This document shows, piece after piece, positions 1 to 64,000 of a stretch of 64,000 nucleotides of DNA. A model generated the notes under the pieces. That model worked only from the letters and a program-made list of their open reading frames with translations. It was not told where the DNA came from and did no database searches. The position numbers and the translations under genes are program-made. The DNA lies in assembly GCA_947259495.1 (NCBI GenBank), contig CAMYLV010000008.1, positions 71,939 to 135,938 on the forward strand. Direction: 5' to 3'. Numbering within the stretch: position 1 is the first letter of the stretch; the number at the start of each line of letters is the position of its first letter. The stretch comes from an uncultured Desulfobacterales bacterium (lineage in GTDB: Bacteria; Desulfobacterota; Desulfobacteria; Desulfobacterales; JAHEIW01).

Positions 1-499
1 CTGAAAGGGGCATTCGTTTAATCAGCGCTTTAATTTTTCTTCTTTCAGACAACGCAACGGCCGCAAACTTTTCGATCGTGTTGTATTTTGCATATTGAAC
101 AGCCAGGGTCCCGCCTTTGAGCGAAATGGCTTGGCAGTCAACATAGAGAATTTGAGAGATGGACTGTTTAAACTTGTAATTCGGCGTGGTGGGCACATGA
201 AAAATTCGCAAGTTGGTGAATACAAACAAAGAGCGCTTGAGATAAATAAATAAAAATCCGGTTGCATATTGGGCCAGGGAATTTATCGGCGAATATCCGG
301 TTGTAACTAACAGGATCTTTTCACCTGTTTTTAAAAACGGTTTGAGAAAAGACAATTTGACAATGAGTTTGCGCTGGCGATTTTCAACGCGCTTTTTATA
401 GATCTCTTTGTGATTGGAAAACAATGTTTCGCGATCGATCGGCAGCCCGAAAATCTGCGGTCCCATAATGCCCACCGGTTCAAAGGCTTTTTCTGCCAT
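1..499 (-). CDS. hypothetical protein, N-terminal part (ORF continues past the left edge)
   Basis: Hand-read open frame from ATG at 499-497 (MAEKAFEPVGIMGPQIFGLPIDRETLFSNHKEIYKKR...) to position 1 with no stop. It is missing from the ORF track because no stop lies in the window. No family recognised. Confidence 0.5.
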   Translation of the reverse strand, partial: MAEKAFEPVGIMGPQIFGLPIDRETLFSNHKEIYKKRVENRQRKLIVKLSFLKPFLKTGEKILLVTTGYSPINSLAQYATGFLFIYLKRSLFVFTNLRIFHVPTTPNYKFKQSISQILYVDCQAISLKGGTLAVQYAKYNTIEKFAAVALSERRKIKALIKRMPLS

Positions 500-524
500 T
501 TAAGATTATGCTCCTTTCATGAGA

Positions 525-1520
525 TTAGACAATGCCGGTAATGATGCCGGAGTCGTTGGGCGTTAGGACCGGCAGGCGCTGAATATCCTTTGCGCCGGCA
601 GCCGCCAGCATGCCGATAAGCTGCTGCTCTGAATACGCCTGACCGGATTCAGTCCCCAGCAACATATTGAGGGAAAAAAGGGCCGGAAAAAGGGGGCCGT
701 CCATGGAATTATTGAGGATAAATTCATGGACGATAATGATTCCCCCGGGCCTTAAGACGGCAACAGCTTTTTGGATAATCTGGTTGCAGCCATCCGGACC
801 TTCAGCATGCAGAATATGGGAGAGCCAGGCCGCATCATAGCGGCCTTTAATTTCATCTTTCAGATAATTTCCACTCTGAAAATCAATTCGATCTGACAGA
901 TCAAAGCGTCGGATTGTTTTTTCGGCAAATGGCCGCGTGGTGGGCAGATCGAAAACCGTGGCCTTTAAGTGAGGATTGTGGCGGCAAAAATGAATCGCAT
1001 AGGTGCCGGGACCGCCGCCCAGATCGAGTAGATGTCGGCGAGAGGAAATATCAATTTCAGGAATGAGCATCGGCGCCATATTCATGGCCATGTTGAACAT
1101 GCCCATTAAAAAACTCTCTCGCCATTCTTCATCGCTGAAGGACGACCGCTGCCGAATCGGTTGTCCGGACTGAACGGACTGGTCCAGCTGAGCCCATGAC
1201 TCGACCAGATGGTGGTGATGCATAATGATATTGCCGAGATATTGCGGGGAATCTTTGGACAGAAAAATTTTGCTCGGCGGGGTGTTTACATATTTATCAC
1301 CTGCTTTTGCCAGCAATTCCAGGGCCACCAGCGCATTGAGCAGGCGCTGGATCGCATCGGGCGCAACCTTGAGTTTGGCCGCCACCGCATCGCCGGACAA
1401 CTGCTTTTCGCCCAAACAGGTGAAAACGTCCAGTTTGACGGCCGCATGCAGCGTGCAGGTTTTCCAGAAATACCCGGAAAGTTCAAGCAATTCGCCGGGA
1501 TGCCATTTTCGGTTCGCCAT
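525..1520 (-). CDS. SAM-dependent O-methyltransferase (COMT/Methyltransf_2-type with N-terminal dimerisation/wHTH domain)
   Basis: 331-aa ORF with the SAM motif LLDLGGGPGTYAIHF and FDLP, and a typical plant/bacterial O-MT architecture. Confidence 0.85.
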   Translation of the reverse strand: MANRKWHPGELLELSGYFWKTCTLHAAVKLDVFTCLGEKQLSGDAVAAKLKVAPDAIQRLLNALVALELLAKAGDKYVNTPPSKIFLSKDSPQYLGNIIMHHHHLVESWAQLDQSVQSGQPIRQRSSFSDEEWRESFLMGMFNMAMNMAPMLIPEIDISSRRHLLDLGGGPGTYAIHFCRHNPHLKATVFDLPTTRPFAEKTIRRFDLSDRIDFQSGNYLKDEIKGRYDAAWLSHILHAEGPDGCNQIIQKAVAVLRPGGIIIVHEFILNNSMDGPLFPALFSLNMLLGTESGQAYSEQQLIGMLAAAGAKDIQRLPVLTPNDSGIITGIV

Positions 1521-1532
1521 CGTCGTTATTTT

Positions 1533-2084
1533 TTACTGAGATTTCGTCTGTGGTGGTCCTTCCCCTTTTGCCATGCGTGCTTCTTTTTCTTCATCCGACA
1601 AAGTTTCCCAGGCGACCTGCTCGGGTGTCATCGTCCAAAAAGGCGTGCCATCTTTGGTCAGGCGAACTTTGATGATGTCTGTGTTGGGATCTTTTTTTAT
1701 CTTGGAAGCCATAAATACATCTTTGCCGTTAATTTCCGCCCAGACGCCTTTAACTTTGATCCGTTCATTTTTCTTGAGCTTAATGTCACTGGGTTTGCGA
1801 TACCAGGTCGGACAGAGATGAACTTCGATAACTTCGGCCCCTTCGAGCACCTCGACAACCGTTGCCGGCGACATCCCCGGCATGGGTATGACTTCTTTGG
1901 CCCGCAAAAACCAGGCCTTTATTTTTTCGTATTCCCGCACGTCATAGTGTTTGTTGTAAGGGCTATCTTCTTCCCAGCCCTGCATATCTTTTTTCTCTTC
2001 CGCAGCGCCAAAGTTGCAAAGAACAAAAACCGCGGCACAAATCGTGATGGCGATTTTAGCGAAACGGTGATGGCGATTTTTCAT
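1533..2084 (-). CDS. secreted hypothetical protein
   Basis: 183-aa ORF with an N-terminal signal-like hydrophobic segment (IAITICAAVFVLCNFGAAEE). It lies 12 nt upstream of the O-MT start. No family recognised. Confidence 0.55.
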   Translation of the reverse strand: MKNRHHRFAKIAITICAAVFVLCNFGAAEEKKDMQGWEEDSPYNKHYDVREYEKIKAWFLRAKEVIPMPGMSPATVVEVLEGAEVIEVHLCPTWYRKPSDIKLKKNERIKVKGVWAEINGKDVFMASKIKKDPNTDIIKVRLTKDGTPFWTMTPEQVAWETLSDEEKEARMAKGEGPPQTKSQ

Positions 2085-2229
2085 ACCTTCCTCCTTGTTT
2101 AACCCGGAATTGACACCCGAGTATGGATCGCGTTGTATTTTAGACCAATAATATAGCTATGGATACCACATTTGCAATACTAAAATGAACCGCTCAGCGC
2201 GCCGTAATCGGGCTTCGATGGTTTGCGTT

Positions 2230-2964
2230 TTACCATGGGATCTGTTTACGTTCGCTGAAAAAGCCGCCTGAGGGCCCACCATCCGGCAATGTGGCCAGCC
2301 ACAGCGGTGTATCTGCACCCTGTTCAGGTGTCAAGGGCGCCTGGTCGCCGCCCATATCGGTCCGCACCCAACCCGGGCATACCGAGTTTACCAGGATGTT
2401 TTCATCGCGGACTTCTTTAGCGATCAAGGTGGTAATGGCGTTTAGTGCGGCTTTGGAGAGACGATATGCCGGCGTTTCAACCTCGCCATACCCCGAATTA
2501 GGATCGGCCATTTCCGTCAAGGAGCCCAGCGAGCTGGCCATATTGACGATGCGGCCATAGCCGCCCGCTTTCATCAGCGGGATGCAACGCTGGCACAGCA
2601 TCAGCGGTCCAAAGACGTTGGTTTGCAGTGTTTTGAGTATGGTGTGCTGACTGACATTGAGGACATTTGCATCACCGTCAATCATAATGCCGGCATTGTT
2701 GACGAGAATATCCAGCCGGTCAAACCGATCCTGGATGTGGGTAACTGCGGTTCGGATGCTTTTCTCATCGGTAATATCCAGAAGCTCAAAATGTGTATCC
2801 AGCCCCTGATCTTGCAGGCTTGAACAGGCAGCCGCACCTTTGTTTGGATCCCGGACGCCCAGAACTGCCGTAATTTCCTGTTCGGCTAGCCCCCTCGCAA
2901 TGGCATATCCAATGCCACGATTTGCTCCGGTCACCAGGGCCACCCGCTTATCATGATCAGACAT
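2230..2964 (-). CDS. short-chain dehydrogenase/reductase (carbonyl-reductase-like SDR)
   Basis: TGANRGIGYAIA cofactor motif, NNAG, and the catalytic YRLSK (YxxxK). Confidence 0.9.
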   Translation of the reverse strand: MSDHDKRVALVTGANRGIGYAIARGLAEQEITAVLGVRDPNKGAAACSSLQDQGLDTHFELLDITDEKSIRTAVTHIQDRFDRLDILVNNAGIMIDGDANVLNVSQHTILKTLQTNVFGPLMLCQRCIPLMKAGGYGRIVNMASSLGSLTEMADPNSGYGEVETPAYRLSKAALNAITTLIAKEVRDENILVNSVCPGWVRTDMGGDQAPLTPEQGADTPLWLATLPDGGPSGGFFSERKQIPW

Positions 2965-3063
2965 TGTTACTACCTCAATCTAAAATCCAGTCCTCTATAA
3001 AATATCGACGATCGACGTCTGAGTCCGGTCTACAATTTTGAAATAAATAATTACTTTATCCTA

Positions 3064-4209
3064 TCAACGCTCAGAATAAAGCAGCTCCCCCTCTCCATAG
3101 ACTGCTACCGGATAACGGGTCAGATCAAAAGGGTCCCCATTCCAGCAAACAAACGAGGCCCATTTGCCTTTCTCCAGAGTGCCGATTTGAGCGTCGACAC
3201 CGAGAATTTGGGCGTTGCGGCGTGAAATTAATTCAATGGCCTGTTGCCTGGATAAACCGGCGCGCATAAACCAGCGTGTTTGCAACAATAGCTGACGCGC
3301 CAGGGTTACCGGATGATCGGTCATGAGGCCAAATTCCACCCCGGATGCCAACAGATAGCGCACATTACGCCAATCCTCGTGCTTCAGTTCAACCTTGTAG
3401 GCAAAAGAGTCAATCGGGCCGTAAACAACCGGAATTTTGCGCTTTTTCAATTCCCGAAAAATATCCGGTCGGTGGACATCACCGGCGTGATCGACCGTAA
3501 TATCAATTTTAAATTCATCAACCAGCCGCAAAAGCGCTGCAATATCATCGATTTTGTGAACGTGACCGCGCAGACGCAGTTTACGCCCCAGTAAATCCCG
3601 CAGCACCCTGTCCTCGGCTGAAAAGACAATGTCTTGCTTTTTGCTGCCCTTGGCCTGGTTGTATTTTCGTATTTTTTGTCGCACCTCATCCAGGCGGCTG
3701 CGCAGCATGGCAACAGCTCCCATGCGGGTCGTGGGACGGTTACCTTTCCAGGCGTTTGTTTTCATGGGGTTAAATCCAAACGCAGCCTTTAGACCGGCGC
3801 GGGCGATCAGGGCGTCGGTGCTGGACCCGGCATAATTGCGGATGACCGCTGAATGACCACCGATAATATTACCGCTGCCGGGCAGCACACACGAGTACAA
3901 CACGCCCATTTGGACCGCATCTTTTAGTGACTTGTCATCCATTTGAATTGAATCCAGCGCATCGGTCAGTGTCAGAATCGAATCCTGATGTTCGTTGGCC
4001 TCTCCTTCGGTATTGGGCTCCCCGGCCCGTTCCATGCCGATGTGGCTGTGTGGATCGACAAAGGCAGGTGTCAGCACCTCATATTTTCCCAGGCAGCGGC
4101 CTTTCTTTGTTTTAGAAATGGCGCTGATTTTTTTACCACCAAATAAGAGGTGCGCATCCGAAACGATTTTTTTCCCGGTATAGATTTTATCAGCGGAGAT
4201 GAAATTCAT
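3064..4209 (-). CDS. amidohydrolase family metallo-hydrolase
   Basis: 381 aa with an N-terminal FVDPHSHIGM metal-binding HxH motif and C-terminal TDHP. Confidence 0.8.
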   Translation of the reverse strand: MNFISADKIYTGKKIVSDAHLLFGGKKISAISKTKKGRCLGKYEVLTPAFVDPHSHIGMERAGEPNTEGEANEHQDSILTLTDALDSIQMDDKSLKDAVQMGVLYSCVLPGSGNIIGGHSAVIRNYAGSSTDALIARAGLKAAFGFNPMKTNAWKGNRPTTRMGAVAMLRSRLDEVRQKIRKYNQAKGSKKQDIVFSAEDRVLRDLLGRKLRLRGHVHKIDDIAALLRLVDEFKIDITVDHAGDVHRPDIFRELKKRKIPVVYGPIDSFAYKVELKHEDWRNVRYLLASGVEFGLMTDHPVTLARQLLLQTRWFMRAGLSRQQAIELISRRNAQILGVDAQIGTLEKGKWASFVCWNGDPFDLTRYPVAVYGEGELLYSER

Positions 4210-4229
4210 GGCGTTTCCTTTCAGCAGGA

Positions 4230-4991
4230 CTAAAATTTTAACATCCGTTTGTCATAGTAGATGATCGGCCTGTAACCAAACAAGGCGCTGAGGTGGTGCA
4301 AGAAGGCACGATGACCCTCCTGCTCCCACAGGGCGCCGATGGCAACATTTACCTTTTCGTACAGTTGTTCATTTTCTTGAACCGACAACGGGCTGTATAA
4401 ATTTGGCATGTCAGCAATCGTCTCGCTGATTAGGTTCAACCACATCTGGCTGCTACCCATAATAAAATACGGCCAGTTCCTCTGCACGACAGGCGGCCAC
4501 CTGACGTCGCTGGTATCTTCGATCCGGAGCCGGGAGTTCTTCTCCGGATTATCATAATGATCTTCGTTGATGACACCTGCATTTTTCATCTCGGCCAGCA
4601 GTTCGTTTGTACGTATCGTCGTAAAAATCTGATAGGCGGTTCCTGCGGAAGCGTAAAAAATGAAGCTAAACTGATGGCCGGTTTCGTCCCGAACTGCCCG
4701 GCGGTGAAAGCGCCAAAGATGAATTTCATCTTTGTATTGTGCCAGAACCGGTGCGATGATTTTATCTGCAATCAATAGATCCCAGTGCCATTCGACTGGC
4801 TTTTCTGTCGGCCAGTGTATGCGAAAGCGTGCATACCACCAGCCAACCGATGAAGCGACTTCAGCCGGCGGCGGAGCAATCGTTGCGGTTGATTTGGCCG
4901 GGCCCGGCGTAGCGCAGCCTGTCATAATCACCATCAAAAAAATACATGCCATTGCCACCGACAGGGAGCTGAATTTATTGAACACAATCAC
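4230..4991 (-). CDS. lipoprotein of unknown function
   Basis: Signal peptide plus lipobox (VIMTGC at the N-terminus). 253 aa, Trp-rich, no family recognised with confidence. Confidence 0.6.
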   Translation of the reverse strand: MIVFNKFSSLSVAMACIFLMVIMTGCATPGPAKSTATIAPPPAEVASSVGWWYARFRIHWPTEKPVEWHWDLLIADKIIAPVLAQYKDEIHLWRFHRRAVRDETGHQFSFIFYASAGTAYQIFTTIRTNELLAEMKNAGVINEDHYDNPEKNSRLRIEDTSDVRWPPVVQRNWPYFIMGSSQMWLNLISETIADMPNLYSPLSVQENEQLYEKVNVAIGALWEQEGHRAFLHHLSALFGYRPIIYYDKRMLKF

Positions 4992-5008
4992 CTTCCTTTC
5001 GTCGAAAC

Positions 5009-6097
5009 TCAGGGAATCAGGCGCATCCGTTTGGCGTGAAAATCTCTGGCAAGCGCACCATTATCAGCCAGTAGCTCAGCAAGCCTGGCTTTAATGGCGC
5101 TGTTGTCCCGAGCCTGATATGATTCCAGGTTTTCAGCAAAATCCGGTATTCGATAAAGAAAATTACCAATGGCTTCTGAAGTTGGGCGTTGTAAGTTGAC
5201 GCCGTATTTTAAGCGTGCCAGTAAAAACCCGTTGATTTCCTGTTCAAATTGGCCCCGCATGGGCAGTGCCAGGTAAGGCTTGCGCAGGTAAAAGGATTCG
5301 GTCATAAGCGTAAAGCCGGCCGTTGCCATAACCGCTTTGCAGAATGCCAGGTCATCTAAAAAGCCCGTTTTGCTGAACGCTTTAAACGTCAAATGGCCGT
5401 CTGGGCCTTCTTTGCCAGCTCCGTAAACAATAAAGGATTCGCGGGTAAAAGACTTTAATCTTTTTAGAAACGATTCAAACCCGCTGGTCAGATAGACCAG
5501 AATATGGTCCCCGTAAGATGGCTGAAGGGATAAGACCTCTTGCCGCAGAATCGGCGGAAAGAAAAATGTGCGCTTATTTTTGGGCTCGCCATAATAAAAA
5601 GTGGTCACCAGGGACACATCCGGTCGCGGCACCATGGCCCGGATGATGGTCTTCGTCATTTTGCGCTCGGCTTGCAAGCGGACCGGACAGGGATAGGACA
5701 TATACCGAAGGCGGTGCTGGTTGTCGATGGTAATCAGCGGCAGGTCATAATGGTTGGCCAGATAGGCGGTCATGGGCTCAAAATCGGTTATGACACAGTC
5801 GGGCTGAAATTTTTTGAAAATATCTTTCCGCAGCGCTTGAAGTTTTTTGTGCCCTTCGGGTAATCGCTTCAAATTGTCAGTGAATGTTTTTACTTTCGAA
5901 ACCCGGTTATCGAGGCTAGCAATATGCAGCCCTTCGGTCTCGAATACATCGAAATCATCTTTAAGGTTGGCATAGCCGCGATCATAGCTGACGACCTTTA
6001 GCGCGTGCCCCAGCTCCTGGAGATGGGTGAGCATCTCCCGCGCTCTGGAAGAATGGCCTGAACCCTCGCCGGATAATCCGTAAACGATCTTTGCCAT
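5009..6097 (-). CDS. glycosyltransferase (MJ1255-like / GT28-related)
   Basis: N-terminal GLSGEGSGHSSRAREM motif typical of MJ1255-type UDP-glycosyltransferases. 362 aa. Confidence 0.75.
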   Translation of the reverse strand: MAKIVYGLSGEGSGHSSRAREMLTHLQELGHALKVVSYDRGYANLKDDFDVFETEGLHIASLDNRVSKVKTFTDNLKRLPEGHKKLQALRKDIFKKFQPDCVITDFEPMTAYLANHYDLPLITIDNQHRLRYMSYPCPVRLQAERKMTKTIIRAMVPRPDVSLVTTFYYGEPKNKRTFFFPPILRQEVLSLQPSYGDHILVYLTSGFESFLKRLKSFTRESFIVYGAGKEGPDGHLTFKAFSKTGFLDDLAFCKAVMATAGFTLMTESFYLRKPYLALPMRGQFEQEINGFLLARLKYGVNLQRPTSEAIGNFLYRIPDFAENLESYQARDNSAIKARLAELLADNGALARDFHAKRMRLIP

Positions 6098-6143
6098 TCT
6101 GCTTTCCCCTTTCTGCGATTCGGTTGCGTCCGCCTCGGGCGGA

Positions 6144-6755
6144 TTATGCCCGTTTGGCCCGTTTTGGCATCATGTCCCGTATATACATCTCATCGGCCCA
6201 AAAACGGCGGGCGGCGCGTCTGTCGACCGGTTCGGCGTAATCAATTCCGATCCGGCGGCCTTTTTTGATAAACCGCTCCGGTATTGTGGGCTGCGCCTCC
6301 ACCCACAGCTTCTGACCGGCAGTAAGGTCCCATCCGTTTAGCGACTTGTTGACAGCCAGTGCCTGACATAATTTGGCCGGGCCGTCCGTCAGTTCTTTGC
6401 CAGTTCTGCCACGATAGCGCTGCATGTGTTTAAGGCCGTCAAGCGGCACGATCGCGCGAATGAGAATGGCACAGGGATTTTCTTCTTCCTCGGTAACGAT
6501 GTTCAATAAATAGTGCATCCCATATACAAAATATATATAGGCCCTGCCGGCACGGCCGAACATGACCGTGTTGCGCGCTGTTTTGCCCCTGAAAGCATGG
6601 CTGGCGCTATCGTTTGGGCCCAGGTATGCTTCTGTCTCGCAAATCAGGCCGCTCAAAATATTGCCTCTGTATTTTCGGACAAGCTTTTTCCCCAACAATT
6701 CACCGGCGATCATCAGGGTGTCACGCGCATAAAAATGGTGCTTTAAGATATTCAT
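6144..6755 (-). CDS. mpg: DNA-3-methyladenine glycosylase (AAG/MPG family)
   Basis: FYARDTLMIAGELLGKKLV...ETEAYLGPNDSASHAFRGKTARNTVMFG...AYIYFVYGMHYLLNIV matches the MPG-family signature. Confidence 0.9.
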   Translation of the reverse strand: MNILKHHFYARDTLMIAGELLGKKLVRKYRGNILSGLICETEAYLGPNDSASHAFRGKTARNTVMFGRAGRAYIYFVYGMHYLLNIVTEEEENPCAILIRAIVPLDGLKHMQRYRGRTGKELTDGPAKLCQALAVNKSLNGWDLTAGQKLWVEAQPTIPERFIKKGRRIGIDYAEPVDRRAARRFWADEMYIRDMMPKRAKRA

Positions 6756-6756
6756 C

Positions 6757-7101
6757 CTACATGTAATTGTTTTTGATTACCGCTTCCAGCGGCCTCAATT
6801 TTATGGTGCCTGGACTGTCGGATTCAATGTAAAGTATATAATCGTCGTAAAGACCGCCCAGCAAAATGTCGATCCTGCGGGTTCGCTTGATGAAGATCCC
6901 GTTTTTATCAAAAACAATATCGCCTTTATCGTCTCTAACAATCGTGATGGCAAAGAGGTCCTGCTTGCCGAATTTAACAGAAAAGCGGTCACCCAGTTTA
7001 AAGCTGCTTTCAGCCAACTGATTTTTATGAATGAATATGCCTTTACGATCGGGATCGTAATTCGCAACGGGCAAACCGGCAATGTCGTTTGTTGATACCA
7101 T
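6757..7101 (-). CDS. hypothetical small protein, translationally coupled to mpg
   Basis: 114-aa ORF whose stop abuts the mpg start (1-nt gap). No family recognised. Confidence 0.5.
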   Translation of the reverse strand: MVSTNDIAGLPVANYDPDRKGIFIHKNQLAESSFKLGDRFSVKFGKQDLFAITIVRDDKGDIVFDKNGIFIKRTRRIDILLGGLYDDYILYIESDSPGTIKLRPLEAVIKNNYM

Positions 7102-7196
7102 TGAATCCTCCCTTTAGCGCCATCACAAACTACCTGCCCATATCATGAACCGCTTGCAGATTCCATGGCAAAATCTCTGAATATGGGCCGACCAAT

Positions 7197-8714
7197 TTGA
7201 CAGACCGGAGGTCATCCTTTAAAATTTTAAGTATGGTCATCCACAAATCGAAAGCATTCTGGATTGCCGGCAGCATTTTTACGCTGACGTTTGCCATCCT
7301 TTTCAGCATTCGCCTGGGAATATTAGAACAAATCTTGTCACGCCCGCGCGACCTTTCCCTGGCAACGATCAATGCAGTCTCGGAGCGTGACACCTGGATG
7401 AATATTTTTCAAAATGAGCGTAAAATCGGCTTTTCCCATACTCGCTTTTATGAAGATACAACCGGCTACCGTCTGATCGAAGCCGCACAAATGCGCATTA
7501 ATACCATGGGGATGATTCAGAGTATCAGCCTGAACACCAAAAGCCGGCTTAACCCTGATTTTACGCTTCAGGAGCTTGATTTTGAAATCAGTTCTGGCCG
7601 GTTTCGATTTTCCGTTCAGGGCGTGGTTGACGGAAACACCTTGTTTGTGACAACCGAAAGCGCCGGTTCGAGCCGCAGGCTAAATATTCCGGTTAAAGAT
7701 AAGCTCTACTTGATGAACAGTATCATGGATGCGGTTGCTGCCACCGATTTGCAGACCGGTGACAGATATGCCTTCAAAATTTTCGATCCGACTTCTATGG
7801 GACAGGTTGATGTAATTGTAGCTGTTATCGGTCCGGAACGCATTGATATCAAGGGGGTCCATCAAGCGGCTACCAAAGTTTCTTTAAATGTAAAAGGTGT
7901 ATCCCAGCTGGCTTGGATTGGAAAAGAAGGCGACATCATCAAGGAAAGAGGGCTTCTGGGCATCAGTTTGATAAAAACCGACCGCAAGGACGCCCTCGAC
8001 GGGCTGGCCATTGAAGCGAGCCAGGATCTTACAAAGATTGCCTCGATCGTCGCCAACATCCAGCTTGAAAACGTTGCAGCCCTTAAGGTTTTAAAGGTAA
8101 AAATCGAAGGGCCGCTAATGAAAAACCTGCAACTCCACGGCGGCAGACAAACCTTTAAAGAACAGGTGCTGACGGTTAAAAAAGAGACGCTGTCCAATCT
8201 GGCCCCGGAGCTTAAAATTGAAAATCTGGCGGCTCTTGAAAAAATATTCTTAAAGCCCGGCCCGTTTATTCAATCCGACGACCAGAGAATCCGAGATCTG
8301 GTCCAGGAAATTTTAAAAGACGATCCTGACGCCGACCCGCTAACCAGAGCGCAAAAATTGATGAATTGGGTGAATACCCATATCGAAAAGCGCCCGGTTC
8401 TATCGCTGCCCGATGCTCTTTCGACACTTGAAAACAAAGTCGGTGATTGCAATGAACACGCCGTTTTAATGGCCGCGCTGGCCCGGGCTGCTGGAATTCC
8501 CACCCGCATCGAAGCCGGCCTGGTATATTTAAAGGGTCGCTTCTACTACCATGCCTGGAATCTCATCTACCTCGGCAAGTGGGTCACCGCCGACTCTCTT
8601 TACGGCCAGCTGCCGGCCGACGTCAGCCATCTGCGGTTTGCAACCGGCTCACCGGAAAAGCAGCTGGATATCATGGGTGTCATCGGCAATATCCGTTTAA
8701 CGGTAATAGAATAG
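7197..8714 (+). CDS. transglutaminase-like cysteine protease-fold membrane-anchored protein
   Basis: C-terminal GDCNEHAVLMAALARAAGIPTR...YHAWN (Cys-His core of the transglutaminase-like superfamily) and an N-terminal TM helix. The track start at 7197 is TTG; ATG at 7233 is an alternative. Confidence 0.8.
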   Translation: MTDRRSSFKILSMVIHKSKAFWIAGSIFTLTFAILFSIRLGILEQILSRPRDLSLATINAVSERDTWMNIFQNERKIGFSHTRFYEDTTGYRLIEAAQMRINTMGMIQSISLNTKSRLNPDFTLQELDFEISSGRFRFSVQGVVDGNTLFVTTESAGSSRRLNIPVKDKLYLMNSIMDAVAATDLQTGDRYAFKIFDPTSMGQVDVIVAVIGPERIDIKGVHQAATKVSLNVKGVSQLAWIGKEGDIIKERGLLGISLIKTDRKDALDGLAIEASQDLTKIASIVANIQLENVAALKVLKVKIEGPLMKNLQLHGGRQTFKEQVLTVKKETLSNLAPELKIENLAALEKIFLKPGPFIQSDDQRIRDLVQEILKDDPDADPLTRAQKLMNWVNTHIEKRPVLSLPDALSTLENKVGDCNEHAVLMAALARAAGIPTRIEAGLVYLKGRFYYHAWNLIYLGKWVTADSLYGQLPADVSHLRFATGSPEKQLDIMGVIGNIRLTVIE

Positions 8715-8811
8715 TCGTCATTGTTTTGATTTGTAAACAAAGAACTTAAGGCGGGTTCTAACAAAATATGGTACAATTACGACTATCTTAAAATGCATTA
8801 AAGGTTCATAA

Positions 8812-8916
8812 GTTGAGCCCGTTGCCCGTTAGCCTGTTTGCCGGTTAAAAAATAAAATCAGGCATTTTTGCGATTTCAACGGGCTCAGCCGGCTCAACTG
8901 GCTAAACCGGCCAAAC
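8812..8916 (+). repeat. flavoured-hairpin element copy A (GCCCGTT / AACGGGC arms, gene-less)
   Basis: Left array GTTGAGCCCGTTGCCCGTTAGCCTGTTTGCCGGTT, core AAAAAATAAAATCAGGCATTTTTGCGATTT, right array CAACGGGCTCAGCCGGCTCAACTGGCTAAACCGGCCAAAC. It ends 7 nt before the ABC ATPase ATG. Confidence 0.75.
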
Positions 8917-8923
8917 TTAAAAA

Positions 8924-9670
8924 ATGATTGAATTAAAAGATCTCACAAAAAAATACGGCGATTTTGAAGCGGTCAATGATCTAAACCTATGCGTTAAAAA
9001 AGGAGAGGTTTTCGGATTTATCGGCCCCAACGGTGCCGGCAAGACCACCACCATTAAGATGATGGGCGGAATTTTGGAACCCACCAAAGGCACGGTATTC
9101 ATTGCCGGCATCAACATGCAGGATGCGCCCGAAAAAGCAAAAAGTAAAATTGGCTTTATTCCGGACCGGCCGTATCTTTACGAAAAACTCAGTGGCATGG
9201 AATTTTTAAAATTCACCGCTGATCTTTACGGGGTATCCGAAGATGCGTTTCAGGCAACCGCTTATGAGATCCTTAAGGATTTTTCACTGGCAGACTGGGG
9301 CGACGAGCTGATTGAATCTTATTCCCATGGTATGAAACAACGGCTGATCATGTCGGCCGCCCTATTGCACGATCCGGAGGTGATTATCGTAGATGAACCC
9401 ATGGTGGGGCTTGATCCGGCTGCGATCATAATGGTCAAAGCACTTTTTCGAAAACTTGCTGGCAAGGGTGTTACCGTCTTTATGTCGACGCATACGCTCA
9501 AAGTTGCCCAGGACACCTGCGATCGGATCGGCGTGATTAACAAAGGCCGCTTAATTGCCATTGGAACAACCGAAGAATTGCAACGGGCGGCCAATGTCAG
9601 CGAAACTGACCTCGAGCAGGTGTTTTTAAACCTGACGAACAATAATGAACGAAGTTCTGACCCTATTTAA
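8924..9670 (+). CDS. ABC transporter ATP-binding protein (ABC-2 type)
   Basis: Walker A GPNGAGKTT, signature YSHGMKQRL, Walker B IIIVDEP. Confidence 0.9.
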   Translation: MIELKDLTKKYGDFEAVNDLNLCVKKGEVFGFIGPNGAGKTTTIKMMGGILEPTKGTVFIAGINMQDAPEKAKSKIGFIPDRPYLYEKLSGMEFLKFTADLYGVSEDAFQATAYEILKDFSLADWGDELIESYSHGMKQRLIMSAALLHDPEVIIVDEPMVGLDPAAIIMVKALFRKLAGKGVTVFMSTHTLKVAQDTCDRIGVINKGRLIAIGTTEELQRAANVSETDLEQVFLNLTNNNERSSDPI

Positions 9671-11333
9671 ACCCCGCATCTGGCCGCTCAAGAACCGCGG
9701 TTTGTCAAAGGCTAATGGCAAAGGCGGCGCGCGCCTCATTTTGCTCGGCACATTCGGCCTGCTTTTCTGGTGCGGTATATTCGCCGTCTCCTGGCGGGTT
9801 TTGATTTACTTTAAGGGCATTGAGGATATCGGAGACATTCTGGGCTATAAATTATTGTCCATGATGCTGGTGGTGTCTTTTGCCCTGCTTCTATTCAGCA
9901 ACATCCTCACATCCCTTTCCAAACTCTATCTGTCCCGCGACCTTTTGCTGGTTCATTCGCTGCCGGTTTCCAGTTATAAGATTTTTATCACGCGCTGGGT
10001 CGACAGCACTATTGACAGTGCCTGGATGGTCATCATTTATACCATGCCCGTGCTCATCTCCTATGGCATCGTCTATAAAACCGGCATTTTTTACTATATC
10101 AACACCCTGATTGCGATGTTGTGCCTGGCAGCGATCGCTTCGGCCATCAGCACTCTACTGGTGATGACTGCGGTCATCTTTATCCCCGCCAGCCGAATGA
10201 AAAGTGTCTTTATTCTCATGGGGATTCTTTCTTTTGTGGTCATCTATCTGGCCATCCGCCTTTCACAGCCGGAATTGCTTGTCGACCCGGAAATTTTTGA
10301 CACCGTTATGGTCTATATTACCTCGCTGCAAACGCCGTCATCACCGTTTTTGCCGAGCAGCTGGATATATGACAGTATTCGATCCGCTCTTGCCGGTGCG
10401 ACCAGCAACAGTTTGTTTTTCACGGCGCTGTCTTTGAGTTTTGCCGGGATGATTGCATTTGTCCTGATCTTACTTGCCGATGCGATTTACTTTAAAGGCT
10501 TCTCCAAAACACAGAATGCTCCGGCCCGTTTGTTTAAAAGCAACGTCATCGGCGATCGCCTTTTTAACTTTCTGCCGGGCCCGGTAAGGTCCTTTACGGT
10601 CAAAGAAATAAAGACCTTCCTGCGCGACCAGACCCAGTGGACGCAGATCTTTCTGATTGCCGCCCTGGTGGTGATTTACGTTTATAATTTCAAGGTCCTG
10701 CCCCTTGAAAAATCGCCGATCAAAACCGTGTACCTGCAGAATCTATTCTCATTTCTTAACATGGGACTGGCGTTGTTCGTTTTGACAGCCATAACCGCCC
10801 GATTTGCCTACCCGGCGGTCAGTCTGGAAAGAGAGGCCTTCTGGCTGGTTAAAACCTCCCCGCTATCCATCCGTACGTTTTTATGGATTAAATTTTTCAT
10901 CTATTATCTTCCGCTACTCATCTTGACCGAGGTTCTGATTGCGGCAACCAACATCCTGCTGCAGGTCACGCCGTTTATGATGATCCTTTCAACCCTTACG
11001 GTTTTTTTTGTTGTCCCCGGCATCGTGGCACTGGGCATCGGCCTGGGAGCGGCCTATCCGGATTTTAAAGCCGAAAATCCGACCCAGACCATAACCAGTT
11101 TCGGCGGACTGGTCTTTATGATTGCCTGCGCCGGATACATCGGCCTGGTGGTCCTCATCGAGGCGGGTCCGGTGTACAATCTCTTTATGGCCGGCATCCG
11201 CAATAAATTTATCAGCCTGTCAGCCTGGATATGGATTATCGGCTCCTTTGGCCTGGTATTGGTTCTCAGCCTGCTGGCCATTTTTCTGCCGATGCGCTTT
11301 GGCCGGAGACGCCTGTCCCAATTGCTCATCTGA
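9645..11333 (+). CDS. polytopic membrane protein, putative ABC exporter permease partner
   Basis: 562 aa with many hydrophobic helices. It overlaps the ATPase gene end by 26 nt. Confidence 0.7.
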   Translation: MNEVLTLFKPRIWPLKNRGLSKANGKGGARLILLGTFGLLFWCGIFAVSWRVLIYFKGIEDIGDILGYKLLSMMLVVSFALLLFSNILTSLSKLYLSRDLLLVHSLPVSSYKIFITRWVDSTIDSAWMVIIYTMPVLISYGIVYKTGIFYYINTLIAMLCLAAIASAISTLLVMTAVIFIPASRMKSVFILMGILSFVVIYLAIRLSQPELLVDPEIFDTVMVYITSLQTPSSPFLPSSWIYDSIRSALAGATSNSLFFTALSLSFAGMIAFVLILLADAIYFKGFSKTQNAPARLFKSNVIGDRLFNFLPGPVRSFTVKEIKTFLRDQTQWTQIFLIAALVVIYVYNFKVLPLEKSPIKTVYLQNLFSFLNMGLALFVLTAITARFAYPAVSLEREAFWLVKTSPLSIRTFLWIKFFIYYLPLLILTEVLIAATNILLQVTPFMMILSTLTVFFVVPGIVALGIGLGAAYPDFKAENPTQTITSFGGLVFMIACAGYIGLVVLIEAGPVYNLFMAGIRNKFISLSAWIWIIGSFGLVLVLSLLAIFLPMRFGRRRLSQLLI

Positions 11334-11374
11334 CCCCCTGCAAGCCTGCAAAGTCCCATCTTCAAATTTTCATC

Positions 11375-11403
11375 TTGACAGCCATAATGTATACGTTTAT
11401 ATT
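11375..11403 (+). promoter_or_regulatory. candidate sigma70 promoter for the 4HB-remnant/lexA transcription unit
   Basis: TTGACA (11375-11380), a 17-nt spacer, then TATATT (11398-11403). The spacer contains the near-palindrome AATGTATACGTT. Confidence 0.5.
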
Positions 11404-11422
11404 TACATTAATATTTACATTA
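11399..11422 (+). promoter_or_regulatory. exact tandem 12-mer ATATTTACATTA x2 overlapping the -10/+1 region (possible operator)
   Basis: Read directly: ATATTTACATTAATATTTACATTA immediately at and after the -10 hexamer. Confidence 0.35.
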
Positions 11423-11428
11423 TTCTCT

Positions 11429-11708
11429 GGTTTACCGTTCAAAGGTTCGGGGTTCAAAGATTAAAGACAAATCTGAACCGTTGCTTCGAAGATCCGAGGA
11501 GAAAAGGATGAAAATCGAACAATTTGACGACATTGAAGCCTGGCAATTGACCCGGAAGCTCACTCGCAAGGTCTATGAATTGACAAAAAAGCCCAAATTT
11601 GATCGCGACTTCGGCTTGAAGAGGCAAATTCAGGAGGCCGCCGGTTCATCCATGCACAATATTGCGGTAACCCTGAACGGTGAACCCTGAACCCTTGAAC
11701 CTGAAACC
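11429..11708 (+). repeat. flavoured-hairpin element copy B (GGTTCA / TGAACC arms) carrying an internally deleted four-helix-bundle gene
   Basis: Left array GGTTTACCGTTCAAAGGTTCGGGGTTCAAAG. Right array GTAACCCTGAACGGTGAACCCTGAACCCTTGAACCTGAAACC, whose first 27 nt are identical to the right arm of copy C. Confidence 0.8.
11508..11690 (+). pseudogene. truncated four-helix-bundle protein gene (23S rRNA IVS protein family), N-terminal 53 codons only
   Basis: MKIEQFDDIEAWQLTRKLTRKVYELTKKPKFDRDFGLKRQIQEAAGSSMHNIA, then the frame reads straight into the right repeat arm. By eye there are 15 mismatches over 160 nt versus 13339-13498. The roughly 210 bp present in copy C between ATTGCGG and TAACCC are absent. 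Confidence 0.8.
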
Positions 11709-11724
11709 GACGAAAGGAGGTTTC

Positions 11725-12357
11725 ATGAAAGTCCCGCTGACAGCCAAACAGCAGCGTGTTCTGGATTATCTTCAGCGCGAAATCGCCAAAACCGGTCTGT
11801 GCCCCAGCCTGCGCCAGGCTGCAGCGAATCTGGGGGTCAGCCATGCCGCTATCGCCCAGATCCTTCGTGTGCTGGAAGAAAAAGGCTATGTTAAGCGCGA
11901 GGGGCGTTACAGCCGCAACGTTTATTTGTTAAATCGCACGCGCCAGGCAGCGGCTTTGCAGCGCTGGCGCGAAATCCCGATTATCGGTCGTGTCACGGCC
12001 GGTCTACCGATGTACGCCCAGACGGAGTGGGACGGCAGCATCGTGCTGGATGCCGCCGTTTATCGCAGTCAAAACATCTTCGCCCTGCGCGTCAAGGGCG
12101 ATTCGATGAGAGATGCCGGCATCCTCAACGGCGACCTGGCGATCTGCGAACCGCGTCAGTACGCCCAAAATGGGGAAATCGTCGTGGTTCTCATTAACAG
12201 TGAAGAGGCCACTGTCAAACGCTTCTTTTTACGTGACGACCACATCGAGCTGCGTCCGGAAAATACCGACTACGCCCCCATGCGTTACGGCTTCGGCGAA
12301 GTGCTGGTTCAGGGCAAGATCATCGGCATCCACCGCGGCCCGGAAGAAATAAATTGA
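11725..12357 (+). CDS. lexA: LexA repressor (S24 peptidase)
   Basis: wHTH N-terminus (LTAKQQRVLDYLQREIAKTGLCPSLRQAA), catalytic GDSM and VKRF Lys motif. AAAGGAGG SD 5 nt upstream of the ATG at 11725. The track ORF start at 11680 lies inside the repeat arm. Confidence 0.9.
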   Translation: MKVPLTAKQQRVLDYLQREIAKTGLCPSLRQAAANLGVSHAAIAQILRVLEEKGYVKREGRYSRNVYLLNRTRQAAALQRWREIPIIGRVTAGLPMYAQTEWDGSIVLDAAVYRSQNIFALRVKGDSMRDAGILNGDLAICEPRQYAQNGEIVVVLINSEEATVKRFFLRDDHIELRPENTDYAPMRYGFGEVLVQGKIIGIHRGPEEIN

Positions 12358-12468
12358 GCACGCTGCGCATTTGAGGAGCGGTCCTCGGAACCTTTAGGAA
12401 CGCTCCTTCAGCCGGGCATGATGGCATTGCGCAAGCGTTAGCAGCATCCCTTGGCGTAGAAAACGAAA

Positions 12469-13293
12469 ATGCAAACCGAGCAAACAAAAAGCCCCTGCCG
12501 CCTGTGGGTCGGCACCAGCGGTTATTCGTATACAGAGTGGGTCAACGCCGGGTTTTACCCGCCGGGCACCCGATCGGGCCAGATGCTGCCGCTTTACGCC
12601 CGAACCTTTCCGATCACCGAACTGAACTTCACCTGGTATCAGATGCCGAAAGCCGCTGCCATCGAACGCATGCGCCGGCAGGCACCGCCCGGTTTTCGTT
12701 TTGCCGCCAAACTGACCCGCACCTTAACCCATGAGGTGGACCCCGACCAATGGCGGGGGCAGGCCTCTCAATACCGCGACGGCATGGCACCGCTGGTCCA
12801 GGCCCGGCAGCTGACAGCTGTTTTGCTGCAGTTTCCGCCGAGCTTTTCCCGGGCGCCGCAAAATCGCCGCTACCTGGCCGCCCTTCTGGACGAACTGGCC
12901 GGATTGCCCCTGGCGGTGGAATTTCGCCATGCCTCATGGGCCGCGGACCGGGTTTTTGCCGAACTGGAGCGCCGCCGCACCACCTTGGTGGCCGTGGATG
13001 AACCGGCTTTACCGGGCCTGTTTCCGCGACTCGATTTGGTCACCAATCCGGAGCTTTTCTATATTCGGTTTCACGGCCGCAACGCCAGAGGCTGGCGCTC
13101 GGGCAATATGCAAATGCAGTTCGACTACGACTACCGTGATGAAGAGCTGCGGGAATGGGCTGATAAAATCATCACACCGATGACCCGACAGGCCGGCAGC
13201 GGGACAATTTTTTTCAACAACCACGTCCGCGGCCAGGCACCCAAAAATGCCCGGCGTTTGATCAGCCAGTTAATTGAAGGAGGTCTTCTCTAG
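12469..13293 (+). CDS. DUF72 (YecE-like) family protein
   Basis: WVGTSGYSYTEWVNAGFYPPG N-terminus, FRFAAKL, AVLLQFPPSF and AVEFRHASW are typical DUF72 blocks. Confidence 0.85.
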   Translation: MQTEQTKSPCRLWVGTSGYSYTEWVNAGFYPPGTRSGQMLPLYARTFPITELNFTWYQMPKAAAIERMRRQAPPGFRFAAKLTRTLTHEVDPDQWRGQASQYRDGMAPLVQARQLTAVLLQFPPSFSRAPQNRRYLAALLDELAGLPLAVEFRHASWAADRVFAELERRRTTLVAVDEPALPGLFPRLDLVTNPELFYIRFHGRNARGWRSGNMQMQFDYDYRDEELREWADKIITPMTRQAGSGTIFFNNHVRGQAPKNARRLISQLIEGGLL

Positions 13294-13745
13294 GTTCAGA
13301 GGTTCCGGGTTCTGGGTTCAAAGGTTCTGAGGAAAAAAATGAAAATCGAACGATTTGAAGACATTGAGGCCTGGCAATTGGCCCGGGAGTTAACACGCAA
13401 GGTCTATGAATTGACAAAAAAGCCCCGGTTTGCGGGCGACTTCGGCTTGAAGAGACAAATTCAGGAGGCCGCCGGTTCATCCATGCACAATATTGCGGAA
13501 GGATTCGATTCGGAGACAAACCCGGAATTTATTCGTTTTCTTCGATATGCCAAGCGGTCTTGCACTGAAGTCCAGAGTGAGCTTTACGTGGCACTGGATC
13601 AGCAATACATAACAACTCAAGAGTTTCAGAATGTGTACGACCATGCCGGGCGTACCCGTGCTGCCATTCGAGGTTTCATTAAGTACTTGCTAGCTTATGA
13701 GCAAGGTAACCCTGAACGGTGAACCCTGAACCTATGAACCCTTAT
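13293..13745 (+). repeat. flavoured-hairpin element copy C (GGTTCA / TGAACC arms) with an intact four-helix-bundle gene; the reference full-length copy
   Basis: Left array GGTTCAGAGGTTCCGGGTTCTGGGTTCAAAGGTTCTGAGG (13293-13332). Right array GTAACCCTGAACGGTGAACCCTGAACCTATGAACCC (13706 onward). Together they bracket ORF 13339-13722. Confidence 0.85.
13339..13722 (+). CDS. four-helix-bundle protein (23S rRNA intervening-sequence protein family, PF05635/TIGR02436-like; Avd-like fold)
   Basis: 127 aa with FEDIEAWQLARELTRKVYELT...GLKRQIQEAAGSSMHNIAEGF...EFIRFLRYAKRSCTEVQSELYVALDQQYIT, the hallmark pattern of this family. Confidence 0.85.
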   Translation: MKIERFEDIEAWQLARELTRKVYELTKKPRFAGDFGLKRQIQEAAGSSMHNIAEGFDSETNPEFIRFLRYAKRSCTEVQSELYVALDQQYITTQEFQNVYDHAGRTRAAIRGFIKYLLAYEQGNPER

Positions 13746-14915
13746 AACCGTTCAATTATCCATTTAAACGTGGCTGATTTTGCCGTGGCGGTGGAAAGGG
13801 CGGTGGATCACCGGCTGCACGAACGTCCGGTGATCATCGCACCCGAAGGCGCCGTACGCGCCGCCGTTTATGACATGAGCAACGAGGCCTATATAACCGG
13901 CATCCGCAAGGGCATGGCCCTGCAGCGAGCCGTTCGCCTGTGTCAAGATGTCCGCATCCTGCCGCCCCACCCCCACCGCTACGAACAGGCCATGCGCGAT
14001 GTGCTCAAGCGCGCCCTGCCGTATTCACCCCTGATCGAAACCGGTGAAGACGACGGCCACCTGTTTATGGATGCCACCGGCACCGGCCGCCTTTTCGGGC
14101 CGCCCAGGGATGTGGCCTGGCGGTTGCGCCGGCAGATCAAAACCGACCTGGGCCTGGACCCGATCTGGTCGGTGGCACCCAACAAATTGGTGGCCAAAGT
14201 GGCCACCCGCCTGGTGAAACCCGATGGAGCGTACATCGTCTCGGCCGGCGAAGAAAGATCGCTGCTGGCCCCGCTGCCTGTCCGCCTGGTTCCAGGCATC
14301 GAGCGCGATGACCTGCTTCGGTTGCGGGAATTCAATTTGACGCATGCATTTCAGGTCGCGGCCCTGAGCCTGGAGCAGTTGGCGGTCCCTTTTGCCACCC
14401 GTGCCCGGCTGCTTTACGAGGCGGTGCGCGGCATCGATCCGTCTCCGGTTTTGCCGGTCGGGCAGAAACCGCCGCAGGTGATCGCCGATCACGAATTCGG
14501 CATCGACACCAACGATGTGCACACCCTGGAGAGCGTTCTCTACGGGCTGGTGGAGCAGGTTGGCAGCCGGCTGCGCCGACGCCGGCGAGTTGCCCGCCGC
14601 ATTGCCATTGTGCTCGACTATTCCGACGGCATGCGCCGCGCCCGCCAGGTGGCCGCCCGGCCGGCCACGGCCAATGACCTCACCCTCTTTGAACTGGCCC
14701 GGCGCGCACTGCAACTGGCCTGGATGCGGCGGGTGCGTATCCGCCACCTGCGCCTGATCGGCGCCCGGCTGGTCTTTCCGCCGGCCCAGTTAGAACTGTT
14801 TGCCGCCGATCAGAAAGCCGATGAAAAGCGATCCAGCCTGATCGGCGCCATCGACACCGTGCGCCACCGCTTCGGCCATGAGGCCTTGCGGTTCGGCCGC
14901 ACTTTAGCGGCCTAA
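13719..14915 (+). CDS. imuB: ImuB-like Y-family DNA polymerase homologue (catalytically inactive type)
   Basis: IIHLNVADFAVAVE aligns with the DinB motif IIHVDMDCFFAAVE, but both Asp residues are replaced. The SLDE position reads DDGH. Both candidate ATGs (13719, 13734) lie inside the right arm of element C, and the gene sits upstream of dnaE2. Confidence 0.8.
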   Translation: MNPEPMNPYNRSIIHLNVADFAVAVERAVDHRLHERPVIIAPEGAVRAAVYDMSNEAYITGIRKGMALQRAVRLCQDVRILPPHPHRYEQAMRDVLKRALPYSPLIETGEDDGHLFMDATGTGRLFGPPRDVAWRLRRQIKTDLGLDPIWSVAPNKLVAKVATRLVKPDGAYIVSAGEERSLLAPLPVRLVPGIERDDLLRLREFNLTHAFQVAALSLEQLAVPFATRARLLYEAVRGIDPSPVLPVGQKPPQVIADHEFGIDTNDVHTLESVLYGLVEQVGSRLRRRRRVARRIAIVLDYSDGMRRARQVAARPATANDLTLFELARRALQLAWMRRVRIRHLRLIGARLVFPPAQLELFAADQKADEKRSSLIGAIDTVRHRFGHEALRFGRTLAA

Positions 14916-14916
14916 C

Positions 14917-15212
14917 TGCCGGTTTGCCCGTTGCCGGTTTAGCCCGTTGGCCGGTTGATAATTGAACGAATAACCATCAGAACAAACTGTTGAACAAACG
15001 AATTTATTCGATTTTTAACATATTCGCGACGCTCTTGTTCTGAGGTACAAAATTGCCTGTATATTGCTTTGGACCAGAAGGACATCTCCCCAGAAGCGTT
15101 TCAAAGTACTTATGACCACTGTGCAAGGATCAGGAAAATAATTGATGGCCTAATCCGTTACTTGAAAAACCATCAACCCGGCTAACGGGCCAACGGGCTC
15201 AACCGGCTCAAC
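14917..15212 (+). repeat. flavoured-hairpin element copy D (GCCSGTT / AACSGGC arms) with a 5'-truncated four-helix-bundle gene fragment
   Basis: Left array CTGCCGGTTTGCCCGTTGCCGGTTTAGCCCGTTGGCCGGTTG starts 2 nt after the imuB stop. Right array CAACCCGGCTAACGGGCCAACGGGCTCAACCGGCTCAAC ends 6 nt before the dnaE2 ATG. Confidence 0.8.
14997..15185 (+). pseudogene. four-helix-bundle protein gene fragment (C-terminal half only)
   Basis: Hand translation NEFIRFLTYSRRSCSEVQNCLYIALDQKDISPEAFQSTYDHCARIRKIIDGLIRYLKNHQPG* aligns with residues ~62-124 of the 13339-13722 protein (roughly 60% identical by eye). An in-frame TGA lies just upstream and there is no start codon. Confidence 0.75.
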
Positions 15213-15218
15213 TTTGTT

Positions 15219-18200
15219 ATGATCCCATTAACCGTCCGATCCAACTACTCTTTCATGTGGGGCACAGCTTCGGTCAAACAGGTCTGCCGGGCAGCCCGAC
15301 GTCTGGGCTATACGCACCTGGCGCTGACCGACACCGACAACCTGTGCGGCCTGTGGCCCTTTTTAACCAGCTGTCGGCGCGAAGGACTGACACCCATTGT
15401 GGGGGCGGAGATCACCGACCCGCAGCGCAAGCAGCGGGCCGTCTGCCTAGTGGCCAATGATTCCGGCTACCGCAACCTCTGCCGCCTGTTGACCCGCCGC
15501 CACATGGACGATGATTTTAGTTTGGCGGCCGCTGTAAGCGCCCATGCAAATGGATTGGTGGTCCTTACCCAGAGCGCGGGCCTGCTCAGCGCCTGGCATG
15601 CTGACGGCGTTGCAGTTGCCGGCGCCCTGCCGCGTCGTCCTTTGCCCGCCACCCACCGACTGCGCCACACGGCCCGCCGCCTGGGCGTGTCGGTGGTAGC
15701 CACGCCAGGCAGTTTCTTTTTGCGTCCCGCAGACATGGCGGTGCATCGCATTTTGCGCGCCATCGCGCACAACACATCCCTGTCACGCCTGGCAGCCGAC
15801 GAAGTTGCCCCGGTAGATGCATGGCTGGCAGGCCCTCAAGAATATGAACGCCGCTTTGCCATCTGCCCGGAGGCAATCAGCGTCACTTACAAAATAGCCG
15901 AACGTCTGGATTTTAGCGGCCCGCAATTTGGCATTGTCATGCCGCCGCTGCTCGGTCAAAACGGCAGCAACCCGGCCGAGCGCCTGCGCGAGCAAGCTTA
16001 TGAAGGTGCGCGGCAGCGCTACGGCGATGAGCTTTCCGAGGCCGTGGTGGAGCGGCTGGAACACGAATTGCGCAGCATCACAGACATGGGATTTGCCGCA
16101 TATTTTTTAATCGTGCGCGGCATCATCCAGCGCAGCCCGCGCACCTGCGGCCGCGGCTCGGGCGCCGCTTCGCTGGTGGCTTACTGCCTGGGCATTACCA
16201 ATGTCTGTCCCCTGAAGCACAATTTGTATTTTGAGCGGTTCTTAAACCCGGGCCGCCAAGATCCGCCCGACATCGATGTGGATTTTGCCTGGGATGAACG
16301 CGATGCGGTCCTGGATTCGGTCCTGACCCAGTATCCGGGTCACGCCGCTATGGTGTCCAGCCACGTGCTGTTTCAACCGCGCATGGCGGTGCGCGAAGTG
16401 GCCAAGGTCTTCGGGCTGACCGATGCCGAAATCGGCCGGGTGTCCAAGCGGCTGCCCCAATTCTGGCGCGTGAAAGAATCCGACCCTCGATTTTTGGACG
16501 AACTACAGCAGCGTCCCGAATCCAAAGCGCTGGCGTTTCCCCCGCCCTGGCCCGACATTTTGCAGTTTGCCCAGCGCCTGATCGGCACCCCGCGCTATAT
16601 GTCGGTGCACCCCGGCGGCGTGGTGATCACGCCGCGGCCTATTGAAGAATACGTCCCTGTCGAGCGCGCCCCCAAAGGCGTGCCGATTATCCAGTGGGAA
16701 AAGGATGCCACCGAAGATGCCGGGCTGGTCAAAATTGATTTGCTGGGCAACCGCAGCCTGGGGGTCATTCGTGACGCCCTGGTCAACCTGCGCGACAACG
16801 GCACCGCCTTCGACGAGCTGCGCTGGGAACCCGAAGACGACTTTGCCACCCAGGAGGCTCTGGCCCAGGGTCGCACCATGGGCTGTTTTTATATCGAAAG
16901 CCCGGCCATGCGCCTGCTGCAGCAAAAGTCCAAAGTGGGCGATTTCGAACACCTGGTCATTCACAGCAGCATTATCCGCCCGGCTGCCAACGAATTTATC
17001 CAGGAATACATCCGCCGGCTGCACGGCGGCCGCTGGGACCCGATTCATCCTTTTTTGGCCGAAGTGCTCGCTGAAACCTTCGGCATCATGGTTTATCAGG
17101 AAGATGTCTCCCGCGCGGCAGTGGTTATCGCTGGCTTTTCGCATGCCGAAGCCGATACGCTGCGCAAAGTGCTGACCAAAAAGGATCGCGCGCATCAGCT
17201 GCGGGATTTTGAGCAACGCTTTTACACCGGCGCACGGCAGCACGGCGTATCCGCTGACAAAACCGCTGAAATCTGGGATATGATGATGAGCTTTAACGGC
17301 TATTCCTTCTGCAAACCCCACAGTGCTTCTTATGCCCGGGTATCCTTTCAGGCCGCCTATCTCAAGGTCCATTATCCGGCCGAATTTATGGCTGCGGTGA
17401 TCAGCAACCAGGGCGGCTTTTACGGCACCTTTGCCTACGTGTCCGAGGCCCGGCGCATGGGTCTGAAGGTGCTGCCGCCCAATGTCAGCTTAAGTGAGGT
17501 TCACTGGACCGGCGGGGCCGATACCATCCGGGTGGGGCTGCTGTCCGTCAAGGGCCTGGGCATCGACACCCGGGCGCGCATCGTTGCGCAGCGTCGCCGC
17601 CGGTCCTACGGTAGTCTGCGGGATTTTTTGGACCGCGTGCGCCCCGCGGAAGACGAGGCCCGCTCATTGATCAACTGCGGCGCCCTGGATGCCTTCAACT
17701 CCGGCGGCAACCGCGCAGCGCTGCGGTGGGAACTGGCCGGCTGGTTGAAATCAAAACGGCCGAAAGTGCCCAACCCCGCCCTGTTTGATGGTGCCAACCC
17801 TGGCGCCGATTGCCCGCCGCCGGCACTGCCCGCCGAAGATGAACGCGAACGACGGCGGCGTGAGTTTACGGTGCTGGACTTTCTGTGCGATCGTCACCCC
17901 ATGGAGCTGTTTGCCGGACAGTTGCAAAAACGACGCACCGTTAAAGCCGTGGACCTGCCGTGCTTTGTCGGCCGGCGGGTCACTCTGGCCGGCTGGCTGA
18001 TTACCGGCAAGGTGGTTTCCACCAAAAAGGGCGATCCCATGGAGTTTTTAACCTTTGAAGATGAAACCGGTATTGTAGAGACTACCTTTTTCCCGCAAGC
18101 CTACCGCCGTTTTTGCCACATCATCGATCGCCAGCGGCCCTATCTGCTTACCGGCAGGGTCGAAGCGGACTGGGGCGCGCTGACCCTTACAGTCGAAAAG

Positions 18201-18224
18201 GCCGAACAGTTGAAGTCCAGCTAA
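15219..18224 (+). CDS. dnaE2: error-prone DNA polymerase III alpha homologue DnaE2 (ImuC)
   Basis: 1001 aa with an N-terminal PHP domain (LTVRSNYSFMWGTAS), a pol III alpha core (PDIDVDF, GYSFCKPHSASYA) and a C-terminal OB fold. It follows imuB. Confidence 0.9.
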   Translation: MIPLTVRSNYSFMWGTASVKQVCRAARRLGYTHLALTDTDNLCGLWPFLTSCRREGLTPIVGAEITDPQRKQRAVCLVANDSGYRNLCRLLTRRHMDDDFSLAAAVSAHANGLVVLTQSAGLLSAWHADGVAVAGALPRRPLPATHRLRHTARRLGVSVVATPGSFFLRPADMAVHRILRAIAHNTSLSRLAADEVAPVDAWLAGPQEYERRFAICPEAISVTYKIAERLDFSGPQFGIVMPPLLGQNGSNPAERLREQAYEGARQRYGDELSEAVVERLEHELRSITDMGFAAYFLIVRGIIQRSPRTCGRGSGAASLVAYCLGITNVCPLKHNLYFERFLNPGRQDPPDIDVDFAWDERDAVLDSVLTQYPGHAAMVSSHVLFQPRMAVREVAKVFGLTDAEIGRVSKRLPQFWRVKESDPRFLDELQQRPESKALAFPPPWPDILQFAQRLIGTPRYMSVHPGGVVITPRPIEEYVPVERAPKGVPIIQWEKDATEDAGLVKIDLLGNRSLGVIRDALVNLRDNGTAFDELRWEPEDDFATQEALAQGRTMGCFYIESPAMRLLQQKSKVGDFEHLVIHSSIIRPAANEFIQEYIRRLHGGRWDPIHPFLAEVLAETFGIMVYQEDVSRAAVVIAGFSHAEADTLRKVLTKKDRAHQLRDFEQRFYTGARQHGVSADKTAEIWDMMMSFNGYSFCKPHSASYARVSFQAAYLKVHYPAEFMAAVISNQGGFYGTFAYVSEARRMGLKVLPPNVSLSEVHWTGGADTIRVGLLSVKGLGIDTRARIVAQRRRRSYGSLRDFLDRVRPAEDEARSLINCGALDAFNSGGNRAALRWELAGWLKSKRPKVPNPALFDGANPGADCPPPALPAEDERERRRREFTVLDFLCDRHPMELFAGQLQKRRTVKAVDLPCFVGRRVTLAGWLITGKVVSTKKGDPMEFLTFEDETGIVETTFFPQAYRRFCHIIDRQRPYLLTGRVEADWGALTLTVEKAEQLKSS

Positions 18225-18257
18225 GTTTTTAGCACCAGCGGGGTATTACCAGCGAAT

Positions 18258-19664
18258 TCATTCCAGCCCCAGAGTTGATCGGGCACTCATCTTTTGAGGA
18301 GCCACTGACAATTCGCCGGCACCTGATCTGTCAGCAGCAAATCCAACTGTCCAAACCTTCACCTTGCCGCTGGTAGTGGAATAGGTTTGAAAGCGCAGAT
18401 CGCCGGTTTCTGTAAGGTAAGAGTAGTCAAAATTCGTAGAATGTATACCCAGGGTCTCAACATAATAGGACCGCCAGCTGACGCCATTGTTAAAACTGCG
18501 GTGCAGTTTATTATGTCCGTCGACTGCCGTTAGGGTGCCATTTGCATCTGTCAGGATTCTTGCGGGAATAGACTCAAAAGGCAGTTTTAGGGGTGCAGAC
18601 CAACCGATCTCGGGTCGCCACAATGACCACCATGAGGTATCGTTGCTGTTATCGGCGAAAGACACCGTCGGATGCCCGTCTGCGGTAGCCCCAACATAAC
18701 TGGTGTACCAGAGGTTGCCGGCGCTGCCCGTCCAGTCGGGCCCAACGACGACATCTGCGTTTTTAAGGGTGATCGGCAATGTTTCGTAAAGAGATCCATC
18801 TGCACGTTTAAAGGTGTCTCCACCGTCATCCGATAACGCATAAAGTACGTGGGTATGATAGCCCGATGAACCATTCCCGTCATCCACCACCCAGGTGATG
18901 TGCATCCGGTTGTTGCGGTCAAAAAAGATGCGCTGTCGATACGGCTGATAGGCTGTACCGTCGGCCCCGGAGTCATTCCAAAAAAAAGTTTTGGCCGCAT
19001 GCGCGTAATCCGTACCGCCCAGCATCACCCAGGTTTTAGCGTCGGCATCGTATCGCGCAATGGCTGCGGCAATGATGCCGGGAGACCAGCCGGTACCGAA
19101 TTTTATCCGGTGACGAAAAGCAACGTAAAGAACGCCGTTCAGGTCCCGGGCAAATGAAGGATAGGTGATCCAGTTTCCCGGGATTGTCCGCGCTTGCTCA
19201 CCGCCAACAAACGTAAAAGAAGAGATATCTTCCGGTTTATCGGAAACGACATATTGCCAGGCATATTCATAGTAGGGGTTGCCTGTTTTGGGATGATTAA
19301 ATGGGGAATGATACATATTGCCGGCAACATGAATATACCCGCTGCGGTCTATACCCACAGACGCGCCATTATACCAGGGCGCAGGGTCGGTTTCTTCAAA
19401 AATAACGTTTTTAGATGTCGACCCGTCGGATGACTTCTTGACGATGAGCGTCTTTAATTGCCGGGTCACATATACGTAATAAATGGCATCGTTGTAAGTA
19501 GCCACCGGGGTTTGCCAATCACTGCCGGTTACTTTGGAAGCATCATTGAATTCGAATTCTTTTTTAATGGTGACGGTTTCCGGTGACTGTTGCCCCCATG
19601 CCGTCATTGCATATATGCATAGAGCCACCGGAACCGCCACCAAAGCGGGGTAAAATCGCCGCAT
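18258..19664 (-). CDS. secreted BNR-repeat-like (BNR_4-type) beta-propeller protein
   Basis: ALSDDGGDTF and SFNNGVSW Asp-box-like motifs. Signal peptide starts at the internal MRRFYPALVAVPVALCIYAMTAWG (ATG 19664); the track ORF extends to 19757. Confidence 0.65.
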   Translation of the reverse strand: MRRFYPALVAVPVALCIYAMTAWGQQSPETVTIKKEFEFNDASKVTGSDWQTPVATYNDAIYYVYVTRQLKTLIVKKSSDGSTSKNVIFEETDPAPWYNGASVGIDRSGYIHVAGNMYHSPFNHPKTGNPYYEYAWQYVVSDKPEDISSFTFVGGEQARTIPGNWITYPSFARDLNGVLYVAFRHRIKFGTGWSPGIIAAAIARYDADAKTWVMLGGTDYAHAAKTFFWNDSGADGTAYQPYRQRIFFDRNNRMHITWVVDDGNGSSGYHTHVLYALSDDGGDTFKRADGSLYETLPITLKNADVVVGPDWTGSAGNLWYTSYVGATADGHPTVSFADNSNDTSWWSLWRPEIGWSAPLKLPFESIPARILTDANGTLTAVDGHNKLHRSFNNGVSWRSYYVETLGIHSTNFDYSYLTETGDLRFQTYSTTSGKVKVWTVGFAADRSGAGELSVAPQKMSARSTLGLE

Positions 19665-20292
19665 GACCGATCTCCTTTTTTCCACTCCCGACATTGGGCC
19701 ATATGTTCTTTTGGACCTGCAACCCCGAAATGCCCCCCGGCTGTTTGCCCGGTCCAAACGTCTGAAAAAACGGATTGGTTGGCCGACGCTAGAATTGATT
19801 GCAAAATAGGTACCAATTGGGATTTTCAGACCGCCCCTGTTCGAAAGCCAAACCGGAGGGGGGCTATATTCTTCGCCAGCTTTTAAAACTTTAGTTTAAT
19901 CACTTCCTTAGGTCTTTTTGAAACGCGAAAAGGGTGAACCGGAAGGGCCCTCTTTAAAACTCAGGCCGCCGGTTGTTTGATGATGCCATTGGTTTTGTGT
20001 ACGAAAAATTATACCTCTGCGTATACAGAATTATAAATATGAGAGATTACTGCCAATTTTATATTAGCAGAAACCCTATTGTTTTGAGTCAGTCGCCCTG
20101 TTGCAAATGTTTAACCGTTTGCTTTATAGTGTTGCCAAACTTATTATTTATGGTGTAGACTTCAAACTTGCAGGAAATATTCGTATGGTGAGAATTCATC
20201 GTCGACATATAAATTTGCGCCTGCATCTTCTTATTAAATTTGCCGTAAACCCATTCAAGCCGTTATTTAAATAAATTAGAGGAGGTAAAAAG

Positions 20293-20436
20293 ATGGAAGC
20301 GTATTGCGTTAAATGCAAAGCCAAGCGAGAAATGAAAGACCCGAAGGAAATAACAATGAAAAATGGACGGCCCGCAACCCAGGGCGTTTGTCCGACATGC
20401 GGCACAAAGATGTTCAGGATCGGCAAGAGCAAATAA
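20293..20436 (+). CDS. small zinc-ribbon protein (DUF5679-like)
   Basis: Hand-found 47-codon ORF MEAYCVKCKAKREMKDPKEITMKNGRPATQGVCPTCGTKMFRIGKSK with two CxxC pairs and a GGAGG SD 7 nt upstream. It is below the ORF-track size cut-off. Confidence 0.6.
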   Translation: MEAYCVKCKAKREMKDPKEITMKNGRPATQGVCPTCGTKMFRIGKSK

Positions 20437-20580
20437 GCCTGCCGGTTTTGCATTTTTCTGCTGCTCTGGGTTGTGTCAGAGGTAAAAAACATCCCTGTTT
20501 GGCGCGGTAAAACCTTTAACGTTTTACCGCGTCGGATAGGCGTTCCCCGCACCCCTCCCCTCTTCGGACCCTTATTTATC

Positions 20581-21096
20581 ATGAAAATCCAAATTCGGCC
20601 GGAAACCAAAAAAGACATCGCTAAAATTAGAAACGTCAATGCAGCCGCTTTTGATACGAAAGCTGAGGCCAATATAGTCGATAGTTTGAGAAAAAGCAGC
20701 AGCCCGCTGATCTCGCTGGTGGCTGAGTCGGATGGAATGATCGTCGGACACATCCTCTACAGTCCCGTCAAGCTATCCGGCAACAATGCGAATCTTAAAA
20801 TCGCGAGCCTGGCACCGGTGGCCGTGTTGCCCGAACGTCAAAACCAGGGAATCGGCTCTGCCCTGGTAGAGGCGGGCCTGAGGCGCTGCCAATCATGTGG
20901 ATACAAAGCGGTGTTCGTTTTAGGTCATCCGGATTACTACCCCCGTTTTGGTTTTGTGCCGGCATCCCGCTTCGGCATTAAAAGTGAGTATGATGTCCCG
21001 GATGAGGTCTTTCTGGTTAAGGAATTGGAAAAAGGGGCTCTGTTTGAATATCGCGGGGTGATAACCTATCACCCGATATTTGCGCAGCTTGACTAA
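20581..21096 (+). CDS. GNAT family N-acetyltransferase
   Basis: MKIQIRPETKKDIAKIRNVN...RQNQGIGSALVEAGLRRC (acetyl-CoA-binding Q/RxxGxG/A motif). ATG 20581 is preferred over the track start at 20473. Confidence 0.8.
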   Translation: MKIQIRPETKKDIAKIRNVNAAAFDTKAEANIVDSLRKSSSPLISLVAESDGMIVGHILYSPVKLSGNNANLKIASLAPVAVLPERQNQGIGSALVEAGLRRCQSCGYKAVFVLGHPDYYPRFGFVPASRFGIKSEYDVPDEVFLVKELEKGALFEYRGVITYHPIFAQLD

Positions 21097-21157
21097 TTAC
21101 CCATTGATCGCGATGGAGTACTTCAGTAAGCGTTTTGTTTAAAAGGAGGATTGCCAG

Positions 21158-21448
21158 ATGGCTGCATACATGATTGCCAGAGTTAGCGTGACCGATTGGG
21201 AACAATATAATGAATATATAAAGGTTACACCAGACATCATCGCAAAATATGAGGGCCGTTTTATTGTCCGCGGGGGTGAGACCATCACCCTTGAAGGCCC
21301 GGAGGAAAAATGGCGAATCGTTGTAGTTGAATTCCCCGATCTTGCAAAGGTGAAGGAATTCTATAATTCACCGGAATATGCAGACGCCAAAAAGATTCGT
21401 GAGGGCGCAGCACTGGCCCAGTTTGTCGCCATTTCAGGTGTCGAGTAG
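21158..21448 (+). CDS. DUF1330 domain protein
   Basis: 96 aa with AYMIARVSVTDWEQYNEY...VVVEFPDLAKVKEFYNSPEYADAKKIREGAA, typical of DUF1330. AAGGAGG SD present. Confidence 0.8.
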   Translation: MAAYMIARVSVTDWEQYNEYIKVTPDIIAKYEGRFIVRGGETITLEGPEEKWRIVVVEFPDLAKVKEFYNSPEYADAKKIREGAALAQFVAISGVE

Positions 21449-21553
21449 ATCGTAAACACAATGAAAAGGATAAATTGATGCCTGCAATCCGTAAATGACA
21501 TATGAAGAAACTGATGTTACGCCTGCCAATTTTTTACCTGAAGGAGATTGAGC

Positions 21554-21766
21554 ATGAGCGAATTTAGCGAACGATTAATTCAGTTAAGAGCAAAGAGTAA
21601 GCTAACCTTAAAAGAAATCTGCAGAGGGGCCGGCATTCCGCCATCCAGATTGGTTGAACTGGAAAGAGGCACAAGAATACCGACATCCGGCCAGATTGAG
21701 CATCTCGAAAATTATTATAAAGTCAATGCAGGAGAGCTGGCCGAGCTGGCCAAACCATTAGAATAA
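21554..21766 (+). CDS. XRE-family helix-turn-helix protein
   Basis: FSERLIQLRAKSKLTLKEICRGAGIPPSRLVELERGTRIPTSGQIEHL is an HTH_3-type pattern. The track start at 21548 is TTG; ATG lies at 21554. Confidence 0.7.
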   Translation: MSEFSERLIQLRAKSKLTLKEICRGAGIPPSRLVELERGTRIPTSGQIEHLENYYKVNAGELAELAKPLE

Positions 21767-21872
21767 GAAAATTGAAGGAAATCGATATGGTAATGCGGCA
21801 AATAGACCGAGTCCTGGGACTCGCGGCAATGTCTCAAAGAGATCAGCATCGTCGATTTGGCCCGGGCCCTCA

Positions 21873-23039
21873 TCAGATAAAACTTATAACCGGATATGGC
21901 CCTCCTTTCAGAAATTCGGCTTTTAATCCCCACCAGCGGCGTCCAACGGTCATATACAGGCTGCGATAATCCACACTGAATTTTAAATCATCATTTTCCA
22001 GTTGCTGCAGAGACGGCTGCCGGCCGTATAGGCCACCCTTGACCTTGCCGCCCATTATGAAATGCGGTGCCGCCGTGCCGTGGTCGGTACCGCGGCTGCC
22101 GTTTTCCGCCGGTCGCCGACCGAATTCAGAATAAGTCATTACCAGCACCTGCTCCCAGCGGCCCGCCTGCTGCATGGCACGCCGAAAGGCGTCCATGGCT
22201 TCTGCCAGCTGCTGAAGCAGCCGATCGTGAAGGTTGCGCTGGTTGGCATGGGTGTCAAACCCGCCGTGTGATACTTTGATAACCGGAATTGCCACACCGC
22301 CGGCAATCAGCCGGGCCGCCGTTTGAAGGTGGCGCCCGATCATTGTTTTGGGAAATGTCGCATTCGGTGGTACCTGCGTTTTTATCTTCTCATCCAATGC
22401 CCGGGCGGAACGGTAAACGCCATTCTGTACCGCAAGCAGGTGCTTGAGTGCCGGATTATGGCTGCCGGCATTCATCTTCTGCACGCGTTTGGCCTGCCGA
22501 AAAAATTGCTCAAGGTTGCGCATGACAACCAACCGCAGATCACCGCCGGCCAGCGGTCCGGCATCACCGCCGATAGCAGCCCCGTCAGCGATGGTCCGTG
22601 CAGGCATGGATATCTCCGGCAGGACCCGGGCCAGCCACCCGGTTTGCAGATATTGACTGCTGGAAGATCCGGTTTCCCATATCTCGATAGAGCGGAAATG
22701 CGACCGATTGGGCTGGGGATACCCGACACCGGCAACAATGGCCAGCTGCTTCTGGTTCCAGACATCCAACAACGCTTTCAGGCGCGGATTCAATCCCAGG
22801 TCTTCAGAGAGGGGCAGGACCACATCCCGTTTGACGGCCAGACCCGATCGGTATTGATAATAGCGATTATCGGTATAGGGAACCAGGGTGTTGAGCCCAT
22901 CATTGCCACCTTTTAGCTCGATTAAAATTAGAATCCGTTGAGCTTGATTAGCCCCTGCGACGGCCAACGGCAAATGATAGGAATTCAGCTGCCAAATGAG
23001 TGCGCCTGTTGCTATTTTAAGAAATTCTCTGCGCTTCAT
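21873..23039 (-). CDS. DUF1501 domain protein (sulfatase-fold, Tat signal)
   Basis: Twin-arginine leader MKRREFLKIATG, plus GGNDGLNTLVP, GGFDTH and SEFGRR...GTDHG motifs. Confidence 0.85.
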   Translation of the reverse strand: MKRREFLKIATGALIWQLNSYHLPLAVAGANQAQRILILIELKGGNDGLNTLVPYTDNRYYQYRSGLAVKRDVVLPLSEDLGLNPRLKALLDVWNQKQLAIVAGVGYPQPNRSHFRSIEIWETGSSSSQYLQTGWLARVLPEISMPARTIADGAAIGGDAGPLAGGDLRLVVMRNLEQFFRQAKRVQKMNAGSHNPALKHLLAVQNGVYRSARALDEKIKTQVPPNATFPKTMIGRHLQTAARLIAGGVAIPVIKVSHGGFDTHANQRNLHDRLLQQLAEAMDAFRRAMQQAGRWEQVLVMTYSEFGRRPAENGSRGTDHGTAAPHFIMGGKVKGGLYGRQPSLQQLENDDLKFSVDYRSLYMTVGRRWWGLKAEFLKGGPYPVISFI

Positions 23040-23051
23040 CTATGAACCTCT

Positions 23052-24461
23052 TTATTTTAATTGAAACACCGGATCCTGCACCAACTGCGAGACCAGCTCG
23101 TGTCGATCGGCCATTGCTTGGGGCGGTACAATCGGAGGCAATGGCAATAATATTTTTGTGACCGTTTGATCCGTCAGGTTTTTACCAAACAGCTGCAAGT
23201 TCGTCATTTGCCCGCTCATTGTCTGTGTCGATGATGGCCCGACGTTTTTACCAGCCTGCAGCATTTCCATTCCCCGTAAAAATCGATCCAGTATCTGGCG
23301 GCGCATCATGAGCGTGTCGGATGAAATCCAGCGGGTTCCACCGGGCCAGCCTTTCACATTGGGCGGGTCCATGAGATCCTGCCCCAATCGGCGGCTGGCC
23401 AGCACGATTCCACGGCCATCACCCATGGGAAATTGAAACACCCGCAGGGTTCCCACGATCAATTCCACCGGCGATTTGATCATGGCACCGAATGTTTGCG
23501 GGTCCCTGAAAGCCTGGCAAGTCAAAAGGGCCTGCATCAGAGGTTTTAATTCATAATCGTTTGACCGCAGCACTTCGGCCAACCGGTCAATTTCCTGCGG
23601 ATCCGGCTTTTGCGAAATAAATGCTCGCCAGAGTTTTTCGGTAATATGGGTGGCCACCCCGGGTTGCTCCAACACAATGTCGATGATGTCATCCCCGTCA
23701 AAATTCCCCGTACTTCCCATGAAGCTTTTAGAGCCAAAATCGTGGCGCCGGCGTATAAATCTGAATTTGCCGGTACGCCTGTCGATCGTCCAGCCGGTAA
23801 ATGCCCGGGCGACTTCTTTGATGTCTTTTTCGGTATAATGGCCCTCTCCCAGGGTAAATAGTTCCAGCAGCTCCCGGGCAAAGTTTTCATTGGGTTTATC
23901 CTTCTGATTGAAAACATTATCCAGATAAATGAGCATAGCGGGATCTTTAGACACTGCATGGATCAATTGTCTGAAATTACCCAGGGCATGCTGCCGCAAA
24001 AGCTGATTCTGGCCATACATCAGTGTGGGTGATTTAACTTTTCGCAGGCCCGAGGTAAAATGGTTGTGCCAGAAAAGCGTCATCTGCTCGCCGAGGGGTG
24101 CGTCGGTCTGAACCATCTCGCGAAACCACCAAGCCTTGAGCTCAAAGCTGCGCCGGCGCCATCGCTGGAATAATTTTTTGCGCTCCTCCTTACTGAGCTG
24201 TTTGATCTGTGCGCGGCTCATCAAAGGCTCATTGACCCATTCCGGTGGCGGGGTCAGGGGGTGTTTGCGCGTCTGATTCAAAATGGCGGTCACGGCTTCC
24301 GCGTAACCCATTGATTCGAAAGCCCGGATTTGCTCCCAATTGCCGCCAAAACCTGTGCGGGCCAGCAGATGTCTGGCTTCTTCAAAGCGCATCCCAAATG
24401 CAGCAGGCAACATCAGACCGCTCAGCAGCATGAAAACCAAAAAAATAGAAAAGCGTTTCAT
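23052..24461 (-). CDS. DUF1800 domain protein
   Basis: FWHNHFT...LLELFTLGEGHYTEKDIKEVARAFTGW matches the DUF1800 core. Signal peptide at the internal MKRFSIFLVFMLLSGLMLPAAFG (ATG 24461). Usual partner of DUF1501. Confidence 0.8.
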   Translation of the reverse strand: MKRFSIFLVFMLLSGLMLPAAFGMRFEEARHLLARTGFGGNWEQIRAFESMGYAEAVTAILNQTRKHPLTPPPEWVNEPLMSRAQIKQLSKEERKKLFQRWRRRSFELKAWWFREMVQTDAPLGEQMTLFWHNHFTSGLRKVKSPTLMYGQNQLLRQHALGNFRQLIHAVSKDPAMLIYLDNVFNQKDKPNENFARELLELFTLGEGHYTEKDIKEVARAFTGWTIDRRTGKFRFIRRRHDFGSKSFMGSTGNFDGDDIIDIVLEQPGVATHITEKLWRAFISQKPDPQEIDRLAEVLRSNDYELKPLMQALLTCQAFRDPQTFGAMIKSPVELIVGTLRVFQFPMGDGRGIVLASRRLGQDLMDPPNVKGWPGGTRWISSDTLMMRRQILDRFLRGMEMLQAGKNVGPSSTQTMSGQMTNLQLFGKNLTDQTVTKILLPLPPIVPPQAMADRHELVSQLVQDPVFQLK

Positions 24462-24596
24462 GAACAAATCCTTTTTGACCGGTATACGGAAATTTATCCC
24501 CCAAATTGAATTTCCTGTTGTATAAAAACCCATCTGAATTATAAAAGTTTCGCTGACGAATGAATATTTATTTGATTGCATTTTGAAAAGAGATCC

Positions 24597-25553
24597 ATGA
24601 CCGAATCAAAACTATTCATAATCCACCAGGGCGCCCTGGGTGATGTGGTCTTAACCTTTCCGGCTATCTGCGCGCTTCGCAAAAAATTTGATCGCATTGA
24701 TATCCTCTGTCAGGGTCAAATAGGAAAACTGGCTGTCAAGCTGGGACTGATAGAAAATGGTTACCCTCTGGAGTCGGCCTATTTTGCAACCCTTTTTTCC
24801 GATCAGATCAATGGGAAAATCAAAAATCTCATCTGCCGCTATACGACCATTCTTGTTATTTCATTTTGCAGCGACCTTAAGGAATCCATCAGCCAAATTA
24901 CCGGCCGTCCATGCTTGTGGATGCCCCCCCGGCCGCCGGTCCGGGATAAAATCCATGTGGCCGAATTTTTGTTTCAAAACCTCATGGATGGCGGGCTGAT
25001 CGAAGCCGCTCATTCAAACGACAGTATCTTCAACGTCCAATGGCAGCGAAACCACAGAACGGGCCGGACGATCGAGACCTCAAAAATTATCATTCATCCG
25101 GGCTCCGGCAGTATTCGCAAGCGCTGGCCCCTGGCGAAGTTTTTACACTTGGCAGATGTTCTCGAAAAAAGGGGCCTGCTGCCGCAATTTGCGTGTGGAC
25201 CGGCGGAGTTGGATCTAACCGCGGAAATCCGGAATCAAGATCGACAGGTACACACTTTCAGTGAACTGACGGATCTGGTTGATTGGTTTGAATCCGCGGG
25301 CGGATATGTTGGCAACGATTCCGGTATTAGCCACCTGGCGGCGTTTTTGGGGCTGGCATGTGTGATCGTCTTCGGCCCGGCGGATCCGGTGCGCTGGCAA
25401 CCGCTGGGGCCCCGGGTTCAAATTGTGCGGCCCGAATTGGATTGTCACCCGTGCTTTGAAATCGAGCCGGATAACTGCACCCAACCCGCCTGCCTGGCGG
25501 ATGCCAGACTCGAATCAGTGCTTGCGGCGTTTTTTCGGGTGTATAATATCTGA
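24597..25553 (+). CDS. glycosyltransferase family 9 (heptosyltransferase-like)
   Basis: HQGALGDVVLTFPAICALRKKF N-terminus, IHPGSGSIRKRWP and GNDSGISHLAAFLG motifs. Confidence 0.8.
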   Translation: MTESKLFIIHQGALGDVVLTFPAICALRKKFDRIDILCQGQIGKLAVKLGLIENGYPLESAYFATLFSDQINGKIKNLICRYTTILVISFCSDLKESISQITGRPCLWMPPRPPVRDKIHVAEFLFQNLMDGGLIEAAHSNDSIFNVQWQRNHRTGRTIETSKIIIHPGSGSIRKRWPLAKFLHLADVLEKRGLLPQFACGPAELDLTAEIRNQDRQVHTFSELTDLVDWFESAGGYVGNDSGISHLAAFLGLACVIVFGPADPVRWQPLGPRVQIVRPELDCHPCFEIEPDNCTQPACLADARLESVLAAFFRVYNI

Positions 25554-25689
25554 TTGCAGCAGACATGACTATGCGGATATCGATGATTTCGTGCTTTCGG
25601 TAAACACGGTTATTTTGCAGACCATCGAGCACGTGGATATCGCCGGTCCTGGTAACAGCTGAGAAAGAAGCCCGGCCTGATCCATGTTC

Positions 25690-26541
25690 TCAAACAGCCA
25701 CATTGAAAAGTTTGGCGGTGTTTTGGCTGCAAATTTGCCCTATCTCCGCATCCGACAACCCGACTGCTTGCATCTCATCAAAATACCTTGCGGGCTGCAG
25801 GAGGGGAAAGTCACTGCCAAACAGGATCTTTTCCACCCCGATCAATTCAATTGCCAGGCGGTAGACACTCGGATCGTATAAATAAGGCGAGGCGGCCGTA
25901 TCAAAATACACATTGAGTAAGCGCTGTTTGACTTCCTTTCGCAGAAGACTGAAAAAAAACAGGCCGCCGCCCCAGTGCGCCAGAACAATTTTATTTTGAG
26001 GAAAGGTGACAATCAGCTGATAGATCTGTGCCAGGGTATTGCGGGTTTTACCGGGATATGTATGCCCGATGGGCTCATTGGTATGAATCAGAACGGGAAC
26101 ATCCCGCCCGCTGCAAATTTCCATCACCGGTTCCAATTTGGTCAGAGCAGAATTATCAATCCCGCTTTGATAAAAGGCCAGCTCTCCGATTCCGAGTAGC
26201 CCGCCCTGCTGAAGGCAGCGATGCGTCTCCGCAGCGGCTTCTTCGCTAAAAGGATCGAAACAGCCCAGCCCGATAAAGCGATCCGGGTAACGGCTGACCA
26301 CCTCAATGATGTAGTCATTATGCTTTTTAAAATGGTTCGAATCCCGCCAGGGAAATCCAAAAATAACGGATTTGTTCACCTGGTTGTCATCCATAGCGGC
26401 CAATATTTCTGTTGCACCGATCAGCCGGGATTTGGGTGATTGATACAGTTTTTGAAAGGCAGGCTCGTCTGAAAAATAGGCTTCCCGGCGGGTACGGATT
26501 TCCTCTGGAAAAATATGGGTATGAACGTCAATTATCTTCAA
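25690..26541 (-). CDS. amidohydrolase_2-type (TIM-barrel) metal-dependent hydrolase
   Basis: MKIIDVHTHIFPEE N-terminus, and HWGGG...FGSDFPL at the C-terminus. Confidence 0.8.
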   Translation of the reverse strand: MKIIDVHTHIFPEEIRTRREAYFSDEPAFQKLYQSPKSRLIGATEILAAMDDNQVNKSVIFGFPWRDSNHFKKHNDYIIEVVSRYPDRFIGLGCFDPFSEEAAAETHRCLQQGGLLGIGELAFYQSGIDNSALTKLEPVMEICSGRDVPVLIHTNEPIGHTYPGKTRNTLAQIYQLIVTFPQNKIVLAHWGGGLFFFSLLRKEVKQRLLNVYFDTAASPYLYDPSVYRLAIELIGVEKILFGSDFPLLQPARYFDEMQAVGLSDAEIGQICSQNTAKLFNVAV

Positions 26542-26731
26542 CTTAGCGCTCCGAAGCGTTTATATTTCTTTGTTTGACCGGGACGATACCACTGCGCCGG
26601 CATTGATCAGATACAATAGCCTAAGCTGCCATGGTGATAATATTTTTGAATGGACCCGGGGTCCTTAAATGCCTAGTTTGGGCAAGAGAATATTGTTATG
26701 GGAAAGGGATTCAAAATTCAAACAAAAAAAT

Positions 26732-26763
26732 AACGGCTAATCAGTTTTTGCTGATTAGCCGTT
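26732..26763 (-). terminator. rho-independent terminator (minus-strand reading)
   Basis: Perfect 13-bp stem AACGGCTAATCAG/CTGATTAGCCGTT with a 6-nt loop. On the minus strand it is followed by ATTTTTTTG. Confidence 0.55.
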
Positions 26764-26820
26764 AAGGAGGAGAACAGATGAAGAAATTATTAGGCTGCGG
26801 TTAAGACAAATGCAAAACCC

Positions 26821-26849
26821 TTGCCAAAAATGATTTACAATCCTAAAAT
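26821..26849 (+). promoter_or_regulatory. candidate sigma70 promoter inside the AT-rich gap
   Basis: TTGCCA, a 17-nt spacer, then TAAAAT. AT-rich context means chance matches are likely. Confidence 0.3.
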
Positions 26850-27027
26850 TAATCTTTTTTATTATATTTTATATAAAATTCATATACTTATAATTTCTCG
26901 TGCTTCAGGCACCTCCGGCAAAAAAAATGACCAGAACCGAGATAAATAGGGTAAGGGGTTCACAATTTTTAACCGAAAATACCTATAAATTGAAAACCTG
27001 TTGTTTTTTAACCGTTTTTTTATTATT

Positions 27028-27064
27028 GGGTGAGGTTCAAAATTCTGAACCACCGCTTTTTTTG
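27028..27064 (+). terminator. candidate intrinsic terminator (plus strand)
   Basis: GGTTCA/TGAACC 6-bp stem with flanking partial pairs, followed by a T8 run (GCTTTTTTTT). Confidence 0.4.
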
Positions 27065-27263
27065 ATAAGCAAAAAAAACATAACTTATTAAAATTAAATA
27101 AAAAAATTGAGTTTACAGCTTTGAACTTACTGTCGGCCAAATGGAAAAAACGCCCCTAATAGACCCTTAACCATACAAGGCAGAAATCAATACCAATATC
27201 AGGCAAAGACGTCAAGGCGCCGATATTTTCATGTTAATGTTCCAAATGGCGGAATTGCGGCAT

Positions 27264-27320
27264 AAGTGGTTGTAGGAAAAAACATTTTTTATATTAGAAC
27301 TTTTTTTTGACAACCACTTT
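27264..27320. repeat. GTTGTCAAAAAAACGTT-family palindromic repeat, copy K3 (degenerate hairpin only)
   Basis: AAGTGGTTGTAGGAAAAAACATT...AACTTTTTTTTGACAACCACTT. The outer 10 bp pair perfectly. Confidence 0.6.
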
Positions 27321-27348
27321 ATAACTGCGCTCATTGAGTCATAAGCGG

Positions 27349-28512
27349 ATGAAACCCGAAAAAGAAATAAAAAATAACCCGATGTTCTGGTATCTGGCGG
27401 TCTTAACCATCTGTTCCACCATCGGATTGCAGACCTGGCAAACGCTGTTCAACAATTTTGCAGTGGACATCGCCGGACTGGAAGGCAATCATGTCGGGGT
27501 CATTCAATCGGTCCGGGAGATCCCCGGATTTTTGGCCCTGCTGGCCGTCTATGTCATCATGATCATCAGGGAGCATCGACTTTCAGCACTATCGATTCTG
27601 TTGATGGGGCTTGGGCTGGCCATCACAGGCTTACTGCCATTTTATGCCGGGCTTATTTTTACCACGCTGGTGATGAGTTTCGGGTTCCATTATTACGAAA
27701 CCACCAATATGTCCCTGACGTTGCAGTACTTTGATGCCCATACCTCGCCATGGGTATTTGGCAAACAGCGCAGCTATGCCGCCGCTTCCAGCATTGCCGT
27801 GGGACTGGCAATATATTTGATGGCTTTTTTCTTGAGCTTTTTGCAGATTTACCTGCTGATCGGCGCACTGATCATGGCCGCATCCCTATGGGCACTGACC
27901 CGCAAGCCGGAGCAACAGGATCTGATTGCCCAGCGCAAAAAGATGGTGTTTCGCAAAAAATACGGGCTGTTTTATTTTCTGACCTTCATGGCCGGCGCGC
28001 GCCGGCAGATTTTTATCGCTTTTTCAGTTCTGCTGATGGTGCAAAAATTCCAGTACTCGGTTCAGGAAGTAACCATCCTCTTTGTGATCAACAATCTGAT
28101 CAACTATTATCTGAGCCCCCTGATCGGACGAAGTATCATCCGCTTTGGCGAACGCAAGGTTTTATCCCTGGAATACCTCAGCCTGGTCTTCATCTTCCTG
28201 GGCTACGCTTTGACCGATTCTAAATGGATCGTAGCCGTCCTTTACGTTCTGGATCATATTTTCTTTAATTTTGCCATTGCCATTCGAACATTTTTCCAGA
28301 AAGTCGGCGATCCCCGGGATATTGCACCCAGCATGGCCGTGGGCTTTACCATCAATCATATCGCCGCTGTATTTCTGCCGGCCCTGGGGGGCTTTCTATG
28401 GGTTTGGGATTATCGTATTCCGTTTTTCGGCGGGGCTGCCATGGCTTTGATTTCATTGCTGGCGGTGCAGGGCATTGACAGCAGCATCCGGGAAAATAAA
28501 ATGGAAGAATAA
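27349..28512 (+). CDS. MFS-like multi-pass membrane transporter
   Basis: About 12 hydrophobic helices. The track start at 27334 is TTG; ATG at 27349. Confidence 0.65.
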   Translation: MKPEKEIKNNPMFWYLAVLTICSTIGLQTWQTLFNNFAVDIAGLEGNHVGVIQSVREIPGFLALLAVYVIMIIREHRLSALSILLMGLGLAITGLLPFYAGLIFTTLVMSFGFHYYETTNMSLTLQYFDAHTSPWVFGKQRSYAAASSIAVGLAIYLMAFFLSFLQIYLLIGALIMAASLWALTRKPEQQDLIAQRKKMVFRKKYGLFYFLTFMAGARRQIFIAFSVLLMVQKFQYSVQEVTILFVINNLINYYLSPLIGRSIIRFGERKVLSLEYLSLVFIFLGYALTDSKWIVAVLYVLDHIFFNFAIAIRTFFQKVGDPRDIAPSMAVGFTINHIAAVFLPALGGFLWVWDYRIPFFGGAAMALISLLAVQGIDSSIRENKMEE

Positions 28513-28537
28513 GGGCTTGCGCCATCAAAAAATACAA

Positions 28538-28566
28538 CGCCAGCCGGCTTCGATGCCCGGCTGGCG
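28538..28566. terminator. bidirectional terminator hairpin between convergent genes
   Basis: Perfect 10-bp stem CGCCAGCCGG/CCGGCTGGCG. The minus-strand reading is followed by TTGTATTTTTTG. Confidence 0.6.
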
Positions 28567-28624
28567 CGTGCGGTTTTCAAATATTGGAAACCCGTTTAAT
28601 CGGTTTTAAACTTTGGTGTAATCC

Positions 28625-29788
28625 CTATCCTTTAAGCGACAATTTCGGCTGGATGAAATTGTAATAGGCCGCTTCGGATACACTGCCCCAGGTGCCGACG
28701 ACCTTCTGGAAATTGGCAAAGGACTCGCTGACCTTTTTGGCCATGGGACTCTTGGCAGCTTCTTCCTGCACCACCTCTAAGGCCATTACGCGCAGCGCAT
28801 CGAGAACTTCATCCGGAAACTTGACCACTTCGACTTTGTGTTCGTTGATCAGGGTCTGCAGGGCCGCGCCGTTCTGAGCATCAAATTGCGTCAAGGCCCA
28901 CTGTTCAAGTTCCATACAGGCGGCATCAAGAATATGCTGCAGATCTCTGGGCAGTCCTTCATAGGCCGTTTTGTTGAAAAAATATTCCAGGTAGGTTCCG
29001 GGTTCGTGCCAGCCGGGATAATAGTAATACTTGGCGGCCTGATAAAATCCCATCCGCAGGTCATGCAGGGGTCCAACCCATTCGGTGGCATCGATAACAC
29101 CGCGCTCCAGGGAGGTGAAGATTTCACCACCGGGCAGCAGCACCACCGTGCCGCCGGCCTTGGCCACGACCTTACCGCCCAGACCGGGAATACGCATTTT
29201 CAGACCCTTGTAGTCATCGATGGTGTTGATGCGTTTGTTAAACCAGCCCCCCATCTGAACGCCGGTGGAGCCGCCGGGGCGCGGAATCAGGTTAAACGGC
29301 GCATAGGTTTCCTCCCAGAGCTTGAGCCCGTCCCCGCCATGAAACCAGGCGGCCATACCCTGGGCATTCATACCGAAAGGCACTGCTGCAAACCACTGGG
29401 TTGCGGGTTCTTTGCCGGCCCAGTAATAAGAAGCGCCACTGCCGGCCTCAACCGTGCCGTCGGAAACCGCCTGGAAGCTTTCCAGCGGCGGAACCAGCTC
29501 CCCGCCTGCAAAAACGTCGATGGTCAGGCGCCCGTCGGACATCTCATTAACCCGCTTTGCCAGGCGCTCGCAGCCTTCCTGCAGCACCGGAAGCTTGGGC
29601 GGCCAGGTGGTGACCATTTTCCACTTATACGTTTTTTTGGCAACGACCGCCGGCGCTTTTTCTACTGCTTTTTCGACCTTTTTTTCTTCTTCCTTGGCGC
29701 AGCCCACCAGGCCGGCGACACCCGCGGCTGCGGCGGCAGCTGAAGCCGCTCCGATACCCGCTTTTTTCAGAAAATCACGTCTCTTCAT
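28625..29788 (-). CDS. TRAP transporter substrate-binding protein (DctP-type, Tat signal)
   Basis: MKRRDFLKKAGIGAASAAAAAAG twin-arginine leader. 387 aa, adjacent to DctQ/DctM genes. Confidence 0.85.
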   Translation of the reverse strand: MKRRDFLKKAGIGAASAAAAAAGVAGLVGCAKEEEKKVEKAVEKAPAVVAKKTYKWKMVTTWPPKLPVLQEGCERLAKRVNEMSDGRLTIDVFAGGELVPPLESFQAVSDGTVEAGSGASYYWAGKEPATQWFAAVPFGMNAQGMAAWFHGGDGLKLWEETYAPFNLIPRPGGSTGVQMGGWFNKRINTIDDYKGLKMRIPGLGGKVVAKAGGTVVLLPGGEIFTSLERGVIDATEWVGPLHDLRMGFYQAAKYYYYPGWHEPGTYLEYFFNKTAYEGLPRDLQHILDAACMELEQWALTQFDAQNGAALQTLINEHKVEVVKFPDEVLDALRVMALEVVQEEAAKSPMAKKVSESFANFQKVVGTWGSVSEAAYYNFIQPKLSLKG

Positions 29789-29976
29789 AACGATCCTCCT
29801 TTAGGGTCAACTGTCAACACAAAAACGGTTTCGACTGAAACATTCCAATTAAAAACAACCAAATTTCCCTGAAAGATATATAAAATTGGCCAGCGCTCCA
29901 GGGCCAATAAATATGCGCTCACCTTAGTTGACAGATTGGCCGAAGTCAAGGCATACGACCAATTTTAAGGCGTATC

Positions 29977-31302
29977 TTAAGGCCCGAAAACCAGACGGGG
30001 CAACCAGGTGGCCAGTTTAGGGAAAAAGACAACAATTCCCAGCCCGATGAGCTGAAAAAAAACAAAGGGGATAATACCGCGATAGATATGGCCGGTCGTC
30101 ACTTCCGGCGGTGTCACCGCTTTAAGATAAAACAGTGAAAAACCAAACGGGGGCGTTAAAAACGACGTTTGCAGGTTGACCGCCAGCAGGATGCAAAACC
30201 AAACCGGGTCGTATCCGAAATCGATCATAATCGGTGCCAGAACCGGCACATGGATAAATGTAATTTCGATAAAGTCCAGAAAAAAACCGATGAAAAAGAT
30301 CAGAAGCATCACGATCGCCAGAACCGCGCCCTGGCTGTATTGATCGGCTATCCCGCCCAAAAACCCCCTGACAAGCTGATCGCCGCCCAGGCCCCGGAAA
30401 ACCAGCCCGAAAGCAGCCGCCCCGCACAGGATGATAAAGACCATGCAGGTTAAGCGCAGGGTGGTGTGCATGACTTCTTGCAGAATTTTTAAGCTAAACT
30501 TGCGGTTGACGATCGTCAGGAAGGTTGCGCCGACCGCACCCAGGGCCGCGGCCTCGGTCGGCGAGGCGATGCCGGCAAAGATGGAACCCAACACGGCCAC
30601 CATTAAAAATAAAGGCGGTAACAGCGCGCGGCCGACCCGGGCGGCAAGCTGGCGGGGACCGATCGCCGCCAGTTCTTCTTTCGAAATGGCCGGCGCCACA
30701 CCGGGCCTCAAAAAAGCAACGATCAGTATATAAAGGATAAAAAGACCCACCAGCAACAGACCCGGCAGCACCGCACCGATAAAAAGATCCCCGACCGAAA
30801 CCCCGACAATGTCACCGATGAGCACCAGCACGATGCTGGGCGGAATGATCTGCCCCAGGGTGCCGGAAGCCGATACCGTGCCGGTGGCCAGTTCTTTTTG
30901 ATATCCGCGCCTGAGCATCGTCGGCACGGCCAGCAATCCCATGGTCACCACGGTAGCGCCGACAATACCGGTGGAGGCCCCCAGCAGCGCACCGACCACA
31001 ACCACTGAAATCGCCAGGCCGCCCCGCAGGCGCCCGAAAAGCAGGCCCATGGTATCCAGCAATTCCTCCGCCAGTCCCGATCGTTCCAGCATAACACCCA
31101 TAAACACAAACAGGGGAACCGCAGCAAGTAATACGTTGGTCATGCGGCCCCAGATCCGCAGGGGCAGTAAGTTAAAAAAATCCCATCCAAAACCGATCAG
31201 GCCGAAGGTCAGCGCGGTGCCCAGCAGCGTAAAGGTAACCGGGAATCCGCCCATCAATAAAATCGTTAAGGCTAAAAACATCCAGGCGGCAAGATATTCC
31301 AT
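29977..31302 (-). CDS. TRAP transporter large permease (DctM family)
   Basis: 441-aa polytopic protein, typical DctM length and composition, overlapping the dctQ stop. Confidence 0.85.
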   Translation of the reverse strand: MEYLAAWMFLALTILLMGGFPVTFTLLGTALTFGLIGFGWDFFNLLPLRIWGRMTNVLLAAVPLFVFMGVMLERSGLAEELLDTMGLLFGRLRGGLAISVVVVGALLGASTGIVGATVVTMGLLAVPTMLRRGYQKELATGTVSASGTLGQIIPPSIVLVLIGDIVGVSVGDLFIGAVLPGLLLVGLFILYILIVAFLRPGVAPAISKEELAAIGPRQLAARVGRALLPPLFLMVAVLGSIFAGIASPTEAAALGAVGATFLTIVNRKFSLKILQEVMHTTLRLTCMVFIILCGAAAFGLVFRGLGGDQLVRGFLGGIADQYSQGAVLAIVMLLIFFIGFFLDFIEITFIHVPVLAPIMIDFGYDPVWFCILLAVNLQTSFLTPPFGFSLFYLKAVTPPEVTTGHIYRGIIPFVFFQLIGLGIVVFFPKLATWLPRLVFGP

Positions 31303-31832
31303 CAGGATTGTGCCTCCTTGGCCTTCTCAATTCCCAGAATCTGCATTAAGCTATGGCAGCCCAATGATATCCCCTGCAGCAGTAAGAGTGAGAACCCGAC
31401 CGGCATGCAGCCTTTAAGCACAAACCGAAAAGGAATGCCGCCGGGATCCGGTGAGCCCTCCAGAATGGCAAATGAATTTTGCATAAATCCCCAGGAGGTG
31501 GTAATCACCATGATACAGCCGGGTATCAGGAATAAAAGGACACCGCCCAAATTAATCCAGGCCCGGGCTTTGAATCCGACCCGCTGATAGATGATATCCA
31601 CCCGGACGTGACCGTCATGCAGCAGGGTATAGCCGGCACCCATCAGAAAAATAAAGCCAAACAGATGCCATTCCAGCTCCTGGGTAAAAACGAAACTGGT
31701 TTTAAACAGATAGCGCATAACCACATCGACAAATACCACCAGCACCAGGCCCAGCGTCACCCAGGCAACGCCCCGGCCGACCCACTGGTTGAGGGCATCG
31801 ATTAAGGCGCTCAATTTTTGAAGTGCTCGCAT
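31302..31832 (-). CDS. TRAP transporter small permease (DctQ family)
   Basis: 176 aa with 4 TM helices, immediately upstream of DctM. Confidence 0.8.
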   Translation of the reverse strand: MRALQKLSALIDALNQWVGRGVAWVTLGLVLVVFVDVVMRYLFKTSFVFTQELEWHLFGFIFLMGAGYTLLHDGHVRVDIIYQRVGFKARAWINLGGVLLFLIPGCIMVITTSWGFMQNSFAILEGSPDPGGIPFRFVLKGCMPVGFSLLLLQGISLGCHSLMQILGIEKAKEAQS

Positions 31833-32060
31833 TATGGATCCACCTTTATCTTTACAGGCGTTGGCGAAAGCAATGGGTTTAAGAAAGTGACTATAAAGAA
31901 ATGAAAATTTGGAGTCAAGATTTAATACGACGCCTGCGATTTAAGAGGCTGTTATGAAAGGTAGTCCCGGGGAGTATCGGGTAATCGGCAGATGATGTTA
32001 GCCGTCGTAAAAAACAGGAACATGGCCGTATTTTGTCCGCATAAAGCCGGTAAAAAAACC

Positions 32061-33074
32061 TCAGTTCCACACACCGGCGATTTCGCCACCGCACATTTGG
32101 CAGTGACCGTCTCTAACACGCAGGGCGCCCACTTGAAATCCCCAGCGTTCGATGACCATCTCGCCGCATTTCGGGCAGAAGGTATTTTCGCCGGCATTGC
32201 CGGGCACATTGCCGGTATATACGTATTTGAGCCCGGCCTGCAGCCCGATTTCACGGGCCCGCGTAAGCGTTTTCACCGGTGTGGCCGGACGGTCGGTTAG
32301 CTTATAGGTCGGATGAAACCGGCTGATATGCCACGGCGTGCCTGCCCCCAGGTCATGGGCGATGAATTCAGCCAGTTTTTGCAGCTCAACATTGTCGTCG
32401 TTGAGACCCGTCACGATCAGGGTGGTGACTTCTACAAAAATACCGGAGGCCTTCATGCGCCGCAAAGTTTCCTGGACATGTGCGAGACGCGCGCCGCACA
32501 AATCCTTGTAATATTTGTCGCTGAAGGCTTTCAAGTCCACATTGGCGGCATCCAGATAGGGATTGATCATCTCAAGCGCTTCGGGGGTCATATACCCGTT
32601 GGTGACAAAAACATTCCGGATGCCGCGCTCATGGGCAATTCTGGCGGTGTCATAGGCGAATTCAAAAAACACCGTCGGCTCGGTGTAGGTATAAGAGATA
32701 CTGCGGCAGCCGGATTTTGCGGCATCATCAACCACTTGCTGCGCGGTGACCGTATCGCCCATGATCATGCCTTTATGATCCGTTGGCATCTGCGCGATAT
32801 CGGCGTTCTGGCAAAACCGGCACCGCAAATTACAGCCCACGGTGGCTATCGAATAGGACAAGGTCCCTGGCAGGAAATGAAACAGGGGTTTTTTTTCGAT
32901 GGGATCCACATGCCGGGCAATGAGTTTGCCATAAACCAGGGTTTGCAGCTTGCCGGCTTTATTTTCCCGAACGCTGCACAGGCCCCGGCGCCCGTCTTTT
33001 ATCACACAGCGGTGGCTGCACAAATTGCATTTGACCCGGGTGCCGTCTAAAGGTTCATACAGATAGGCTTCCAT
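32061..33074 (-). CDS. amrS: AmmeMemoRadiSam system radical SAM enzyme
   Basis: N-terminal C-x2-C-x... KCNLCSHRCVIKDGRRGLCSVREN, then GCNLRCRFCQN (CxxxCxxC). PflA-like length of 337 aa with a C-terminal Cys cluster. Confidence 0.8.
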   Translation of the reverse strand: MEAYLYEPLDGTRVKCNLCSHRCVIKDGRRGLCSVRENKAGKLQTLVYGKLIARHVDPIEKKPLFHFLPGTLSYSIATVGCNLRCRFCQNADIAQMPTDHKGMIMGDTVTAQQVVDDAAKSGCRSISYTYTEPTVFFEFAYDTARIAHERGIRNVFVTNGYMTPEALEMINPYLDAANVDLKAFSDKYYKDLCGARLAHVQETLRRMKASGIFVEVTTLIVTGLNDDNVELQKLAEFIAHDLGAGTPWHISRFHPTYKLTDRPATPVKTLTRAREIGLQAGLKYVYTGNVPGNAGENTFCPKCGEMVIERWGFQVGALRVRDGHCQMCGGEIAGVWN

Positions 33075-33130
33075 CGATTTAGGTCTTTCCGTAATAAAAT
33101 TTGAAATCTAAAATCACGCCAGGCTTATCC

Positions 33131-33871
33131 TCATATCGCACCGCCCGAATCCCCGGCGTGGTAACGCATCGTCAGCGGGCGGGTCCTAAACTTCGGAACC
33201 AGCGAAACCACCATCCCGGCAAAAGCGCCAAACGGACAACGTTGAATGATTTTGGATTGCTCCAGACCGGCGGCAATTTTCCCCGATTGGGACGGCAACT
33301 GACATACGGTCCGCCAGGATACGGGTGTATGGCCGACGATTTTGCGAATTCGCTGTTTCAGTTCCCAGACACTGAAAAATTGCGCATGGTTAAAAATTGT
33401 CGCGGTAAACATGCCTTTTACGCGTCGCTGGACCCCTTTGATGGCATAACGGTTCAATACGCCGATAAAGATTCGATCTTTGGCGACCCGACAGGCCTCC
33501 TCCAGCGTTTTTTGGGGGTTATCGACAAATTCCAGAGTCGTAAATAAGCAGACGTAATTAAAAGAATTATCATCAAAGGGCAGGTCCTCGGCATAGCCCC
33601 GATAAAGATCGGCACGGTTGCCGATATTGCGCGATGCAATATCCAGCATGTATGTCGAGGGATCCAGGCCGGTCACCTGCAAGCCCATGTCCAGAAAAGC
33701 ATGCAGGCATGCACCGGTCCCGCACCCGATATCCAGTACCGATTCGCCCCGCATGGGCTTGAGCAATGTTTGCATCAGCCGGATTTCCAGTTCGAAAGCG
33801 GCTTTGCTTTCGGGCTTTTTCAGCCACCGCTCGTAGGCGATGGCATCTTTAAAATCGAATACACGGCCCAT
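33131..33871 (-). CDS. class I SAM-dependent methyltransferase (Methyltransf_11-like)
   Basis: VLDIGCGTGACLHAFLDMGLQVTGLDPS motif I. ATG 33871 is preferred over the TTG at 33907. Confidence 0.8.
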   Translation of the reverse strand: MGRVFDFKDAIAYERWLKKPESKAAFELEIRLMQTLLKPMRGESVLDIGCGTGACLHAFLDMGLQVTGLDPSTYMLDIASRNIGNRADLYRGYAEDLPFDDNSFNYVCLFTTLEFVDNPQKTLEEACRVAKDRIFIGVLNRYAIKGVQRRVKGMFTATIFNHAQFFSVWELKQRIRKIVGHTPVSWRTVCQLPSQSGKIAAGLEQSKIIQRCPFGAFAGMVVSLVPKFRTRPLTMRYHAGDSGGAI

Positions 33872-33971
33872 AGCAGATAATTTAAGTAATAAGTCGGATT
33901 TTAGCAAGGAAGAAAACCGCGGCTTGTTCTTCAGACTTTAACCCAGGAATAGCAGGGGCGCAGGCAGCGAT

Positions 33972-34076
33972 TTATAGGGGTTGTCAAAAAAACGTTACGG
34001 TATACAAACGTTTTTTTGACAACCCCTTATGCCGTACTTCCGTATTCCGGAACATTATTATGAAAAACGGTATAAC
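33972..34076. repeat. GTTGTCAAAAAAACGTT-family palindromic repeat, copy K1 (hairpin plus conserved tail)
   Basis: Perfect 20-bp stem GGGGTTGTCAAAAAAACGTT (33977-33996) / AACGTTTTTTTGACAACCCC (34007-34026), then the tail TTATGCCGTACTTCCGTATTCCGGAACATTATTATGAAAAACGGTATAAC, which is shared with 61711-61816. Confidence 0.8.
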
Positions 34077-34082
34077 AGAACC

Positions 34083-35588
34083 TCAACTCTTTTTGGCAGG
34101 CGTATCGGGCTTAGATTTTTTAGCAGTCCGGGGAGGGCTCTTTTTTTTGCGTGGGGGTCGTTTTTTAGGCGTCGACGCTTCTGAGTCCCCTGCCTTATTA
34201 GCGCCGGTGCCTTTGGGAGACCCGGGGCCGAAACCGAAAAATGCGCCCGGAAACGAGCGTTCCTTGGCTTTTGTTGGCGCGGGTGGCGCCTGAGAGCGTT
34301 TTTGGGCCCGATGCTGGCTGCGTTTTCGGCCTGATCTTCTGAGGCGGGATCTGCGCTCAGGAGCAATGGGTTTAGACTTATCGGTAACAAACCATTCGTT
34401 TCCAGGCCAGACAACGGGTATTTTGTATCCCAGCATTTCTTCCAGTGGCTCCAGGTGGTATACGTTGTCTTCACAGGCCAGTGCAAAGGCTTTGCCGGTT
34501 TTGCCCGCCCGGGCGGTGCGGCCGATGCGATGCACATAATTTTCAGAATCCTGGGGCAGGTCATAATTGATCACGTGGCTGATATCTTCAACATGTATGC
34601 CCCGGGAGGCAACATCGGTGGCCACCAGGATTTTAATATTACCATTTTTGAATTGCTCCATCAGCCGGAAACGCTTGCGCTGGGGCAAATCGCCGGTTAT
34701 CTTTTCCGCCGGCCAGCCATTGCCTTTCAGTTTTCGGGTCAACCAATCGACGCCGACTTTGGTATTCACGAATATGAGCATCCGATTCCAATCTTCTCTT
34801 TTTAGCAGACCCAGCAAAAGTTCCAGTTTCTTTTCCGATCCGACGTGAAATAACTGCTGGTCGATTCCCTCAACCGTTATGGTCTGCGGCGTGACCGATA
34901 TAAACTCGGGCAAATTCATGTATTCATAAGTCAGCTCCATGACCCGATAAGAAAGCGTCGCCGAAAAAAGCATGGATTGCCGCTTTTCATAAAGGGGCAG
35001 TTTGCGGAGCAGATAGCGCATATCTTTGGTAAACCCCAGGTCAAACAATCGATCCGCTTCATCGATCACTAAAATTTTGATGGCTTCTGCTTTAAAAATG
35101 CCCTGCTTATAATAATCAATGATACGCCCGGGTGTGCAGATGACGATATCAACTCCGCGGCGTAAGATCTGAGCCTGGCGTTTGTAATCAACACCACCGA
35201 CTACTTCGGCAATCTTTAAATCCGTAAACCGGCACAGAGTGCGGGCCTCCTCGTAAATCTGATGAGAAAGCTCCCGGGTGGGTGCGATAATGAGGGCCGA
35301 GGGCAAGCGCGGATCACGATCGGAAAACAGCAATAAGCGGGTAATAACCGTGACCAGAAAAGCCGCTGTTTTACCGGTGCCGGTCTGCGCCTGACCGGCA
35401 ACATCTTGACCGTTCAGTGAAAGGGGAAGGGTCTGCTCCTGGATCGGCGTGCAGAGCACAAAACCGGCGTCATTTAAAGCAGATAATAGTTGCGCCGGCA
35501 ATTCGAGCGTGTCAAATCGCTTTTCAGTTAGAAAATCCGGTTTTTCGGCGCGCGGCACAGGCGCCGCAGATTCAGACGTCTCAGACAT
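34083..35588 (-). CDS. DEAD-box ATP-dependent RNA helicase with basic C-terminal tail
   Basis: AQTGTGKT (motif I), VIDEADRLFDLGF (DEAD), SAT, HRIGRTARAG (motif VI), and a Lys/Arg/Pro-rich C-terminus. Confidence 0.9.
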   Translation of the reverse strand: MSETSESAAPVPRAEKPDFLTEKRFDTLELPAQLLSALNDAGFVLCTPIQEQTLPLSLNGQDVAGQAQTGTGKTAAFLVTVITRLLLFSDRDPRLPSALIIAPTRELSHQIYEEARTLCRFTDLKIAEVVGGVDYKRQAQILRRGVDIVICTPGRIIDYYKQGIFKAEAIKILVIDEADRLFDLGFTKDMRYLLRKLPLYEKRQSMLFSATLSYRVMELTYEYMNLPEFISVTPQTITVEGIDQQLFHVGSEKKLELLLGLLKREDWNRMLIFVNTKVGVDWLTRKLKGNGWPAEKITGDLPQRKRFRLMEQFKNGNIKILVATDVASRGIHVEDISHVINYDLPQDSENYVHRIGRTARAGKTGKAFALACEDNVYHLEPLEEMLGYKIPVVWPGNEWFVTDKSKPIAPERRSRLRRSGRKRSQHRAQKRSQAPPAPTKAKERSFPGAFFGFGPGSPKGTGANKAGDSEASTPKKRPPRKKKSPPRTAKKSKPDTPAKKS

Positions 35589-35706
35589 AAAGCTTTGTTT
35601 TTTCTATAATGGTTTGGTCGGCCCCATATCGATTTCAAATTCCTGGCGATTATATACTTTTATTGGATTATTTTGCAAGAAGGGAGAATAAACTCGATAC
35701 CGGGTC

Positions 35707-35769
35707 CCGGCTGCTGGTCTCTGGCCAACGGCCCGCGGCTGCTTGCCGCTCGCTGCCGGCCACTGGCTC
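35707..35769. repeat. solo tandem heptamer array (9 units, CTGGCYN flavour)
   Basis: CCGGCTG CTGGTCT CTGGCCA ACGGCCC GCGGCTG CTTGCCG CTCGCTG CCGGCCA CTGGCTC. Period 7; no inverted partner seen nearby. Confidence 0.6.
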
Positions 35770-35895
35770 AGATAGGTTTGAGGTGTTCCGCCGATTTAAA
35801 CTTAGGGACAGGATAATTCTACTGTTTGAATTAAGTTGCGCTGTATGCTAACAGAAGACGCGCTCGTTTCGCTTACGCCATATTGGAATAATACA

Positions 35896-37125
35896 ATGAA
35901 AGAATTTTTTAAGGTTACGGATTTAGAAACGGTTTTAGACTATCGCACCGAGTTCCCGCGGGTCGGACTCGAGCAGGTCCCTTTGCCGGAGGCGGTTACC
36001 CGAATTTTGGCCGAGGATATCGTTGCCGATGAAGATATACCGGACTTCCCGCGCACTATTGTAGACGGATATGCCGTTCAAGGCGCCTCCACTTTTGGCG
36101 CAAGCGAGGGCAATCCGGCCTATCTGGCAGTCACCGGCAGCATCGCCATGGGAGCGTCGTCGAAATTTGAAATTGCGCCCGGAGAGGCAGCCAGAATCGC
36201 CACCGGCGGGATGGTTCCACCAGGCGCCGATAGCGTGGTAATGATTGAACACACTGAAGCCATTGATGACACGACCATTGAAGTTTACCGCAGCGTCGCC
36301 CCCGGTCAGAACATGATTGCAATCGGCGAAGATATCAATAGACATGCGGTCGTGCTGAGCAAGGGACAGGTCATTCGCCCACAGGAAGCCGGACTTCTGG
36401 CAGCTCTGGGCAAACAGCAAATAACCGTTTATCAAAAGCCCGTTGTCGGCATTGTTTCCAGCGGTGATGAAATCATACCGATCAGCAAAACGCCGCAGGT
36501 GGGACAGATCCGCGATATCAACACCTATACGCTTGCGGGGCTAATTCAGGATGCCGGAGCAGTCGCCGTCCCATATGGAATCGTGCGCGATGATTTTGAA
36601 ATGCTGCTTGAAAAATGCACGCTCGCACTCAGCCACTGCCATATGGTTTTAATTTCCGGCGGCAGTTCGGTCGGCACGCGCGACTTTACCGTCGATGTAC
36701 TTTCAGCCTTGCAAGATGCAAAAATTCTGGTCCACGGCATATCCATCAGCCCCGGCAAACCCACCATTCTGGCAAGGGTTAAAAACAAATCCTTCTGGGG
36801 AATGCCCGGACATGTCGTATCCGCCATGATTGTGTTTTCAAAGGTGGTCAGGCCATTCGTTGAACATTTGGCCGGACAATCCGGTACGGAAGATAGCGTA
36901 CTTCGGCTGCAGGCCAGACTGAGCCGGAATGTGGCTTCGAAGCAGGGCCGCGTGGATTTTATTCGGGTCCGGCTCCGCCATGAGGGCAGCCGGTTATGGG
37001 CGGATCCGGTACTGGGCAAGTCCGGACTGATCAGCACCATGGTCAATGCCAACGGTCTGGTTCAGATTGATATCAACACCGAAGGGCTGGACAAGGGGGC
37101 GCTGGTTGAGGTCGTACCTATTTAG
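35896..37125 (+). CDS. moeA: molybdopterin molybdotransferase MoeA
   Basis: DIPDFPRTIVDGYAV, the GDEI...DINTYTL region and the ISGGSSVGTRDF MoCF-binding motif. ATG 35896 (MKEFFKVTDLETV) is preferred. Confidence 0.85.
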   Translation: MKEFFKVTDLETVLDYRTEFPRVGLEQVPLPEAVTRILAEDIVADEDIPDFPRTIVDGYAVQGASTFGASEGNPAYLAVTGSIAMGASSKFEIAPGEAARIATGGMVPPGADSVVMIEHTEAIDDTTIEVYRSVAPGQNMIAIGEDINRHAVVLSKGQVIRPQEAGLLAALGKQQITVYQKPVVGIVSSGDEIIPISKTPQVGQIRDINTYTLAGLIQDAGAVAVPYGIVRDDFEMLLEKCTLALSHCHMVLISGGSSVGTRDFTVDVLSALQDAKILVHGISISPGKPTILARVKNKSFWGMPGHVVSAMIVFSKVVRPFVEHLAGQSGTEDSVLRLQARLSRNVASKQGRVDFIRVRLRHEGSRLWADPVLGKSGLISTMVNANGLVQIDINTEGLDKGALVEVVPI

Positions 37126-37167
37126 CCTGATTCGGAATTGAATACAGGCTTCAGGTGATATTTACCT

Positions 37168-37302
37168 GGTTCAAAGGTTCAGCGTTCAAAGGTTGTGAGG
37201 TTAGATTACAGACGACAGCTGTCAGAGATAAAATGAAACCGGACCGAATCACTGACGCTGAGCCCCAGAACTCCTGAACCTTGAACCTCTTAACCCTTAA
37301 CC
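37168..37302 (+). repeat. flavoured-hairpin element copy E (GGTTCA / TGAACC arms, gene-less)
   Basis: Left GGTTCAAAGGTTCAGCGTTCAAAGGTTGTGAGGTT. Core ...CAGAGATAAAATGAAACCGGACCG.... Right GAACTCCTGAACCTTGAACCTCTTAACCCTTAACC. Confidence 0.8.
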
Positions 37303-37325
37303 ATCGTCATTTACAGGAAACCGTT

Positions 37326-39254
37326 ATGCGTTTTAAACGCAATATCTACCTGAAGATGAAAACCCTGCCGGAAGCCCGGGACATACTTTTACAGGTATTT
37401 TCCGACCTACCACCGCTGGCGAGCGAAGAAATTCCCGTGCCGGATGCCGTCGGTCGGGTTCTGGCAGAACCGGTCAATGCCCGGCTTTCTTCCCCGAACT
37501 TTCATCTGGCAGCAATGGACGGACTGGCTGTTAAAGCCGAAATCACTTTCGGCGCCAACGCCGCTGCACCGAAAACGCTGAGGGTCGGCCGGGAAACATT
37601 TTATGTCAACACGGGCCATGTCCTGCCACCGGATACCGATGCGGTCATCATGGTCGAAAATGTCAATACGCTGGACGAAAACCGCATTGAGATCGAAGCG
37701 CCCGTATTTCCCTGGCAAAACGTGCGCAGAGTCGGGGAAGACATTGTTGCCACTGAATTGCTTTTCCCTCGGAATCATGTGATCACGCCCTATTGCGTCG
37801 GTGCCCTGCTGTCGGGGGGGGTTTTTCGCGTACCGGTCAAAACGAGGCCAAAGGTATTGATTATTCCCACCGGGTCGGAGCTGGTGGACTGGCGCAAACT
37901 TAAGCTTCATAAATTTCGACCGGGGCAAGTCCTGGAGTCCAATTCGTTTGTTCTGGGCAAGCTGATTGAAAAGTGGGGCGGCACTTTTCGGCGCCATGAA
38001 ATGGTCGTGGACGATACCGCCAAAATAAAAAAGGCCGTTAAAGCAGCCGTAGATGATGATTATCAGATGATTCTAGTGCTTGGCGGATCATCAGCCGGCT
38101 CCGAGGATTTTGCCAAAACCGCCATCGTTGAGCTGGGCGAAATTCACGTTCACGGCGTAACCATTATGCCCGGCAAGCCCATTGTGATCGGATCGGTTGG
38201 TAACAAACCGGTCTTTGGCATTCCGGGTTATCCGGTCTCCGCCATTATTGCTTTTGAACAATTTGTCCAACCCCTGCTGCATGCATGGCTCGGTCAGCCC
38301 GCGCCGCAGCGGGAAACCGTCGATGTCCGGCCGACGAAAAAGATCGCCTCCAAACTCGGGGTGGAAGAATTTCTGCGCGTAAAACTGGGTGAAGTGGGCG
38401 GTCGCATTGTGGCGACCCCGCTGCCCAGAGGCGCCGGCACGATCACATCAATCACCGAAGCCGACGGCATCATTCGCATACCGAATCACGTCGAAGGCAT
38501 CAACGACAATGAGATCGTTTCGGCAGAATTGCTGCGCTCGCTGCCGGCCATTCGCAAAACAATTGTCATCGTGGGAAGCCATGACAATTCCCTGGATGTG
38601 CTTGCCGATCAGCTCAAGGCCGGCCATAGTGAACTAACCCTTTCCTCCAGCCACGTTGGCAGTATGGGTGGTCTGATGGCCATCAAGCGCGGCGTCTGCC
38701 ACCTGGCGGGCACCCATCTTTTAGATGCCGCCGATGGATCGTATAATATTTCCTATCTCAAAAAATATCTGCCGGATACGCCTGTCAGGCTGGTCCATCT
38801 GGTACAGCGCGATCAGGGTCTGATTGTCAAAAAAGGCAACCCCAAGCACATTGGCGGAATCGAGGATCTCAGCCGCAAAGATATCTCCTTTATCAACCGC
38901 CAAATCGGGTCCGGCACGCGAATTTTACTGGACTACAAACTAAACCAGCTAGACGTCAAAGCCGCCGCCATCAACGGTTATCAAAATGAGGAGTTTACCC
39001 ACATGGCCGTGGCCGTGTCTGTGCTAAGCGGAACTGCAGATGCCGGTCTGGGGATTTATGCGGCCGCCAAAGCCCTGGATTTGGAGTTAATCCCGGTGGT
39101 CACCGAGCAGTACGACCTGGTCATCCCCCGTGAATTTTTCGAAACCGATGCTGTTCAGATCCTGTTAAAAATAATCAACAGTCGTGACTTCAAGCAGCGC
39201 GTGGAGGCCCTGGGCGGGTATAACACAAAGAATACCGGCAGTGTTATCTTGTAG
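37326..39254 (+). CDS. MoeA-domain protein fused to a C-terminal periplasmic-binding-protein-like (PBP-like) domain
   Basis: The N-terminal ~400 aa are MoeA-like (AAMDGLAV, LGGSSAGSEDF, GIPGYPVSA). The C-terminal ~230 aa (IVGSHDNSLDVLAD...GSGTRILLD) resemble a PBP-like anion-binding domain. ATG 37326. Confidence 0.75.
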   Translation: MRFKRNIYLKMKTLPEARDILLQVFSDLPPLASEEIPVPDAVGRVLAEPVNARLSSPNFHLAAMDGLAVKAEITFGANAAAPKTLRVGRETFYVNTGHVLPPDTDAVIMVENVNTLDENRIEIEAPVFPWQNVRRVGEDIVATELLFPRNHVITPYCVGALLSGGVFRVPVKTRPKVLIIPTGSELVDWRKLKLHKFRPGQVLESNSFVLGKLIEKWGGTFRRHEMVVDDTAKIKKAVKAAVDDDYQMILVLGGSSAGSEDFAKTAIVELGEIHVHGVTIMPGKPIVIGSVGNKPVFGIPGYPVSAIIAFEQFVQPLLHAWLGQPAPQRETVDVRPTKKIASKLGVEEFLRVKLGEVGGRIVATPLPRGAGTITSITEADGIIRIPNHVEGINDNEIVSAELLRSLPAIRKTIVIVGSHDNSLDVLADQLKAGHSELTLSSSHVGSMGGLMAIKRGVCHLAGTHLLDAADGSYNISYLKKYLPDTPVRLVHLVQRDQGLIVKKGNPKHIGGIEDLSRKDISFINRQIGSGTRILLDYKLNQLDVKAAAINGYQNEEFTHMAVAVSVLSGTADAGLGIYAAAKALDLELIPVVTEQYDLVIPREFFETDAVQILLKIINSRDFKQRVEALGGYNTKNTGSVIL

Positions 39255-39290
39255 CTAATTCCAGAAACGGGTAATATAAAGTCACGAAAA

Positions 39291-39372
39291 CCAGGCATGG
39301 GGCATGGCGTCCAAAATAGACAGCTTTCAGTTTCATATTTTAACACCATGCTCCCTGCTCCATGCCCTTTGC
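39291..39372 (-). repeat. flavoured-hairpin element copy F (GCATGG / CCATGC arms, gene-less, inverted orientation)
   Basis: CCAGGCATGGGGCATGGCGTCC ... CACCATGCTCCCTGCTCCATGCCCTTTG. The reverse-complement core reads TTAAAATATGAAACTGAAAG. Confidence 0.7.
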
Positions 39373-39443
39373 GGTTAATTAAGAGGTTTATTCCCTTATT
39401 GGCCGCAGATTTTTAACGGCAACATAGATCCGAACAGGACCAT

Positions 39444-40274
39444 ATGAATTTTGCTGAGGCGATTATATTGGGTATTATACAGGGCTTGACCGAATTTTTA
39501 CCGGTCAGCAGCTCGGGGCATCTGGTGCTGCTGCAACAGTTGCTCGGGCTCAAGGAAGCCGAAATTTTTTTTGATGTTTGTGTCCACCTGGGAACACTGG
39601 TGGCCGTCATTATTGTCTTCCAGCAGGAAATAAAAAATATCATCACGGCCCTGCTGCGGCTTTTATCAGTGGCAGGGCAAAAAGATCGCATGCTGTCGAT
39701 GATTGAATCCGATCCGGAATTAAAAATGGCGTTGCTGATTGTTATCGGATCCATCCCGACCGCTTTACTGGGGCTGGCATTTAGCGGCATCGCTGATCGG
39801 CTGTTTGCATCGGTATTTATCGTCGGCTTGATGCTGATTGTAACAGGCGCGCTGTTATGGTTCACCCGTTGGACGACAAAACGCGTCCAAGCGCCCGGGG
39901 TCGACCGACTGACCCCTAAAAATGCATTTGTCATCGGAATTGTGCAGGGATTGGCCATCATCCCCGGCATTTCCAGATCCGGCTCAACAATCAGCATCGG
40001 ACTGCTGTTGGGTATCAAGCGTGAAATAGCGGCTCGATATTCCTTTTTACTCTCCATACCCGCCATTGTCGGGGCCGGATTGCTGAGCCTAAAAGAGGGT
40101 TTGTCGGGGACAGATGTAATCATCCAGATTTATCTAGTGGGTGCCGTTGCGGCTGCAATCGTGGGGTATGCTGCATTAAAAGCCCTGCTGCATGTGGTCA
40201 AAAAAGGGAGCCTGTATGTGTTTGCGCCCTACTGCTGGCTGGTCGGTATCCTGGCAATCGTCTTCGGCCGGTAA
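39444..40274 (+). CDS. uppP: undecaprenyl-diphosphate phosphatase
   Basis: IIQGLTEFLPVSSSGHL and PGISRSGSTI motifs of the BacA/UppP family. Confidence 0.9.
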   Translation: MNFAEAIILGIIQGLTEFLPVSSSGHLVLLQQLLGLKEAEIFFDVCVHLGTLVAVIIVFQQEIKNIITALLRLLSVAGQKDRMLSMIESDPELKMALLIVIGSIPTALLGLAFSGIADRLFASVFIVGLMLIVTGALLWFTRWTTKRVQAPGVDRLTPKNAFVIGIVQGLAIIPGISRSGSTISIGLLLGIKREIAARYSFLLSIPAIVGAGLLSLKEGLSGTDVIIQIYLVGAVAAAIVGYAALKALLHVVKKGSLYVFAPYCWLVGILAIVFGR

Positions 40275-40280
40275 GATCTT

Positions 40281-40588
40281 GCTACTGGCCACTGGCCACT
40301 GGCGGTCGCAAGGAACTGCCCTACGCTCCGGTTTCATCTGTCATCAGTCTTCTGTGATCTAACCTCTGAACCTGCAAAACCACTCAAAGCCCTGCCAGAT
40401 TAGGCCGGAAAACGACAACTCAGTGCCCCAGGAAGACAACTCAGGCCGCAGGGCAGAAAGCAATCGTCTGTGTAAGTTGCATACCATTATTGAGCACCCG
40501 GCAGGGCGTATCGACAAGCTAACGGCCAACAGCCAGTAACCCGTAGCCAGGTTCAAGACGCCTGTAGCGAGAAGCCGGTAGCCAGTAA
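40281..40588. repeat. composite repeat region G (ACTGGCC / GCCAGT arms enclosing an inverted GGTTCA-type half element)
   Basis: Left GCTACTGGCCACTGGCCACTGGCGG. Right ...CAGCCAGTAACCCGTAGCCAGG...GCCGGTAGCCAGTAAA. The reverse complement of 40326-40376 (GGTTCAGAGGTTAGATCACAGAAGACTGATGACAGATGAAACCGGAGCG) parallels the core of copy E. Confidence 0.65.
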
Positions 40589-40647
40589 ATACAGTTGTGC
40601 TGATTCGATCTGAATGATACAAAACAGCGCTTTCGGTGAAATGATTC

Positions 40648-41829
40648 ATGAACTTAGGCGATAAAAAAATATTTGCGACCCTTTTTTTTTCCATATTTGC
40701 CACCGTCACCGGTGTGGGCATTGTGATACCGCTGCTTCCGGTTTACGCCCATAACCTGGGCGCCAGCGGCTTTTACATCGGAATGATTTTCGGCTCTTTC
40801 TCCCTGGCCCGAACAATTTTCCTGCCTTATTTTGGCCGGCTTTCAGACCGCAGGGGGCGGAAGCCCCTGATTGTTCCCGCACTCCTGGCCTATGCGGCCA
40901 TTTCATTGGGGTTTATTTTTTTCAAAGACATCAATGCGCTAATTTTTCTGCGGTTTTTGCAGGGAATTGCCTCTGCCATGCTGATGCCCATCATTCAGGC
41001 ATATATTGGTGATATTACGCCGCCCGGCAATGAGGGTTTCACCATGGGGTTGTTTAACATGTCCATGTTCTGCGGGTTGAGCATCGGACCCTTTCTGGGG
41101 GGGTTCATCCATGACCGTTTCAGTCTGCAAACTTCTTTTGCCTGTATGGGGCTGCTGGCCCTCATCGGATTTTTTTTAAGCCTTTTTTTGCTGCCCCCGA
41201 CCCGCTCAGAAAAATATCTCAGTAGCGGGAAATCACCGGTGGAATGGAAACACCTGTTTGCGGAGCGGGATATTGCCAGTATTTTTCTTTTCAGATTTTC
41301 CCACATCCTGTGCATCGGAATTATCTGGACCTTCCTGCCGCTTTATGCCAAAATTAAATTTGGTGCTTCAAGCTCGGCCATCGGCATATTAATCATGCTG
41401 GGTGTGCTCGTCAGCGGCATACTCCATGTGCCCATGGGCTATTTGGCTGACAAAATCAACAAACGCTGGATGGTGGCGTCCGGAGGGCTGATCGTTGCGG
41501 GCGCCATTTGTGCATTCGAATGGGTCCCGGATCTTACAGGGCTGATCTGGGCCAGTATTTTTTTGGGCATCGGCGGTGGCATCGCTGTGCCGGCCCTGAT
41601 GGCCATTGCGGTCCTCAAAGGCAGCGAAACCGATTCGATGGGCTCTGTGATGGCCATTTTGACACTGGCGCACAGTCTGGGAATGCTTTGCGGATCCTTA
41701 ATCGGCGGCTTAATGATGGATGTATTTCAACTGAAAGCTGCATTTCCGCTGGGCGCAGTCGTTATGATTTTAACGGTTGCGGCTTTCCTGTTCAGCACAC
41801 GTTCGCGGAAGAGATTATCAGGTCGCTAA
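40648..41829 (+). CDS. MFS transporter
   Basis: 393 aa with 12 TM helices and the loop 2-3 motif GRLSDRRGRKP. Confidence 0.85.
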   Translation: MNLGDKKIFATLFFSIFATVTGVGIVIPLLPVYAHNLGASGFYIGMIFGSFSLARTIFLPYFGRLSDRRGRKPLIVPALLAYAAISLGFIFFKDINALIFLRFLQGIASAMLMPIIQAYIGDITPPGNEGFTMGLFNMSMFCGLSIGPFLGGFIHDRFSLQTSFACMGLLALIGFFLSLFLLPPTRSEKYLSSGKSPVEWKHLFAERDIASIFLFRFSHILCIGIIWTFLPLYAKIKFGASSSAIGILIMLGVLVSGILHVPMGYLADKINKRWMVASGGLIVAGAICAFEWVPDLTGLIWASIFLGIGGGIAVPALMAIAVLKGSETDSMGSVMAILTLAHSLGMLCGSLIGGLMMDVFQLKAAFPLGAVVMILTVAAFLFSTRSRKRLSGR

Positions 41830-41997
41830 ATTGACATCATTTGTAGGTGCATTAACTTAGAGCTACTGTGAGCCTTTCAAATTTTAAGAAAGAATTTTTT
41901 TGTTTTAGTTAAGCGGAACGACATCTTCCGTGTACCTGTGGCAACCTCGACAATCGCTCAATTTAGGCAGAACAAAATCGATTATCTGGAAAAAACT

Positions 41998-43113
41998 ATG
42001 AGCACCAAACGGGATTATTACGAAATTCTAGCTGTCAGCCAAAATGCCAGCGACAATGAACTGAAAACTGCCTACCGCAAACTGGCATTAAAATACCATC
42101 CGGACAGAAACCCAAACGATCAAAAAGCAGAGGAAAAATTTAAAGAAGCTGCCGAGGCTTACGAGGTACTGCGAGATCCACAAAAGCGTTCCCTTTATGA
42201 CCAGTATGGCCATGCCGGGCTTGAAAATACCGGTTTTCACGGTTTCGGCGGCTTTGAAGATATTTTTTCCAGCTTCGGAGACATTTTTGAAGATTTTTTT
42301 GGCTTCTCATCCCGCCGACGCTCAAGGAGCCGGGCCATGCCCGGTGCCGATTTGCGATACGATCTCAGCCTGGATTTTATGGAAGCGGTTTTTGGAATCG
42401 AAACCGAGATTGAAATTGAAAAACGGGAAATCTGTCCCGACTGTGGCGGCAATGGATGCGAGAAAGACACCGAGCCGGAAAGCTGCCGTCATTGCAACGG
42501 CACCGGCCAGGTTTCCCGCAGCCAGGGGTTCTTTACGGTCCGGACCACCTGTCCGACATGCCGTGGTAATGGCCAGATTATTCCGCATCCCTGTCCAAAA
42601 TGCCGCGGAATGGGTCAGGTGATGGCCAGCAAAAAAGTCGCGGTCAAAATTCCGGCCGGGGTCGATAACGGCTCCAGATTGCGCCTGACCGGAGAGGGCG
42701 AGTCGGGTGTATTGGGAGGCCCCCCCGGCGATCTATATGTTTTTATCCATACTCAGTCGCATGACTTTTTCAAACGACGGGATACGGATATCATTTGCGA
42801 GATCCCCATTTCATTTGTCCAAGCTGCCCTGGGCGACAAAATCAGCGTGCCGACCTTAAACGGCGACAAAACCCTTAAAATTCCAAAAGGTACCCAACCG
42901 GGCGATATTTTTTATTTCCATGGAGAAGGCATTCCATCGTTAAGAACGCTGCAACGGGGTGACCAGATTATCCAGGTGGCCGTTAAAACACCCACCCATC
43001 TTACAAAAAAGCAGGAAACGCTTCTGAAAGAATTTGCCGAACTCGAGTCAAAAAAAATTTCATATAAGATAAAGAACATCCTTAAAGGGGATGCCAACAA
43101 AGCAACCGGCTAG
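41998..43113 (+). CDS. dnaJ: molecular chaperone DnaJ
   Basis: J domain (DYYEILAV...[13 protein letters not shown]), G/F-rich region and four CxxCxGxG zinc motifs. ATG 41998. Confidence 0.9.
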
Positions 43114-43148
43114 TTTTCAAAAAATGATTCCTTTTCTTGGTTAATGCA

Positions 43149-43523
43149 ATGTTTGAACTAAAAGTCGTAACGCGTTTTGCAGCTGCTCATCAGCTGACGA
43201 TGGTTGGATCAAAATGTGAAAATATGCACGGTCACAACTGGAAAGTCGAGGTCTATGTCACTGGAGAAAAGCTTGGTGCCGGCGGCGTGCTGGTGGATTT
43301 TGGGGCGATCAAGGCCCATCTGGCCGATGTAATCAAAAAATTGGATCACAAATTTTTAAACGAGCTCGATTATATCCCTGACGGAAAACCGTCATCGGAA
43401 AACATCGCCTATTTTGTGGCCACAGAGCTGCAGACCAAAATCGACGATTCAGCAGTCCAAGTTAGCCGGGTCACGGCCTGGGAATCCGACGACGCATGTG
43501 CAACTTATATCGTAAAAAGATGA
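43149..43523 (+). CDS. queD: 6-carboxy-5,6,7,8-tetrahydropterin synthase
   Basis: FAAAHQL...HGHNWKVEV and ESDDACATY, the PTPS/QueD pattern. ATG 43149. Confidence 0.8.
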   Translation: MFELKVVTRFAAAHQLTMVGSKCENMHGHNWKVEVYVTGEKLGAGGVLVDFGAIKAHLADVIKKLDHKFLNELDYIPDGKPSSENIAYFVATELQTKIDDSAVQVSRVTAWESDDACATYIVKR

Positions 43524-43612
43524 CAGGGAACAGAGATCAGAAGACAGATGCTAAGATTGAAAGATGGCGCACCTTATCTGACTTCTGTTTTCCGTCTTCT
43601 GTCATCTCTTTT
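43524..43612 (+). repeat. hairpin element H (CAGAAGAC / GTCTTCTG flavour) between convergent queD and pyrE
   Basis: ACAGAGATCAGAAGACAG ... CCGTCTTCTGTCATCTCT can pair. The left part resembles the AGATCACAGAAGAC...ACAGATG core of copies E/G. It probably also acts as a bidirectional terminator. Confidence 0.5.
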
Positions 43613-44165
43613 CTGAAAGATACCGCTTCATCAGTTCGTCCCGAGTTATAATACCGGAAACATTCGGCACGTGCCGCCGAATGTTATCAAGCCCCCCTTC
43701 CTGTCGATCAACAAAAATCACGGCCTTAATAACTTCCAACCCCTCGGCGCGGGCCCGTTCAATGGCCTTGATGGTGGAGCTACCGGTCGTGGCCACATCA
43801 TCGATAATAGCCACCCGCTCACCCGGCTGGATATCGCCTTCAATCCAGCGAATCATTCCGTGATCCTTGCGTGTCTTTCGAATGGAAAAAGCATTGATCG
43901 GCCTGGCCTTTAACTCGGAGGTAAAGGCCGTGGCGACTGCCAGCGGATCGGCACCAAAAGTCAAGCCGCCGACTGCGGTCACATCGTCGTCTTTGATCGA
44001 CTCAAATAACAGGTGCCCCGCCAGGTACATGCCACGAGCGCAGAGGGTGGCCGGTTTACAATTGACGTAAAACTGACTCATCCGGCCCGACACCAGTTTA
44101 TAGATCGGCTCTTTGCTGAATTTGAAGGACTTCTGACACAACATGTCGATTAATTCTGCTTTCAT
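43602..44165 (-). CDS. pyrE: orotate phosphoribosyltransferase (short type)
   Basis: [24 protein letters not shown], and the PRPP loop [16 protein letters not shown] 44165. Confidence 0.8.
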
Positions 44166-44461
44166 TGCCGCCACCCTTGTATTTAAACGTCATCTTTATT
44201 GATACGCGAAGCTGGTAATTGTGATTAAACGACCTGCGGAGCCCGCTAACCAAGAAAATATTGATTTTAAAAGCGCGATTGGATATAAAAAAGCCTCCAC
44301 TAAAAAGAAAGAAGCCTGTTAATGGGATTCAGCGGAGGCTTTAAGCAAGGAAAACCCGGGAAGGCACTCCTTGAACTCACAGAGGTTTGTAACAGTAAAA
44401 TCAGAGTCGGTCAATTCGTATCTCTAAAATGCGTCGCATTTTAATCCGCAGAGGAATATAT

Positions 44462-45814
44462 ATGACGATGAAAAACAGGGCTCTTCGGAATCTATTTTTA
44501 TATTGGCTCAGCGGACTCACCCTGCTGATGCCGGCTGTTTTAGCGGCTGGTGATCCCCCTGAAGTGCTTTCTCTCAATGATACGGTCAAAATAGCGCTCG
44601 ATGCCAATTTGAACCTAAAACAATCCCAGGAAGAAGTCAAAGCCGCTGAACAAAATCGCAGGGCAAGCGTGACTCAATTTTTTCCGACCCTCAGCGCTTC
44701 CTATGACTATGTGCATCGAAACAAGGAACAAACCCAGGAGCTGACCGGAATAGGGGCAGGGCCGCCTTTTGTGGTCCGCCCTGATGATGAATATACTTTT
44801 GTAACCTCATTTAACCAACCGATATTCAGAGGATTTTCGCTGATTAACCAGTATCGAATCGCCGATCTGGGTCTCGACGCAGCTGAATTTGGCGCAAAGA
44901 TAACGCGGCAGGATGTGATTCTGGATGCTAAAAATGCATTTTACTCGGTATTAAAAACCTTAAAGCTGCTGGAGGTTGCCAAACAGCGGGTTAACCAAAT
45001 CGCCGCCCAGAAAGAGGTGGCCGAAAATTTTTACGAGGTCGGGATGTCCCCGCTCAACGATTTGCTGGAGTCTCAGGCATCGCTGGCCAATGCCCGGCAG
45101 GCCCATATTGCGGCGCTAAATGATCTGGCGATCGCCAAATCCCAATTCAACACGCTCCTTCGGCGACGCGTAAATACACCGGTGGAACTGCAGGACATCC
45201 TTGATTATTCACCCTTTGTGCATGATTTCCAATATTGCCTGGAGAGTGCCAGCAATAACCGGCTCGAAATCACCGTGGCTAATCTGGATGTTGAAATCGC
45301 TGAAAAAGAGATTAGCCTGGCTAAAAAGGATTACATGCCTTCGGTCAACTTGAGAGGAGAGTATGTCCGGTCCGGTGATGATTGGGAAGTGGGCGGCGGA
45401 GAAGGAATTTCCGATGCGAGACGCTGGAATATCCGGGCTACAGCCGAGTGGGATTTCTGGGAATGGGGTCGAACCCATTTCGGTGTCAGAGAAAAATTGC
45501 ATCGCCTTTCTCAGGCTCAATATCGCCGAGAGCAAATTCTGGACAATATTGAACTGGAGGTTAAAACTGCCTATCTGCGGACGCGCGAAAGTGAAAAAAA
45601 TATCATCACCGTTGAGAAAGCCATCGAGCAGGCCAAGGAAAACTTTCGTATAAACCAGGAACGGTTTAAAGAACAGGTGGCCACCACCACCGATGTTTTA
45701 GATGCCCAGACGTTGCTATCCGATACCCTGACCAATTATTTTAACGCCCTTTATGATTTTAAGATTTCAAAAGCCACGCTTTACCGTGCGATGGGGCAGG
45801 AAGTGATGGAATGA
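44462..45814 (+). CDS. TolC-family outer membrane efflux protein
   Basis: Signal peptide, two repeated OEP coiled-coil halves, and a C-terminal YDFKISKATLYRAMG. Confidence 0.85.
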   Translation: MTMKNRALRNLFLYWLSGLTLLMPAVLAAGDPPEVLSLNDTVKIALDANLNLKQSQEEVKAAEQNRRASVTQFFPTLSASYDYVHRNKEQTQELTGIGAGPPFVVRPDDEYTFVTSFNQPIFRGFSLINQYRIADLGLDAAEFGAKITRQDVILDAKNAFYSVLKTLKLLEVAKQRVNQIAAQKEVAENFYEVGMSPLNDLLESQASLANARQAHIAALNDLAIAKSQFNTLLRRRVNTPVELQDILDYSPFVHDFQYCLESASNNRLEITVANLDVEIAEKEISLAKKDYMPSVNLRGEYVRSGDDWEVGGGEGISDARRWNIRATAEWDFWEWGRTHFGVREKLHRLSQAQYRREQILDNIELEVKTAYLRTRESEKNIITVEKAIEQAKENFRINQERFKEQVATTTDVLDAQTLLSDTLTNYFNALYDFKISKATLYRAMGQEVME

Positions 45815-46527
45815 CTGATACAGATGAGAAGCGTTCCATAATTCGGATGTTCCACGTACATCGCAATTACGGTACCAAAAAGGCCCTGATCGATATTACG
45901 CTTGATATTTTTAAAAATGATTTTGTGTTTCTCACCGGTGCCAGCGGAGCAGGAAAAACCACTCTGCTCAAGCTGCTGTATTTGGCCGAACCGGTGTCTG
46001 AAGGTCAGGTCTTGATCGATGGAATGAATATTTCCCGCATTCCTCGCAAGCGCGTGGCGTTTCTACGCAGAAAATTCGGTATTATTTTCCAAGATTACAA
46101 ACTCATCGCCAACCGAAACGTTTTTGATAATGTTTCGCTGGTACTTGAGGCGGCCGGTAAAAAAAGACGCTTGATCCAGAAAAGAGTCAGGGGTGTGCTG
46201 CGGTTGGTCGGTATGGAGGATCGACTAACCGCCCTTCCGCCAAGTTTGTCCGGTGGCGAACAGCAGCGGATTGCTGTTGCCCGCGCCATTATCGGGGATC
46301 CTAAAATCATACTGGCTGACGAACCCACCGGAAGCCTCGATGATGATTCTGCCAATATCATTATGAAATTGCTTAATGGCGTTCACATCCGGGGAGCGAC
46401 CGTCATTATCGCAACACATGACAAAGCTCTCATTCGCAAAACCGGGGGACGGGTTTTGCTTTTGAAACAAGGGAGACTGCAAGGATCGTCCATAATCGAA
46501 AAACATTATGATAATTCTATTTTTTAA
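45811..46527 (+). CDS. ftsE: cell division ATP-binding protein FtsE
   Basis: [41 protein letters not shown] overlap with the upstream gene, and ftsX follows. Confidence 0.9.
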
Positions 46528-47389
46528 AAGGGCCCTTAAAGACTTTCGCAACAATCGGCTGTTAAATCTCATTACCCTATTGACCATTTCGTTATCCATC
46601 CTCATCGTCAGCGCATTTATTCTTTTTTTTATCAACACCAGCGAGATTATGAATTTCTGGAAAAAAGGGCTGCGGGTTATGGCCTATCTGAAGTCGGATT
46701 TTCCACCGTCACAATTGACGGCTTTAAGCGGTCAAATCCTAACTCTGCCCGCTGTCGAAACCGTGCGGTTCATTTCAAAAGAAACGGCTCTGAATCAATT
46801 AAAATCGCAGATGAAACGACAGGCATCTCTTTTTGAAAACCTGGATAAAAACCCCCTGCCGGATGCACTTGAAATCCAATTAAACGCTAAATCCCAGAGC
46901 TGGGAAAAGGTGGAGGTCCTGGCCACGCAGATTGAAGCTTTAGATGCGGTTCAGGAGGTTGAATACGGGCAGCGCTGGTTAGGACGCTTTACCCAGATTT
47001 TTAATCTTTTTAGATTAACCGGATATACCATGTGCGGCATTTTTTTTATGGCAGCGGTGTTTATCGTGGCCAATACCATCCGACTTGTCATCTATTCCAG
47101 GCGGGACGAAATTGAGATCATGCGGTTGGTGGGTGCAGCAGAACACTTTATCAAGATTCCATTTTACTTTCAGGGTTTGATGCAGGGCGCTGCCGGGGCG
47201 GGCATCGCTTTGGCCGTCTTATTTATGGCTTATTGGTCTATGGCATCCAATATTGAGCAGGGATTTTTTTCCGGTCTGTTTAACGTTCGATTTCTTTCAC
47301 CGCTAATGGCGGCTCTTATCATTTTGCTCAGCATGCTGGTCGGGTGGTTAGGCTCCTATATTTCTCTCAAGCAATATTTGAAGAGGTAG
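46508..47389 (+). CDS. ftsX: cell division permease FtsX
   Basis: 293 aa with a TM helix, periplasmic domain and 3 TM helices. Follows ftsE. Confidence 0.85.
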   Translation: MIILFFKRALKDFRNNRLLNLITLLTISLSILIVSAFILFFINTSEIMNFWKKGLRVMAYLKSDFPPSQLTALSGQILTLPAVETVRFISKETALNQLKSQMKRQASLFENLDKNPLPDALEIQLNAKSQSWEKVEVLATQIEALDAVQEVEYGQRWLGRFTQIFNLFRLTGYTMCGIFFMAAVFIVANTIRLVIYSRRDEIEIMRLVGAAEHFIKIPFYFQGLMQGAAGAGIALAVLFMAYWSMASNIEQGFFSGLFNVRFLSPLMAALIILLSMLVGWLGSYISLKQYLKR

Positions 47390-47424
47390 CAACAGAGATA
47401 CGAGTGAACTACAGATTGCATAAA

Positions 47425-48627
47425 ATGATGCGTTCCGGCTCCAAAAGCATCTGTATCAGAGCTTTAGGGGTTGTGGCCGACTGCCTTTTAATTATGGCAG
47501 CCAGTTCCTGGATAAATGCTCAGGAACCGGAAGCGCCAATTGATGCGTATAAAAAAAAGGCTATGGATATTAGTCGTGAAATCGAAAAAGGCAGGGCCAA
47601 AATTCAAAAGTTTACCCATAAGGAAACCGATATTATACAGCAGTTAAACCAGGCTGATCGGGCTTTAAATCGCTCCCGTAAGCGGACTGCCGCCCTCAGC
47701 CGCGAAATCGGCCAACTCGATAAAATAATAACCGATACAACTGTGACATCCGAAAATCTCGTTAATCAGATAAAGACCAATGAACAATATGTGGCCAAAC
47801 GCCTGGTTGGTTTATATAAATTGAACTGGCTGGGAAAATTCCATCTGCTGGCTTCGGCCGAAAACCTGCAAGAGCTGCTACAGCGCAAAAACGCCATCGA
47901 GCGGATCCTGGCCCAAGACGAAAAGGTTATCAAAGACTTAATGAACAGTCGCCTGGAATTGGAAATCGTCCGATCGCGTCTGGAGGTGCATAGAGATGAA
48001 AAGCGTCGGCGGGCCGACACCTATCGGGAACAAATCAATCGCATGGCAACTGACCGCAAGAAACGCTCAAATCTTTTGGCCTACGTGCGCAAAGAAAAGT
48101 CTGCCCAACTGGCCGCCATTGAATCTTTGAAACAGGCGGCCCTGAATTTGGATGAAAAGATTAAAAATTTAGGGGCCGGGTCAAGCGCAGGCGTTCCGGA
48201 CGAATATCGCACCGGCGAGGCGTTTCAGGTATATAAAGGCTTGCTAAAAATGCCGGTAAAGGGTAAAATAGTAAGTCTTTTCGGTGAGTTTAAAAATACC
48301 CGCTATCAGGTATTGAATTTTCGCAGCGGGATTGAGATTCAAACCGAAAGAGGCGAACCGATACAGGCCGTATATGCCGGTAGAGTTCTTTATGCCGAAT
48401 GGTTTAAAGGATACGGAAACATGATTATCATAGACCATGGGGATAATTACTATACGGTCTATGCCCATATTGAGGAAGCTTTTAAATCAAACGGAGATTC
48501 TGTTGAAACCGGGGAAGTGATTGCCACTGTCGGCGATACCGGCTCCATTAGCGGTCCGAAGCTTTATTTTGAAGTCCGACACCATGGGAAACCGTTGGAT
48601 CCGATGCAGTGGCTTGAAACCGGTTAA
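47425..48627 (+). CDS. EnvC-like murein hydrolase activator (coiled coil plus M23/LytM domain)
   Basis: Long coiled coil followed by GIEIQTERGEPIQAVYAGRV...IIDHGDNYYTVYAH...GDTGSISGPKLYFEVRHHGKPLDP. Confidence 0.8.
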   Translation: MMRSGSKSICIRALGVVADCLLIMAASSWINAQEPEAPIDAYKKKAMDISREIEKGRAKIQKFTHKETDIIQQLNQADRALNRSRKRTAALSREIGQLDKIITDTTVTSENLVNQIKTNEQYVAKRLVGLYKLNWLGKFHLLASAENLQELLQRKNAIERILAQDEKVIKDLMNSRLELEIVRSRLEVHRDEKRRRADTYREQINRMATDRKKRSNLLAYVRKEKSAQLAAIESLKQAALNLDEKIKNLGAGSSAGVPDEYRTGEAFQVYKGLLKMPVKGKIVSLFGEFKNTRYQVLNFRSGIEIQTERGEPIQAVYAGRVLYAEWFKGYGNMIIIDHGDNYYTVYAHIEEAFKSNGDSVETGEVIATVGDTGSISGPKLYFEVRHHGKPLDPMQWLETG

Positions 48628-48814
48628 GCCAAATCTTGATAAATATTATAATTTTCAAACGATCGCGAGATTGCTTGCAAAAACCGAAAGATTTCAACGA
48701 TTGATAATCTCACGTAAAGCGGCCAGGCCTGCCGCAATAGGGTTTGACGATCGGCAGTCGAATTCCTGACGATCACGGTGCGTTTGCGAGAGAACACTTT
48801 TAAGGAGTACATAA

Positions 48815-50161
48815 ATGAAATTAAAACAGATTCAGAACGTTAAGCTTTGGATGGTCATGGTCAGCGCCGTGGTTTTTTGGACGATCGGAACCGGTTTTTT
48901 CGGTGATCTTGCTGCTAAAAATGACGAAGCCTATGAGGAACTCAAAATTTTTGCGGATGTCATTGAACTGATTGAAAAGGAATATGTTGATGATGTCGAG
49001 TCGAAGGAGCTCATTGAGAAAGCGATCCAGGGTATGCTTCATAGCCTGGATCCACACTCAACCCTGATGCCGCCTGAGGCATTTGAAGATTTGCAAATTG
49101 ACACCAAAGGAAAGTTCACCGGAATCGGGATCCATATCACAATGCGAGATGGGTTTGTCACCGTAATTTCACCCATCGAAGACACGCCGGCATACGAAGC
49201 TGGAATCATCGCCCAGGACCGAATTGTAAAAGTCGACGGCAAACCGGTGAAAGATTTACGCGAAGCCGTGAGTATGATGCGGGGTCCAAAAGGCACCAAG
49301 GTATTAGTTACGATCATACGCCAAGGGGAAAAGAAACCACTTGATTTTGAGCTGGTGCGTGATGTTATTCCGATTGTAAGTGTTAAAGCAATTGAGATTA
49401 AACCCGGCTACAACTACATTCGCCTGTCACAATTTTCAGGCAGCACAACCAGAGAGCTTGAAGCGGCATTGAATAAAATGGAATCCGCAGAGGTCACTGT
49501 CAAAGGGCTTGTTTTGGATCTAAGAAACAACGGCGGTGGCTTGTTGAATCAGGCCATTCAAGTGAGCGATCTTTTTTTGGATGAAGGCAAAATTTTATCC
49601 ATAAAAGGACGAAACAAGAAAAACACAAAGGAGTATATGGCCACGCCGGCTGCGGACACTCGCAGTTATCCGCTCGTTGTGCTGATTAACGGTGGAAGTG
49701 CCAGCGCTTCTGAAATCGTGGCCGGTGCGCTCCAGGACCAAAAGCGGGCCCTGATTTTGGGCACGACTTCCTTTGGCAAAGGCTCTGTGCAAACCGTGGA
49801 GACCTTGCGAGACGGCTCCGGGGTTAAATTAACTATTGCCCGGTATTTCACCCCGAACGGCAGATCCATTCAGGCCAAAGGAATTGAACCGGACATCGTT
49901 TTAACGCAGAAGCAAATCAATCCCGAAGAGCTGCAGGAAGAAGGTTTGTTAAAAGAAAAAGACCTGTTAAATCATCTTGAAGCCGAACCTGAAAAAAATA
50001 AAAAACAAGGCGACGAGCCCCAAAAACCCGAGGCCCAAAACCAGGAAATGCAGTTTAGAGTCGGCCCGCTGAATCGCGATCGACTCCTGACCGATAATCA
50101 GGTTGTACGGGCGCTTGAAATCCTGAACAGTTATGACATTTTTAAAAGCTTAAATAGTTGA
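48815..50161 (+). CDS. ctpA: S41 family carboxy-terminal processing protease
   Basis: PDZ domain, DLRNNGGG, GGSASASEIVAGALQD...TSFGKGSVQ (Ser/Lys dyad region). Confidence 0.9.
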   Translation: MKLKQIQNVKLWMVMVSAVVFWTIGTGFFGDLAAKNDEAYEELKIFADVIELIEKEYVDDVESKELIEKAIQGMLHSLDPHSTLMPPEAFEDLQIDTKGKFTGIGIHITMRDGFVTVISPIEDTPAYEAGIIAQDRIVKVDGKPVKDLREAVSMMRGPKGTKVLVTIIRQGEKKPLDFELVRDVIPIVSVKAIEIKPGYNYIRLSQFSGSTTRELEAALNKMESAEVTVKGLVLDLRNNGGGLLNQAIQVSDLFLDEGKILSIKGRNKKNTKEYMATPAADTRSYPLVVLINGGSASASEIVAGALQDQKRALILGTTSFGKGSVQTVETLRDGSGVKLTIARYFTPNGRSIQAKGIEPDIVLTQKQINPEELQEEGLLKEKDLLNHLEAEPEKNKKQGDEPQKPEAQNQEMQFRVGPLNRDRLLTDNQVVRALEILNSYDIFKSLNS

Positions 50162-50272
50162 TCTCGGAAGCTGCCCCTTTGTTTCCGTTACCATTTCGCA
50201 CAAACCCATGTAGAGAGCATCACTTTACTAAAAGGGTTGATGGAAATCAGCGCCGTGCCAAATAGCATTTAA

Positions 50273-51226
50273 ATGGCTAAACGAAAACCAACCCGAAAAA
50301 AACGACAAACAAAAAAATCACGGAAAAAAGCTTCTGCTAAAAGTCCTCTGTTCAAAGCGCTTGCCGGAGTGGCAGTTCTGGCTGTAGTGGTCGTCGCCAG
50401 CGGTATATCGCTCTATCTCCTGGTACCGCCGGCACCGCCACCGACGGCAGTCAAACCACCAAAGGCCAAGACGCCACCGGCAGTCCAAAAACCAACATTT
50501 GAAATTTATCCAAGAGAAGCGCAACCCCCTGCCAGGCCAGTGGCCAAAAAGAATATTCCACGAGCAATTCCAAAACCGGGGAAACCCAGAGCTTTGCCGT
50601 TAGTGGCTCTTATAATAGATGATTTGGGCTATGATAAAAAAATTGCCCGTAAATTTGCACAGCTGGATGTGGCCCTGACGTTTTCGATTCTGCCCCACAG
50701 CCCCTTTCAACGAAAAATTGTCCGGCTGGCAGAATCAAAGGGGTTGGAAATAATGCTGCATTTACCCATGGAGCCGGTTGAGTATCCCAAGGTGGATCCC
50801 GGCCCCGGAACCCTGTTAACCGCAATGTCGCCCGATGAATTGATTGCCCAGCTTGACGAAAATCTCAAAGACTTGCCCAACATTAAAGGTGTCAATAACC
50901 ATATGGGCTCCAGGTTAACTGCAGAGTCGACCCAGTTATACCAGATTTTTTCGGTTTTGAAGAAAAGGGGACTCTATTTTATTGACAGCCGCACATCGGC
51001 AGAATCTTTGTGCGAGCCATCGGCACGGCTGTTTCAGATCCCGTTCGCCCAGCGGGACGTTTTTATCGACCATTACCTGACCCCGGATTTTATTCGCAAC
51101 AAAAAAGCAGTGGGCATTCTGCATCCGCACACAACAACCTTAAAGGTATTACGGGAAATGTTGCCGGATCTGAAAGACCAAGTTCAACTGGTCCCAGCTT
51201 CTAAAATTGTGCGCCCCGTCGGATGA
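50273..51226 (+). CDS. divergent polysaccharide deacetylase (YibQ-like)
   Basis: ALIIDDLGY...LTFSILPH...HLPMEP...NNHMGS motifs, with a basic/Pro-rich N-terminus and TM anchor. Confidence 0.8.
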   Translation: MAKRKPTRKKRQTKKSRKKASAKSPLFKALAGVAVLAVVVVASGISLYLLVPPAPPPTAVKPPKAKTPPAVQKPTFEIYPREAQPPARPVAKKNIPRAIPKPGKPRALPLVALIIDDLGYDKKIARKFAQLDVALTFSILPHSPFQRKIVRLAESKGLEIMLHLPMEPVEYPKVDPGPGTLLTAMSPDELIAQLDENLKDLPNIKGVNNHMGSRLTAESTQLYQIFSVLKKRGLYFIDSRTSAESLCEPSARLFQIPFAQRDVFIDHYLTPDFIRNKKAVGILHPHTTTLKVLREMLPDLKDQVQLVPASKIVRPVG

Positions 51227-51418
51227 AACCTCACGATGACAATATCCTAACGCAATCATTGCAGATAATTCTTTAGCCTTGTATTACCGGGTAAAAATTA
51301 GGTAAAATGTTAAATAGTGTGCCACAATAGCCCGTCGCGAACCCATGGCGTAGCAAAAATTTCCGAGTGGCCTATCCATATATAATATAAAGGACTTAAT
51401 GCTTAACGAGATGCCAGC

Positions 51419-54316
51419 ATGAATGACAAAGTGCCTCTATATAACAGCCGTTTGATGAAAATCTATTTAGAGTACACCATCAAAAATTATCCGGATGTCA
51501 ATATTGATTCGGTGCTGGACTCTGCCGGAGTAACCCGCTACGAGGTCGAAGATCACGCTCATTGGTTTAACCAGAATCAGATCGACCGCTTTCATGGGGT
51601 GCTCGTAAAAAAGACCGGAAATTTGAATATTGCCAGGGATGTGGGACGCTTTGCACCAAGCTCTGCAGGCGTCGGTGCTGTGAAACAGTATGTCTTGGGA
51701 TTAATGAGTTTGACCGCAACTTACCTGCTTTTGGAGAAACTCTACCCTTTTATCAGCCGCGGCGCCGGTGTCAAAGCTAAAAAATTGGGGCCCAACACAG
51801 TGGAAGTGACCGCCATTCCCAAGCCGGGTGTCGCAGAAAAATCTTACCAGTGTGCCAATCGGACGGGATTTTTGGAAGGTATGGCAAAACTGTTTACGGA
51901 TACGCTGGCCACAGTTAAACATCCTACCTGTTTTCACAAAGGAGATGATTGCTGCCGCTACCTTATCAGCTGGCCGAATATGCCACATTTTTTTTGGAAA
52001 CGCTTTCGTAATTTTTCCCTGTTGACCGCTGTCCTCTCTACGATAGCTCTTATTTGGTTTGTGAAACCCCCCATCTGGAGTGCCGGGGTATTGTGCCTTG
52101 CGTTGCTAAGCGTGGCCGTTTCAATTTATTCGGAACACCTTACAAGAAAGGAACTGACAAACACCATCAAGACCCAAAAAGCAGCCGCAGAAGACCATAT
52201 TCTGGAAGGCAACATCCGTTACAACAACGCTTTGCTCATCCAGGAGATCGGCCAGGCGGCTTCGAAGATACTGGCAATTGAGGATCTGTTTAAAAGTGTT
52301 GTCGGTATTATGAAAAAGCGTCTTAATTTTGACCGCGGCATGATCATGCTGGCGGACAAGGACAAGTCCCAGTTACAATTCAGCGCCGGTTTTGGCCATA
52401 CTGCAGAGCAGGAGCGCTTTTTAAGCCGAATTGAATTCAATCTGAACAACCCAGGCTCCCAAGGATTGTTTATCAAGGCCATGCGGGAACGCAGACCACT
52501 TTTAATCAGCGATATCGCCGAAATTGAGGACACCCTTTCACCCAGAAGCCTGGAGTTTGCAAAGCAGATGGGCGGCGAGTCCGTTATATGTGTACCCATC
52601 GTATATGAACAGGAGTCGCTGGGTATTTTGGCAGTCGACAACATTAAATCTAAGACCCCGCTGCGACAAAGCGACATGAACCTTTTAATGGGCGTAGCGT
52701 CCCAGCTGGCAAACAGCATAATGAATGCGACGTCTTTTATAAAACTTCAGCAGAGTGAAAATAAATATCGTGAGCTGGTTGAAACCGCCAACAGCATGAT
52801 CTTGCGGATGGACACCCAGGGTCGGATTACCTTTTCCAACAAATTTGCGCAACGGTTTTTCGGCTATACAGAAACTGAAATCCTCGACAAGGATGCCGCA
52901 GAAATTATGTGGCCGAAAAGTAGAACAATCCGGCAGGATTTCGAAAATTGGATCCAATTTCTGCAAAAGGATCCGGATCGACCGCTAGTCAGTGAAAATG
53001 AAACCGAACTCAGAAACAAAGAAAGTGTTTGGATTGCCTGGACCTATAAACCGATTTTTGATGACGACGGGCTTTTTAAAGAGATCTTATGTATTGGCAA
53101 CGACATTACTGAACTCAAACTGGCCGATATCGAAAAAAAAGATTTGCAAGCCCAACTGCAGCGCGCCCAAAAAATGGAAGCCATCGGCACACTGGCCGGC
53201 GGTGTTGCCCATGATCTGAATAATATACTATCCGGCATCGTCAGCTATCCGGAACTCATATTGATGGATTTGGAGGAGGAAAGCCCGCTGATTAAACCGA
53301 TATTAACCATTCAAAAATCCGGCGAAAAAGCAGCGGCCATTGTACAGGATTTATTAACCCTGGCCCGCAGGGGTGTGGCGGCGACAGAAGTTGTTAATTT
53401 AAACAGCATTATTTCTGAATATTTGCTTAGTCCCGAGTATGAAAAACTGTTGCTCGATCATCCTGATGTAAAGGTGTCACATCATTTGGATGCCAACCTG
53501 TTAAATATTCTGGGTTCGCCGGTTCATTTGTCCAAAACGATAATGAATCTGGTATCCAATGCAGCCGAGGCGATGCCTAAGGGCGGCAAAATATCCATTC
53601 GCAGTGAAAACCGCCATGAGGACAAAACGCTTAACGCTTTCGATGATATTGGGACAGGAGATTACGTTACCCTGACAGTTAAAGATACCGGGATTGGAAT
53701 CTCTCCTAAAGATATAGAGCGAATATTTGAACCGTTTTATACTAAAAAAGATATGGGCCGCAGCGGTACCGGGTTGGGAATGGCGGTGGTTTGGGGAACG
53801 GTAAAGGATCACAGGGGCTATATCGATATTAAAAGCCAGGAGGGCAGGGGTACAGCCATTAGCCTCTATTTCCCGGTCACCCGTAAAGAACTGGATAAAA
53901 GCACAGAGTTTTTCGATTTTAATGCTATTAAAGGCAACGGGGAATCCATCCTAATCGTTGATGATATAGAGGAACAGAGACAAATTGCCTCTGAAATGTT
54001 GGAAAAACTGGGATATAAGGTAACAACTGTGGCCAGCGGTGAAGCGGCGATCAATTATCTGCTTAATCATACGGTGGATTTAATCGTGCTGGATATGATC
54101 ATGGATCCGGGCATTGATGGCCTTGAAACCTATCAGAGGGTATTGCAAATTCATCCTGGTCAAAGAACCATCATCGCCAGCGGATATTCAGAATCCGAAC
54201 GGGTCAAAGAAGCCCAGCGGATCGGTGCCGGAACATACATAAAGAAGCCGTATTTGATTGAAAAATTTGGACGTGCCGTCAGAACAGAGCTAAAACGTCT
54301 GGCAGCACCTTTATAA
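51419..54316 (+). CDS. hybrid sensor histidine kinase/response regulator (N-terminal sensor, TM, GAF, PAS, HisKA, HATPase, REC)
   Basis: H-box GGVAHDLNNIL, N/G boxes (NAAEAM, DTGIGI, GTGLGMA), and a C-terminal receiver ILIVDD...LDMIMDPGIDG...KKP. Confidence 0.85.
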   Translation: MNDKVPLYNSRLMKIYLEYTIKNYPDVNIDSVLDSAGVTRYEVEDHAHWFNQNQIDRFHGVLVKKTGNLNIARDVGRFAPSSAGVGAVKQYVLGLMSLTATYLLLEKLYPFISRGAGVKAKKLGPNTVEVTAIPKPGVAEKSYQCANRTGFLEGMAKLFTDTLATVKHPTCFHKGDDCCRYLISWPNMPHFFWKRFRNFSLLTAVLSTIALIWFVKPPIWSAGVLCLALLSVAVSIYSEHLTRKELTNTIKTQKAAAEDHILEGNIRYNNALLIQEIGQAASKILAIEDLFKSVVGIMKKRLNFDRGMIMLADKDKSQLQFSAGFGHTAEQERFLSRIEFNLNNPGSQGLFIKAMRERRPLLISDIAEIEDTLSPRSLEFAKQMGGESVICVPIVYEQESLGILAVDNIKSKTPLRQSDMNLLMGVASQLANSIMNATSFIKLQQSENKYRELVETANSMILRMDTQGRITFSNKFAQRFFGYTETEILDKDAAEIMWPKSRTIRQDFENWIQFLQKDPDRPLVSENETELRNKESVWIAWTYKPIFDDDGLFKEILCIGNDITELKLADIEKKDLQAQLQRAQKMEAIGTLAGGVAHDLNNILSGIVSYPELILMDLEEESPLIKPILTIQKSGEKAAAIVQDLLTLARRGVAATEVVNLNSIISEYLLSPEYEKLLLDHPDVKVSHHLDANLLNILGSPVHLSKTIMNLVSNAAEAMPKGGKISIRSENRHEDKTLNAFDDIGTGDYVTLTVKDTGIGISPKDIERIFEPFYTKKDMGRSGTGLGMAVVWGTVKDHRGYIDIKSQEGRGTAISLYFPVTRKELDKSTEFFDFNAIKGNGESILIVDDIEEQRQIASEMLEKLGYKVTTVASGEAAINYLLNHTVDLIVLDMIMDPGIDGLETYQRVLQIHPGQRTIIASGYSESERVKEAQRIGAGTYIKKPYLIEKFGRAVRTELKRLAAPL

Positions 54317-54356
54317 CCCGCCAAAGGACCTACCTGCAAACCGCCCAATCAGCCCT

Positions 54357-55031
54357 TCAGCTTGGCGGCTGGTCTTTAACCTCGCGCAACATATTGTAAA
54401 GGGATTTTGGATAAAGAAACGTAAATTCGTAACGGGCGAAGGCAATGACATCTTTGTCTTTGAGCTTGACACGCTTTTTACCCAGTCTTGAGCCGTTTAT
54501 TTTGGTGCCATTCGTGGACCCGGCATCCCGCAGGTAATAGGCGCCATCTTCAATATCGATAATGGCGTGGCGCTTGGATATTGCATAATCCGGCATAATC
54601 ATATCGTTGCCGTTGATACGCCCGATGTAAAAGCTTCCGCGGGGTGTCGCCGGATACTCGCCTTTGACCAGCGGATAAATAGCATGTTTTAAGCCTTCAG
54701 AAGCAGATATGGAACTGCCCATACTTTTGGAGGGCTCAAAAATTTGCGTACTGTTAAGTTCATCACTGGCCATACCCGACTGACTGGAAATAATACCGGC
54801 CTTGACCGCAGAACCGACGAGCACCGGGCGATGGACAAATTGCACGAACGCTTCAGCTTCATCTTCCCTGGCCATTTTTCGCAAAGCAGCCAGGCTAACC
54901 CTTCCGGAAGCACTCAGTATCTTTGCAAGCCGGCCGAAGAGGGCACCTTCGCTTTTTGGCTTCGGTGAGGCTGCCGCAGGCGCCTCATTCTTTTTTTGCT
55001 TTTTAAAAAGGGCAAATGTTCTACCCAGCAT
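54357..55031 (-). CDS. FHA domain-containing protein
   Basis: C-terminal FYIGR...ISKRHAIIDIEDGAYYLRDAGSTNGTKING FHA signature. Confidence 0.8.
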   Translation of the reverse strand: MLGRTFALFKKQKKNEAPAAASPKPKSEGALFGRLAKILSASGRVSLAALRKMAREDEAEAFVQFVHRPVLVGSAVKAGIISSQSGMASDELNSTQIFEPSKSMGSSISASEGLKHAIYPLVKGEYPATPRGSFYIGRINGNDMIMPDYAISKRHAIIDIEDGAYYLRDAGSTNGTKINGSRLGKKRVKLKDKDVIAFARYEFTFLYPKSLYNMLREVKDQPPS

Positions 55032-55439
55032 TTTATTCCTCCTGCAGATCCGCTTTCAGCCTTTTCACATTAGCCCGACCCTGTCAAAAACACGCTCAAT
55101 GATTGTTTGTAACAAGGGTATTCGGTTTGATTGTGGAGCGGAAAGGTACCGCAAGCCATAAAGTTTATCAGTGCCCGGATGATAAAATCATTATGTTATT
55201 ACAGTATATTATCTCAGAAAGACCGTCCAAAGTCAAGAATCGGCCGAAGTATTCACAATTACAGGACGTTATCGAAATGCCAGAGATGTTGATTACAATT
55301 CATCCCGGGTCTGATATATTATATATTAGCTGTTGCGGAGAAAAATTAAGGACTAAAGACGGATTTGATTGACTCCGTATGCTTGGCTTTATATGATAAA
55401 AGTCCGAATGAGCGCTAAGCTGTCAGGGCTTAACGAGAT

Positions 55440-57737
55440 TTGCATTCAACAATAGAATCTATTGATCGTCAGCCGATCTCAAATTTTGTGATGAAATTTA
55501 TTTTAAATATAACTTTGATTCTGTTAACAATTTTTGCCTGCTTTGTGGAAAACATCTATCTTGCCGTTAGACCACCCAAACCGCAAAGAACTGCCTCGCT
55601 GGCTATCAGAGCCCGCCAGCCCTTTAATTTTGATCAGAAAATAGCGCTGAGTTCAAAACGTATCCAGGCGCTTTCGCAGTTTGTCCCTGTATTTAATTAT
55701 GTTCCTGAACGCGTCAACGCATCCAAGAAAAAAATGCAGGTTCTGACCAAAGAAATATTATCCTATCAGGCCCGCAGGAAAAACCGCGCCGATGAACTGG
55801 CCTTGTTGATCAACTCCGAATTCGGTGTAGACATCTCTGCCAAAACAATGTCCGCGGTGCTGCGATATCGGGATCTTAGAAAATTACTGAAGGGCATTTT
55901 AACAATTGAAGAATCCATTCTTCAGAGCAAAATTTTGGATGACCCGAAGCGTTTAAAGGGTAAAAAAACCATCGAAATACATGACCCTGCACTTGCAGCA
56001 CCGGCAGTCACCGCTGTTGACGAACTGACATCCCTTGAAACAGCCCGACTTACGCTACAGCAAAAAGTCAAGGAACTCTTCTGGCAGGTCAACGAATCCA
56101 TCCTGAACCCTGTCTTAAAAATTTCACAGGCAACCCTGTTGCCAAACCTGATTTACGACCAAAAGGAAAACGCCCAGCGGCTGGAGAAGATTCACCGGCA
56201 GTATCCAATTGAAACCCTTAAATTTCAGGCCGGTGAAATTCTTGTTCCATTTCGCAAGGTGTTAAGCGAGGAAGATGTGCTGTTGTTAACGACCTATCAA
56301 GAACAGCAAACCAAAAATATATACCGCAATGCGCCCTGGGTGGTGTTTACCGTTTTGTTTCTGGTCATTTTCTATAATTTGTTTCTTTCAAAGGTGCTGA
56401 CAAGCGTGTCGCGCAAAGCACCGCCGCAGCGCCCCCTGCTTTCATTGTTGATTCTATGCATTGTTGTGCTCAAGGGATGCCTGCTGTTTACCCCCCTGCC
56501 ACTCTATGCCATTCCCGTTGCGGTTCTGCCTTTGATGGTCATCTCATTAAATCATGGAAAGCTGACCGCTACCGGTACCGCCATGGTGGGAACCATTCTG
56601 GTAAGCTTGTTTGCCAGTCCTCAGTATACCATTGTGCTTTATTTTATTTTCGGCGGGCTGGCTGCCACACTGGTGTCTGCCAATATACAGAAGCGCTGGC
56701 AAATCATTTTGCCGTCTGTGATTGTGGGTCTGGTCAACGGTTTAAGTGTATTAGCGTTCAGTCTGGATTGGCAGGCGGTCATACCGGCAACACCCACTCA
56801 GCTGAATATCAGTGCGCTGATTCAGGCAGAGTCGTTCAATACGGCTTTGATCGAACGAATGGGCTGGGCTTTTGTCGGTGGTCTGGCTGCCGGACCTCTG
56901 GCGCTGTTATTGTTGCCACTGCTAGAAATCAGCTGGGATACCGCTTCCACATTTAAGCTTAATCGTTACAAAGATATGCAGCATCCGCTGTTGAAAAAAT
57001 TGCAGAAGAACGCACCCGGCACCTACCAGCACTCCATGACCGTGGCCCATCTGGCGCAGGTTGTCGGTGAGGCTGTCGGAGCCAATTCACTGCTTTTGCG
57101 GATTGGCGCTTACTACCACGATATCGGCAAAATGGAAGCGCCCAAAAACTTCATCGAAAACCAATTCAACAGTCCAAATCCACATGACTTGTTAGATCCC
57201 TGGGAAAGCACAGAATTGATTGTCAACCATGTTAAAAACGGCATAAAAATTGCCATGGCCGCAGGTCTGCCCAGAGCTGTGGTCGATTTGCTCGTGCAGC
57301 ACCATGGAACCCAGCTGATGGAATACTTTTTTAGTTTGGCTGCCAAAGATCAGCCCAGAGAAACCCTGGATGAATTGGATTTCAGGTATCCGGGCCCCAA
57401 GCCCCAGAGTACTGAAGCGGCCATTCTGATGATCGTCGATTCGGTGGAAGCCGCATCACGCACGATGCAGGATCCCAACCGCATCAAACTCGCAAAAATG
57501 GTCCAGCTCATGGTCGGCAAACGCATTGCTGACGGACAATTCAGCCAGTGTGATTTAACGACCCGTGACATCTCCAAAATCGTACGCGCACTGGTCGATG
57601 CCCTTGAAGTTTCATTTCATGCCCGCATTCGTTACCCCTGGCAGGAGAAAGTATCCACTCAAAAAAGATCCAGCTGGAGCTTTAAGATCGGTGAAAAAGA
57701 TAAGACGCCGTCCTCCCGCAGGTCTTTTAAGATGTAA
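55440..57737 (+). CDS. 7TM-receptor HD-domain phosphohydrolase (PgpH/YqfF-like, HDIG)
   Basis: Extracellular domain, 7 TM helices, and the HD domain HSMTVAHLA...GAYYHDIGK...HHG. The track start is TTG at 55440; the ATG at 55491 is an alternative. Confidence 0.8.
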   Translation: MHSTIESIDRQPISNFVMKFILNITLILLTIFACFVENIYLAVRPPKPQRTASLAIRARQPFNFDQKIALSSKRIQALSQFVPVFNYVPERVNASKKKMQVLTKEILSYQARRKNRADELALLINSEFGVDISAKTMSAVLRYRDLRKLLKGILTIEESILQSKILDDPKRLKGKKTIEIHDPALAAPAVTAVDELTSLETARLTLQQKVKELFWQVNESILNPVLKISQATLLPNLIYDQKENAQRLEKIHRQYPIETLKFQAGEILVPFRKVLSEEDVLLLTTYQEQQTKNIYRNAPWVVFTVLFLVIFYNLFLSKVLTSVSRKAPPQRPLLSLLILCIVVLKGCLLFTPLPLYAIPVAVLPLMVISLNHGKLTATGTAMVGTILVSLFASPQYTIVLYFIFGGLAATLVSANIQKRWQIILPSVIVGLVNGLSVLAFSLDWQAVIPATPTQLNISALIQAESFNTALIERMGWAFVGGLAAGPLALLLLPLLEISWDTASTFKLNRYKDMQHPLLKKLQKNAPGTYQHSMTVAHLAQVVGEAVGANSLLLRIGAYYHDIGKMEAPKNFIENQFNSPNPHDLLDPWESTELIVNHVKNGIKIAMAAGLPRAVVDLLVQHHGTQLMEYFFSLAAKDQPRETLDELDFRYPGPKPQSTEAAILMIVDSVEAASRTMQDPNRIKLAKMVQLMVGKRIADGQFSQCDLTTRDISKIVRALVDALEVSFHARIRYPWQEKVSTQKRSSWSFKIGEKDKTPSSRRSFKM

Positions 57738-57790
57738 TATACAACATCAATTCTTTACTCGGTTCTTGGCAGTTCACCAACATAATCTTT

Positions 57791-57898
57791 CCGGTTTATC
57801 CCGTGCTCACAGGTTAGCCCGTTTGCCGGTCGACGATAAGAGATCAGATAATTTTTTTTAACGGGCTAACGGGCTCAGCGGGTTCAACGGGCCAACCG
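57791..57898 (-). repeat. flavoured-hairpin element copy I (GCCCGTT / AACGGGC arms, gene-less, inverted orientation)
   Basis: Plus strand: CCGGTTTATCCCGTGCTCACAGGTTAGCCCGTTTGCCGGTC ... TAACGGGCTAACGGGCTCAGCGGGTTCAACGGGCCAACCG. The reverse complement gives array, then AAAAAAAATTATC, then inverted array. Confidence 0.75.
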
Positions 57899-57915
57899 AA
57901 TTCAGAGGTGAATGT

Positions 57916-59037
57916 ATGGCGTACAGCTTACTCGAAGGCAATGAAGCAATCGCCCGCGGAGCCGTTGCAGCCGGTTGCCGATTTTTTGCCGGCTATCCCA
58001 TCACACCGGCAACCACCATTTATCACAACATGCTTAACCTACTGCCGCCTTTAGGTGGCATCTGCCTTCAAGGCGAGGATGAGATTGCCTCAATTGGATT
58101 TTGCCTGGGCGCATCTATGGCCGGGATGAAAGTGATGACCGCCACTTCGGGCCCGGGCATCAGCCTGTACAGTGAAAACCTATCTTTTGCGATCGGCAGT
58201 GAAATACCAATAGTAATCGTTGATGTACAGCGTCTGGGTCCCTCTACGGGCTCGGCCACCCGGGGAGCCGATGGGGATATCAATTTTTTGCGCTGGGGCA
58301 GCAGCGGTGGATTGCCGGTTATTGTTCTGGCGCCGGTAGATGTGCAGGACTGCTTTACATTGACCCTGCAGGCCTTCAATCTGGCCGAAGAATTTCGCTG
58401 TCCGGTATTTTTGGCTTCCAACAAGGAAATCGGTATGACACGCGAAAGCATCGACCTTCAGAAGGTGGCCACCCCCGGCATTGTCGAGCGCTCCGCTGCG
58501 CCATCGAATCAACCACTATTGCCTTTTGGTGTGGACCCGGGACAGCAGGTCCCAAACTTTCTTCCCATCGGCAACAAGGTTCTGGTTCGCCAGACCTCTT
58601 CGACCCACGGGGCCGATGGATATATCACCACCGATTCCGCGGCCATCGCCCGCAATCAGGAGCGCTTGGAAAACAAACTGCTGTCGGCCATCAACCGGTT
58701 CTCTTTCCATGAACATTACAGCATCAAGCATACCGATACCCTGCTAATTGCTTATGGCGTTTCCGCCCGGGCCGCAAAAGCGGTATTCAAAGCGCAAAAG
58801 CGACGGGGTAAACCAATTTCTCTACTGGTATTAAAAACATTGTGGCCGGTTCCGGAAAATGTGATCCAACAGGCGGCCCGGGATGCCAGACGCATTGTCG
58901 TGGTGGAGATGAATCTGGGGCAATATATACGGGAAATCAAACGGATTCTGCCCCAGAAGCAGGTTGATTTCTGCGGTCAAATGGACGGCCGGCTCATCAC
59001 GCCTGCCCGGATCACGGAGGCCGTTGACCATGAATAG
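57916..59037 (+). CDS. korA: 2-oxoacid:ferredoxin oxidoreductase alpha subunit
   Basis: GNEAIARGAVAAGCRFFAGYPITPAT N-terminus, typical of KorA/VorB/PorA. Confidence 0.85.
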   Translation: MAYSLLEGNEAIARGAVAAGCRFFAGYPITPATTIYHNMLNLLPPLGGICLQGEDEIASIGFCLGASMAGMKVMTATSGPGISLYSENLSFAIGSEIPIVIVDVQRLGPSTGSATRGADGDINFLRWGSSGGLPVIVLAPVDVQDCFTLTLQAFNLAEEFRCPVFLASNKEIGMTRESIDLQKVATPGIVERSAAPSNQPLLPFGVDPGQQVPNFLPIGNKVLVRQTSSTHGADGYITTDSAAIARNQERLENKLLSAINRFSFHEHYSIKHTDTLLIAYGVSARAAKAVFKAQKRRGKPISLLVLKTLWPVPENVIQQAARDARRIVVVEMNLGQYIREIKRILPQKQVDFCGQMDGRLITPARITEAVDHE

Positions 59038-60334
59038 TCTTTTAAATGCCGCCAGGCCGCCGGTTCTATGTCCGGGTTGCACCCATGAACGCATCACCCA
59101 CAGCCTGGATCAGGCATTTCAAAACATGGGTTTGGCCGGCCACCAAATTGTGATCGTCAGCGATATCGGCTGCTCCGGCTTGTTTGATACCTTTTTCCAC
59201 ACCCACGCCATGCACGGCCTTCACGGCCGCGCCCTGACCTATGCGGCCGGGCTGAAAATGGCGCGCCCGGAAATCAATGTGATCGTCACCATGGGTGACG
59301 GCGGCCAGGGCATTGGGGGAGCTCATCTGCTGGCCGCCTGTCGTCGCAACCTTGATCTGACTCTGCTGATTTTAAACAACTTTAATTTTGGCATGACCGG
59401 AGGCCAATTCTCAGCCACTACGCCACCAGAAGCCCAGCTGGGTTCGGGTTTTCTATCTGCACTGGAGCGTCCCCTGGATATCTGCAAAGTTGCTCGCTGC
59501 GCCGGTGCGCCGTATGTCAGACGATGCTCCGGTTTTCAAAAAAACCTGGCAGAACAAATCCAAGATGCCATTGAATATGAGGGGTTTGCACTGATGGACA
59601 TCTGGGGAATCTGTCCCGGGCGCTACACTAAAAAAAATCGACTGACCCCTAAAATGATCGATGACGCCTTGGCCAAGCTGCCGACCATGGACGGCGTTGT
59701 GTCTGAAAATGTCCGCCCGGAATACGGGCAGCATTATCGCCAATTGGCAGCCGCACAGAAAAAAGTTTCCGCGCCGGCTGTTATCGAACCTCAATTCACG
59801 GCGCCTCAGACCGGTCGACAGGAGGTCATTTTGCTTGGCAGCGCCGGACAGCGGGTCATCACCGCCGGCGAACTCCTGTGCATTGCCGGACTGACGGCCG
59901 GAATGAAAACCACCCAGAAAAACGAATATAACATTACCGTCCTCAGAGGCCCTTCGATTAGCGAACTTATTTTATCACCGCAGGAAATCAACTATACCGG
60001 AATTGAGACGCCGAATGTGGTGGTGGCCTTGGATCAGGAAGGGGTCGATCGGCGCCGCGGTCTTTTTGAGCGCATGACCCCAAAAGCGCTTATCATTCAA
60101 ATCAGCGGCGTAAACGTGCCGACCAGCAAAGCCCGTATCCATCACGTCGATTTAAGAGCTCTAGGTGTCAAGCGCCCGGACTGGGCCCTCGCGTCGCTGG
60201 CGGTGCTGGCCAAACTGCAGCAAATCATAACGCCTCAAATGCTGGAAGCCGCTTTAAAGATAAGATTTAAGAGCAACGCTCTGGATGCTTCTCTAAAACT
60301 CGTTAAGCAAGTTACAACAGGCAAAGCGGCATAA
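59030..60334 (+). CDS. korB: 2-oxoacid:ferredoxin oxidoreductase beta subunit fused to a gamma-type domain
   Basis: CPGCTH...SDIGCS...GDGG..IGG (TPP-binding beta), then a C-terminal ~170 aa EVILLGSAGQRVITAGELL...VVVALDQEGV (POR gamma domain). The ATG at 59030 overlaps the korA stop. Confidence 0.8.
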   Translation: MNSLLNAARPPVLCPGCTHERITHSLDQAFQNMGLAGHQIVIVSDIGCSGLFDTFFHTHAMHGLHGRALTYAAGLKMARPEINVIVTMGDGGQGIGGAHLLAACRRNLDLTLLILNNFNFGMTGGQFSATTPPEAQLGSGFLSALERPLDICKVARCAGAPYVRRCSGFQKNLAEQIQDAIEYEGFALMDIWGICPGRYTKKNRLTPKMIDDALAKLPTMDGVVSENVRPEYGQHYRQLAAAQKKVSAPAVIEPQFTAPQTGRQEVILLGSAGQRVITAGELLCIAGLTAGMKTTQKNEYNITVLRGPSISELILSPQEINYTGIETPNVVVALDQEGVDRRRGLFERMTPKALIIQISGVNVPTSKARIHHVDLRALGVKRPDWALASLAVLAKLQQIITPQMLEAALKIRFKSNALDASLKLVKQVTTGKAA

Positions 60335-60561
60335 AACCGGTTTGCCTGTTGAGCTCGTTGCCCCGTTGCGGCCGTTAAAAAAATCAAAGGAATTTGTTGC
60401 CAGGCGGCTGGGATGCCTAAAGGCTTGAAAACCTTGAAGGTTTGGCCTCGTTTGACTTTCTATTATTCGGACTTTCTGGCCTCCTGGCCTTATAGCCTCC
60501 CAGCTTTTGACAAGGTAACGTATCAACCGGCAAACGGGCCAAACGGATTAACCGGTCAACC
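60335..60561 (+). repeat. flavoured-hairpin element copy J (GCC.GTT / AAC.GGC arms) with likely residues of a four-helix-bundle gene
   Basis: Left AACCGGTTTGCCTGTTGAGCTCGTTGCCCCGTTGCGGCCGTT followed by AAAAAAATCAAAGG. The interior encodes ...LKTLKVW... and ends AGCTTTTGACAAGGTAAC (compare AGCTTATGAGCAAGGTAAC at the end of the intact gene). Right CAACCGGCAAACGGGCCAAACGGATTAACCGGTCAACC. Confidence 0.7.
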
Positions 60562-61692
60562 TTCCTTTAGCAGCTGCACGACATCAAACTCCCCGTCTTC
60601 GTATATAAACCGCTTGGATCTATCAGGCTGGCAGCGATCAAAGGCGATGATAACCGTTTTTTCAAGCCAGCTTAAAAAGCGCGCTGTCGCCCGACGCGAC
60701 AAAACACACTTTAGCCAGGTAAACGCTCCGCCCAGGCGGGTAATGCGCTGCTGTTTATCGAAAGCCGGCAGGCCTGCTTTTTGGGTTGCCCGCCAGTAAT
60801 AGACGTAGGTGGTTATAATCAACAGCATCGCTGCTCCCCGGGCCCGTGAAATCTGGCCAGCCGGCAGGGTGTTAAAAAATTGGGGAAACTCACGAAACCG
60901 GCGAATGGCTCGCAGAATCAGTTGGCCGCGCACTTCCCGGATACACTGCTCGCGACGGGCACCTTCCAAGCCGGGCAGCTGCGGATGGTAAAAAACGCCG
61001 CGCACGTAATCTTTTTCAAGGTCACGCGTGACGTTAGCCAATTGTATCACTTCACCCACAACCGCGCACAAACGTAGTCGGGCATCACCGATTTGCGGCG
61101 AGAGCCCTTGATCCAGCCGCTGCATTTCATCAGCAAAAAGGATCGAAGTGCCGAGCACATGCCAGCAGTAGCGGGAAAGCTGCCCCGGTGTTTGCAGGAC
61201 GCCGCCTTGTTCGGTTAAAACGCGACTGGCCCAGATCATGCCTGCACCCATGCGCCGGACAAGCCGGCGAATGGCCGCCTGCTGGGAGCCCTTCAGGCGA
61301 TCAAAATTATCATCGATAAGGACTGCGCGGTTCACCAACAGTACATGCGTGCTCTCCTGTGGATCATCGGTCAGGGCCGGGTCAAGGGCTGGAGCCGGCT
61401 TTAAATCGTCGGGGTCATCGAACCGCTCGATAAAGCGTTTTAAGGCCGATTCCTTTTCTTGCAGCGTGGGCAAAAGATCTTCGTAAGTGTCCAGCATGCG
61501 GCAGTACAGGTAAGCAACCGCCAGGGCGCGCCGTAAGCGCGGCGGAAGAAATACGATCACAAAGGAAAATGTGCGCGCCGCATGCGGCAGAATCTGCCAC
61601 AAAAACTGTTCGGGATCATTGATCGCGCTCAGTTTGGCCAGCGGGGGCTTTCTGCGGTTTGACAATAAATTGACAAAAATGGGACCCAGCAA
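60556..61692 (-). CDS. squalene/phytoene synthase family protein (head-to-head prenyl transferase fold)
   Basis: AVAYLYCRMLDTYED (first Asp-rich motif) and a second acidic region near NVTRDLEKD. 378 aa. Confidence 0.6.
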   Translation of the reverse strand: MLGPIFVNLLSNRRKPPLAKLSAINDPEQFLWQILPHAARTFSFVIVFLPPRLRRALAVAYLYCRMLDTYEDLLPTLQEKESALKRFIERFDDPDDLKPAPALDPALTDDPQESTHVLLVNRAVLIDDNFDRLKGSQQAAIRRLVRRMGAGMIWASRVLTEQGGVLQTPGQLSRYCWHVLGTSILFADEMQRLDQGLSPQIGDARLRLCAVVGEVIQLANVTRDLEKDYVRGVFYHPQLPGLEGARREQCIREVRGQLILRAIRRFREFPQFFNTLPAGQISRARGAAMLLIITTYVYYWRATQKAGLPAFDKQQRITRLGGAFTWLKCVLSRRATARFLSWLEKTVIIAFDRCQPDRSKRFIYEDGEFDVVQLLKEG

Positions 61693-61710
61693 TGCGACCT
61701 CTTTGGTTGG

Positions 61711-61816
61711 TTATAGTGGTTGTCAAAAAAACGTTCTGTTAATCCAACGCTTTTTTTCCAACCACTTATACCCCAGTTTCGTAGTTCGGAACATTATTAA
61801 GAAAAGCGGTATAAAT
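61711..61816. repeat. GTTGTCAAAAAAACGTT-family palindromic repeat, copy K2
   Basis: TTATAGTGGTTGTCAAAAAAACGTT...AACGCTTTTTTTCCAACCACTTATACCCCAGTTTCGTAGTTCGGAACATTATTAAGAAAAGCGGTATAAA is colinear with 33972-34076. Confidence 0.75.
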
Positions 61817-61840
61817 CGACTATAGAAGAATCTTTAATCT

Positions 61841-61906
61841 CGAAAACACGAAAAACAAAAGAAAAAAATTGTATTTTTAAATTTTCGTGATTTCGTGGTT
61901 TTGTGG
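61841..61906 (+). repeat. flavoured-hairpin element copy L (CACGAAA / TTTCGTG arms, gene-less)
   Basis: CGAAAACACGAAAAACAAAAG, then AAAAAAATTGTATTTTTAAA, then TTTTCGTGATTTCGTGGTTTTGTGG. Confidence 0.7.
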
Positions 61907-61922
61907 AAGTCGTGCAAAAACA

Positions 61923-61955
61923 AAAGGCCCAAACTTCATCGTCAGTCGGGCCTTT
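61923..61955 (-). terminator. rho-independent terminator after the biotin-carrier gene
   Basis: Stem AAAGGCCC/GGGCCTTT. The minus-strand reading is followed by TGTTTTTG. Confidence 0.55.
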
Positions 61956-61991
61956 GATCAGATCTCGCTGGTGCAGTTGCTGAAAGGTGTT

Positions 61992-62222
61992 TTATTCGAG
62001 GACCATCAGCACCTGATTTGTCGCTACCTTGTCGTCAACTTTCACTTTGATTTCTTTAATTTTTCCGGCATCGGGAGTCGGGATGGCATTCTCCATTTTC
62101 ATGGCTTCAAGAATGATTACCTCCTGATATTCCAATACTTCGTCACCCTCATTCACAAGAATATTAATAATCGTTCCAGGCATTGGTGCCAGAATTTCAG
62201 TTGCCATTCCGTCCCCCTTCAA
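61992..62222 (-). CDS. biotin/lipoyl-attachment (biotin carboxyl carrier) protein
   Basis: 76 aa with the biotinylation motif EAMKMEN. Confidence 0.85.
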   Translation of the reverse strand: MKGDGMATEILAPMPGTIINILVNEGDEVLEYQEVIILEAMKMENAIPTPDAGKIKEIKVKVDDKVATNQVLMVLE

Positions 62223-62414
62223 ATAGTTTGATTGTATTCAATTAAGTTAATAACAATGAAAAGAAAAACATGAATTCGCCAGAACCGTTTGATACTTGAA
62301 GGCGAAGCGGATGTCAAGTTCAAATAGTGCACTTCTGGCCTTGACGAGTATAGATCGTTCGTATATGGAACAGGTGACAAAAATTTAGAAAAACGACAGA
62401 GCTGGAGGAGGAAT

Positions 62415-64000
62415 ATGAGACCCTATTTTGAAAAAATGAAAGCATTTGGACAAGAACTTAAACCCGGACAGATTAAAAGCACCGAGGCCAGCGTTAAGCA
62501 GATACAGGAAGTCGAAGCCCTGGTGGCCGAAGCCATAGAAAAGGTCAAAAACGCCGGCATGCCGACTGAAAAGATCAACGCCCGGGGGCAATTGACCGTC
62601 TGGCAGCGTCTGGAGTACCTGGTGGACCCCGGTACCTGGAATCCGCTACATACCCTTTACAATCCCGAAGATAACACCGAAGGCACCACCAATGTGATCG
62701 ACGGCCTGGCCAAAATCTCGGGCAAATGGGCCGTTGTCATCGGCTTTGACAACAAGGTTTATGCCGGGGCCTGGATACCCGGACAGGCTGAAAACGTATT
62801 CCGGTGCACCGACCTTGCCAAACGCTTGAACATCCCGCTTGTCTGGCTGGTCAACTGCAGCGGCGTCAAATTAACCGAACAGGAAAAATTTTATGCTGAT
62901 CGCCGTGGCTCCGGCACCACCTTTTTTCGGCATGCCGAGCTCAATCAGGCCGGTGTACCCATTCTGGCAGCTATTTACGGCACCAACCCGGCCGGCGGCG
63001 GGTACCAGGGCATTAGCCCCACCATCCTGTTTGCCCACAAAGACTGTAACATCGCCGTGGGCGGCGGCGGCATTTTAAGCGGCATGTCGCCCAAGGGCTA
63101 CTTTGACCTAGACGGTGCCGAACAACTGATTGCGGCCGCCAAGCAATTCAAGGTTGAGCCGCCCGGATCGACAAAAATCCATTATGATGAGACCGGATTT
63201 TTCCGGTATGTCTTTGAAACAGAAGAAGAGGTTTTAGACGGTATCAAAGAGTATATGAAAGACATGCCGGCCTATAATCCGAAATTTTTCCGTGTGGCAG
63301 AGCCTAAAGAACCGCGGTTTCCCCAGGAAGATCTCTATCACCTGGTGCCCTTCAACCAGAAAGCCATGTATAATTTTGATGAGATTCTGGCGCGCCTGGT
63401 TGACGGCAGCGAGCATATGGAATACCGGCCGGATTACGGCCCCGAGGTATACACCGGACTGGTTAAAATTGACGGTTACCTTATGGGCGTGATCAGCAAT
63501 CGCCAGGGCTTTTTTGGCGAGGATTATCCCGAATACGCTGATTATGCAGGCATCGGCGGCAAACTCTATCGCCAGGGACTAATCAAAATGAATGAGTTCG
63601 TCACCCATTGCGGCCGGGATCGCGTCCCGGTCATCTGGTTTCAGGATACCAGCGGCATCGATGTGGGCGACATCGCCGAAAAAGCCGAACTACTGGGACT
63701 TGGGCAGGCGCTTATTTATTCCATCCAGCAAACCGATGTGCCCATGATGCTGGTTCTGCTTAGAAAAGGAACCGCGGCCGCTCATTATATCATGGGGGGA
63801 CCCACGGCTAACCGCCATAATGCAATTACCCTGGGTACACCGACTACCGAAATCTACGTGATGCATGGTGAAACCGCGGCGGCAGCCAGTTTCTCCCGCC
63901 GCCTGGTCAAGGAAAAAGCTGCCGGCAGACCGCTGGAGCCGATTATTGAAGAAATGAACAAACTGGTCAAGGAATATTACGACTACTCCAGACCCATCTA
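62415..64000 (+). CDS. acyl-CoA carboxyltransferase, glutaconyl-/methylmalonyl-CoA decarboxylase alpha-subunit type (partial; runs off the right edge)
   Basis: Hand-read frame from the ATG at 62415 (GGAGGAGG SD): MRPYFEKMKAFGQELKPG...ARGQLTVWQRLEYLVDPGTW...VIGFDNKVYAGAW...GTNPAGGGYQG. No stop before 64000, so it is absent from the ORF track. Confidence 0.8.
   Translation, partial: MRPYFEKMKAFGQELKPGQIKSTEASVKQIQEVEALVAEAIEKVKNAGMPTEKINARGQLTVWQRLEYLVDPGTWNPLHTLYNPEDNTEGTTNVIDGLAKISGKWAVVIGFDNKVYAGAWIPGQAENVFRCTDLAKRLNIPLVWLVNCSGVKLTEQEKFYADRRGSGTTFFRHAELNQAGVPILAAIYGTNPAGGGYQGISPTILFAHKDCNIAVGGGGILSGMSPKGYFDLDGAEQLIAAAKQFKVEPPGSTKIHYDETGFFRYVFETEEEVLDGIKEYMKDMPAYNPKFFRVAEPKEPRFPQEDLYHLVPFNQKAMYNFDEILARLVDGSEHMEYRPDYGPEVYTGLVKIDGYLMGVISNRQGFFGEDYPEYADYAGIGGKLYRQGLIKMNEFVTHCGRDRVPVIWFQDTSGIDVGDIAEKAELLGLGQALIYSIQQTDVPMMLVLLRKGTAAAHYIMGGPTANRHNAITLGTPTTEIYVMHGETAAAASFSRRLVKEKAAGRPLEPIIEEMNKLVKEYYDYSRPI

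Follow-up and report, generated by a model that had tools for sequence, protein, structure and literature searches.

The region analyzed, part of a 64-kb stretch of DNA from an uncultured Desulfobacterales bacterium (the window), very likely represents a LexA-controlled SOS operon of the imuA-less class LexA-iPolY(gbDinB2-like)-DnaE2, as judged from its sequence. It is composed of a promoter/operator, lexA, a DUF72 gene, a gene for an inactive Y-family polymerase homologue (iPolY), and dnaE2 (Table 1). At the sequence level, the cassette differs from the published class by one additional conserved gene, namely, DUF72.

Table 1. Features of the lexA-DUF72-iPolY-dnaE2 cassette, with positions given in the 64-kb window
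Feature	Position	Strand	Description or evidence
Sigma-70-type promoter	11375..11403	+	TTGACA, 17-nt spacer, TATATT; 11/12 consensus positions
Candidate LexA operator	11384..11423	+	TACAT-containing repeats: TAATGTA on the left, then ATATTTACATTA twice in tandem
Element E1, lexA leader	11429..11708	+	Inverted-repeat element with internally deleted PF05635 gene
lexA, repressor gene	11725..12357	+	TIGR00498 (E 1.8e-48, 164.8 bits vs cutoff 110.95); PF01726 and PF00717 match
DUF72 (TM1631- or YecE-like) TIM-barrel gene	12469..13293	+	PF01904 (E 7.6e-60); 1vpq (E 1.1e-43)
Element E2	13293..13741	+	Inverted-repeat element with intact four-helix-bundle gene (13339-13722, 127 aa)
Inactive Y-family polymerase homologue (iPolY, gbDinB2-like)	13734..14915	+	PF00817 and PF11799
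Element E3	14918..15207	+	Inverted-repeat element with decayed C-terminal half of a different four-helix-bundle gene
dnaE2, error-prone C-family DNA polymerase	15219..18224	+	NF004225 "error-prone DNA polymerase" (E 4e-173)

Composition and control of the operon

The four genes, in the order lexA, DUF72, Y-family gene, and dnaE2, are all encoded on the plus strand behind one strong promoter, which is the only strong promoter-like site on this strand in 11200-18500. Inside the operon, no terminator-like site with a stem of more than 5 pairs was found on the plus strand. The candidate operator contains an inverted pair (11384-11400/11407-11423) and overlaps both the -10 box and the probable start of transcription. 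The pattern TTACAT-N6-TTACAT, with at most one mismatch, has a single match in the 64 kb, at 11403. Among relatives, TTACATTGACATTTACAT (at most 2 mismatches) was present in 101 of 123 lexA leaders, and 104 of its 105 matches in 1.74 Mb were located upstream of lexA. The TTTACAT-repeat motif, found once per locus, is cassette specific and a candidate LexA operator. The LexA sequence contains VTAG as an Ala-Gly cleavage site, together with the Ser in GDSM and the Lys in TVKRF, and this lexA probably represents an autoregulated copy belonging to the cassette itself.

For the Y-family gene, the alignment with relatives favors ATG 13734 over GTG 13719 as the most likely start codon. Over its full length, the gene product is 34% identical to one published gbDinB2-like protein (E 3e-67) and 33% identical to a second (E 4e-59). 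By its sequence, it is catalytically dead: two of the three catalytic carboxylates are lost, DinB D8 is replaced by N and E104 by H in 107 of 107 relatives, and the steric-gate residue F13 is replaced by A. At the C terminus, the clamp motif QLELF precedes a RecA-NT-like motif; the clamp motif (QLELF/QMDLF) and the RecA-NT motif lie within the full-length alignment of iPolY and the published gbDinB2-like proteins. Alignments with relatives and with these published proteins revealed no ImuB-C extension at the C terminus. The earlier note had named this gene imuB, an assignment that we rejected in favor of the gbDinB2-like group of inactive Y-family polymerases. DnaE2 comprises PHP, DNA_pol3_alpha, finger, HHH_6, and OB domains, and the catalytic aspartates are located in the PDIDVDF and VKIDLLG motifs, as seen by comparison with Escherichia coli DnaE. 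Some cassette variants contain a DinG/XPD-like helicase gene directly 3' of dnaE2.

The absence of imuA from the cassette, stated in the earlier note, was confirmed: an ORF and profile search of the cassette detected no RecA- or ImuA-like ORF. LexA-iPolY-DnaE2 operons of the gbDinB2-like group that lack imuA have been described, and RecA has been proposed as the partner (PMC6511836, PMC12926913). The cassette resembles this LexA-iPolY(gbDinB2-like)-DnaE2B(-RecA) putative mutasome (Timinskas and Venclovas 2019, PMC6511836; Timinskas et al. 2026, PMC12926913) in the combination of lexA, an inactive Y-family gene, and dnaE2 without imuA, in the full-length alignment of the Y-family protein with its clamp and RecA-NT motifs and without ImuB-C, and in a taxonomic range of delta-proteobacterial lineages that include Desulfobacterales. 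It differs in the conserved DUF72 gene between lexA and the iPolY gene, where the published system shows only an unnamed gene at the same position in two Desulfobacterales genomes, given as "LexA->{1}->iPolY->DnaE2" for Desulfococcus oleovorans and Desulfocapsa sulfexigens (PMC6511836, Table S4). According to the same table, Geobacter, Nitrospira, and other lineages harbor the cassette without DUF72, and in several lineages the iPolY gene directly follows lexA with nothing between. The DUF72 slot is therefore not an imuA slot, and the Y-family protein is not ImuB; the proposal that DUF72 occupies the usual place of imuA is not supported as it was put. With the canonical ImuA-ImuB-DnaE2 system (ImuABC), the cassette shares a LexA-linked operon, the pairing of a dead Y-family protein with DnaE2, and the presumed function, damage-induced error-prone synthesis. 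Unlike that system, it contains no imuA, its Y-family protein lacks ImuB-C and is nearer to DinB-like proteins by sequence, and a DUF72 TIM-barrel gene is present instead.

Inserted elements and base composition

The elements E1, E2, and E3 each fill one intergenic gap of the cassette. The arms of E1 (11429-11456/11681-11708) are 82% complementary; at the nucleotide level, 175 nt of the element are 89% identical to E2, with 94% identity for the 3' 36 nt, and tblastn matched it to residues 1-59 of the four-helix-bundle protein with 80% identity. The arms of E2 (13293-13320/13713-13740), also 82% complementary, are paired in the minimum-free-energy fold, and its gene matches PF05635 (E 1.4e-28) and TIGR02436 (E 3.7e-27). 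E3 has arms (14933-14956/15184-15207) that are 92% complementary and a tblastn match with 54% identity to four-helix-bundle residues 63-123, with stop codons in frame. The earlier note missed the intact PF05635 gene and the two decayed copies; contrary to its statement that DUF72 stands alone there, the interval from lexA to the Y-family gene holds one more extra gene, the intact PF05635/TIGR02436 gene. PF05635 is the Pfam family common to the S23p ORFs of 23S rRNA intervening sequences and to DGR Avd proteins. As in these intervening sequences, PF05635 genes or remnants are bracketed by inverted repeats able to form a long closing stem, but E1 to E3 reside inside a protein-coding operon and not in rRNA. 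Unlike the situation for Avd proteins, no reverse transcriptase or DGR parts were present near E1 to E3.

The earlier observation that the block is richer in GC than its surroundings was borne out by the GC and third-position GC (GC3) analyses. The cassette (11725-18224) has a GC content of 0.594, as compared to 0.495 for the rest of the window. In 1-kb windows, values between 12 and 18 kb were 0.58-0.64, with a dip to 0.53 at 13-14 kb, over E2 (GC 0.48), whereas elsewhere they ranged from 0.41 to 0.58 and were mostly ~0.45-0.52. Local GC values of 0.40-0.48 were observed at ~11.35-11.65 kb, 13.3-13.75 kb, and 14.95-15.25 kb, and these three dips coincide with the three inserted elements. Among the 45 non-overlapping ORFs of at least 150 aa in the window, the four cassette genes had the four highest GC3 values (lexA, 0.67; DUF72, 0.69; Y-family gene, 0.76; dnaE2, 0.71), whereas the other 41 averaged 0.568 (sd 0.048; maximum 0.664). 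The antisense ORFs 14025-14747 and 16503-17372 noticed before are present, and in the 9-21 kb interval the GC-rich block is where long antisense ORFs are concentrated.

The earlier note took this composition as a sign of horizontal acquisition. It could reflect a recently acquired genomic island with a GC excess derived from a GC-richer donor, and cassette-type loci on Planctomycetota, Chloroflexia, and Hyphomicrobiales contigs are compatible with occasional long-term transfer. However, in 53 of 53 related loci the cassette exceeded its flanks in GC, and its GC content in these loci tracked that of the host over a range of 0.49-0.77. Furthermore, synteny of the upstream ABC permease gene was seen in 37 loci and extends down to 49% identity, and the divergence of this gene parallels that of DUF72 (Spearman 0.87). 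A search at the cassette found neither a tRNA gene nor an Rfam match nor bracketing direct repeats, and there was no integrase or transposase among the scanned genes flanking it. Taken together, these data make a recent arrival very improbable and largely refute it; the GC excess is an old, long-maintained property of the cassette and does not show a recent transfer.

Linkage and conservation of the DUF72 gene

The linkage of DUF72 with translesion genes was surveyed in 80 genome loci and 80 metagenome loci, plus more distant relatives, giving approximately 175 loci overall; in nearly every relative among these, DUF72 has the same slot, down to 47% identity. Desulfosarcina widdelii PP31 and D. 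alkanivorans PL12 are among the carriers available in culture. The recurrent linkage anticipated by the earlier note was found: the order lexA-DUF72-Y-family gene-dnaE2 was kept in essentially all 160 loci where the contig reaches far enough, although such counts overstate the number of independent observations because related loci are phylogenetically non-independent. The more distant relatives (44-49% identity) keep the same order, with overlapping DUF72 and iPolY ORFs. The gap between both genes is often 30 nt or less, or the ORFs overlap, and the frequency of this overlap suggests translational coupling. The predicted co-regulation of DUF72 with the polymerase genes is likewise consistent with one strong promoter, one cassette-specific motif, and this frequent overlap. 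On these grounds, DUF72 is probably tied functionally to the SOS/translesion synthesis response.

Within the cassette, DUF72 shows the highest conservation, exceeding iPolY in 88 of 94 loci and dnaE2 in 91 of 94. A non-functional passenger that hitch-hikes in the operon, for which nothing speaks beyond the missing known function of DUF72, would not be expected to show the highest amino acid conservation of the cassette, an ORF that is intact in nearly all loci, and all family-invariant residues; this reading is already contradicted by the conservation data and has a negligible probability. The cassette-type proteins form a discrete subfamily, in which one full-length representative scored 403 bits and the next full-length ones at most 230 bits.

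A further possibility is that DUF72 is an SOS-regulated enzyme with a function apart from the DnaE2 complex, such as a repair or nucleotide-processing reaction of its own, and is part of the operon only to share LexA control. Several observations point in this direction: locus L059 contains a lexA-DUF72 pair with the motif and no polymerase genes, in L092 the motif is directly upstream of DUF72, and in L176 a DUF72 gene of the cassette subfamily is found in an unrelated context. The occurrence of subfamily members without polymerase genes (L059, L176) implies that DUF72 can act independently, and the lineages with LexA-iPolY-DnaE2 but without DUF72, such as Geobacter and Nitrospira, imply that the polymerase complex does not generally depend on it. 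The family is also large (8902 representative clusters) and found mostly outside such cassettes. These arguments are set against an almost invariant slot between lexA and iPolY in ~175 loci, down to 44-49% identity, the ORF overlap with iPolY, and a conservation above that of the polymerase genes. The association with PolB2 translesion operons of archaea and bacteria, near which DUF72 is enriched "to some degree" (Timinskas et al. 2025, PMC11791011), bears on both sides: DUF72 also occurs near operons unrelated to the present one, but the fact that it accompanies two translesion polymerase systems unrelated to each other argues for a role tied to translesion synthesis. In both systems DUF72 is found by a damage-inducible translesion polymerase operon, and LexA is also associated in the bacterial PolB2 cases. 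They differ in that the B-family PolB2 is accompanied by iRadA and PPB2, whereas C-family DnaE2 and a dead Y-family protein are present here, and in that DUF72 is almost invariant here. We regard an enzyme independent of DnaE2 as rather unlikely.

Predicted role of the DUF72 protein

The AlphaFold2 model of the cassette DUF72 protein (pLDDT 93) superposes on 1vpq with TM values of 0.84-0.88, and the protein matches the DUF72 family (PF01904; TM1631 1VPQ, EF0366 1VPY/1ZTV, E. coli YecE) clearly at the sequence level. Every polar position that is invariant in the family is retained; E51, K81, H88, Q121, E151, R153, D177, R200, H202, R204, N250, and N251 are at least 93% conserved over 115 diverse representatives. 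The cassette subfamily differs from the rest of the family in being discrete and almost always embedded in a lexA-iPolY-dnaE2 operon, and the score with the YecE equivalog model (46 bits) was far under the cutoff of 412. A role as a DNA-repair nuclease has been proposed computationally for the DUF72 family (PMC3828134), as has a DNA-binding groove related to endonuclease IV/UVDE (PMC3828134, PMC11791011); of the 8 DNA-contact residues proposed for Tm1631, only 5 are conserved or conservatively replaced here. Endonuclease IV/APN1 and UVDE, which are likewise TIM barrels of ~270-290 residues, recur among the best structural matches outside the DUF72 family (TM 0.45-0.53), interleaved with unrelated TIM barrels. 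In contrast to this structural likeness, no UvdE or AP_endonuc_2 Pfam match was obtained for DUF72, even at E values up to 10. Since the resemblance is weak, we can only infer a nuclease role. The TIM barrel, the invariant residue cluster, and the distant likeness to endonuclease IV/UVDE suggest that DUF72 most likely acts enzymatically on DNA phosphodiesters, and it is conceivable, but tentative, that it is a lesion-directed nuclease feeding DnaE2.

The earlier note implied instead a structural mutasome subunit that replaces ImuA or ImuB-C and binds iPolY and DnaE2. Like imuA in canonical cassettes, DUF72 is located upstream of the Y-family gene, its ORF overlaps that of iPolY in many loci, and iPolY lacks ImuB-C, the domain used in canonical cassettes for contacts with ImuA and DnaE2. 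However, DUF72 has no similarity to RecA or ImuA and is a TIM barrel whose polar, active-site-like cluster is fully conserved; the RecA-NT motif retained by iPolY points to RecA as the partner; the published AlphaFold models of iPolY-DnaE2B-RecA complexes contain no DUF72; and sister lineages lack DUF72 altogether. A structural role of this kind is accordingly improbable.

The best explanation overall, to which we attach reasonable confidence, is an SOS iPolY-DnaE2 operon in which DUF72 may serve as a nuclease. DNA damage would activate RecA and lead to LexA self-cleavage, and the operon would be derepressed, so that its products are made together. The dead Y-family protein would tether DnaE2 to the beta clamp and to RecA, which would stand in for ImuA, and DnaE2 would perform error-prone synthesis. 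DUF72, whose predicted chemistry is based on the invariant Glu, Glu, Asp, His, His, Lys, Arg cluster in the TIM barrel, may cut the DNA at lesions or close to them, thereby generating or processing the substrate for DnaE2 fill-in, and would not be a structural replacement of ImuA. DUF72 is not mentioned in the text of PMC6511836 and PMC12926913 or in the supplements consulted; the type of operon has already been described, and the strongly conserved DUF72 gene had been neither named nor discussed as part of that system.

Gene content and class of the operon

Between 11.3 and 18.3 kb, the four long plus-strand ORFs and one of 127 aa were scanned and assigned to LexA, DUF72, PF05635, a Y-family polymerase homologue (iPolY) and DnaE2; the remaining plus-strand ORFs are located within these genes or before the promoter. 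Their coordinates, together with those of the other features discussed, are compiled in the table. The 127-aa gene encodes a four-helix-bundle protein of the Avd/23S-IVS family and was missed in the earlier note on this DNA, which described the DUF72 gene as the only extra gene between lexA and the Y-family gene, there named imuB. The translated LexA contains the residues required for self-cleavage, namely, an Ala-Gly site together with a Ser (in GDSM) and a Lys (in TVKRF), and DnaE2 shows all five of the five expected domains. As that note had stated, no RecA/SulA-like imuA is present among the assigned genes of the cassette, and a search with Pfam or NCBIfam for ImuA- or RecA-like ORFs among 19 other scanned ORFs of the window was equally negative. 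A methylpurine-DNA glycosylase gene (PF02245, E 7e-63) was found about 5 kb upstream of the cassette. The very strong AT skew (0.24-0.33) at 30-32 kb was considered as an unusual feature and proved to be ordinary, being accounted for by the genes of the TRAP-transporter membrane components DctM and DctQ on the minus strand.

Features of the window and of related loci (L-numbered genome and metagenome loci with cassette-type DUF72)
Feature	Location	Strand	Description
Methylpurine-DNA glycosylase gene	6144-6755	-	PF02245
Promoter-like site	11375-11403	+	TTGACA-N17-TATATT
TACAT-containing repeats	11384-11423		overlap the -10 box
E1	11429-11708		internally deleted PF05635 gene copy; 89% identical to E2
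lexA	11725-12357	+	TIGR00498, 164.8 bits (cutoff 110.95)
DUF72 gene	12469-13293	+	PF01904, E 7.6e-60, 203.1 bits (cutoff 25.3), model positions 1-215 of 217
E2	13293-13741		intact PF05635 gene
Four-helix-bundle gene, 127 aa	13339-13722	+	PF05635, 99.7 bits (cutoff 33.8); TIGR02436, 94.7 bits (cutoff 24)
iPolY gene	13734-14915	+	Y-family polymerase homologue
Antisense ORF	14025-14747
E3	14918-15207		decayed half of a different PF05635 gene copy
dnaE2	15219-18224	+	NF004225 'error-prone DNA polymerase', E 4e-173
Antisense ORF	16503-17372
Strong AT skew	29977-31832
Related loci with PF05635 elements	L002, L006, L008, L010, L012, L018, L020, L021, L080
Further loci with PF05635 elements	L087, L093, L108, L117, L136, L142, L162-L169
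219-aa ORF between iPolY and dnaE2	L163 4657-5316		weak Y1_Tnp match
lexA-DUF72 pair	L059 9001-10768
Motif and DUF72	L092 about 1369-2336
DUF72 in unrelated neighbourhood	L176 1213-2022
DinG/XPD-like helicase gene	L172 11105-12864
DinG/XPD-like helicase gene	L173-L175 11070-12870
DinG/XPD-like helicase gene	L035 6913-8670

The designation of the Y-family gene as imuB had to be rejected. The ImuB-C domain is absent from the protein, for which Pfam returns only IMS and IMS_C, and BLASTP aligned it end to end with two published gbDinB2-like members, namely, those of Citrifermentans (BCG45748; 34% identity, E 3e-67) and Nitrospira japonica (SLM47932; 33% identity, E 4e-59); the best matches to solved DinB proteins reached only E 1e-21 to 1e-23. 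Both alignments span the clamp and RecA-NT motifs. The C terminus of the 393-aa iPolY contains ...PPAQLELF..., a beta-clamp-type motif, and then LIGAIDTVRHRFGHEALRFGR; 5 residues remain past the RecA-NT-like motif (...RHRFGHEALRFGRTLAA). QLELF and LIGAIDTVRHRFGHEALRFGR align with published motif strings, for example RLSLAVDRIRAKFGVQAVSWG. In an alignment with E. coli DinB that comprised the iPolY of the window and 106 relatives, the position of the catalytic D8 is occupied by Asn and that of E104 by His in all 107 sequences, and the steric-gate position of iPolY is occupied by Ala; iPolY is therefore catalytically dead. These changes are uniform, with no random decay, which suggests selection for a specific altered site. 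From its domain content and motifs, the protein shows the hallmarks of the inactive PolY proteins that Timinskas and Venclovas group as 'gbDinB2-like'.

The cassette thus shares with the canonical ImuA-ImuB-DnaE2 system a dead Y-family partner and a dnaE2 gene, but differs from it by having no RecA/SulA-like imuA and a Y-family protein without ImuB-C after the RecA-NT motif. With the LexA-iPolY(gbDinB2-like)-DnaE2B-RecA system, it has in common both the full-length gbDinB2-like iPolY with clamp and RecA-NT-like motifs and the operon of lexA, iPolY, and dnaE2. Such LexA-iPolY-DnaE2 operons without imuA have been described, and RecA has been proposed on the RecA-NT motif instead of ImuA (PMC6511836); the associated DnaE2B group is found in genomes without imuA or imuB (PMC12926913). 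Judged by gene order and protein signatures, the cassette belongs to this known LexA-iPolY(gbDinB2-like)-DnaE2 class and is not a canonical cassette minus imuA. The imuA-less state is known for a known class and is no anomaly of the locus. Table S4 of PMC6511836 lists 'LexA->{1}->iPolY->DnaE2' for Desulfococcus oleovorans and Desulfocapsa sulfexigens, and no gene between LexA and iPolY for Geobacter, Nitrospira, Syntrophobacter, and others; the unnamed '{1}' indicates that an extra gene had already been seen. DUF72 is mentioned neither in PMC6511836 nor in PMC12926913 (text and supplements examined), and full-text searches retrieved no paper linking DUF72 with imuB, dnaE2, or LexA, except for a 2025 study that reported its enrichment beside PolB2 translesion operons (PMC11791011).

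Linkage of DUF72 to the operon and its leader

Genomes were scanned with the DUF72 protein, using one genome per species. In the best 80 of 536 relatives (57-93% identity), the order lexA, DUF72, Y-family gene, dnaE2 was observed wherever the contig extends; most of these 80 loci belong to Desulfobacterales and Desulfobulbales, and two are in complete Desulfosarcina genomes. A metagenome scan seeded from a Planctomycetota copy provided 80 more loci with the same gene order, which is conserved in about 175 loci overall. The core inference of the earlier note, a recurrent linkage of DUF72 and the polymerase genes, was thus confirmed by this neighbourhood survey. The cassette-type DUF72 forms a discrete subfamily: an all-against-library search returned one full-length representative with 403 bits and 69% identity, and the next full-length representatives did not exceed 47-49% identity and 230 bits. 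Four of the five relatives looked up at 44-49% identity keep the same operon, and in those distant relatives there is an overlap of 8-59 nt between the DUF72 ORF and that of the Y-family gene. Across the related loci, 49 of 138 cases have at most 30 nt between both genes. DUF72 is better conserved than any other gene of the cassette, with a mean identity across loci of 72.0%, as compared to 69.2% for LexA, 67.3% for DnaE2, and 65.2% for iPolY; its identity exceeds that of iPolY in 88 and that of DnaE2 in 91 of 94 loci. DUF72 is an added conserved fourth gene and probably not a replacement of ImuA. The earlier placing of it in the usual position of imuA is not supported, given that a class without imuA was already known.

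All cassette genes are on the same strand behind one strong promoter. The site TTGACA-N17-TATATT matches 11 of 12 consensus positions and is the only strong promoter-like site on the plus strand; no terminator-like plus-strand site with a stem of more than 5 pairs was found inside the operon. The repeats that overlap the -10 box consist of TAATGTA, followed by two copies of ATATTTACATTA. The idea of a palindromic LexA box common to the sequences ahead of lexA was discarded, as a search for it gave no dominant palindrome; from the leaders themselves emerged a tandem TTTACAT-type motif. Its consensus in the relatives, TTTACATTGACATTTACAT, contains tandem TKACAT hexamers in which the -35 hexamer is embedded. 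With up to 2 mismatches, TTTACATTGACATTTACAT is present in 101 of 123 lexA leaders. In 1.74 Mb searched on both strands there were 105 matches, of which 104 precede lexA and the remaining one is located immediately before DUF72. The motif occurs once per locus and almost only upstream of lexA (loci L001-L160). Desulfobulbales-type loci have a TGTACAT variant. The motif had no match in the literature searched for the operator and is, from its position and recurrence, a good candidate operator of the cassette LexA.

Several individual loci differ in gene content. At the locus L059, lexA and DUF72 form a pair that has the motif but no polymerase genes, in L092 the motif immediately precedes DUF72 and lexA does not intervene, and in L176 a DUF72 gene is located in an unrelated neighbourhood, next to genes for a DUF3024 protein and an integrase. 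In some variants, dnaE2 is directly followed by a DinG/XPD-like helicase gene (DEAD_2 and Helicase_C_2, with a weak PDDEXK_1 match), the ORF of which overlaps the dnaE2 stop codon in four of five loci.

The main rival to the role of DUF72 preferred below is that it acts as an SOS enzyme in its own right and has no more than the promoter in common with the polymerase genes, and the existence of loci with only lexA and DUF72, as well as of lineages in which the cassette has no DUF72, fits this explanation. However, the near-invariant placement of DUF72 and the overlap of its ORF with that of iPolY argue against it.

Base composition and inserted elements

In 1-kb windows, GC was 0.58-0.64 over 12-18 kb, with a dip to 0.53 at 13-14 kb, whereas values outside the cassette in the 64-kb window ranged from 0.41 to 0.58 and were mostly about 0.45-0.52. 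Sliding-window and codon-position GC agree with the earlier description of the cassette as GC-richer than its surroundings (59.4% for 11725-18224 versus 49.5% for the remaining window). The GC3 values of lexA (0.67), DUF72 (0.69), the Y-family gene (0.76), and dnaE2 (0.71) are the four highest in a set of 45 long ORFs that do not overlap; the remaining 41 have a mean of 0.568, a standard deviation of 0.048, and a maximum of 0.664. Because GC3 is also raised, amino-acid composition alone is insufficient to account for the GC offset. The two antisense ORFs named in the earlier note do exist; long antisense ORFs are a usual by-product of GC-rich coding sequence. At a finer scale, GC was 0.40-0.48 at about 11.35-11.65, 13.3-13.75, and 14.95-15.25 kb, and these three short stretches proved to be inserted elements.

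Horizontal acquisition had been suggested on the basis of this composition, but a recent event was not borne out. In each of the 53 related loci whose flanks were usable (L002-L080), cassette GC exceeds flank GC, by a mean of 7.6 points (range, 2.7-15.6), and absolute cassette GC tracks host GC over the range 0.49-0.77. In 37 loci, synteny extends to the ABC permease upstream, and its divergence parallels that of DUF72 (Spearman 0.87) down to 49% identity. Checks for island hallmarks revealed no tRNA genes and no match to Rfam families, no direct repeats bracketing the cassette were found, and there is no mobility gene among the flanking genes. Upstream, these are two genes of an ABC transporter with the orientation of the cassette; downstream, a BNR-repeat gene converges on it. 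Taken together, the excess in all 53 relatives, the tracking of the host, and the permease synteny indicate that the cassette has long been resident at this site and has kept its GC offset. On these comparative grounds, the GC excess is no sign of recent transfer; it is a maintained compositional offset of the cassette. Single contigs with DUF72 cassettes are labelled Planctomycetota, Chloroflexia, and Hyphomicrobiales, and these sporadic cassettes in other phyla are compatible with older transfers. The persistent excess is a warning against reading compositional islands as recent transfer.

The three inserted elements (E1, E2, and E3) fill every long gap of the cassette except that between lexA and DUF72, and are bounded by imperfect inverted repeats of 24-28 nt with short tandem units. 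No further copies were detectable elsewhere in the 64 kb. A profile search of the window and 160 loci detected 22 PF05635 ORFs, all in cassette gaps and at four different gap positions, a result to be read in the light of a profile that was built from cassette copies and of loci that are related to one another. The same search detected no PF05635 ORF in about 1 Mb of flanking DNA. The idea that the elements are exclusive to the cassette was rejected, since another genome has a homologue of 87% identity between cyclase and GAF-domain genes. In four loci (L163-L166), a 219-aa ORF with a weak match to Y1_Tnp (IS200/RAYT-like) lies between iPolY and dnaE2, and is another sign of cassette gaps collecting mobile DNA. 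The metagenome locus L093 (Ga0265309_10004517) shows 98-99% protein identity to the window across the ABC permease, lexA, DUF72, the four-helix-bundle gene, and iPolY, and carries the same E1- and E2-type insertions; it probably represents the same or a very close population.

The right arms of the elements stop 11-17 nt ahead of the lexA and dnaE2 start codons and overlap the start codon of iPolY. In the predicted RNA fold of E2 the terminal arms pair, and this pairing alone is notable; the fold of the whole element is not significantly more stable than that of shuffled sequences (z = -1.5). Intervening sequences of rRNA affect RNA processing or translation, and we speculate that the element arms could by analogy do the same. 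The PF05635 elements could then serve the mutagenesis operon as functional modules for RNA processing or regulation, a reading weaker than the one proposed for DUF72 below. A literature search for PF05635 elements in operons retrieved nothing relevant.

Fold and possible role of DUF72

The DUF72 sequence matches the solved proteins TM1631 (E 1e-43) and EF0366. A first AlphaFold2 model, based on 47 sequences of 77% identity or more, was poor (pLDDT 66.5) and discarded; endonuclease IV and UVDE were absent from its top 50 fold matches. The second model, for which a more diverse alignment was used, had a pLDDT of 93 and a pTM of 0.90. It matched 1VPQ with a Foldseek E of 4.5e-24 (TM 0.84/0.88) and 1ztv with a TM of 0.83, and shares the predicted TIM-barrel fold with the solved DUF72 members. 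Beyond the DUF72 structures, Foldseek returned many TIM barrels with TM 0.4-0.58, including xylose-isomerase-like domains. Chains of endonuclease IV/APN1 and UVDE recur in the top 50 (E 1e-4 to 3e-3, TM 0.45-0.53), amid unrelated TIM barrels; the UVDE chains reach TM 0.53. The DUF72 barrel has been stated to be related to UVDE (PMC11791011), and DUF72 has been likened to the DNA groove of endonuclease IV (PMC3828134); the likeness of our model is compatible with these statements and too weak for membership of either family. In accordance, Pfam at E up to 10 gave only DUF72, with no UvdE or AP_endonuc_2 match. A PADLOC search with DUF72, iPolY, and the four-helix-bundle protein matched no defence system.

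Among 115 diverse DUF72 representatives (35-69% identity), E51 and E151 are conserved in 100%, and K81, H88, Q121, R153, D177, R200, H202, R204, N250, and N251 are conserved in 93-98%. None of the polar residues that are close to invariant in this set has been lost from the cassette DUF72, which is thus very probably an active enzyme with the common chemistry of the family. Its cluster of acidic, histidine, and basic residues would suit metal- or phosphate-directed catalysis. These data bear on the proposal that DUF72 is a structural substitute for ImuA, which is unlikely: apart from the unrelated fold, the conservation of this catalytic-looking cluster and the presence of the RecA-NT motif on iPolY speak against it.

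The model that we prefer, and put forward tentatively, is that DUF72 incises or otherwise processes lesions and would thereby supply the substrate of an iPolY-RecA-DnaE2 complex. It is conceivable, although rather doubtful, that DUF72 is the missing incision enzyme and that the operon encodes a self-contained, damage-induced nick-and-resynthesise pathway. Such a pathway would comprise DUF72 as nuclease, iPolY as clamp/RecA adaptor, and DnaE2 as polymerase, to which some lineages would add the DinG/XPD-like helicase. The helicase appended after dnaE2 is in keeping with a module by which damaged DNA would be incised, unwound, and resynthesised.

To our knowledge, DUF72 is a large bacterial and archaeal family with structures about twenty years old and no demonstrated function; it comprises thousands of clusters and three orphan crystal structures. 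The data presented here provide it with a precise context, as an almost invariant member of a DnaE2 operon linked to LexA, in which its translation is probably often coupled, in agreement with the enrichment reported near PolB2 translesion operons. DnaE2 mutasomes drive damage-induced mutagenesis in many bacteria, and those without ImuA are still poorly understood. The cassette is present in cultured organisms, among them Desulfosarcina widdelii PP31 and D. alkanivorans PL12, so that the prediction is directly testable. If DUF72 is a lesion-processing nuclease, an orphan family would be assigned and the ImuA-independent DnaE2 mutasomes would gain a new part; the whole DUF72 family may then consist of widespread lesion-processing nucleases that partner translesion polymerases.

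Follow-up and report, generated by a model that had tools for sequence, protein, structure and literature searches.

The closest described counterpart of the locus analysed here is the intervening sequence (IVS) in the 23S rRNA of Coxiella burnetii and Leptospira, which contains an open reading frame for an S23p protein of the PF05635 family. In Coxiella, three to four tandem heptamers precede the S23p ATG, the first of them being the site of RNase III cleavage (PMC4990558). A second relevant group is the IS66 family of insertion sequences (IS), which has terminal repeats beginning with GTAAGCG and 8-bp direct repeats (PMC11946415). Tandem heptanucleotide repeats, with which no PF05635 genes and no transposable-element ends are associated in the parts of the papers that were available, have been reported from Xanthomonas (GGGAATC), Nostoc (GGGGA(C/T)T; PMC4692102), Beggiatoa (TAACTGA; PMC4679880) and, as paired arrays, Geobacter (PMC2700814). 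These repeats resemble the arms described below in that they are intergenic tandem 7-nt units, often in convergent inverted pairs and variable in number, are spread over distant phyla and have no known mechanism; the arms differ from them, as far as those accounts go, in belonging to a defined mobile cassette. The literature searched in full text contained no paper on a general link between PF05635 and heptad arms, or on a link with IS66, and only the heptamers of Coxiella have been described.

The window, that is, the whole stretch of 64,000 nucleotides that was analysed, contains four related elements, copies A to D (Table 1), and copy C is the only intact gene-bearing one, as the sequence-only reading of the window had claimed. 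Direct reading of positions 13293-13745 gave five GGTTC heptad/octad units, a Shine-Dalgarno site, an ORF of 127 codons and an inverted GAACC array. The left array was found exactly as that reading gave it (GGTTCAGA GGTTCCG GGTTCTG GGTTCAAA GGTTCTGA GG, followed by AAAAAAATG), and the last codons of the ORF (GNPER*; GGT AAC CCT GAA CGG TGA) are indeed encoded by the right arm. Counts of GGTTCNNRGGTTC and GGTTCNNGGTTC in the window were 5 and 7, compared with expectations of 0.04 and 0.12, respectively. The two arrays are inverted repeats with 82 % complementarity over 28 nt (92-93 % in the sub-arms). Copy C fills the entire spacer between the DUF72 gene and imuB: the last base of the DUF72 stop codon (TAG, 13291-13293) is also the G with which the left array begins, leaving a spacer of zero, and the right array contains the stop of the cassette ORF together with the only usable start codons of imuB. 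No rRNA was found in the window with Rfam, and copy C is thus located outside any 23S or 16S gene; for the arms, Rfam gave no RNA family, either with the whole window at the gathering threshold or with positions 11300-13900 at E ≤ 5.

Table 1 Features of the window, in order of position
Feature	Position	Strand	Remarks and evidence
Sigma-70-like promoter, TTGACA-17-TATATT	11375..11403	+	Upstream of copy A and lexA; conserved in orthologues
Copy A, in the lexA 5' leader	11430..11705	+	Nucleotide match to copy C; tblastn
DUF72 gene	12469..13293	+	Upstream of copy C; stop abuts left arm
Copy C left arm, five tandem GGTTC heptad/octad units	13293..13332	+	Sequence, repeat counts, arm comparison, alignment
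Shine-Dalgarno-like GAGGA	13329..13333	+	5 nt 5' of cassette ATG 13339; direct sequence reading
Intact cassette gene, 127 codons, PF05635/TIGR02436 four-helix-bundle protein (S23p / Avd-like family)	13339..13722	+	Profile matches, structure model, dN/dS
Copy C right arm, GAACC-type array, inverted relative to left arm	13705..13745	+	Holds cassette stop and both candidate imuB starts
GTG, alternative imuB start	13719..13721	+	Overlaps the stop of the cassette ORF as GTGA
Decayed right terminal inverted repeat CTATGAACCCTTAT, canonical CT(G/A)TGAACGC(C/T)TAC	13732..13745	+	Alignment; element end is 13745
ImuB-like Y-family polymerase gene, from ATG 13734	13734..14915	+	
Copy D, inverted arms of a different tandem unit, GCCGGTT/GCCCGTT	14917..15210	+	Fills the imuB-dnaE2 spacer
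DnaE2-type error-prone polymerase gene	15219..18224	+	Downstream partner of imuB
Copy B, gene-less, MITE-like, GGTTC/GAACC arms	37168..37300	+	Between two moeA-like genes

The predicted product of the cassette gene matched Pfam PF05635 with 99.7 bits (cut-off 33.8) and TIGR02436 with 94.7 bits (cut-off 24). The four-helix bundle expected from the sequence-only reading was recovered in an AlphaFold2 model built from a shallow alignment (pLDDT 92), with helices at residues 10-26, 35-56, 61-87 and 93-121 and a non-helical, arm-encoded tail. In a Foldseek search the model had TM scores of 0.84-0.92 to 2GSC, followed by 2RLD and Avd 4DWL (TM 0.70-0.81), and these three solved relatives have five chains apiece. 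Avd of the diversity-generating retroelements (PDB 4DWL, 8UB7), which binds structured RNA stem-loops, thus has the same fold as the cassette protein (TM 0.70-0.81), whereas the sequence identity of the two is approximately 10 %, a reverse transcriptase and template and variable repeats are all absent from the vicinity of copy C, and the neighbours of the cassette, unlike those of Avd, differ from locus to locus among the best 80 of 522 relatives. As a guess by analogy with Avd on RNA stem-loops, the cassette protein may bind the arm hairpin as a pentamer. No match for the protein was found in PADLOC or PHROGs, and a known defence or phage role is therefore not supported. The dN/dS of the gene, approximately 0.07 with synonymous sites near saturation, indicates that the ORF is under strong purifying selection.

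The 522 relatives were found in genomes, and the best 80 of them, with 64-93 % identity and from more than 12 phyla, nearly all have a GGTTC-type left arm and a GAACC-type right arm. The elements of the family are composed, in order, of an outer repeat 5'-GTAA(C/G)CGTTCAC, a tandem array of 7-8-nt GGTTCNN units, a Shine-Dalgarno site, the gene, an NNGAACC array and again the outer repeat. The inverted NNGAACC array contains the TGA stop of the gene, and with a stop codon within the right arm at 49 of 67 family loci, this position of the stop is the rule of the whole family and nothing special to copy C. When the loci were tested for terminal inverted repeats (TIR) combined with an 8-bp duplication, 11 of 67 passed, about nine of them convincingly, compared with 3 of 328 mismatched controls. 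Intact relatives with GTAA(G/C)CG terminal repeats are L025, L038, L040, L042 and L023, and intact elements of this kind have perfect target duplications of 8 bp on their flanks. Beyond this clade, inverted heptad arrays, each with its own unit, are present in 10 of 11 plasmid homologues (27-43 % identity; cyanobacterial and Riemerella), and the Coxiella IVS likewise has its gene beside tandem heptamers; in one remote homologue, from Pseudanabaena, the arrays are direct, not inverted.

A scan of metagenomes with the terminus gave 130 matches, including at least 62 gene-less MITEs of 67-480 bp. An 8-bp duplication with at most one mismatch was present in 20 of the 130 matches and was perfect in 14, corresponding to 17 and 13 distinct elements, respectively (three palindromic MITEs were counted on both strands). 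Three matches (L154, L227 and L163) represent the left end of an IS whose product is a 488-aa PF03050 DDE_Tnp_IS66 protein (E 1.4e-26), and in L227 the matching right end of this IS, GTGAACGGTTAC, was found at a distance of 1.52 kb. The MITEs, the cassettes and the 1.5-kb IS66-type IS have an identical 19-nt terminus. No 8-bp duplication was found around L154 and L227, the two IS copies with readable right ends, and no IS66 transposase was found in the 64-kb window by tblastn; the IS66-type IS comes from metagenome contigs. What counts against the connection is that the IS has only a single GGTTCA unit, which does not account for the heptad arrays.

In copy C itself the outer terminal repeat GTAACCGTTCAC of the intact relatives is absent from the left arm, and the right repeat agrees with the canonical repeat at 11 of 14 positions. 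There is neither a left outer terminal repeat nor a target-site duplication; the 8-bp duplication is missing because the flanks of the element have been lost. The putative membership of copy C in the transposon family thus rests on its homology to intact copies. With a probability of roughly 70 %, copy C derives from an old insertion, now fixed and in part eroded, of a non-autonomous DNA transposon (a mobile insertion cassette, or MITE that carries a gene) with IS66-family ends and a PF05635 passenger. Such an element would move by cut-and-paste or by copy-in transposition, the target being cut with a stagger of 8 bp, and the shared termini suggest that the catalyst would be an IS66-type DDE transposase supplied in trans.

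The family has GTAA(G/C)CG terminal repeats and 8-bp duplications in common with the IS66-family IS and their non-autonomous derivatives, and a passenger gene between the ends in common with mobile insertion cassettes such as MIC231 (PMC11946415, PMC4337579, PMC6199540). As with the IS66 MITEs, the elements have no transposase of their own, and gene-less and gene-bearing forms coexist with an autonomous IS of the same terminus. The family differs from these systems in its long subterminal arrays of 7-8-nt tandem repeats, which are not a described IS66 feature, in its passenger, which is one specific gene that is highly conserved across phyla, and in the strong sense bias of this gene relative to the host gene; copy C differs additionally in the loss of its left end and target duplication.

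Some observations would fit a cassette moved in another way, by a hairpin-recognising Y1/RAYT-type transposase, by recombination between arms or through an RNA intermediate, the likeness to IS66 being incidental. A Y1_Tnp-like gene is present in the imuB-dnaE2 spacer of one lineage, the arms are hairpin-forming, and the number of repeats varies from one to four units in the near-identical contigs L001, L005, L007 and L008. No GTAA ends were visible in remote homologues with heptad arms of different units, and inspection by eye of the sequence beyond the arrays of the cyanobacterial plasmid copies showed no clear TIR or target duplications. The IS copies lacking target duplications and the interleaving of imuB alleles described below would also be compatible with another route. 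The perfect 8-bp duplications that are frequent in the family, however, would not be expected of Y1 transposases, which do not duplicate their target. The 19-nt terminus shared with the IS66-type IS, and the combination of GTAA ends with 8-bp repeats, which is the IS66 signature (PMC11946415), also argue for transposition by the IS66 system, and movement by any of the other routes is considered unlikely. Mobilisation of the Y1/RAYT type specifically is disfavoured by the 8-bp duplications.

According to the sequence-only reading, imuB can start at an ATG at 13719 or 13734 within the right arm, which would be either tight coupling or a sign that the native start region had been replaced. ATG 13734 is located inside the arm as proposed; the codon at 13719 is also within the arm but is GTG, not ATG, and is in frame with ATG 13734, which lies 15 nt downstream. 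More than 70 of 120 ImuB orthologues with 82-97 % identity have the native start MNRS, MTRS or MDRS (390 aa). Five inspected loci with the native start contained no element, and their DUF72-imuB spacer was 158-271 nt, ending with gaaaagATGAATCGTTCC. The element-bearing alleles begin with (M/V/L)N(P/L)(Y/H)NRS. In the alignment, ATG AAC CCT TAT (13734-13745) coincides with the right terminal repeat in its canonical form and is directly followed by native codon 2, such that imuB codons 1-4 (MNPY) are element-derived and codon 5 onward (NRSIIHLN...) corresponds to native codon 2 onward. Since the element-bearing alleles differ from MNRS and codons 1-4 are the decayed terminal repeat, the native start region of imuB was replaced by the insertion, in agreement with the second of the two proposals. 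No ImuB orthologue examined had a conserved extension of the N-terminus with its coding sequence upstream of 13719, which would have indicated mis-annotation.

At the copy C locus the element has lost its left outer repeat, and imuB has lost both its native ATG and the native spacer before it; the decayed right terminal repeat now provides the start codon of imuB, most likely ATG 13734 and possibly GTG 13719. Read from ATG 13734, ImuB has three additional residues at its N-terminus (MNRS to MNPYNRS). In a neighbour-joining tree of ImuB, element-bearing and native alleles are interleaved, a pattern which one ancient insertion would predict only if there had also been recombination or repeated gains and losses.

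The arm-encoded start could also be an artefact of gene calling, with the true start further downstream, for example at GTG 13770. The arm has a stop-free, 15-nt in-frame periodicity, (N)TG AAC CCT GAA CCT, an rfbB-like gene downstream of the element at L027 is likewise over-extended into the arm even though its own ATG lies further on, and a few database entries begin at VADFAV. The sequence RSIIHLN is nevertheless kept upstream of GTG 13770 in all full-length orthologues, an ATG stands immediately before NRS in the native alleles, there is no start-capable codon between 13745 and the conserved RSIIHLN in the window, and the codon at the position of 13734 is ATG, GTG or TTG in every element-bearing allele, all of which makes an artefact extremely improbable.

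Copy A belongs to the same subfamily as copy C, with 89 % and 94 % nucleotide identity across two matching segments. It has an internal deletion at attgcgg|taaccctg and retains the gene up to approximately codon 53, with tblastn matches to residues 1-59, and the reading frame of the remnant continues into the right arm. Copy D encloses a 5'-truncated PF05635 remnant (residues 63-123, 54 % identity). Copies A, B and C occur within one 64-kb window, with no transposase inside the element and the four-helix-bundle gene as the only ORF. The promoter upstream of copy A probably drives a lexA-DUF72-cassette-imuB-dnaE2 transcript.

Three of the four elements of the window are within this SOS operon, imuA is absent from the window, and the gene order lexA-DUF72-4HB-imuB-dnaE2 is retained in at least three sampled lineages, which would be expected if the four-helix-bundle (4HB) protein were a dedicated subunit of the SOS mutasome, an Avd-like ImuB/DnaE2 factor that perhaps replaces ImuA and owes its position to function, not to insertion. 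The purifying selection on the cassette protein would suit such a role, as would the precedent of Avd in diversity-generating retroelements, where a mutagenic polymerase has it as an obligatory partner. However, an SOS neighbour was present at 2 of 80 genome loci of the close homologues (best 80 of 522), both of them from orthologous Desulfobacterales, and among 120 close ImuB orthologues more than 70 are without the cassette gene. Within this operon itself, copies A and D are truncated, and the same cassette is found with target duplications at unrelated sites. The cassette protein has no general link to imuB, and a mutasome subunit is a very unlikely explanation of its position; a functional 4HB-ImuB module as a component of imuA-imuB-dnaE2 was rejected because of the rarity of SOS neighbours.

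The arrays occupy regulatory positions, in the lexA leader and just 5' of imuB and dnaE2, and could be operators for LexA or a 'global regulator' controlling the flanking SOS genes; in G. metallireducens, opposite-strand pairs of hepta-/octanucleotide arrays are annotated as putative sites of a global regulator (PMC2700814). These arrays, though, are also found on either side of the cassette at dozens of unrelated loci and in gene-less MITEs with target duplications, while orthologous spacers carry arrays of unrelated units. A conserved candidate operator, tandem ATATTTACATTA, is located upstream of copy A, outside the arrays, and a role of the arrays as operators is judged highly improbable. 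The LexA motifs include GGTTN2CN4GN3ACC in Geobacter, GTTCN7GTTC in alphaproteobacteria and the Cheo box GAACN4GTTC; none of them matches the 7-8-nt spacing of the arrays, and the arms were rejected as LexA boxes.

The duplex between the two arms of copy C had a predicted energy of -40.5 kcal/mol, and copies A, B and C each had a minimum-free-energy fold closed by the arm stem; counting against such a structure, the fold of the whole of copy C was little better than that of shuffled sequences (z = -1.6). Arms with deviant units pair far better with their own partner than with the arms of other loci (-105 vs -24 for L084, -94 vs -56 for L075). In RNA, the arms would pair into a long stem around the ORF, and this stem may be processed by RNase III at copy C, by analogy with the IVS. 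Both candidate starts of imuB are inside the arm-arm stem, and the stop of the cassette ORF is 12 nt 5' of ATG 13734 and overlaps GTG 13719. As both starts are in the stem and at most 12 nt from the cassette stop, translation of imuB is probably coupled to that of the cassette ORF; tight coupling is thus plausible, and it would proceed through unwinding of the stem by the ribosome or through termination and reinitiation. At 49 of 52 loci the cassette gene has the same orientation as the gene upstream; as it nearly always follows the direction of this host gene, it is expressed from host transcripts.

Copy C and the S23p IVS, as described in the available part of PMC4990558, have in common a PF05635 ORF of approximately 120 aa, enclosed in a long stem of terminal inverted repeats and placed in sense orientation in a transcribed unit. 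Tandem heptamers just 5' of the ORF, in a number that varies between strains, and a sporadic distribution suggesting horizontal transfer are shared by the IVS and the copy C family. Copy C is found in an mRNA operon between protein genes and has the repeat unit GGTTCNN, whereas the IVS is in helix 45 of the 23S rRNA and has the unit GACAGAT in Coxiella. The ORF of copy C is under strong purifying selection, while that of Coxiella is decaying, and the relatives of copy C have IS66-type ends and 8-bp duplications, of which there is no mention for the Coxiella IVS in the same part of that account. In Coxiella the IVS stem is a substrate of RNase III; excision of copy C from its transcript would be a prediction by analogy.

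PF05635 is a very large family, for which thousands of homologues were found, and its members occur across phyla between tandem heptad arrays, one large clade having IS66-type ends and 8-bp duplications. This connects three things that have been treated separately: the S23p-bearing IVS of rRNA, the "cas-associated" 23S_rRNA_IVP genes and unexplained intergenic heptanucleotide repeats. A wider interpretation, which is doubtful at present, would be that PF05635 proteins are the trans-acting partner of bacterial tandem heptanucleotide repeats (the G-rich repeats of cyanobacteria and Xanthomonas, TAACTGA and those of Geobacter). The cassette would then be the master copy, with a pentamer that might bind the heptad hairpins of its own element and of derived MITEs, as RNA or as cruciform DNA, and thereby control how they are processed, how stable they are or how they move; the rRNA IVS, the "cas-associated" genes and the copy fused to imuB would all be parts of one selfish system riding on host operons. 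For PF05635 proteins, gene neighbourhood is an unsafe guide to function.

For the organism, the result is that imuB, the gene of a mutagenic polymerase, has obtained its start codon, and probably its translational control as well, from the end of a transposon. Closely related strains carry either the native or the transposon-derived imuB allele, and the output of SOS mutagenesis may therefore differ between them.

Copy C, one of four related elements with heptad arms in the window (A to D), is a variant of two kinds of element already described, the mobile insertion cassette of IS66 type and the S23p-bearing intervening sequence. The observation made on it in the sequence-only reading is confirmed and its interpretation supported: the left array, the 127-codon ORF and the right array were found on reading the sequence as described there, and of the four copies in the window only C has an intact gene, the others being internally deleted (A), gene-less (B) or 5'-truncated (D). 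The window has 5 occurrences of GGTTCNNRGGTTC, where 0.04 would be expected, and 7 of GGTTCNNGGTTC (expected, 0.12), so the heptad arrays of copy C are not of chance origin; its two arms are 82-93 % complementary. The final base of the DUF72 stop codon (TAG, 13291-13293) is the first base of the left arm, so that copy C abuts both neighbours with zero spacer. The 3' end of the cassette ORF lies inside the right arm, as had been proposed, and an arm-encoded 3' end is the rule of the cassette family, the stop codon being a TGA within the right arm in 49 of 67 loci.

Components of copy C and the related elements, in window positions
Feature	Position	Description
Left array of copy C	13293-13332	GGTTCAGA GGTTCCG GGTTCTG GGTTCAAA GGTTCTGA GG
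Shine-Dalgarno GAGGA	After left array, before ATG 13339	
Cassette ORF	ATG 13339 to 13722	127 codons; 3' end GGT AAC CCT GAA CGG TGA
Right array of copy C	13705-13745	GAACC units, reverse complement of left array
Copy A	11430-11705	lexA leader; internal deletion; about first 53 codons kept (tblastn match residues 1-59)
Copy B	37168-37300	Without gene
Copy D	14917-15210	Occupies imuB-dnaE2 spacer; tandem unit GCCGGTT/GCCCGTT, unlike that of copy C

The outer terminal inverted repeats of intact copies are GTAACCGTTCAC or GTAGGCGTTCAC on the left and GTGAACGC(C/T)TAC on the right, and the ends of a second subfamily are GTAACTACTCAGGTT...AACCTGAGTAGTTAC. Perfect 8-bp target duplications lie directly beside the ends, for example at loci L025 (AGCTATGT), L040 (CATTTTTT), L051 (AAAGATAA) and L067 (AAATCATG). 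When loci were tested jointly for terminal repeats and a duplication, 11 of 67 passed, compared with 3 of 328 mismatched controls; copy C itself has neither a target duplication nor a left end. A metagenome scan with the terminus GTAASCGTTCACNGGTTCA as query gave 130 matches, at least 62 of which are gene-less MITEs (67-480 bp) and 7 of which adjoin a four-helix-bundle gene. Of the matches, 20 have an 8-bp duplication whose two copies differ at no more than one position (14 of them are perfect), corresponding to 17 and 13 distinct elements because three palindromic MITEs were counted on both strands.

The terminus matches L154, L227 and L163 are the left end of one insertion sequence, whose single ORF encodes a DDE_Tnp_IS66 transposase of 488 aa (PF03050, E 1.4e-26) and whose right end in L227, ...CCGTGAACGGTTAC, lies 1.52 kb from the left end; this evidence for an IS66 transposase comes from metagenome contigs other than this genome. 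Repeats starting GTAAGCG and 8-bp direct repeats are the defining marks of the IS66 family (PMC11946415). From the observed ends shared with the IS66-type insertion sequence and the 8-bp duplication length, we take both cassette and MITEs to be non-autonomous derivatives that would be mobilised in trans by an IS66-family transposase, the insertion sequence of these contigs being their likely autonomous partner. No 8-bp target duplication is visible around its complete copies (L154:816-2360, L227:1811-3333), which share the MITE terminus, and the heptad arrays are not accounted for by this insertion sequence.

The gene downstream of copy C encodes IMS and IMS_C domains, with a DnaE2-type polymerase gene after it and lexA before it; its product has HLN where DinB has HVD, which presumably indicates an inactive, ImuB-like protein. 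Among 120 ImuB orthologues compared at the N-terminus (82-97 % identity), 58 begin with the native MNRS, 10 with MTRS and several with MDRS or MERS, all at 390-392 aa, whereas about 35 begin with the element-bearing type (M/V/L)N(P/L)(Y/H)NRS and are 393 aa long, or 398 aa where the start lies five residues further upstream. All five MNRS/MDRS-type loci inspected lack the cassette and have a spacer of 158-271 nt ending gaaaagATGAATCGTTCC. In copy C, CTATGAACCCTTAT (13732-13745) aligns to the right terminal repeat CT(G/A)TGAACGC(C/T)TAC of intact cassettes and is followed at 13746 by native codon 2. The orthologue N-termini, the cassette-free spacers and this alignment bear out the earlier suggestion that the native start region of imuB had been replaced; the native ATG and the whole spacer have been lost, and codons 1-4 (MNPY) are transposon end.

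Two start codons for imuB had been placed in the right arm, at 13719 and 13734. The ATG at 13734 stands; the codon at 13719, in frame with it, is not ATG but GTG, overlapping the cassette ORF stop as GTGA. The codon equivalent to 13734 is start-capable in all element-bearing alleles (ATG, GTG or, in L001, TTG), and no further start codon lies between it and the conserved RSIIHLN. The predicted start of imuB is probably ATG 13734, GTG 13719 being a possible but less favoured one. The arm stem buries both candidates, and the stop of the cassette ORF is 12 nt upstream of ATG 13734, an arrangement in which imuB translation likely depends on ribosomes completing the cassette ORF. Element-bearing and native alleles are interleaved on the NJ tree of ImuB (orthologues P0121-P0240), with about 20 switches, which points to recombination at the DUF72-imuB spacer, or to gain and loss there more than once. 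At L027:3396-3440 an rfbB-like gene is called from a GTG within the right arm (GTGAACTCTGAACCTGTGAACGCTTAC...), its own ATG GTG ACA GGG GGA lying downstream; the 15-nt in-frame periodicity of the right arm (xNPEP) forms a series of potential start codons by which gene callers are misled.

The cassette ORF matches PF05635 (23S_rRNA_IVP) at 99.7 bits (cut-off 33.8) and also TIGR02436, "four helix bundle protein"; PADLOC and PHROGs gave no match. The four-helix bundle expected of the 127-aa protein was recovered in an AlphaFold2 model (pLDDT 92), with helices at residues 10-26, 35-56, 61-87 and 93-121 and a non-helical arm-encoded tail (residues 122-127). The model superposes on Xcc0516 (2GSC, TM 0.84-0.92) and BT_0352 (2RLD), and more distantly on the diversity-generating retroelement protein Avd (4DWL, and the 8UB7 ribonucleoprotein; TM 0.67-0.81). 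Avd binds RNA stem-loops, and by analogy our working guess is that the cassette protein may be a pentamer binding the arm hairpin. Relatives show a dN/dS of about 0.07, and their synonymous sites are nearly saturated; the protein is functional and strongly constrained.

Minimum-free-energy folds of copies A, B and C are closed by an arm-arm stem, the arm duplex of copy C alone having -40.5 kcal/mol. At loci with deviant units (for example L075 GTTCACA, L084 GCAACCC-type, L094 GTTCTT, and L050) the arms still match; that of L084 has -105 kcal/mol with its own partner against an average of -24 with the arms of other loci. The co-variation could reflect a need for the arms to pair or a need for one protein to bind both ends, and does not separate these. 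The number of left-arm units varies among otherwise identical metagenome contigs (four in L001, three in L005, with deletions in L008 and L007), and such changes between near-identical contigs make the arrays unstable, minisatellite-like, within populations. These contigs differ only in left-arm units (4, 3, 1) or in deletions reaching the ATG, the differences in unit number lying about 110 nt upstream of the cassette ATG. A hybrid MITE (L027:1514-1640), with the GTAACCGTTCAC terminus on the left and TTTAGGCAC-type heptads on the right, suggests that recombination can join arms belonging to different unit families. Many cassettes have a second GAACC array just upstream of the ATG (L062:2900-3000, L030, L048, L036), which either pairs with the left arm as an inner hairpin or is a nested empty element.

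Three of the four elements of the window fall in the 4-kb lexA-DUF72-imuB-dnaE2 operon. Between the inverted arms of copy D (24 nt, 92 % complementary) lies a PF05635 remnant truncated at its 5' end (residues 63-123, 54 % identity, E 1.6e-19), and the right arm ends about 9 nt upstream of the dnaE2 ATG. In orthologues without A or C, other heptad-arm MITEs occupy the equivalent spacers (unit TGCCTAAA in L101, TCGAAAT in L102), and the lexA leaders of orthologues carry further units. Insertions have a hot spot in the lexA leader, and the locus as a whole is likewise a hot spot rather than a functional partnership. The four-helix-bundle protein as a general ImuB/DnaE2 partner was rejected on this pattern and on the rarity of SOS neighbours, found at 2 of 80 loci encoding close homologues.

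DUF72-imuB spacers lacking copy C (L101:3261-3501, L102:3229-3501, L104:2086-2245, L105:3232-3501) hold gene-less inverted-heptad elements instead, with units TGCCTAAA/TTTAGGCA and TCGAAAT/ATTTCGG; a 113-nt segment bordered by the direct repeat CTTTTTGAAAAT distinguishes L102 from L104. In the lexA leader (window 11333-11730; L001, L011, L101, L102, L105) a promoter (TTGACA-17-TATATT) is conserved together with a candidate LexA operator made of two tandem copies of ATATTTACATTA, and downstream of them lies a different heptad-arm MITE in each lineage examined. One lineage (L011:4604-5263; also L013, L014, L015, L018) has a Y1_Tnp-like gene in the imuB-dnaE2 spacer, in L011 encoding an IS200-like protein of 219 aa (28.9 bits, cut-off 23).

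Database homologues of the cassette protein number more than 5,800, the best 120 of which are 83-95 % identical and 125-147 aa long, with length differences confined to the arm-encoded tail. A genome scan gave 522 relatives, the best 80 of which (64-93 % identity) come from many phyla, including Desulfobacterota, Cloacimonadota, Verrucomicrobiota, Acidobacteriota, Chloroflexota, Nitrospirales, an anammox planctomycete, Elusimicrobia, Fibrobacter, Thermotogae, Gemmatimonadota, Calditrichia, Spirochaetota and Cytophagia; almost all of these 80 loci have a left GGTTC-type and a right GAACC-type array. In 49 of 52 loci the cassette gene runs in the same direction as the host gene upstream of it, and in none is it antisense to both neighbours, which argues for its expression from host transcripts.

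Eleven plasmid homologues with 27-43 % identity were examined (Riemerella, Nostoc, Calothrix, Anabaena, Picosynechococcus, Geminocystis, Pseudanabaena). Inverted tandem heptad arrays flank ten of them, every one with its own unit (GGTTCAA, GGGAAAA, GGGAGTA, GGGTGTA, AGGTGAC, GGGAACA and GGAGATA among them), the array in one of the ten, Calothrix PCC 7716, being clear on the right side only; the eleventh, from Pseudanabaena (L109:1390-1990), has arrays in direct orientation on its two sides, AAAGCTA (x15) and AAAGCCA (x10). Several lie within cas operons, between cas6 and cas4 (L233, L109) or cas10 and cmr3 (L231). The PF05635 genes in these cyanobacterial cas operons are bordered by heptad arrays like other copies.

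In the 23S rRNA intervening sequence of Coxiella, an S23p ORF follows 3-4 tandem GACAGAT heptamers of strain-variable number and lies within a 28-bp stem, RNase III cutting at the first repeat (PMC4990558). Since the PF05635/S23p ORF, the tandem heptamers and the enclosing stem are shared, copy C belongs with the classic intervening sequence as one kind of object, its insertion site being an mRNA operon and not rRNA. Similar arrays of unexplained heptanucleotide repeats, often in convergent pairs, are described in Xanthomonas and Nostoc (PMC4692102), Beggiatoa (PMC4679880) and Geobacter (PMC2700814); the available portions of these three papers make no link to a PF05635 gene. No published account of a general association of PF05635 with heptad arrays, or of a link to IS66, was found in the searchable literature, and the IS66-type mobile insertion cassette and the S23p intervening sequence had not previously been connected in the literature searched. 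The placement of PF05635 genes in cas operons was earlier taken as Cas association (PMC3936711); this published "cas association" of 23S_rRNA_IVP may be cassette insertion rather than function.

Follow-up and report, generated by a model that had tools for sequence, protein, structure and literature searches.

Copy D, the short segment between imuB and dnaE2 in the 64,000-nt stretch of Desulfobacterales DNA analysed here (the window), is best explained, with a probability of roughly two in three, as the non-functional, 5'-truncated remnant of a selfish cassette: an old D-type insertion in which a PF05635 gene and its flanking inverted arrays formed one unit.

We found that the remnant reading frame, NEFIRFLTYSRRSCSEVQNCLYIALDQKDISPEAFQSTYDHCARIRKIIDGLIRYLKNHQPG (positions 14997-15182, stop TAA 15183-15185; + strand, frame 3), consists of 62 codons from the C-terminal half of a D-type PF05635 gene followed by the stop. 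Its predicted membership in the same gene family as copy C was confirmed by matches to the PF05635 profile (positions 57-105 of 106; E 9.4e-10; 39.1 bits against a gathering score of 33.8) and to TIGR02436 (43.5 bits; cut-off 24), while the identity to copy C, put at roughly 60% by eye, measured 54% over 61 aa (copy C residues 63-123; tblastn E 1.6e-19). A complete four-helix domain with a start codon is missing from D: a TGA lies in frame directly 5' of the remnant (14991-14993), neither ATG nor GTG occurs in the frame, and a start at its first TTG would leave 38 codons. The ORF list held no + strand frame of at least 40 aa at D, and a search for a Shine-Dalgarno motif or other ribosome-binding site for the remnant found none. 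Upstream, DNA alignment with the related loci L002, L003 and L004, together with translations, identified positions 14957-14996 (+ strand) as a frame-shifted, degenerate gene middle (the region ...IMNNICEGFDS...). A consensus scan for a promoter or terminator of D's own inside the element gave nothing above shuffles. The sole + strand match to an intrinsic terminator at the imuB-dnaE2 junction was a stem of 5 bp, within the right arm, that is followed by a weak tail, terminator counts showed no excess (7 versus 5.8 +/- 2.9 in shuffles), and an Rfam search of positions 8500-15600 at E up to 1 returned no family.

The remnant is 92% identical to its counterpart P0001 in L002, and 63% identical to the intact L003 copy over the tblastn-aligned stretch. 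Because dN/dS between the window copy and L002 is 0.13 (5 non-synonymous, 9 synonymous changes), the D gene was under purifying selection for most of the time since the two split. The same ratio, together with a frame that stays open for 62 codons, could be read as a sign that a functional short protein or peptide is still made from the remnant. We find this scarcely credible: a low dN/dS would also result from a truncation that is recent compared with the L002 split, the fragment is start-less and amounts to half of a four-helix bundle, and two of the three differences in the remnant from the near-identical L010 locus alter an amino acid. Copy D, a pseudogene remnant without a start, probably has intact orthologues elsewhere, a point that the original prediction had missed.

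The arms fill out the rest of the spacer exactly, the left one beginning after a 2-nt gap from the imuB stop and the right one ending 6 nt before the dnaE2 ATG. Five GCC(C/G)GTT units, 0-2 nt apart, make up the left arm (14918-14956, + strand; GCCGGTT at 14918-24, GCCCGTT at 14926-32, GCCGGTT at 14933-39, GCCCGTT at 14942-48 and GCCGGTT at 14950-56), which was recognized from the sequence and by TRF, inverted-repeat and duplex analyses; TRF gave a period of 15 (two units) with 92% matches. The right arm (15173-15212, + strand) contains AAC(C/G)GGC units (AACCCGGC, AACGGGC, AACGGGC, AACCGGC and AAC) and overlaps the last codons and stop of the remnant. The GCC(C/G)GTT and AAC(G/C)GGC brackets are therefore as the original prediction described them, unlike GGTTCA/TGAACC, and so is the pairing of the inner ~17 bp, CCCGTTGGCCGGTTG with CAACCCGGCTAACGGG, which contains one bulge and, in addition, one G-T(U) position. 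An inverted repeat search recovered the arms at 14933-14956 and 15184-15207 (24 nt, 92% complementary; extended to about 40 nt) as the best of just 6 inverted pairs that the whole window contains at a length of at least 20 nt and a spacing within 700 nt. As RNA, the two arms form a predicted duplex of -59.5 kcal/mol versus -32.2 +/- 5.0 for 500 dinucleotide shuffles (z -5.4), and arm duplexes across flavours, used as controls, were not better than shuffles. The whole element (321 nt) likewise folded at -97.8 versus -76.4 +/- 4.9 (z -4.4), a value reached by 0/100 shuffles.

Pfam domains of both neighbours agree with the predicted location. Upstream lies an imuB-like gene with a Y-family polymerase fold (13734-14915, + strand; IMS 1.7e-29, IMS_C 2.9e-15; stop TAA 14913-14915), and downstream a dnaE2-type DNA polymerase III alpha paralogue of 1001 aa (15219-18224, + strand; PHP, DNA_pol3_alpha, DNA_pol3_finger, HHH_6 and OB). 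All 80 ImuB relatives compared (64-98% identity) are encoded upstream of dnaE2 wherever the contig extends that far. The start of imuB is more likely ATG 13734 than GTG 13719, the mechanical ORF start, which falls inside the right arm of copy C. Gene callers extended both lexA and imuB into arms, creating spurious 'MNPEP...' N-termini, and called decayed cassette fragments as genes.

A tblastn search of the window with copy C found PF05635 fragments at B, C and D only. Copy C (13293-13749, + strand; PF05635 1.4e-28) is an intact cassette of a sister subfamily, with a GGTTCN arm (13293-13332), a Shine-Dalgarno GAGGA and ATG, an ORF of 127 aa (13339-13722) and a TGAACC arm (13705-13749) that overlaps the imuB start; orthologous C-type copies occupy the same site in at least 14 relatives. 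Its whole-element fold was not significantly better than shuffles (z -1.5), and arm-only duplex tests were therefore used, giving z -2.8 for copy C and z -3.5 for copy B. The latter, in the lexA leader (11429-11715, + strand; PF05635 positions 2-47), is a C-type cassette with an internal deletion: between a GGTTC-type arm (11429-11462) and a TGAACC arm (11666-11715), its 60-aa ORF (11508-11690) retains only the N-terminal half of the gene, 80% identical to copy C residues 1-59, and a 167-nt direct repeat joins B and C at 90%. By eye, no target-site duplications were seen at the borders of B, C or D, and no transposase or integrase was found for the cassettes.

The window also carries hairpins of both flavours without cargo, the first three below on the + strand. 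One GCCSGTT/AACSGGC hairpin with a loop of about 31 nt (8813-8920; fold z -3.2) stops 3 nt short of an ABC-transporter ATG. Its right arm is as good a pairing partner for the left arm of D as D's own right arm, and the duplex between this hairpin's two arms was weak (z -1.3). A second GCCSGTT hairpin (57795-57898; fold z -2.7) lies upstream of a pyruvate:ferredoxin oxidoreductase gene (Pfam) and forms a predicted cross-duplex of -58.9 kcal/mol with the left arm of D, and a GGTTCA hairpin with five units per arm (37166-37305; fold z -2.8) lies upstream of a MoeA/PBP-like gene. The remaining one of the four cargo-less hairpins examined, at 61840, folded weakly (z -1.65).

We then followed the imuB-dnaE2 junction through related loci. 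In L003 and L004 (ImuB 57-61% identical) the order is lexA-DUF3795-DUF72-imuB-dnaE2, with an intact PF05635 gene of 141 aa between GCCCGTT/AACGGGC arms in the last spacer. Full-length D-site copies also occur in L037, L045, L062, L063 and L085, and 5'-truncated ones in L033, L086, L002, L043 and the window with L010. As ImuB identity fell, pN in D rose from 0.035 (86%) through about 0.11 (73-77%) to 0.22 (61%). Array length varies as well: L003 and L004 differ by two AACGGGCT units, and the arrays of L086 and L063 contain 16-20 units. Other relatives have empty sites, with imuB and dnaE2 0-57 nt apart (L067, L075/76, L084, L039, L040, L061, L077/79/82, L071 and L073). Turnover is also seen at close range, since relatives with ImuB at least 84% identical have five different arm types in the spacer. 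The window and L005 (ImuB 97%) agree fully in sequence as far as the imuB stop and from the ATG of dnaE2 onwards, but the interval holds the 306-nt D remnant in the window and a 727-nt GxxExxY cassette in L005. L034 and L041 have a genuine RAYT, with REPs of the form GTAGGG...CCCTAC, nested in this spacer.

These alignments point to copy D as a decaying insertion, probably orthologous, at a fast-turnover site. A D-type cassette with GCCSGTT arms was most likely already present between imuB and dnaE2 in the ancestor of this Desulfobacterales group; it would have stayed intact in some relatives, progressively lost its 5' half in others including this genome, and elsewhere been replaced by unrelated hairpin cassettes. 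Vertical descent and repeated recombinational import of D alleles may both fit this history, and same-site alleles could spread by homologous recombination in the flanking genes alone. The junction, where at least five arm types and three cargo families occur, records gain, decay and replacement as a natural time series and could serve to measure element dynamics in this group.

The neighbourhood raises another explanation, in which PF05635 proteins are accessories of an SOS mutagenesis operon, serving ImuB and DnaE2 in an Avd-like role, and D was lost after C took over. All three window copies do belong to a single lexA-DUF72-imuB-dnaE2 transcription unit, downstream of the one strong promoter-like site in a consensus scan (11375-11403, upstream of copy B; 11/12 matches), PF05635 is homologous to Avd, the partner of a mutagenic reverse transcriptase (PMC10053308), and the window combines an intact C with a dead D where L003 has an intact D and no C. 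We nevertheless regard this as very improbable: only 3/80 PF05635 loci in a species-level genome collection adjoin imuB or dnaE2, all in close relatives of this organism, many relatives have no PF05635 match at the C or D site (e.g. L009, L011, L013, L016, L018 and L022), and these spacers also accommodate GxxExxY, RAYT/REP and empty hairpins. A general link between PF05635 and mutagenesis operons was rejected on the same 3/80 count, all from the same order.

The original prediction held that arm flavour diversifies faster than, or independently of, the cargo gene, and named flavour tracking gene phylogeny as the result that would count against it. Among 70 copies, we compared the 5-mer cosine of the arms with protein identity and found that arms track protein similarity, although not perfectly (Mantel Spearman r 0.64; reached by 0/2000 permutations). 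The cosine was 0.04-0.06 below 60% protein identity, 0.45 at 70-80% and 0.68-0.79 above 80%, where 99-100% of pairs had a common flavour. D-type genes had GCCSGTT arms and C-type genes GGTTCA arms without exception. D-site copies in 13 related loci were all D-type with GCCSGTT arms, C-site copies were C-type with a GGTTCA arm signal in their spacers, and flavours shifted stepwise along the protein clustering (GGTTCA, GTTCAC, GTTCTT). True arm pairs had a median flank pairing score of 36, versus 16 for mismatched partners and 15 for shuffles. At the level of sequence, these comparisons, drawn from about 160 related loci, show that repeat flavour travels with the gene subfamily, not independently of it, a correlation that would also arise from plain linkage with no need for recognition of the arms by the protein.

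Could arms nonetheless be swapped or re-invented on a faster clock? The C and D proteins are 54% identical and yet their arms have no recognizable unit in common, arm 5-mers are shared by only 70% of pairs at 70-80% protein identity, and the imuB-dnaE2 spacer holds many arm types among close relatives. Set against the monotonic climb of arm similarity with protein identity and the constancy of flavour at the C and D sites, independent diversification appears improbable, and the other D-site arm types come with other cargo (GxxExxY, RAYT or none) rather than with the same gene. As to speed, the prediction stands in so far as arms become unrecognizable at roughly 60-65% protein identity; it does not in that the GCCSGTT unit outlives synonymous saturation. 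GCC(C/G)GTT units were kept in every comparison of window D with L037, L045, L062, L063 and L003, in which pS was 0.73-0.95. Since the unit persists where synonymous sites are saturated, the arms look constrained, not fast-drifting.

To describe the cassette more broadly, we examined one genome per species, with labels from more than ten phyla. Arm period was 7 nt in 30 copies, 8 in 27 and 9 in 7, with GTT at about 0.9 per unit. Five was the modal number of GTT/AAC units (22/72 left arms, 21/72 right arms) and (5,5) the commonest pair, whereas shuffled flanks never exceeded three. Most cassettes (51/64) were co-oriented with both neighbours and 2 were antisense to both; a Shine-Dalgarno-like motif was present in 41/74. 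The median distance was 4 nt from the upstream stop to the left arm and 6 nt from the right arm to the downstream start, a tight fit that insertion into a very short spacer would in part give anyway. Under the genome labels Cloacimonadota, Neomarinimicrobiota and Anammoxibacter we found C-type genes that have GGTTCA arms and are 82-89% identical to copy C; these cross-phylum cases are metagenome bins, in which contamination is possible. The literature examined on PF05635, intervening sequence protein and GxxExxY describes no inverted heptamer arms around these genes outside rRNA. The PF05635/S23p family thereby gains a genetic anatomy outside rRNA: a promoter-less gene in the orientation of its neighbours, with inverted arrays of 7-9-nt units on either side, that fits between one operon gene's stop codon and the next one's start codon across more than ten labelled phyla. 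PADLOC gave no match for copy C or an intact D-type protein, and a defence system was rejected as an explanation, the GxxExxY cargo having only a weak Cas4-like match (E 0.0014).

The position of the right arms so close to the downstream start also suits a different account, in which the heptamer arrays are translation or mRNA-stability elements owned by the host or a regulator, D is a retained regulatory hairpin of dnaE2, and the PF05635 gene is either a passenger landing in such hairpins or a regulator binding them. It is consistent with the window's cargo-less hairpins, which stand immediately before unrelated genes in both flavours, with a dnaE2 that has no Shine-Dalgarno motif in any allele examined, with arms that outlive their cargo at the D site and with a unit sequence kept beyond synonymous saturation. 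TAACTGA repeats, mostly in 2-4 copies (up to 6), also typically sit a few nt upstream of start codons (PMC4679880). However, relatives with 0-57-nt spacers have no hairpin and others have wholly different arm types, so no particular array seems to be needed for dnaE2 expression. A complementary partner array is always present, and flavour is tied to cargo subfamily across phyla, which a host regulator does not predict. We consider this account unlikely.

For the selfish cassette, we propose the following organization. In an intact copy, the 5' arm would have about five units of 7-8 nt around a GTT core. A short leader carrying a ribosome-binding site of its own would follow, then a PF05635 four-helix-bundle gene of 120-140 aa (S23p/Avd-like) and finally a 3' arm with the sequence reverse-complementary to the first. 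Arm flavour would follow the gene tree because gene and arms are inherited, and moved between genomes, as one unit. Being co-oriented and without its own promoter, the cassette is presumably transcribed within the host operon. In the transcript the arms may pair and loop the cargo out, the stem base bringing the upstream stop codon beside the downstream start codon, so that insertion would be nearly neutral for the operon, as it is for 23S rRNA with an intervening sequence that RNase III excises. Sequence-specific recognition of the arm units is probable, with the cassette's own protein as the most plausible partner, since the units are kept past synonymous saturation and differ between protein subfamilies. 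Copy D would now retain hairpin function alone, if any.

We offer a more specific version of this recognition tentatively, as possible rather than likely: PF05635 proteins might be pentameric rings that bind their own heptamer arrays sequence-specifically, with each subunit on one unit and five units to an arm, and might define a class of self-recognizing cassettes that colonize the stop-start junctions of operons and rRNA helices in many phyla. It draws on the five-unit mode, the co-variation of arms and protein, the persistence of the arm units past synonymous saturation, and the homologue structures, since the only solved relatives by sequence, 2GSC and 2RLD, were both deposited with five chains. 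TRAP, which wraps 11 triplet repeats, would be an analogue for such binding of an array by a ring, and 2GSC has been described as a toroidal homopentamer. If true, orphan STRR/TAACTGA arrays and ORF-less hairpins would be non-autonomous or decayed derivatives of this class.

Among known systems, Avd (PDB 4DWL) and XCC0516 (PDB 2GSC) have a four-helix-bundle fold homologous to the PF05635 cargo. Unlike Avd of diversity-generating retroelements (DGR), the window copies are flanked by lexA, DUF72, imuB and dnaE2, with no reverse transcriptase among the identified flanks. REPIN/RAYT systems and MITEs are similarly short intergenic hairpin repeats with and without a protein gene, and cargo-less copies outnumber gene-bearing ones in them as here. 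However, the cassette cargo is not a Y1 transposase as in RAYT (the RAYT of L034 carries its own, different REPs), and hairpins of one flavour share the repeat unit alone, with unrelated loops, where REPINs and MITEs would have near-identical full-length copies. Integron cassettes, also a promoter-less, co-oriented ORF with a hairpin site, were rejected as an analogy; the arms lie on both sides and no integrase is among the identified neighbouring genes.

Heptamer repeats offer a second comparison. Cyanobacterial STRR heptamers are said to have been described by Mazel and colleagues in 1990. TAACTGA arrays of Beggiatoaceae, Cyanobacteria and Bacteroidetes, proposed as binding sites of a post-transcriptional regulator (PMC4679880), resemble the cassette arms in their 7-nt, AAC-containing units, intergenic position near start codons and patchy phylogenetic distribution. 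They and the STRRs have been described as one-sided direct repeats with no complementary partner array and no link to PF05635, whereas every cassette array has an inverted partner, usually with a gene between.

The closest known counterpart is the S23p-bearing intervening sequence (IVS) of 23S rRNA; the present cassettes lie in operon spacers instead. IVSs with S23p ORFs are known in Leptospira, Coxiella burnetii, Xanthomonas and Brucella. In Coxiella, a 28-bp terminal stem closes a loop that contains the S23p ORF, the number of tandem heptamers varies, RNase III cleaves the element, and the ORF is decaying, with a 176-bp deletion among the changes (PMC4990558). IVSs and cassettes alike have PF05635 in the loop, terminal inverted repeats with a long stem, variable-number heptamers, a GC content below that of the host, ORF decay by point changes and large deletions, and a sporadic distribution attributed to horizontal transfer; D itself shows the ORF-enclosing stem and the tandem heptamers of varying number. 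They differ in location, as IVSs occupy helix 9, 25 or 45 of 23S rRNA, from which RNase III removes them, whereas the cassettes stand between protein genes of operons, and neither D nor any of 20/20 tested genome loci had rRNA nearby (Rfam gathering search). Intact cassettes also have good ribosome-binding sites, in contrast to the Coxiella ORF, which is probably not translated, and the literature examined describes no link between flavour and gene subfamily for IVSs. Together, the cassettes join three loose ends, the S23p IVSs of 23S rRNA (whose origin has been open since 1993), intergenic heptamer repeats and the Avd-like pentamer fold, and make two ideas testable: a protein that binds its own repeat unit, and a stem that hides the insertion from the operon.

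Copy D is the remnant of a PF05635 four-helix-bundle gene, flanked by complementary repeat arrays (arms) at the imuB-dnaE2 junction. The upstream imuB-like ORF, whose product carries Pfam IMS and IMS_C domains, stops at TAA 14913-14915, and a left arm of five GCC(C/G)GTT units (14918-14956) starts two bases past it. A degenerate stretch of ~40 nt with an in-frame TGA (14991-14993) is followed by 62 open codons (14997-15182; stop TAA 15183-15185), the last of which are overlapped by the right arm of AAC(C/G)GGC units (15173-15212). Six nucleotides further lies the ATG of dnaE2, a DNA polymerase III alpha paralogue of 1001 aa (15219-18224; PHP, DNA_pol3_alpha, finger, HHH_6 and OB domains). The translation in the original prediction was exact at all 62 residues, and its placement of D in the gene family of copy C, the intact cassette between DUF72 and imuB, was borne out by matches to PF05635 (E 9.4e-10, 39.1 bits, threshold 33.8) and TIGR02436 (43.5 bits, cut-off 24). 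Homology to copy C (13339-13722, residues 63-123) likewise held, at a measured 54% identity and not the estimated 60% or so. Neither an in-frame ATG/GTG nor a ribosome-binding site was found in the sequence and translations of the open stretch, and the PF05635 match spans only positions 57-105 of 106; D is thus no gene but the C-terminal half of one, an ordinary pseudogene remnant whose anatomy and decay are established.

The arms of D are real, as is their potential to form a hairpin. The best ungapped inverted repeat at D joins 14933-14956 to 15184-15207 (24 nt, 92%) and ranks top of only six such pairs within the 64-kb window. The arm-arm RNA duplex reached -59.5 kcal/mol, versus -32.2 ± 5.0 for dinucleotide shuffles of the right arm (z -5.4), and in the fold of the complete element (321 nt; z -4.4) the arms make up the outer stem. 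As proposed originally, the arm repeat type, or flavour, of D differs from that of C (GCC(C/G)GTT vs GGTTCA), and pairing of the D left arm with the C right arm, or the reciprocal, was no better than shuffles. The D left arm pairs equally well with the right arms of two same-flavour, cargo-less hairpins (8813-8920 and 57795-57898). An Rfam search matched no family at the D element, and a terminator/promoter scan inside it gave no signal over background. A small hairpin at 61840-61905 has a further flavour (CACGAAAA / TTTTCGTG) and a weak fold (z -1.65); its unit also occurs at the imuB-dnaE2 spacers of related loci L073 and L074.

A metagenome scan with the window's ImuB as query returned 80 loci (64-98% identity), and the position of D proved common to intact copies in relatives. 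In L003, an NCBI metagenome-assembled genome reached through the database proteins closest to the fragment and ordered lexA-DUF3795-DUF72-imuB-[PF05635]-dnaE2, the PF05635 gene is intact (141 aa, own ATG) between GCCCGTT and AACGGGC arrays; L004 is alike, minus two AACGGGCT units. The site holds a full-length D-type gene in L037, L045, L062 and L063, as well as in L085 from a genome scan, and a 5'-truncated one in L033, L086, L043, the window itself (L010) and L002. The L002 copy matches D at 92% identity; its left arm is shorter, and its gene misses only about the first 30 codons. The site is empty (0-57 nt spacer) in L067, L075/76, L084, L039, L040, L061, L077/79/82, L071 and L073. Every gene at the D site carries GCCSGTT-type arms. 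The closest database proteins to the fragment are 57-92% identical and many are truncated; several end in ...PTG, ...QTG or AQRAKP tails, which are translated AACSGGC arrays. The pN of the 62 codons follows ImuB divergence (0.035 at 86%, ~0.11 at 73-77% and 0.22 at 61% ImuB identity), and dN/dS against L002 is 0.13. The alternative to a single event is repeated recombinational import of D alleles; most parsimonious is a single old insertion, long functional, whose 5' half was lost recently in the window lineage.

Many D-type cassettes have an outer and an inner hairpin, giving a Y-shaped structure. An inner hairpin of the same flavour separates the gene from the outer right arm in L002 (1225-1316) and in L033, L037, L045, L062 and L063, and is absent from the window's D. 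Array length is unstable, since expansion has taken some arms to 11-20 units or more (L063 3305-4000, L086 2977-3432, L102, L122).

The original prediction held that flavour diversifies faster than, or independently of, the cargo gene. We used an alignment of C- and D-type proteins to scan a collection with a single genome for each species, which yielded 80 further loci labelled Desulfobacterota, Verrucomicrobiota, Chloroflexota, Nitrospirota, Planctomycetota, Omnitrophota, Acidobacteriota, Cloacimonadota and others. Nearly all are flanked by complementary periodic arrays: when each upstream flank was locally aligned to the reverse complement of the downstream flank, true pairs had a median score of 36, compared with 16 for mismatched partners and 15 for shuffles. 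Sorted by protein similarity, the arms fall in blocks, with GGTTCA(N) on proteins sharing about 71% or more identity with copy C, GTTCTT(G) in the neighbouring clade, TAGTTNGA or TAGTCNGG in Chloroflexota, GGTCTGTCT in Nitrospirota, and GCCSGTT, grading to GCGCGTT and GCCAGTT, in the D clade. The arm 5-mer cosine rises from 0.04-0.06 below 60% protein identity to 0.24 (60-70%), 0.45 (70-80%), 0.68 (80-90%) and 0.79 (>90%), and arm and protein similarity are correlated (Mantel Spearman r 0.64, matched by 0/2000 permutations). Flavour follows the gene, if not perfectly, and such tracking was what the original prediction had itself named as its refutation. Independent diversification is therefore unsupported, and linkage of flavour and cargo is established instead. 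Recognisable similarity is lost earlier in arms than in proteins. All D copies with saturated synonymous sites (pS 0.73-0.95) keep the GCC(C/G)GTT unit; the arms are not drifting freely. GGTTCA-armed C-type genes with 82-89% identity to copy C occur in bins assigned to different phyla (bin contamination is possible), so gene and arms move together.

The cassette architecture is unexpectedly regular and comes with a testable protein-repeat hypothesis. Arm period was 7, 8 or 9 nt in 64/64 arms analysed; GTT is the commonest arm trinucleotide (about 0.9 per unit), and 5' arms are 66% G+T. The modal number of units is five (left 22/72, right 21/72; commonest pair (5,5)), as against at most three in shuffled flanks. 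Where two neighbours were identifiable, 51/64 cassettes were co-oriented with both and 2/64 antisense to both. The median gap is 4 nt between the upstream stop codon and the left arm, and 6 nt between the right arm and the downstream gene's first in-frame ATG/GTG. A Shine-Dalgarno-like motif precedes the ORF in 41/74 cassettes, and in copies B and C too. Unit conservation and subfamily specificity suggest that the units may be recognised by the cassette's own protein. The family's crystal forms are pentameric (2GSC and 2RLD, five chains each; a toroidal homopentamer has been described), and with the five-unit mode they make a putative ring-on-array model attractive.

Copies B, C and D all lie within the SOS operon, 3' of one strong promoter-like site (TTGACA-17-TATATT, 11375-11403; sigma-70-like, 11/12 matches). 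An exact 12-nt direct repeat, ATATTTACATTA x2 (11399-11422), 3' of this promoter may be an operator of the operon. In copy B (11429-11715), a C-type cassette in the lexA leader, an internal deletion has joined codon 53 (...HNIA) to the right arm with nothing in between. The ORF that remains is 60 aa long and has a good Shine-Dalgarno motif; B and C have in common a 167-nt direct repeat, 90% identical. Mechanically called lexA and imuB ORFs begin at GTG inside TGAACC arms (11680-11724; 13719-13733), which puts MNPEPLNLKP... and MNPEPMNP... at the N-termini; the true start codons are probably lexA ATG 11725 (after GGAGG) and imuB ATG 13734, and arm arrays are able to inflate gene calls. The mutagenesis operon (window 11680-18224 and L003) reads lexA-(DUF3795)-DUF72-imuB-dnaE2, with no imuA-like gene seen in either, and the DUF72 position is conserved in related loci extending that far. 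A 28-nt inverted repeat (12383-12410 / 13275-13302, 75% complementary) brackets DUF72; its left half, in the lexA-DUF72 spacer, resembles a stray GAACC-type arm, and L003 has its extra DUF3795 gene in that spacer.

The imuB-dnaE2 junction is a turnover hot spot: relatives that share 84% or more ImuB identity with the window have five arm types there between them. GCCSGTT arms hold the D remnant; CACCGCAGAG / CTCTGCGGTG arms hold a 127-aa GxxExxY / PDDEXK_3 gene (PF13366 E 1e-42; TIGR04256); CGAAAN / NTTTCG and GAGCGCTKCGCTTGAGGA-type arms form cargo-less hairpins. CTGGYN / NRCCAG is the fifth type; in L034/L041 (5180-5978 in both) such arms enclose an ATCGAG-type hairpin nested together with the gene of a REP-associated tyrosine transposase (RAYT; NF047646 103 bits, cut-off 80), which has its own GTAGGG...CCCTAC REPs. 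Between the window and L005 (ImuB 97% identical), sequence is identical as far as the imuB stop, and homology returns at the dnaE2 ATG, with 306 nt of D remnant in the former versus a 727-nt GxxExxY cassette in the latter. This PD-(D/E)XK cassette (PF13366; L005 5180-5906) takes D's place with CACCGCAGAGRCGCAGAG arms and nested inner hairpins, and recurs at the junction in L006-L008, L016, L038, L049, L050 and L055; such cassettes repeat the overall architecture with a second family of cargo. L051/52 and L069 apparently carry short, cargo-less forms. The DUF72-imuB spacer is likewise a hot spot: at least 14 loci have a C-type PF05635 gene there, whether intact, truncated or frame-shifted, and elsewhere there is none.

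Cassette expression would rely on read-through transcription. Arm pairing within the mRNA would make a loop of the cargo and juxtapose upstream stop and downstream start at the base of the stem, so that the neighbours could still be translated by coupling or reinitiation despite the insertion. By analogy, this would be the mRNA counterpart of RNase III excision of the S23p-bearing 23S rRNA intervening sequence (IVS). The hairpin is the sole remaining part of D, and is probably neutral because relatives manage without any spacer. Neither a transposase nor a target duplication was found for the cassettes; homologous recombination via flanking genes or same-flavour arms would suffice for spread within populations.

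Among known systems, REPIN/RAYT was rejected for D, although a RAYT is nested at the same site in L034. The PF05635 family is homologous to DGR Avd (PMC10053308), and no reverse transcriptase was among the identified flanking genes. TAACTGA intergenic heptamer arrays, described without explanation, end just before start codons, much as here, but have no described link to the PF05635 family (PMC4679880). Our literature search found no description of inverted heptamer arms around PF05635 genes outside rRNA, nor of arm-protein co-variation for these genes, an absence that is no proof of novelty. The ORF-bearing 23S rRNA IVS comes closest among known systems; its S23p-bearing form combines a terminal stem of 28 bp with variable heptamers and an ORF undergoing decay (PMC4990558). 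D resembles it in stem, heptamers, cargo family and decay, but lacks its defining rRNA location; rRNA lay near 0/20 cassette loci tested. The class to which D belongs is an IVS-like hairpin cassette located in operon spacers.
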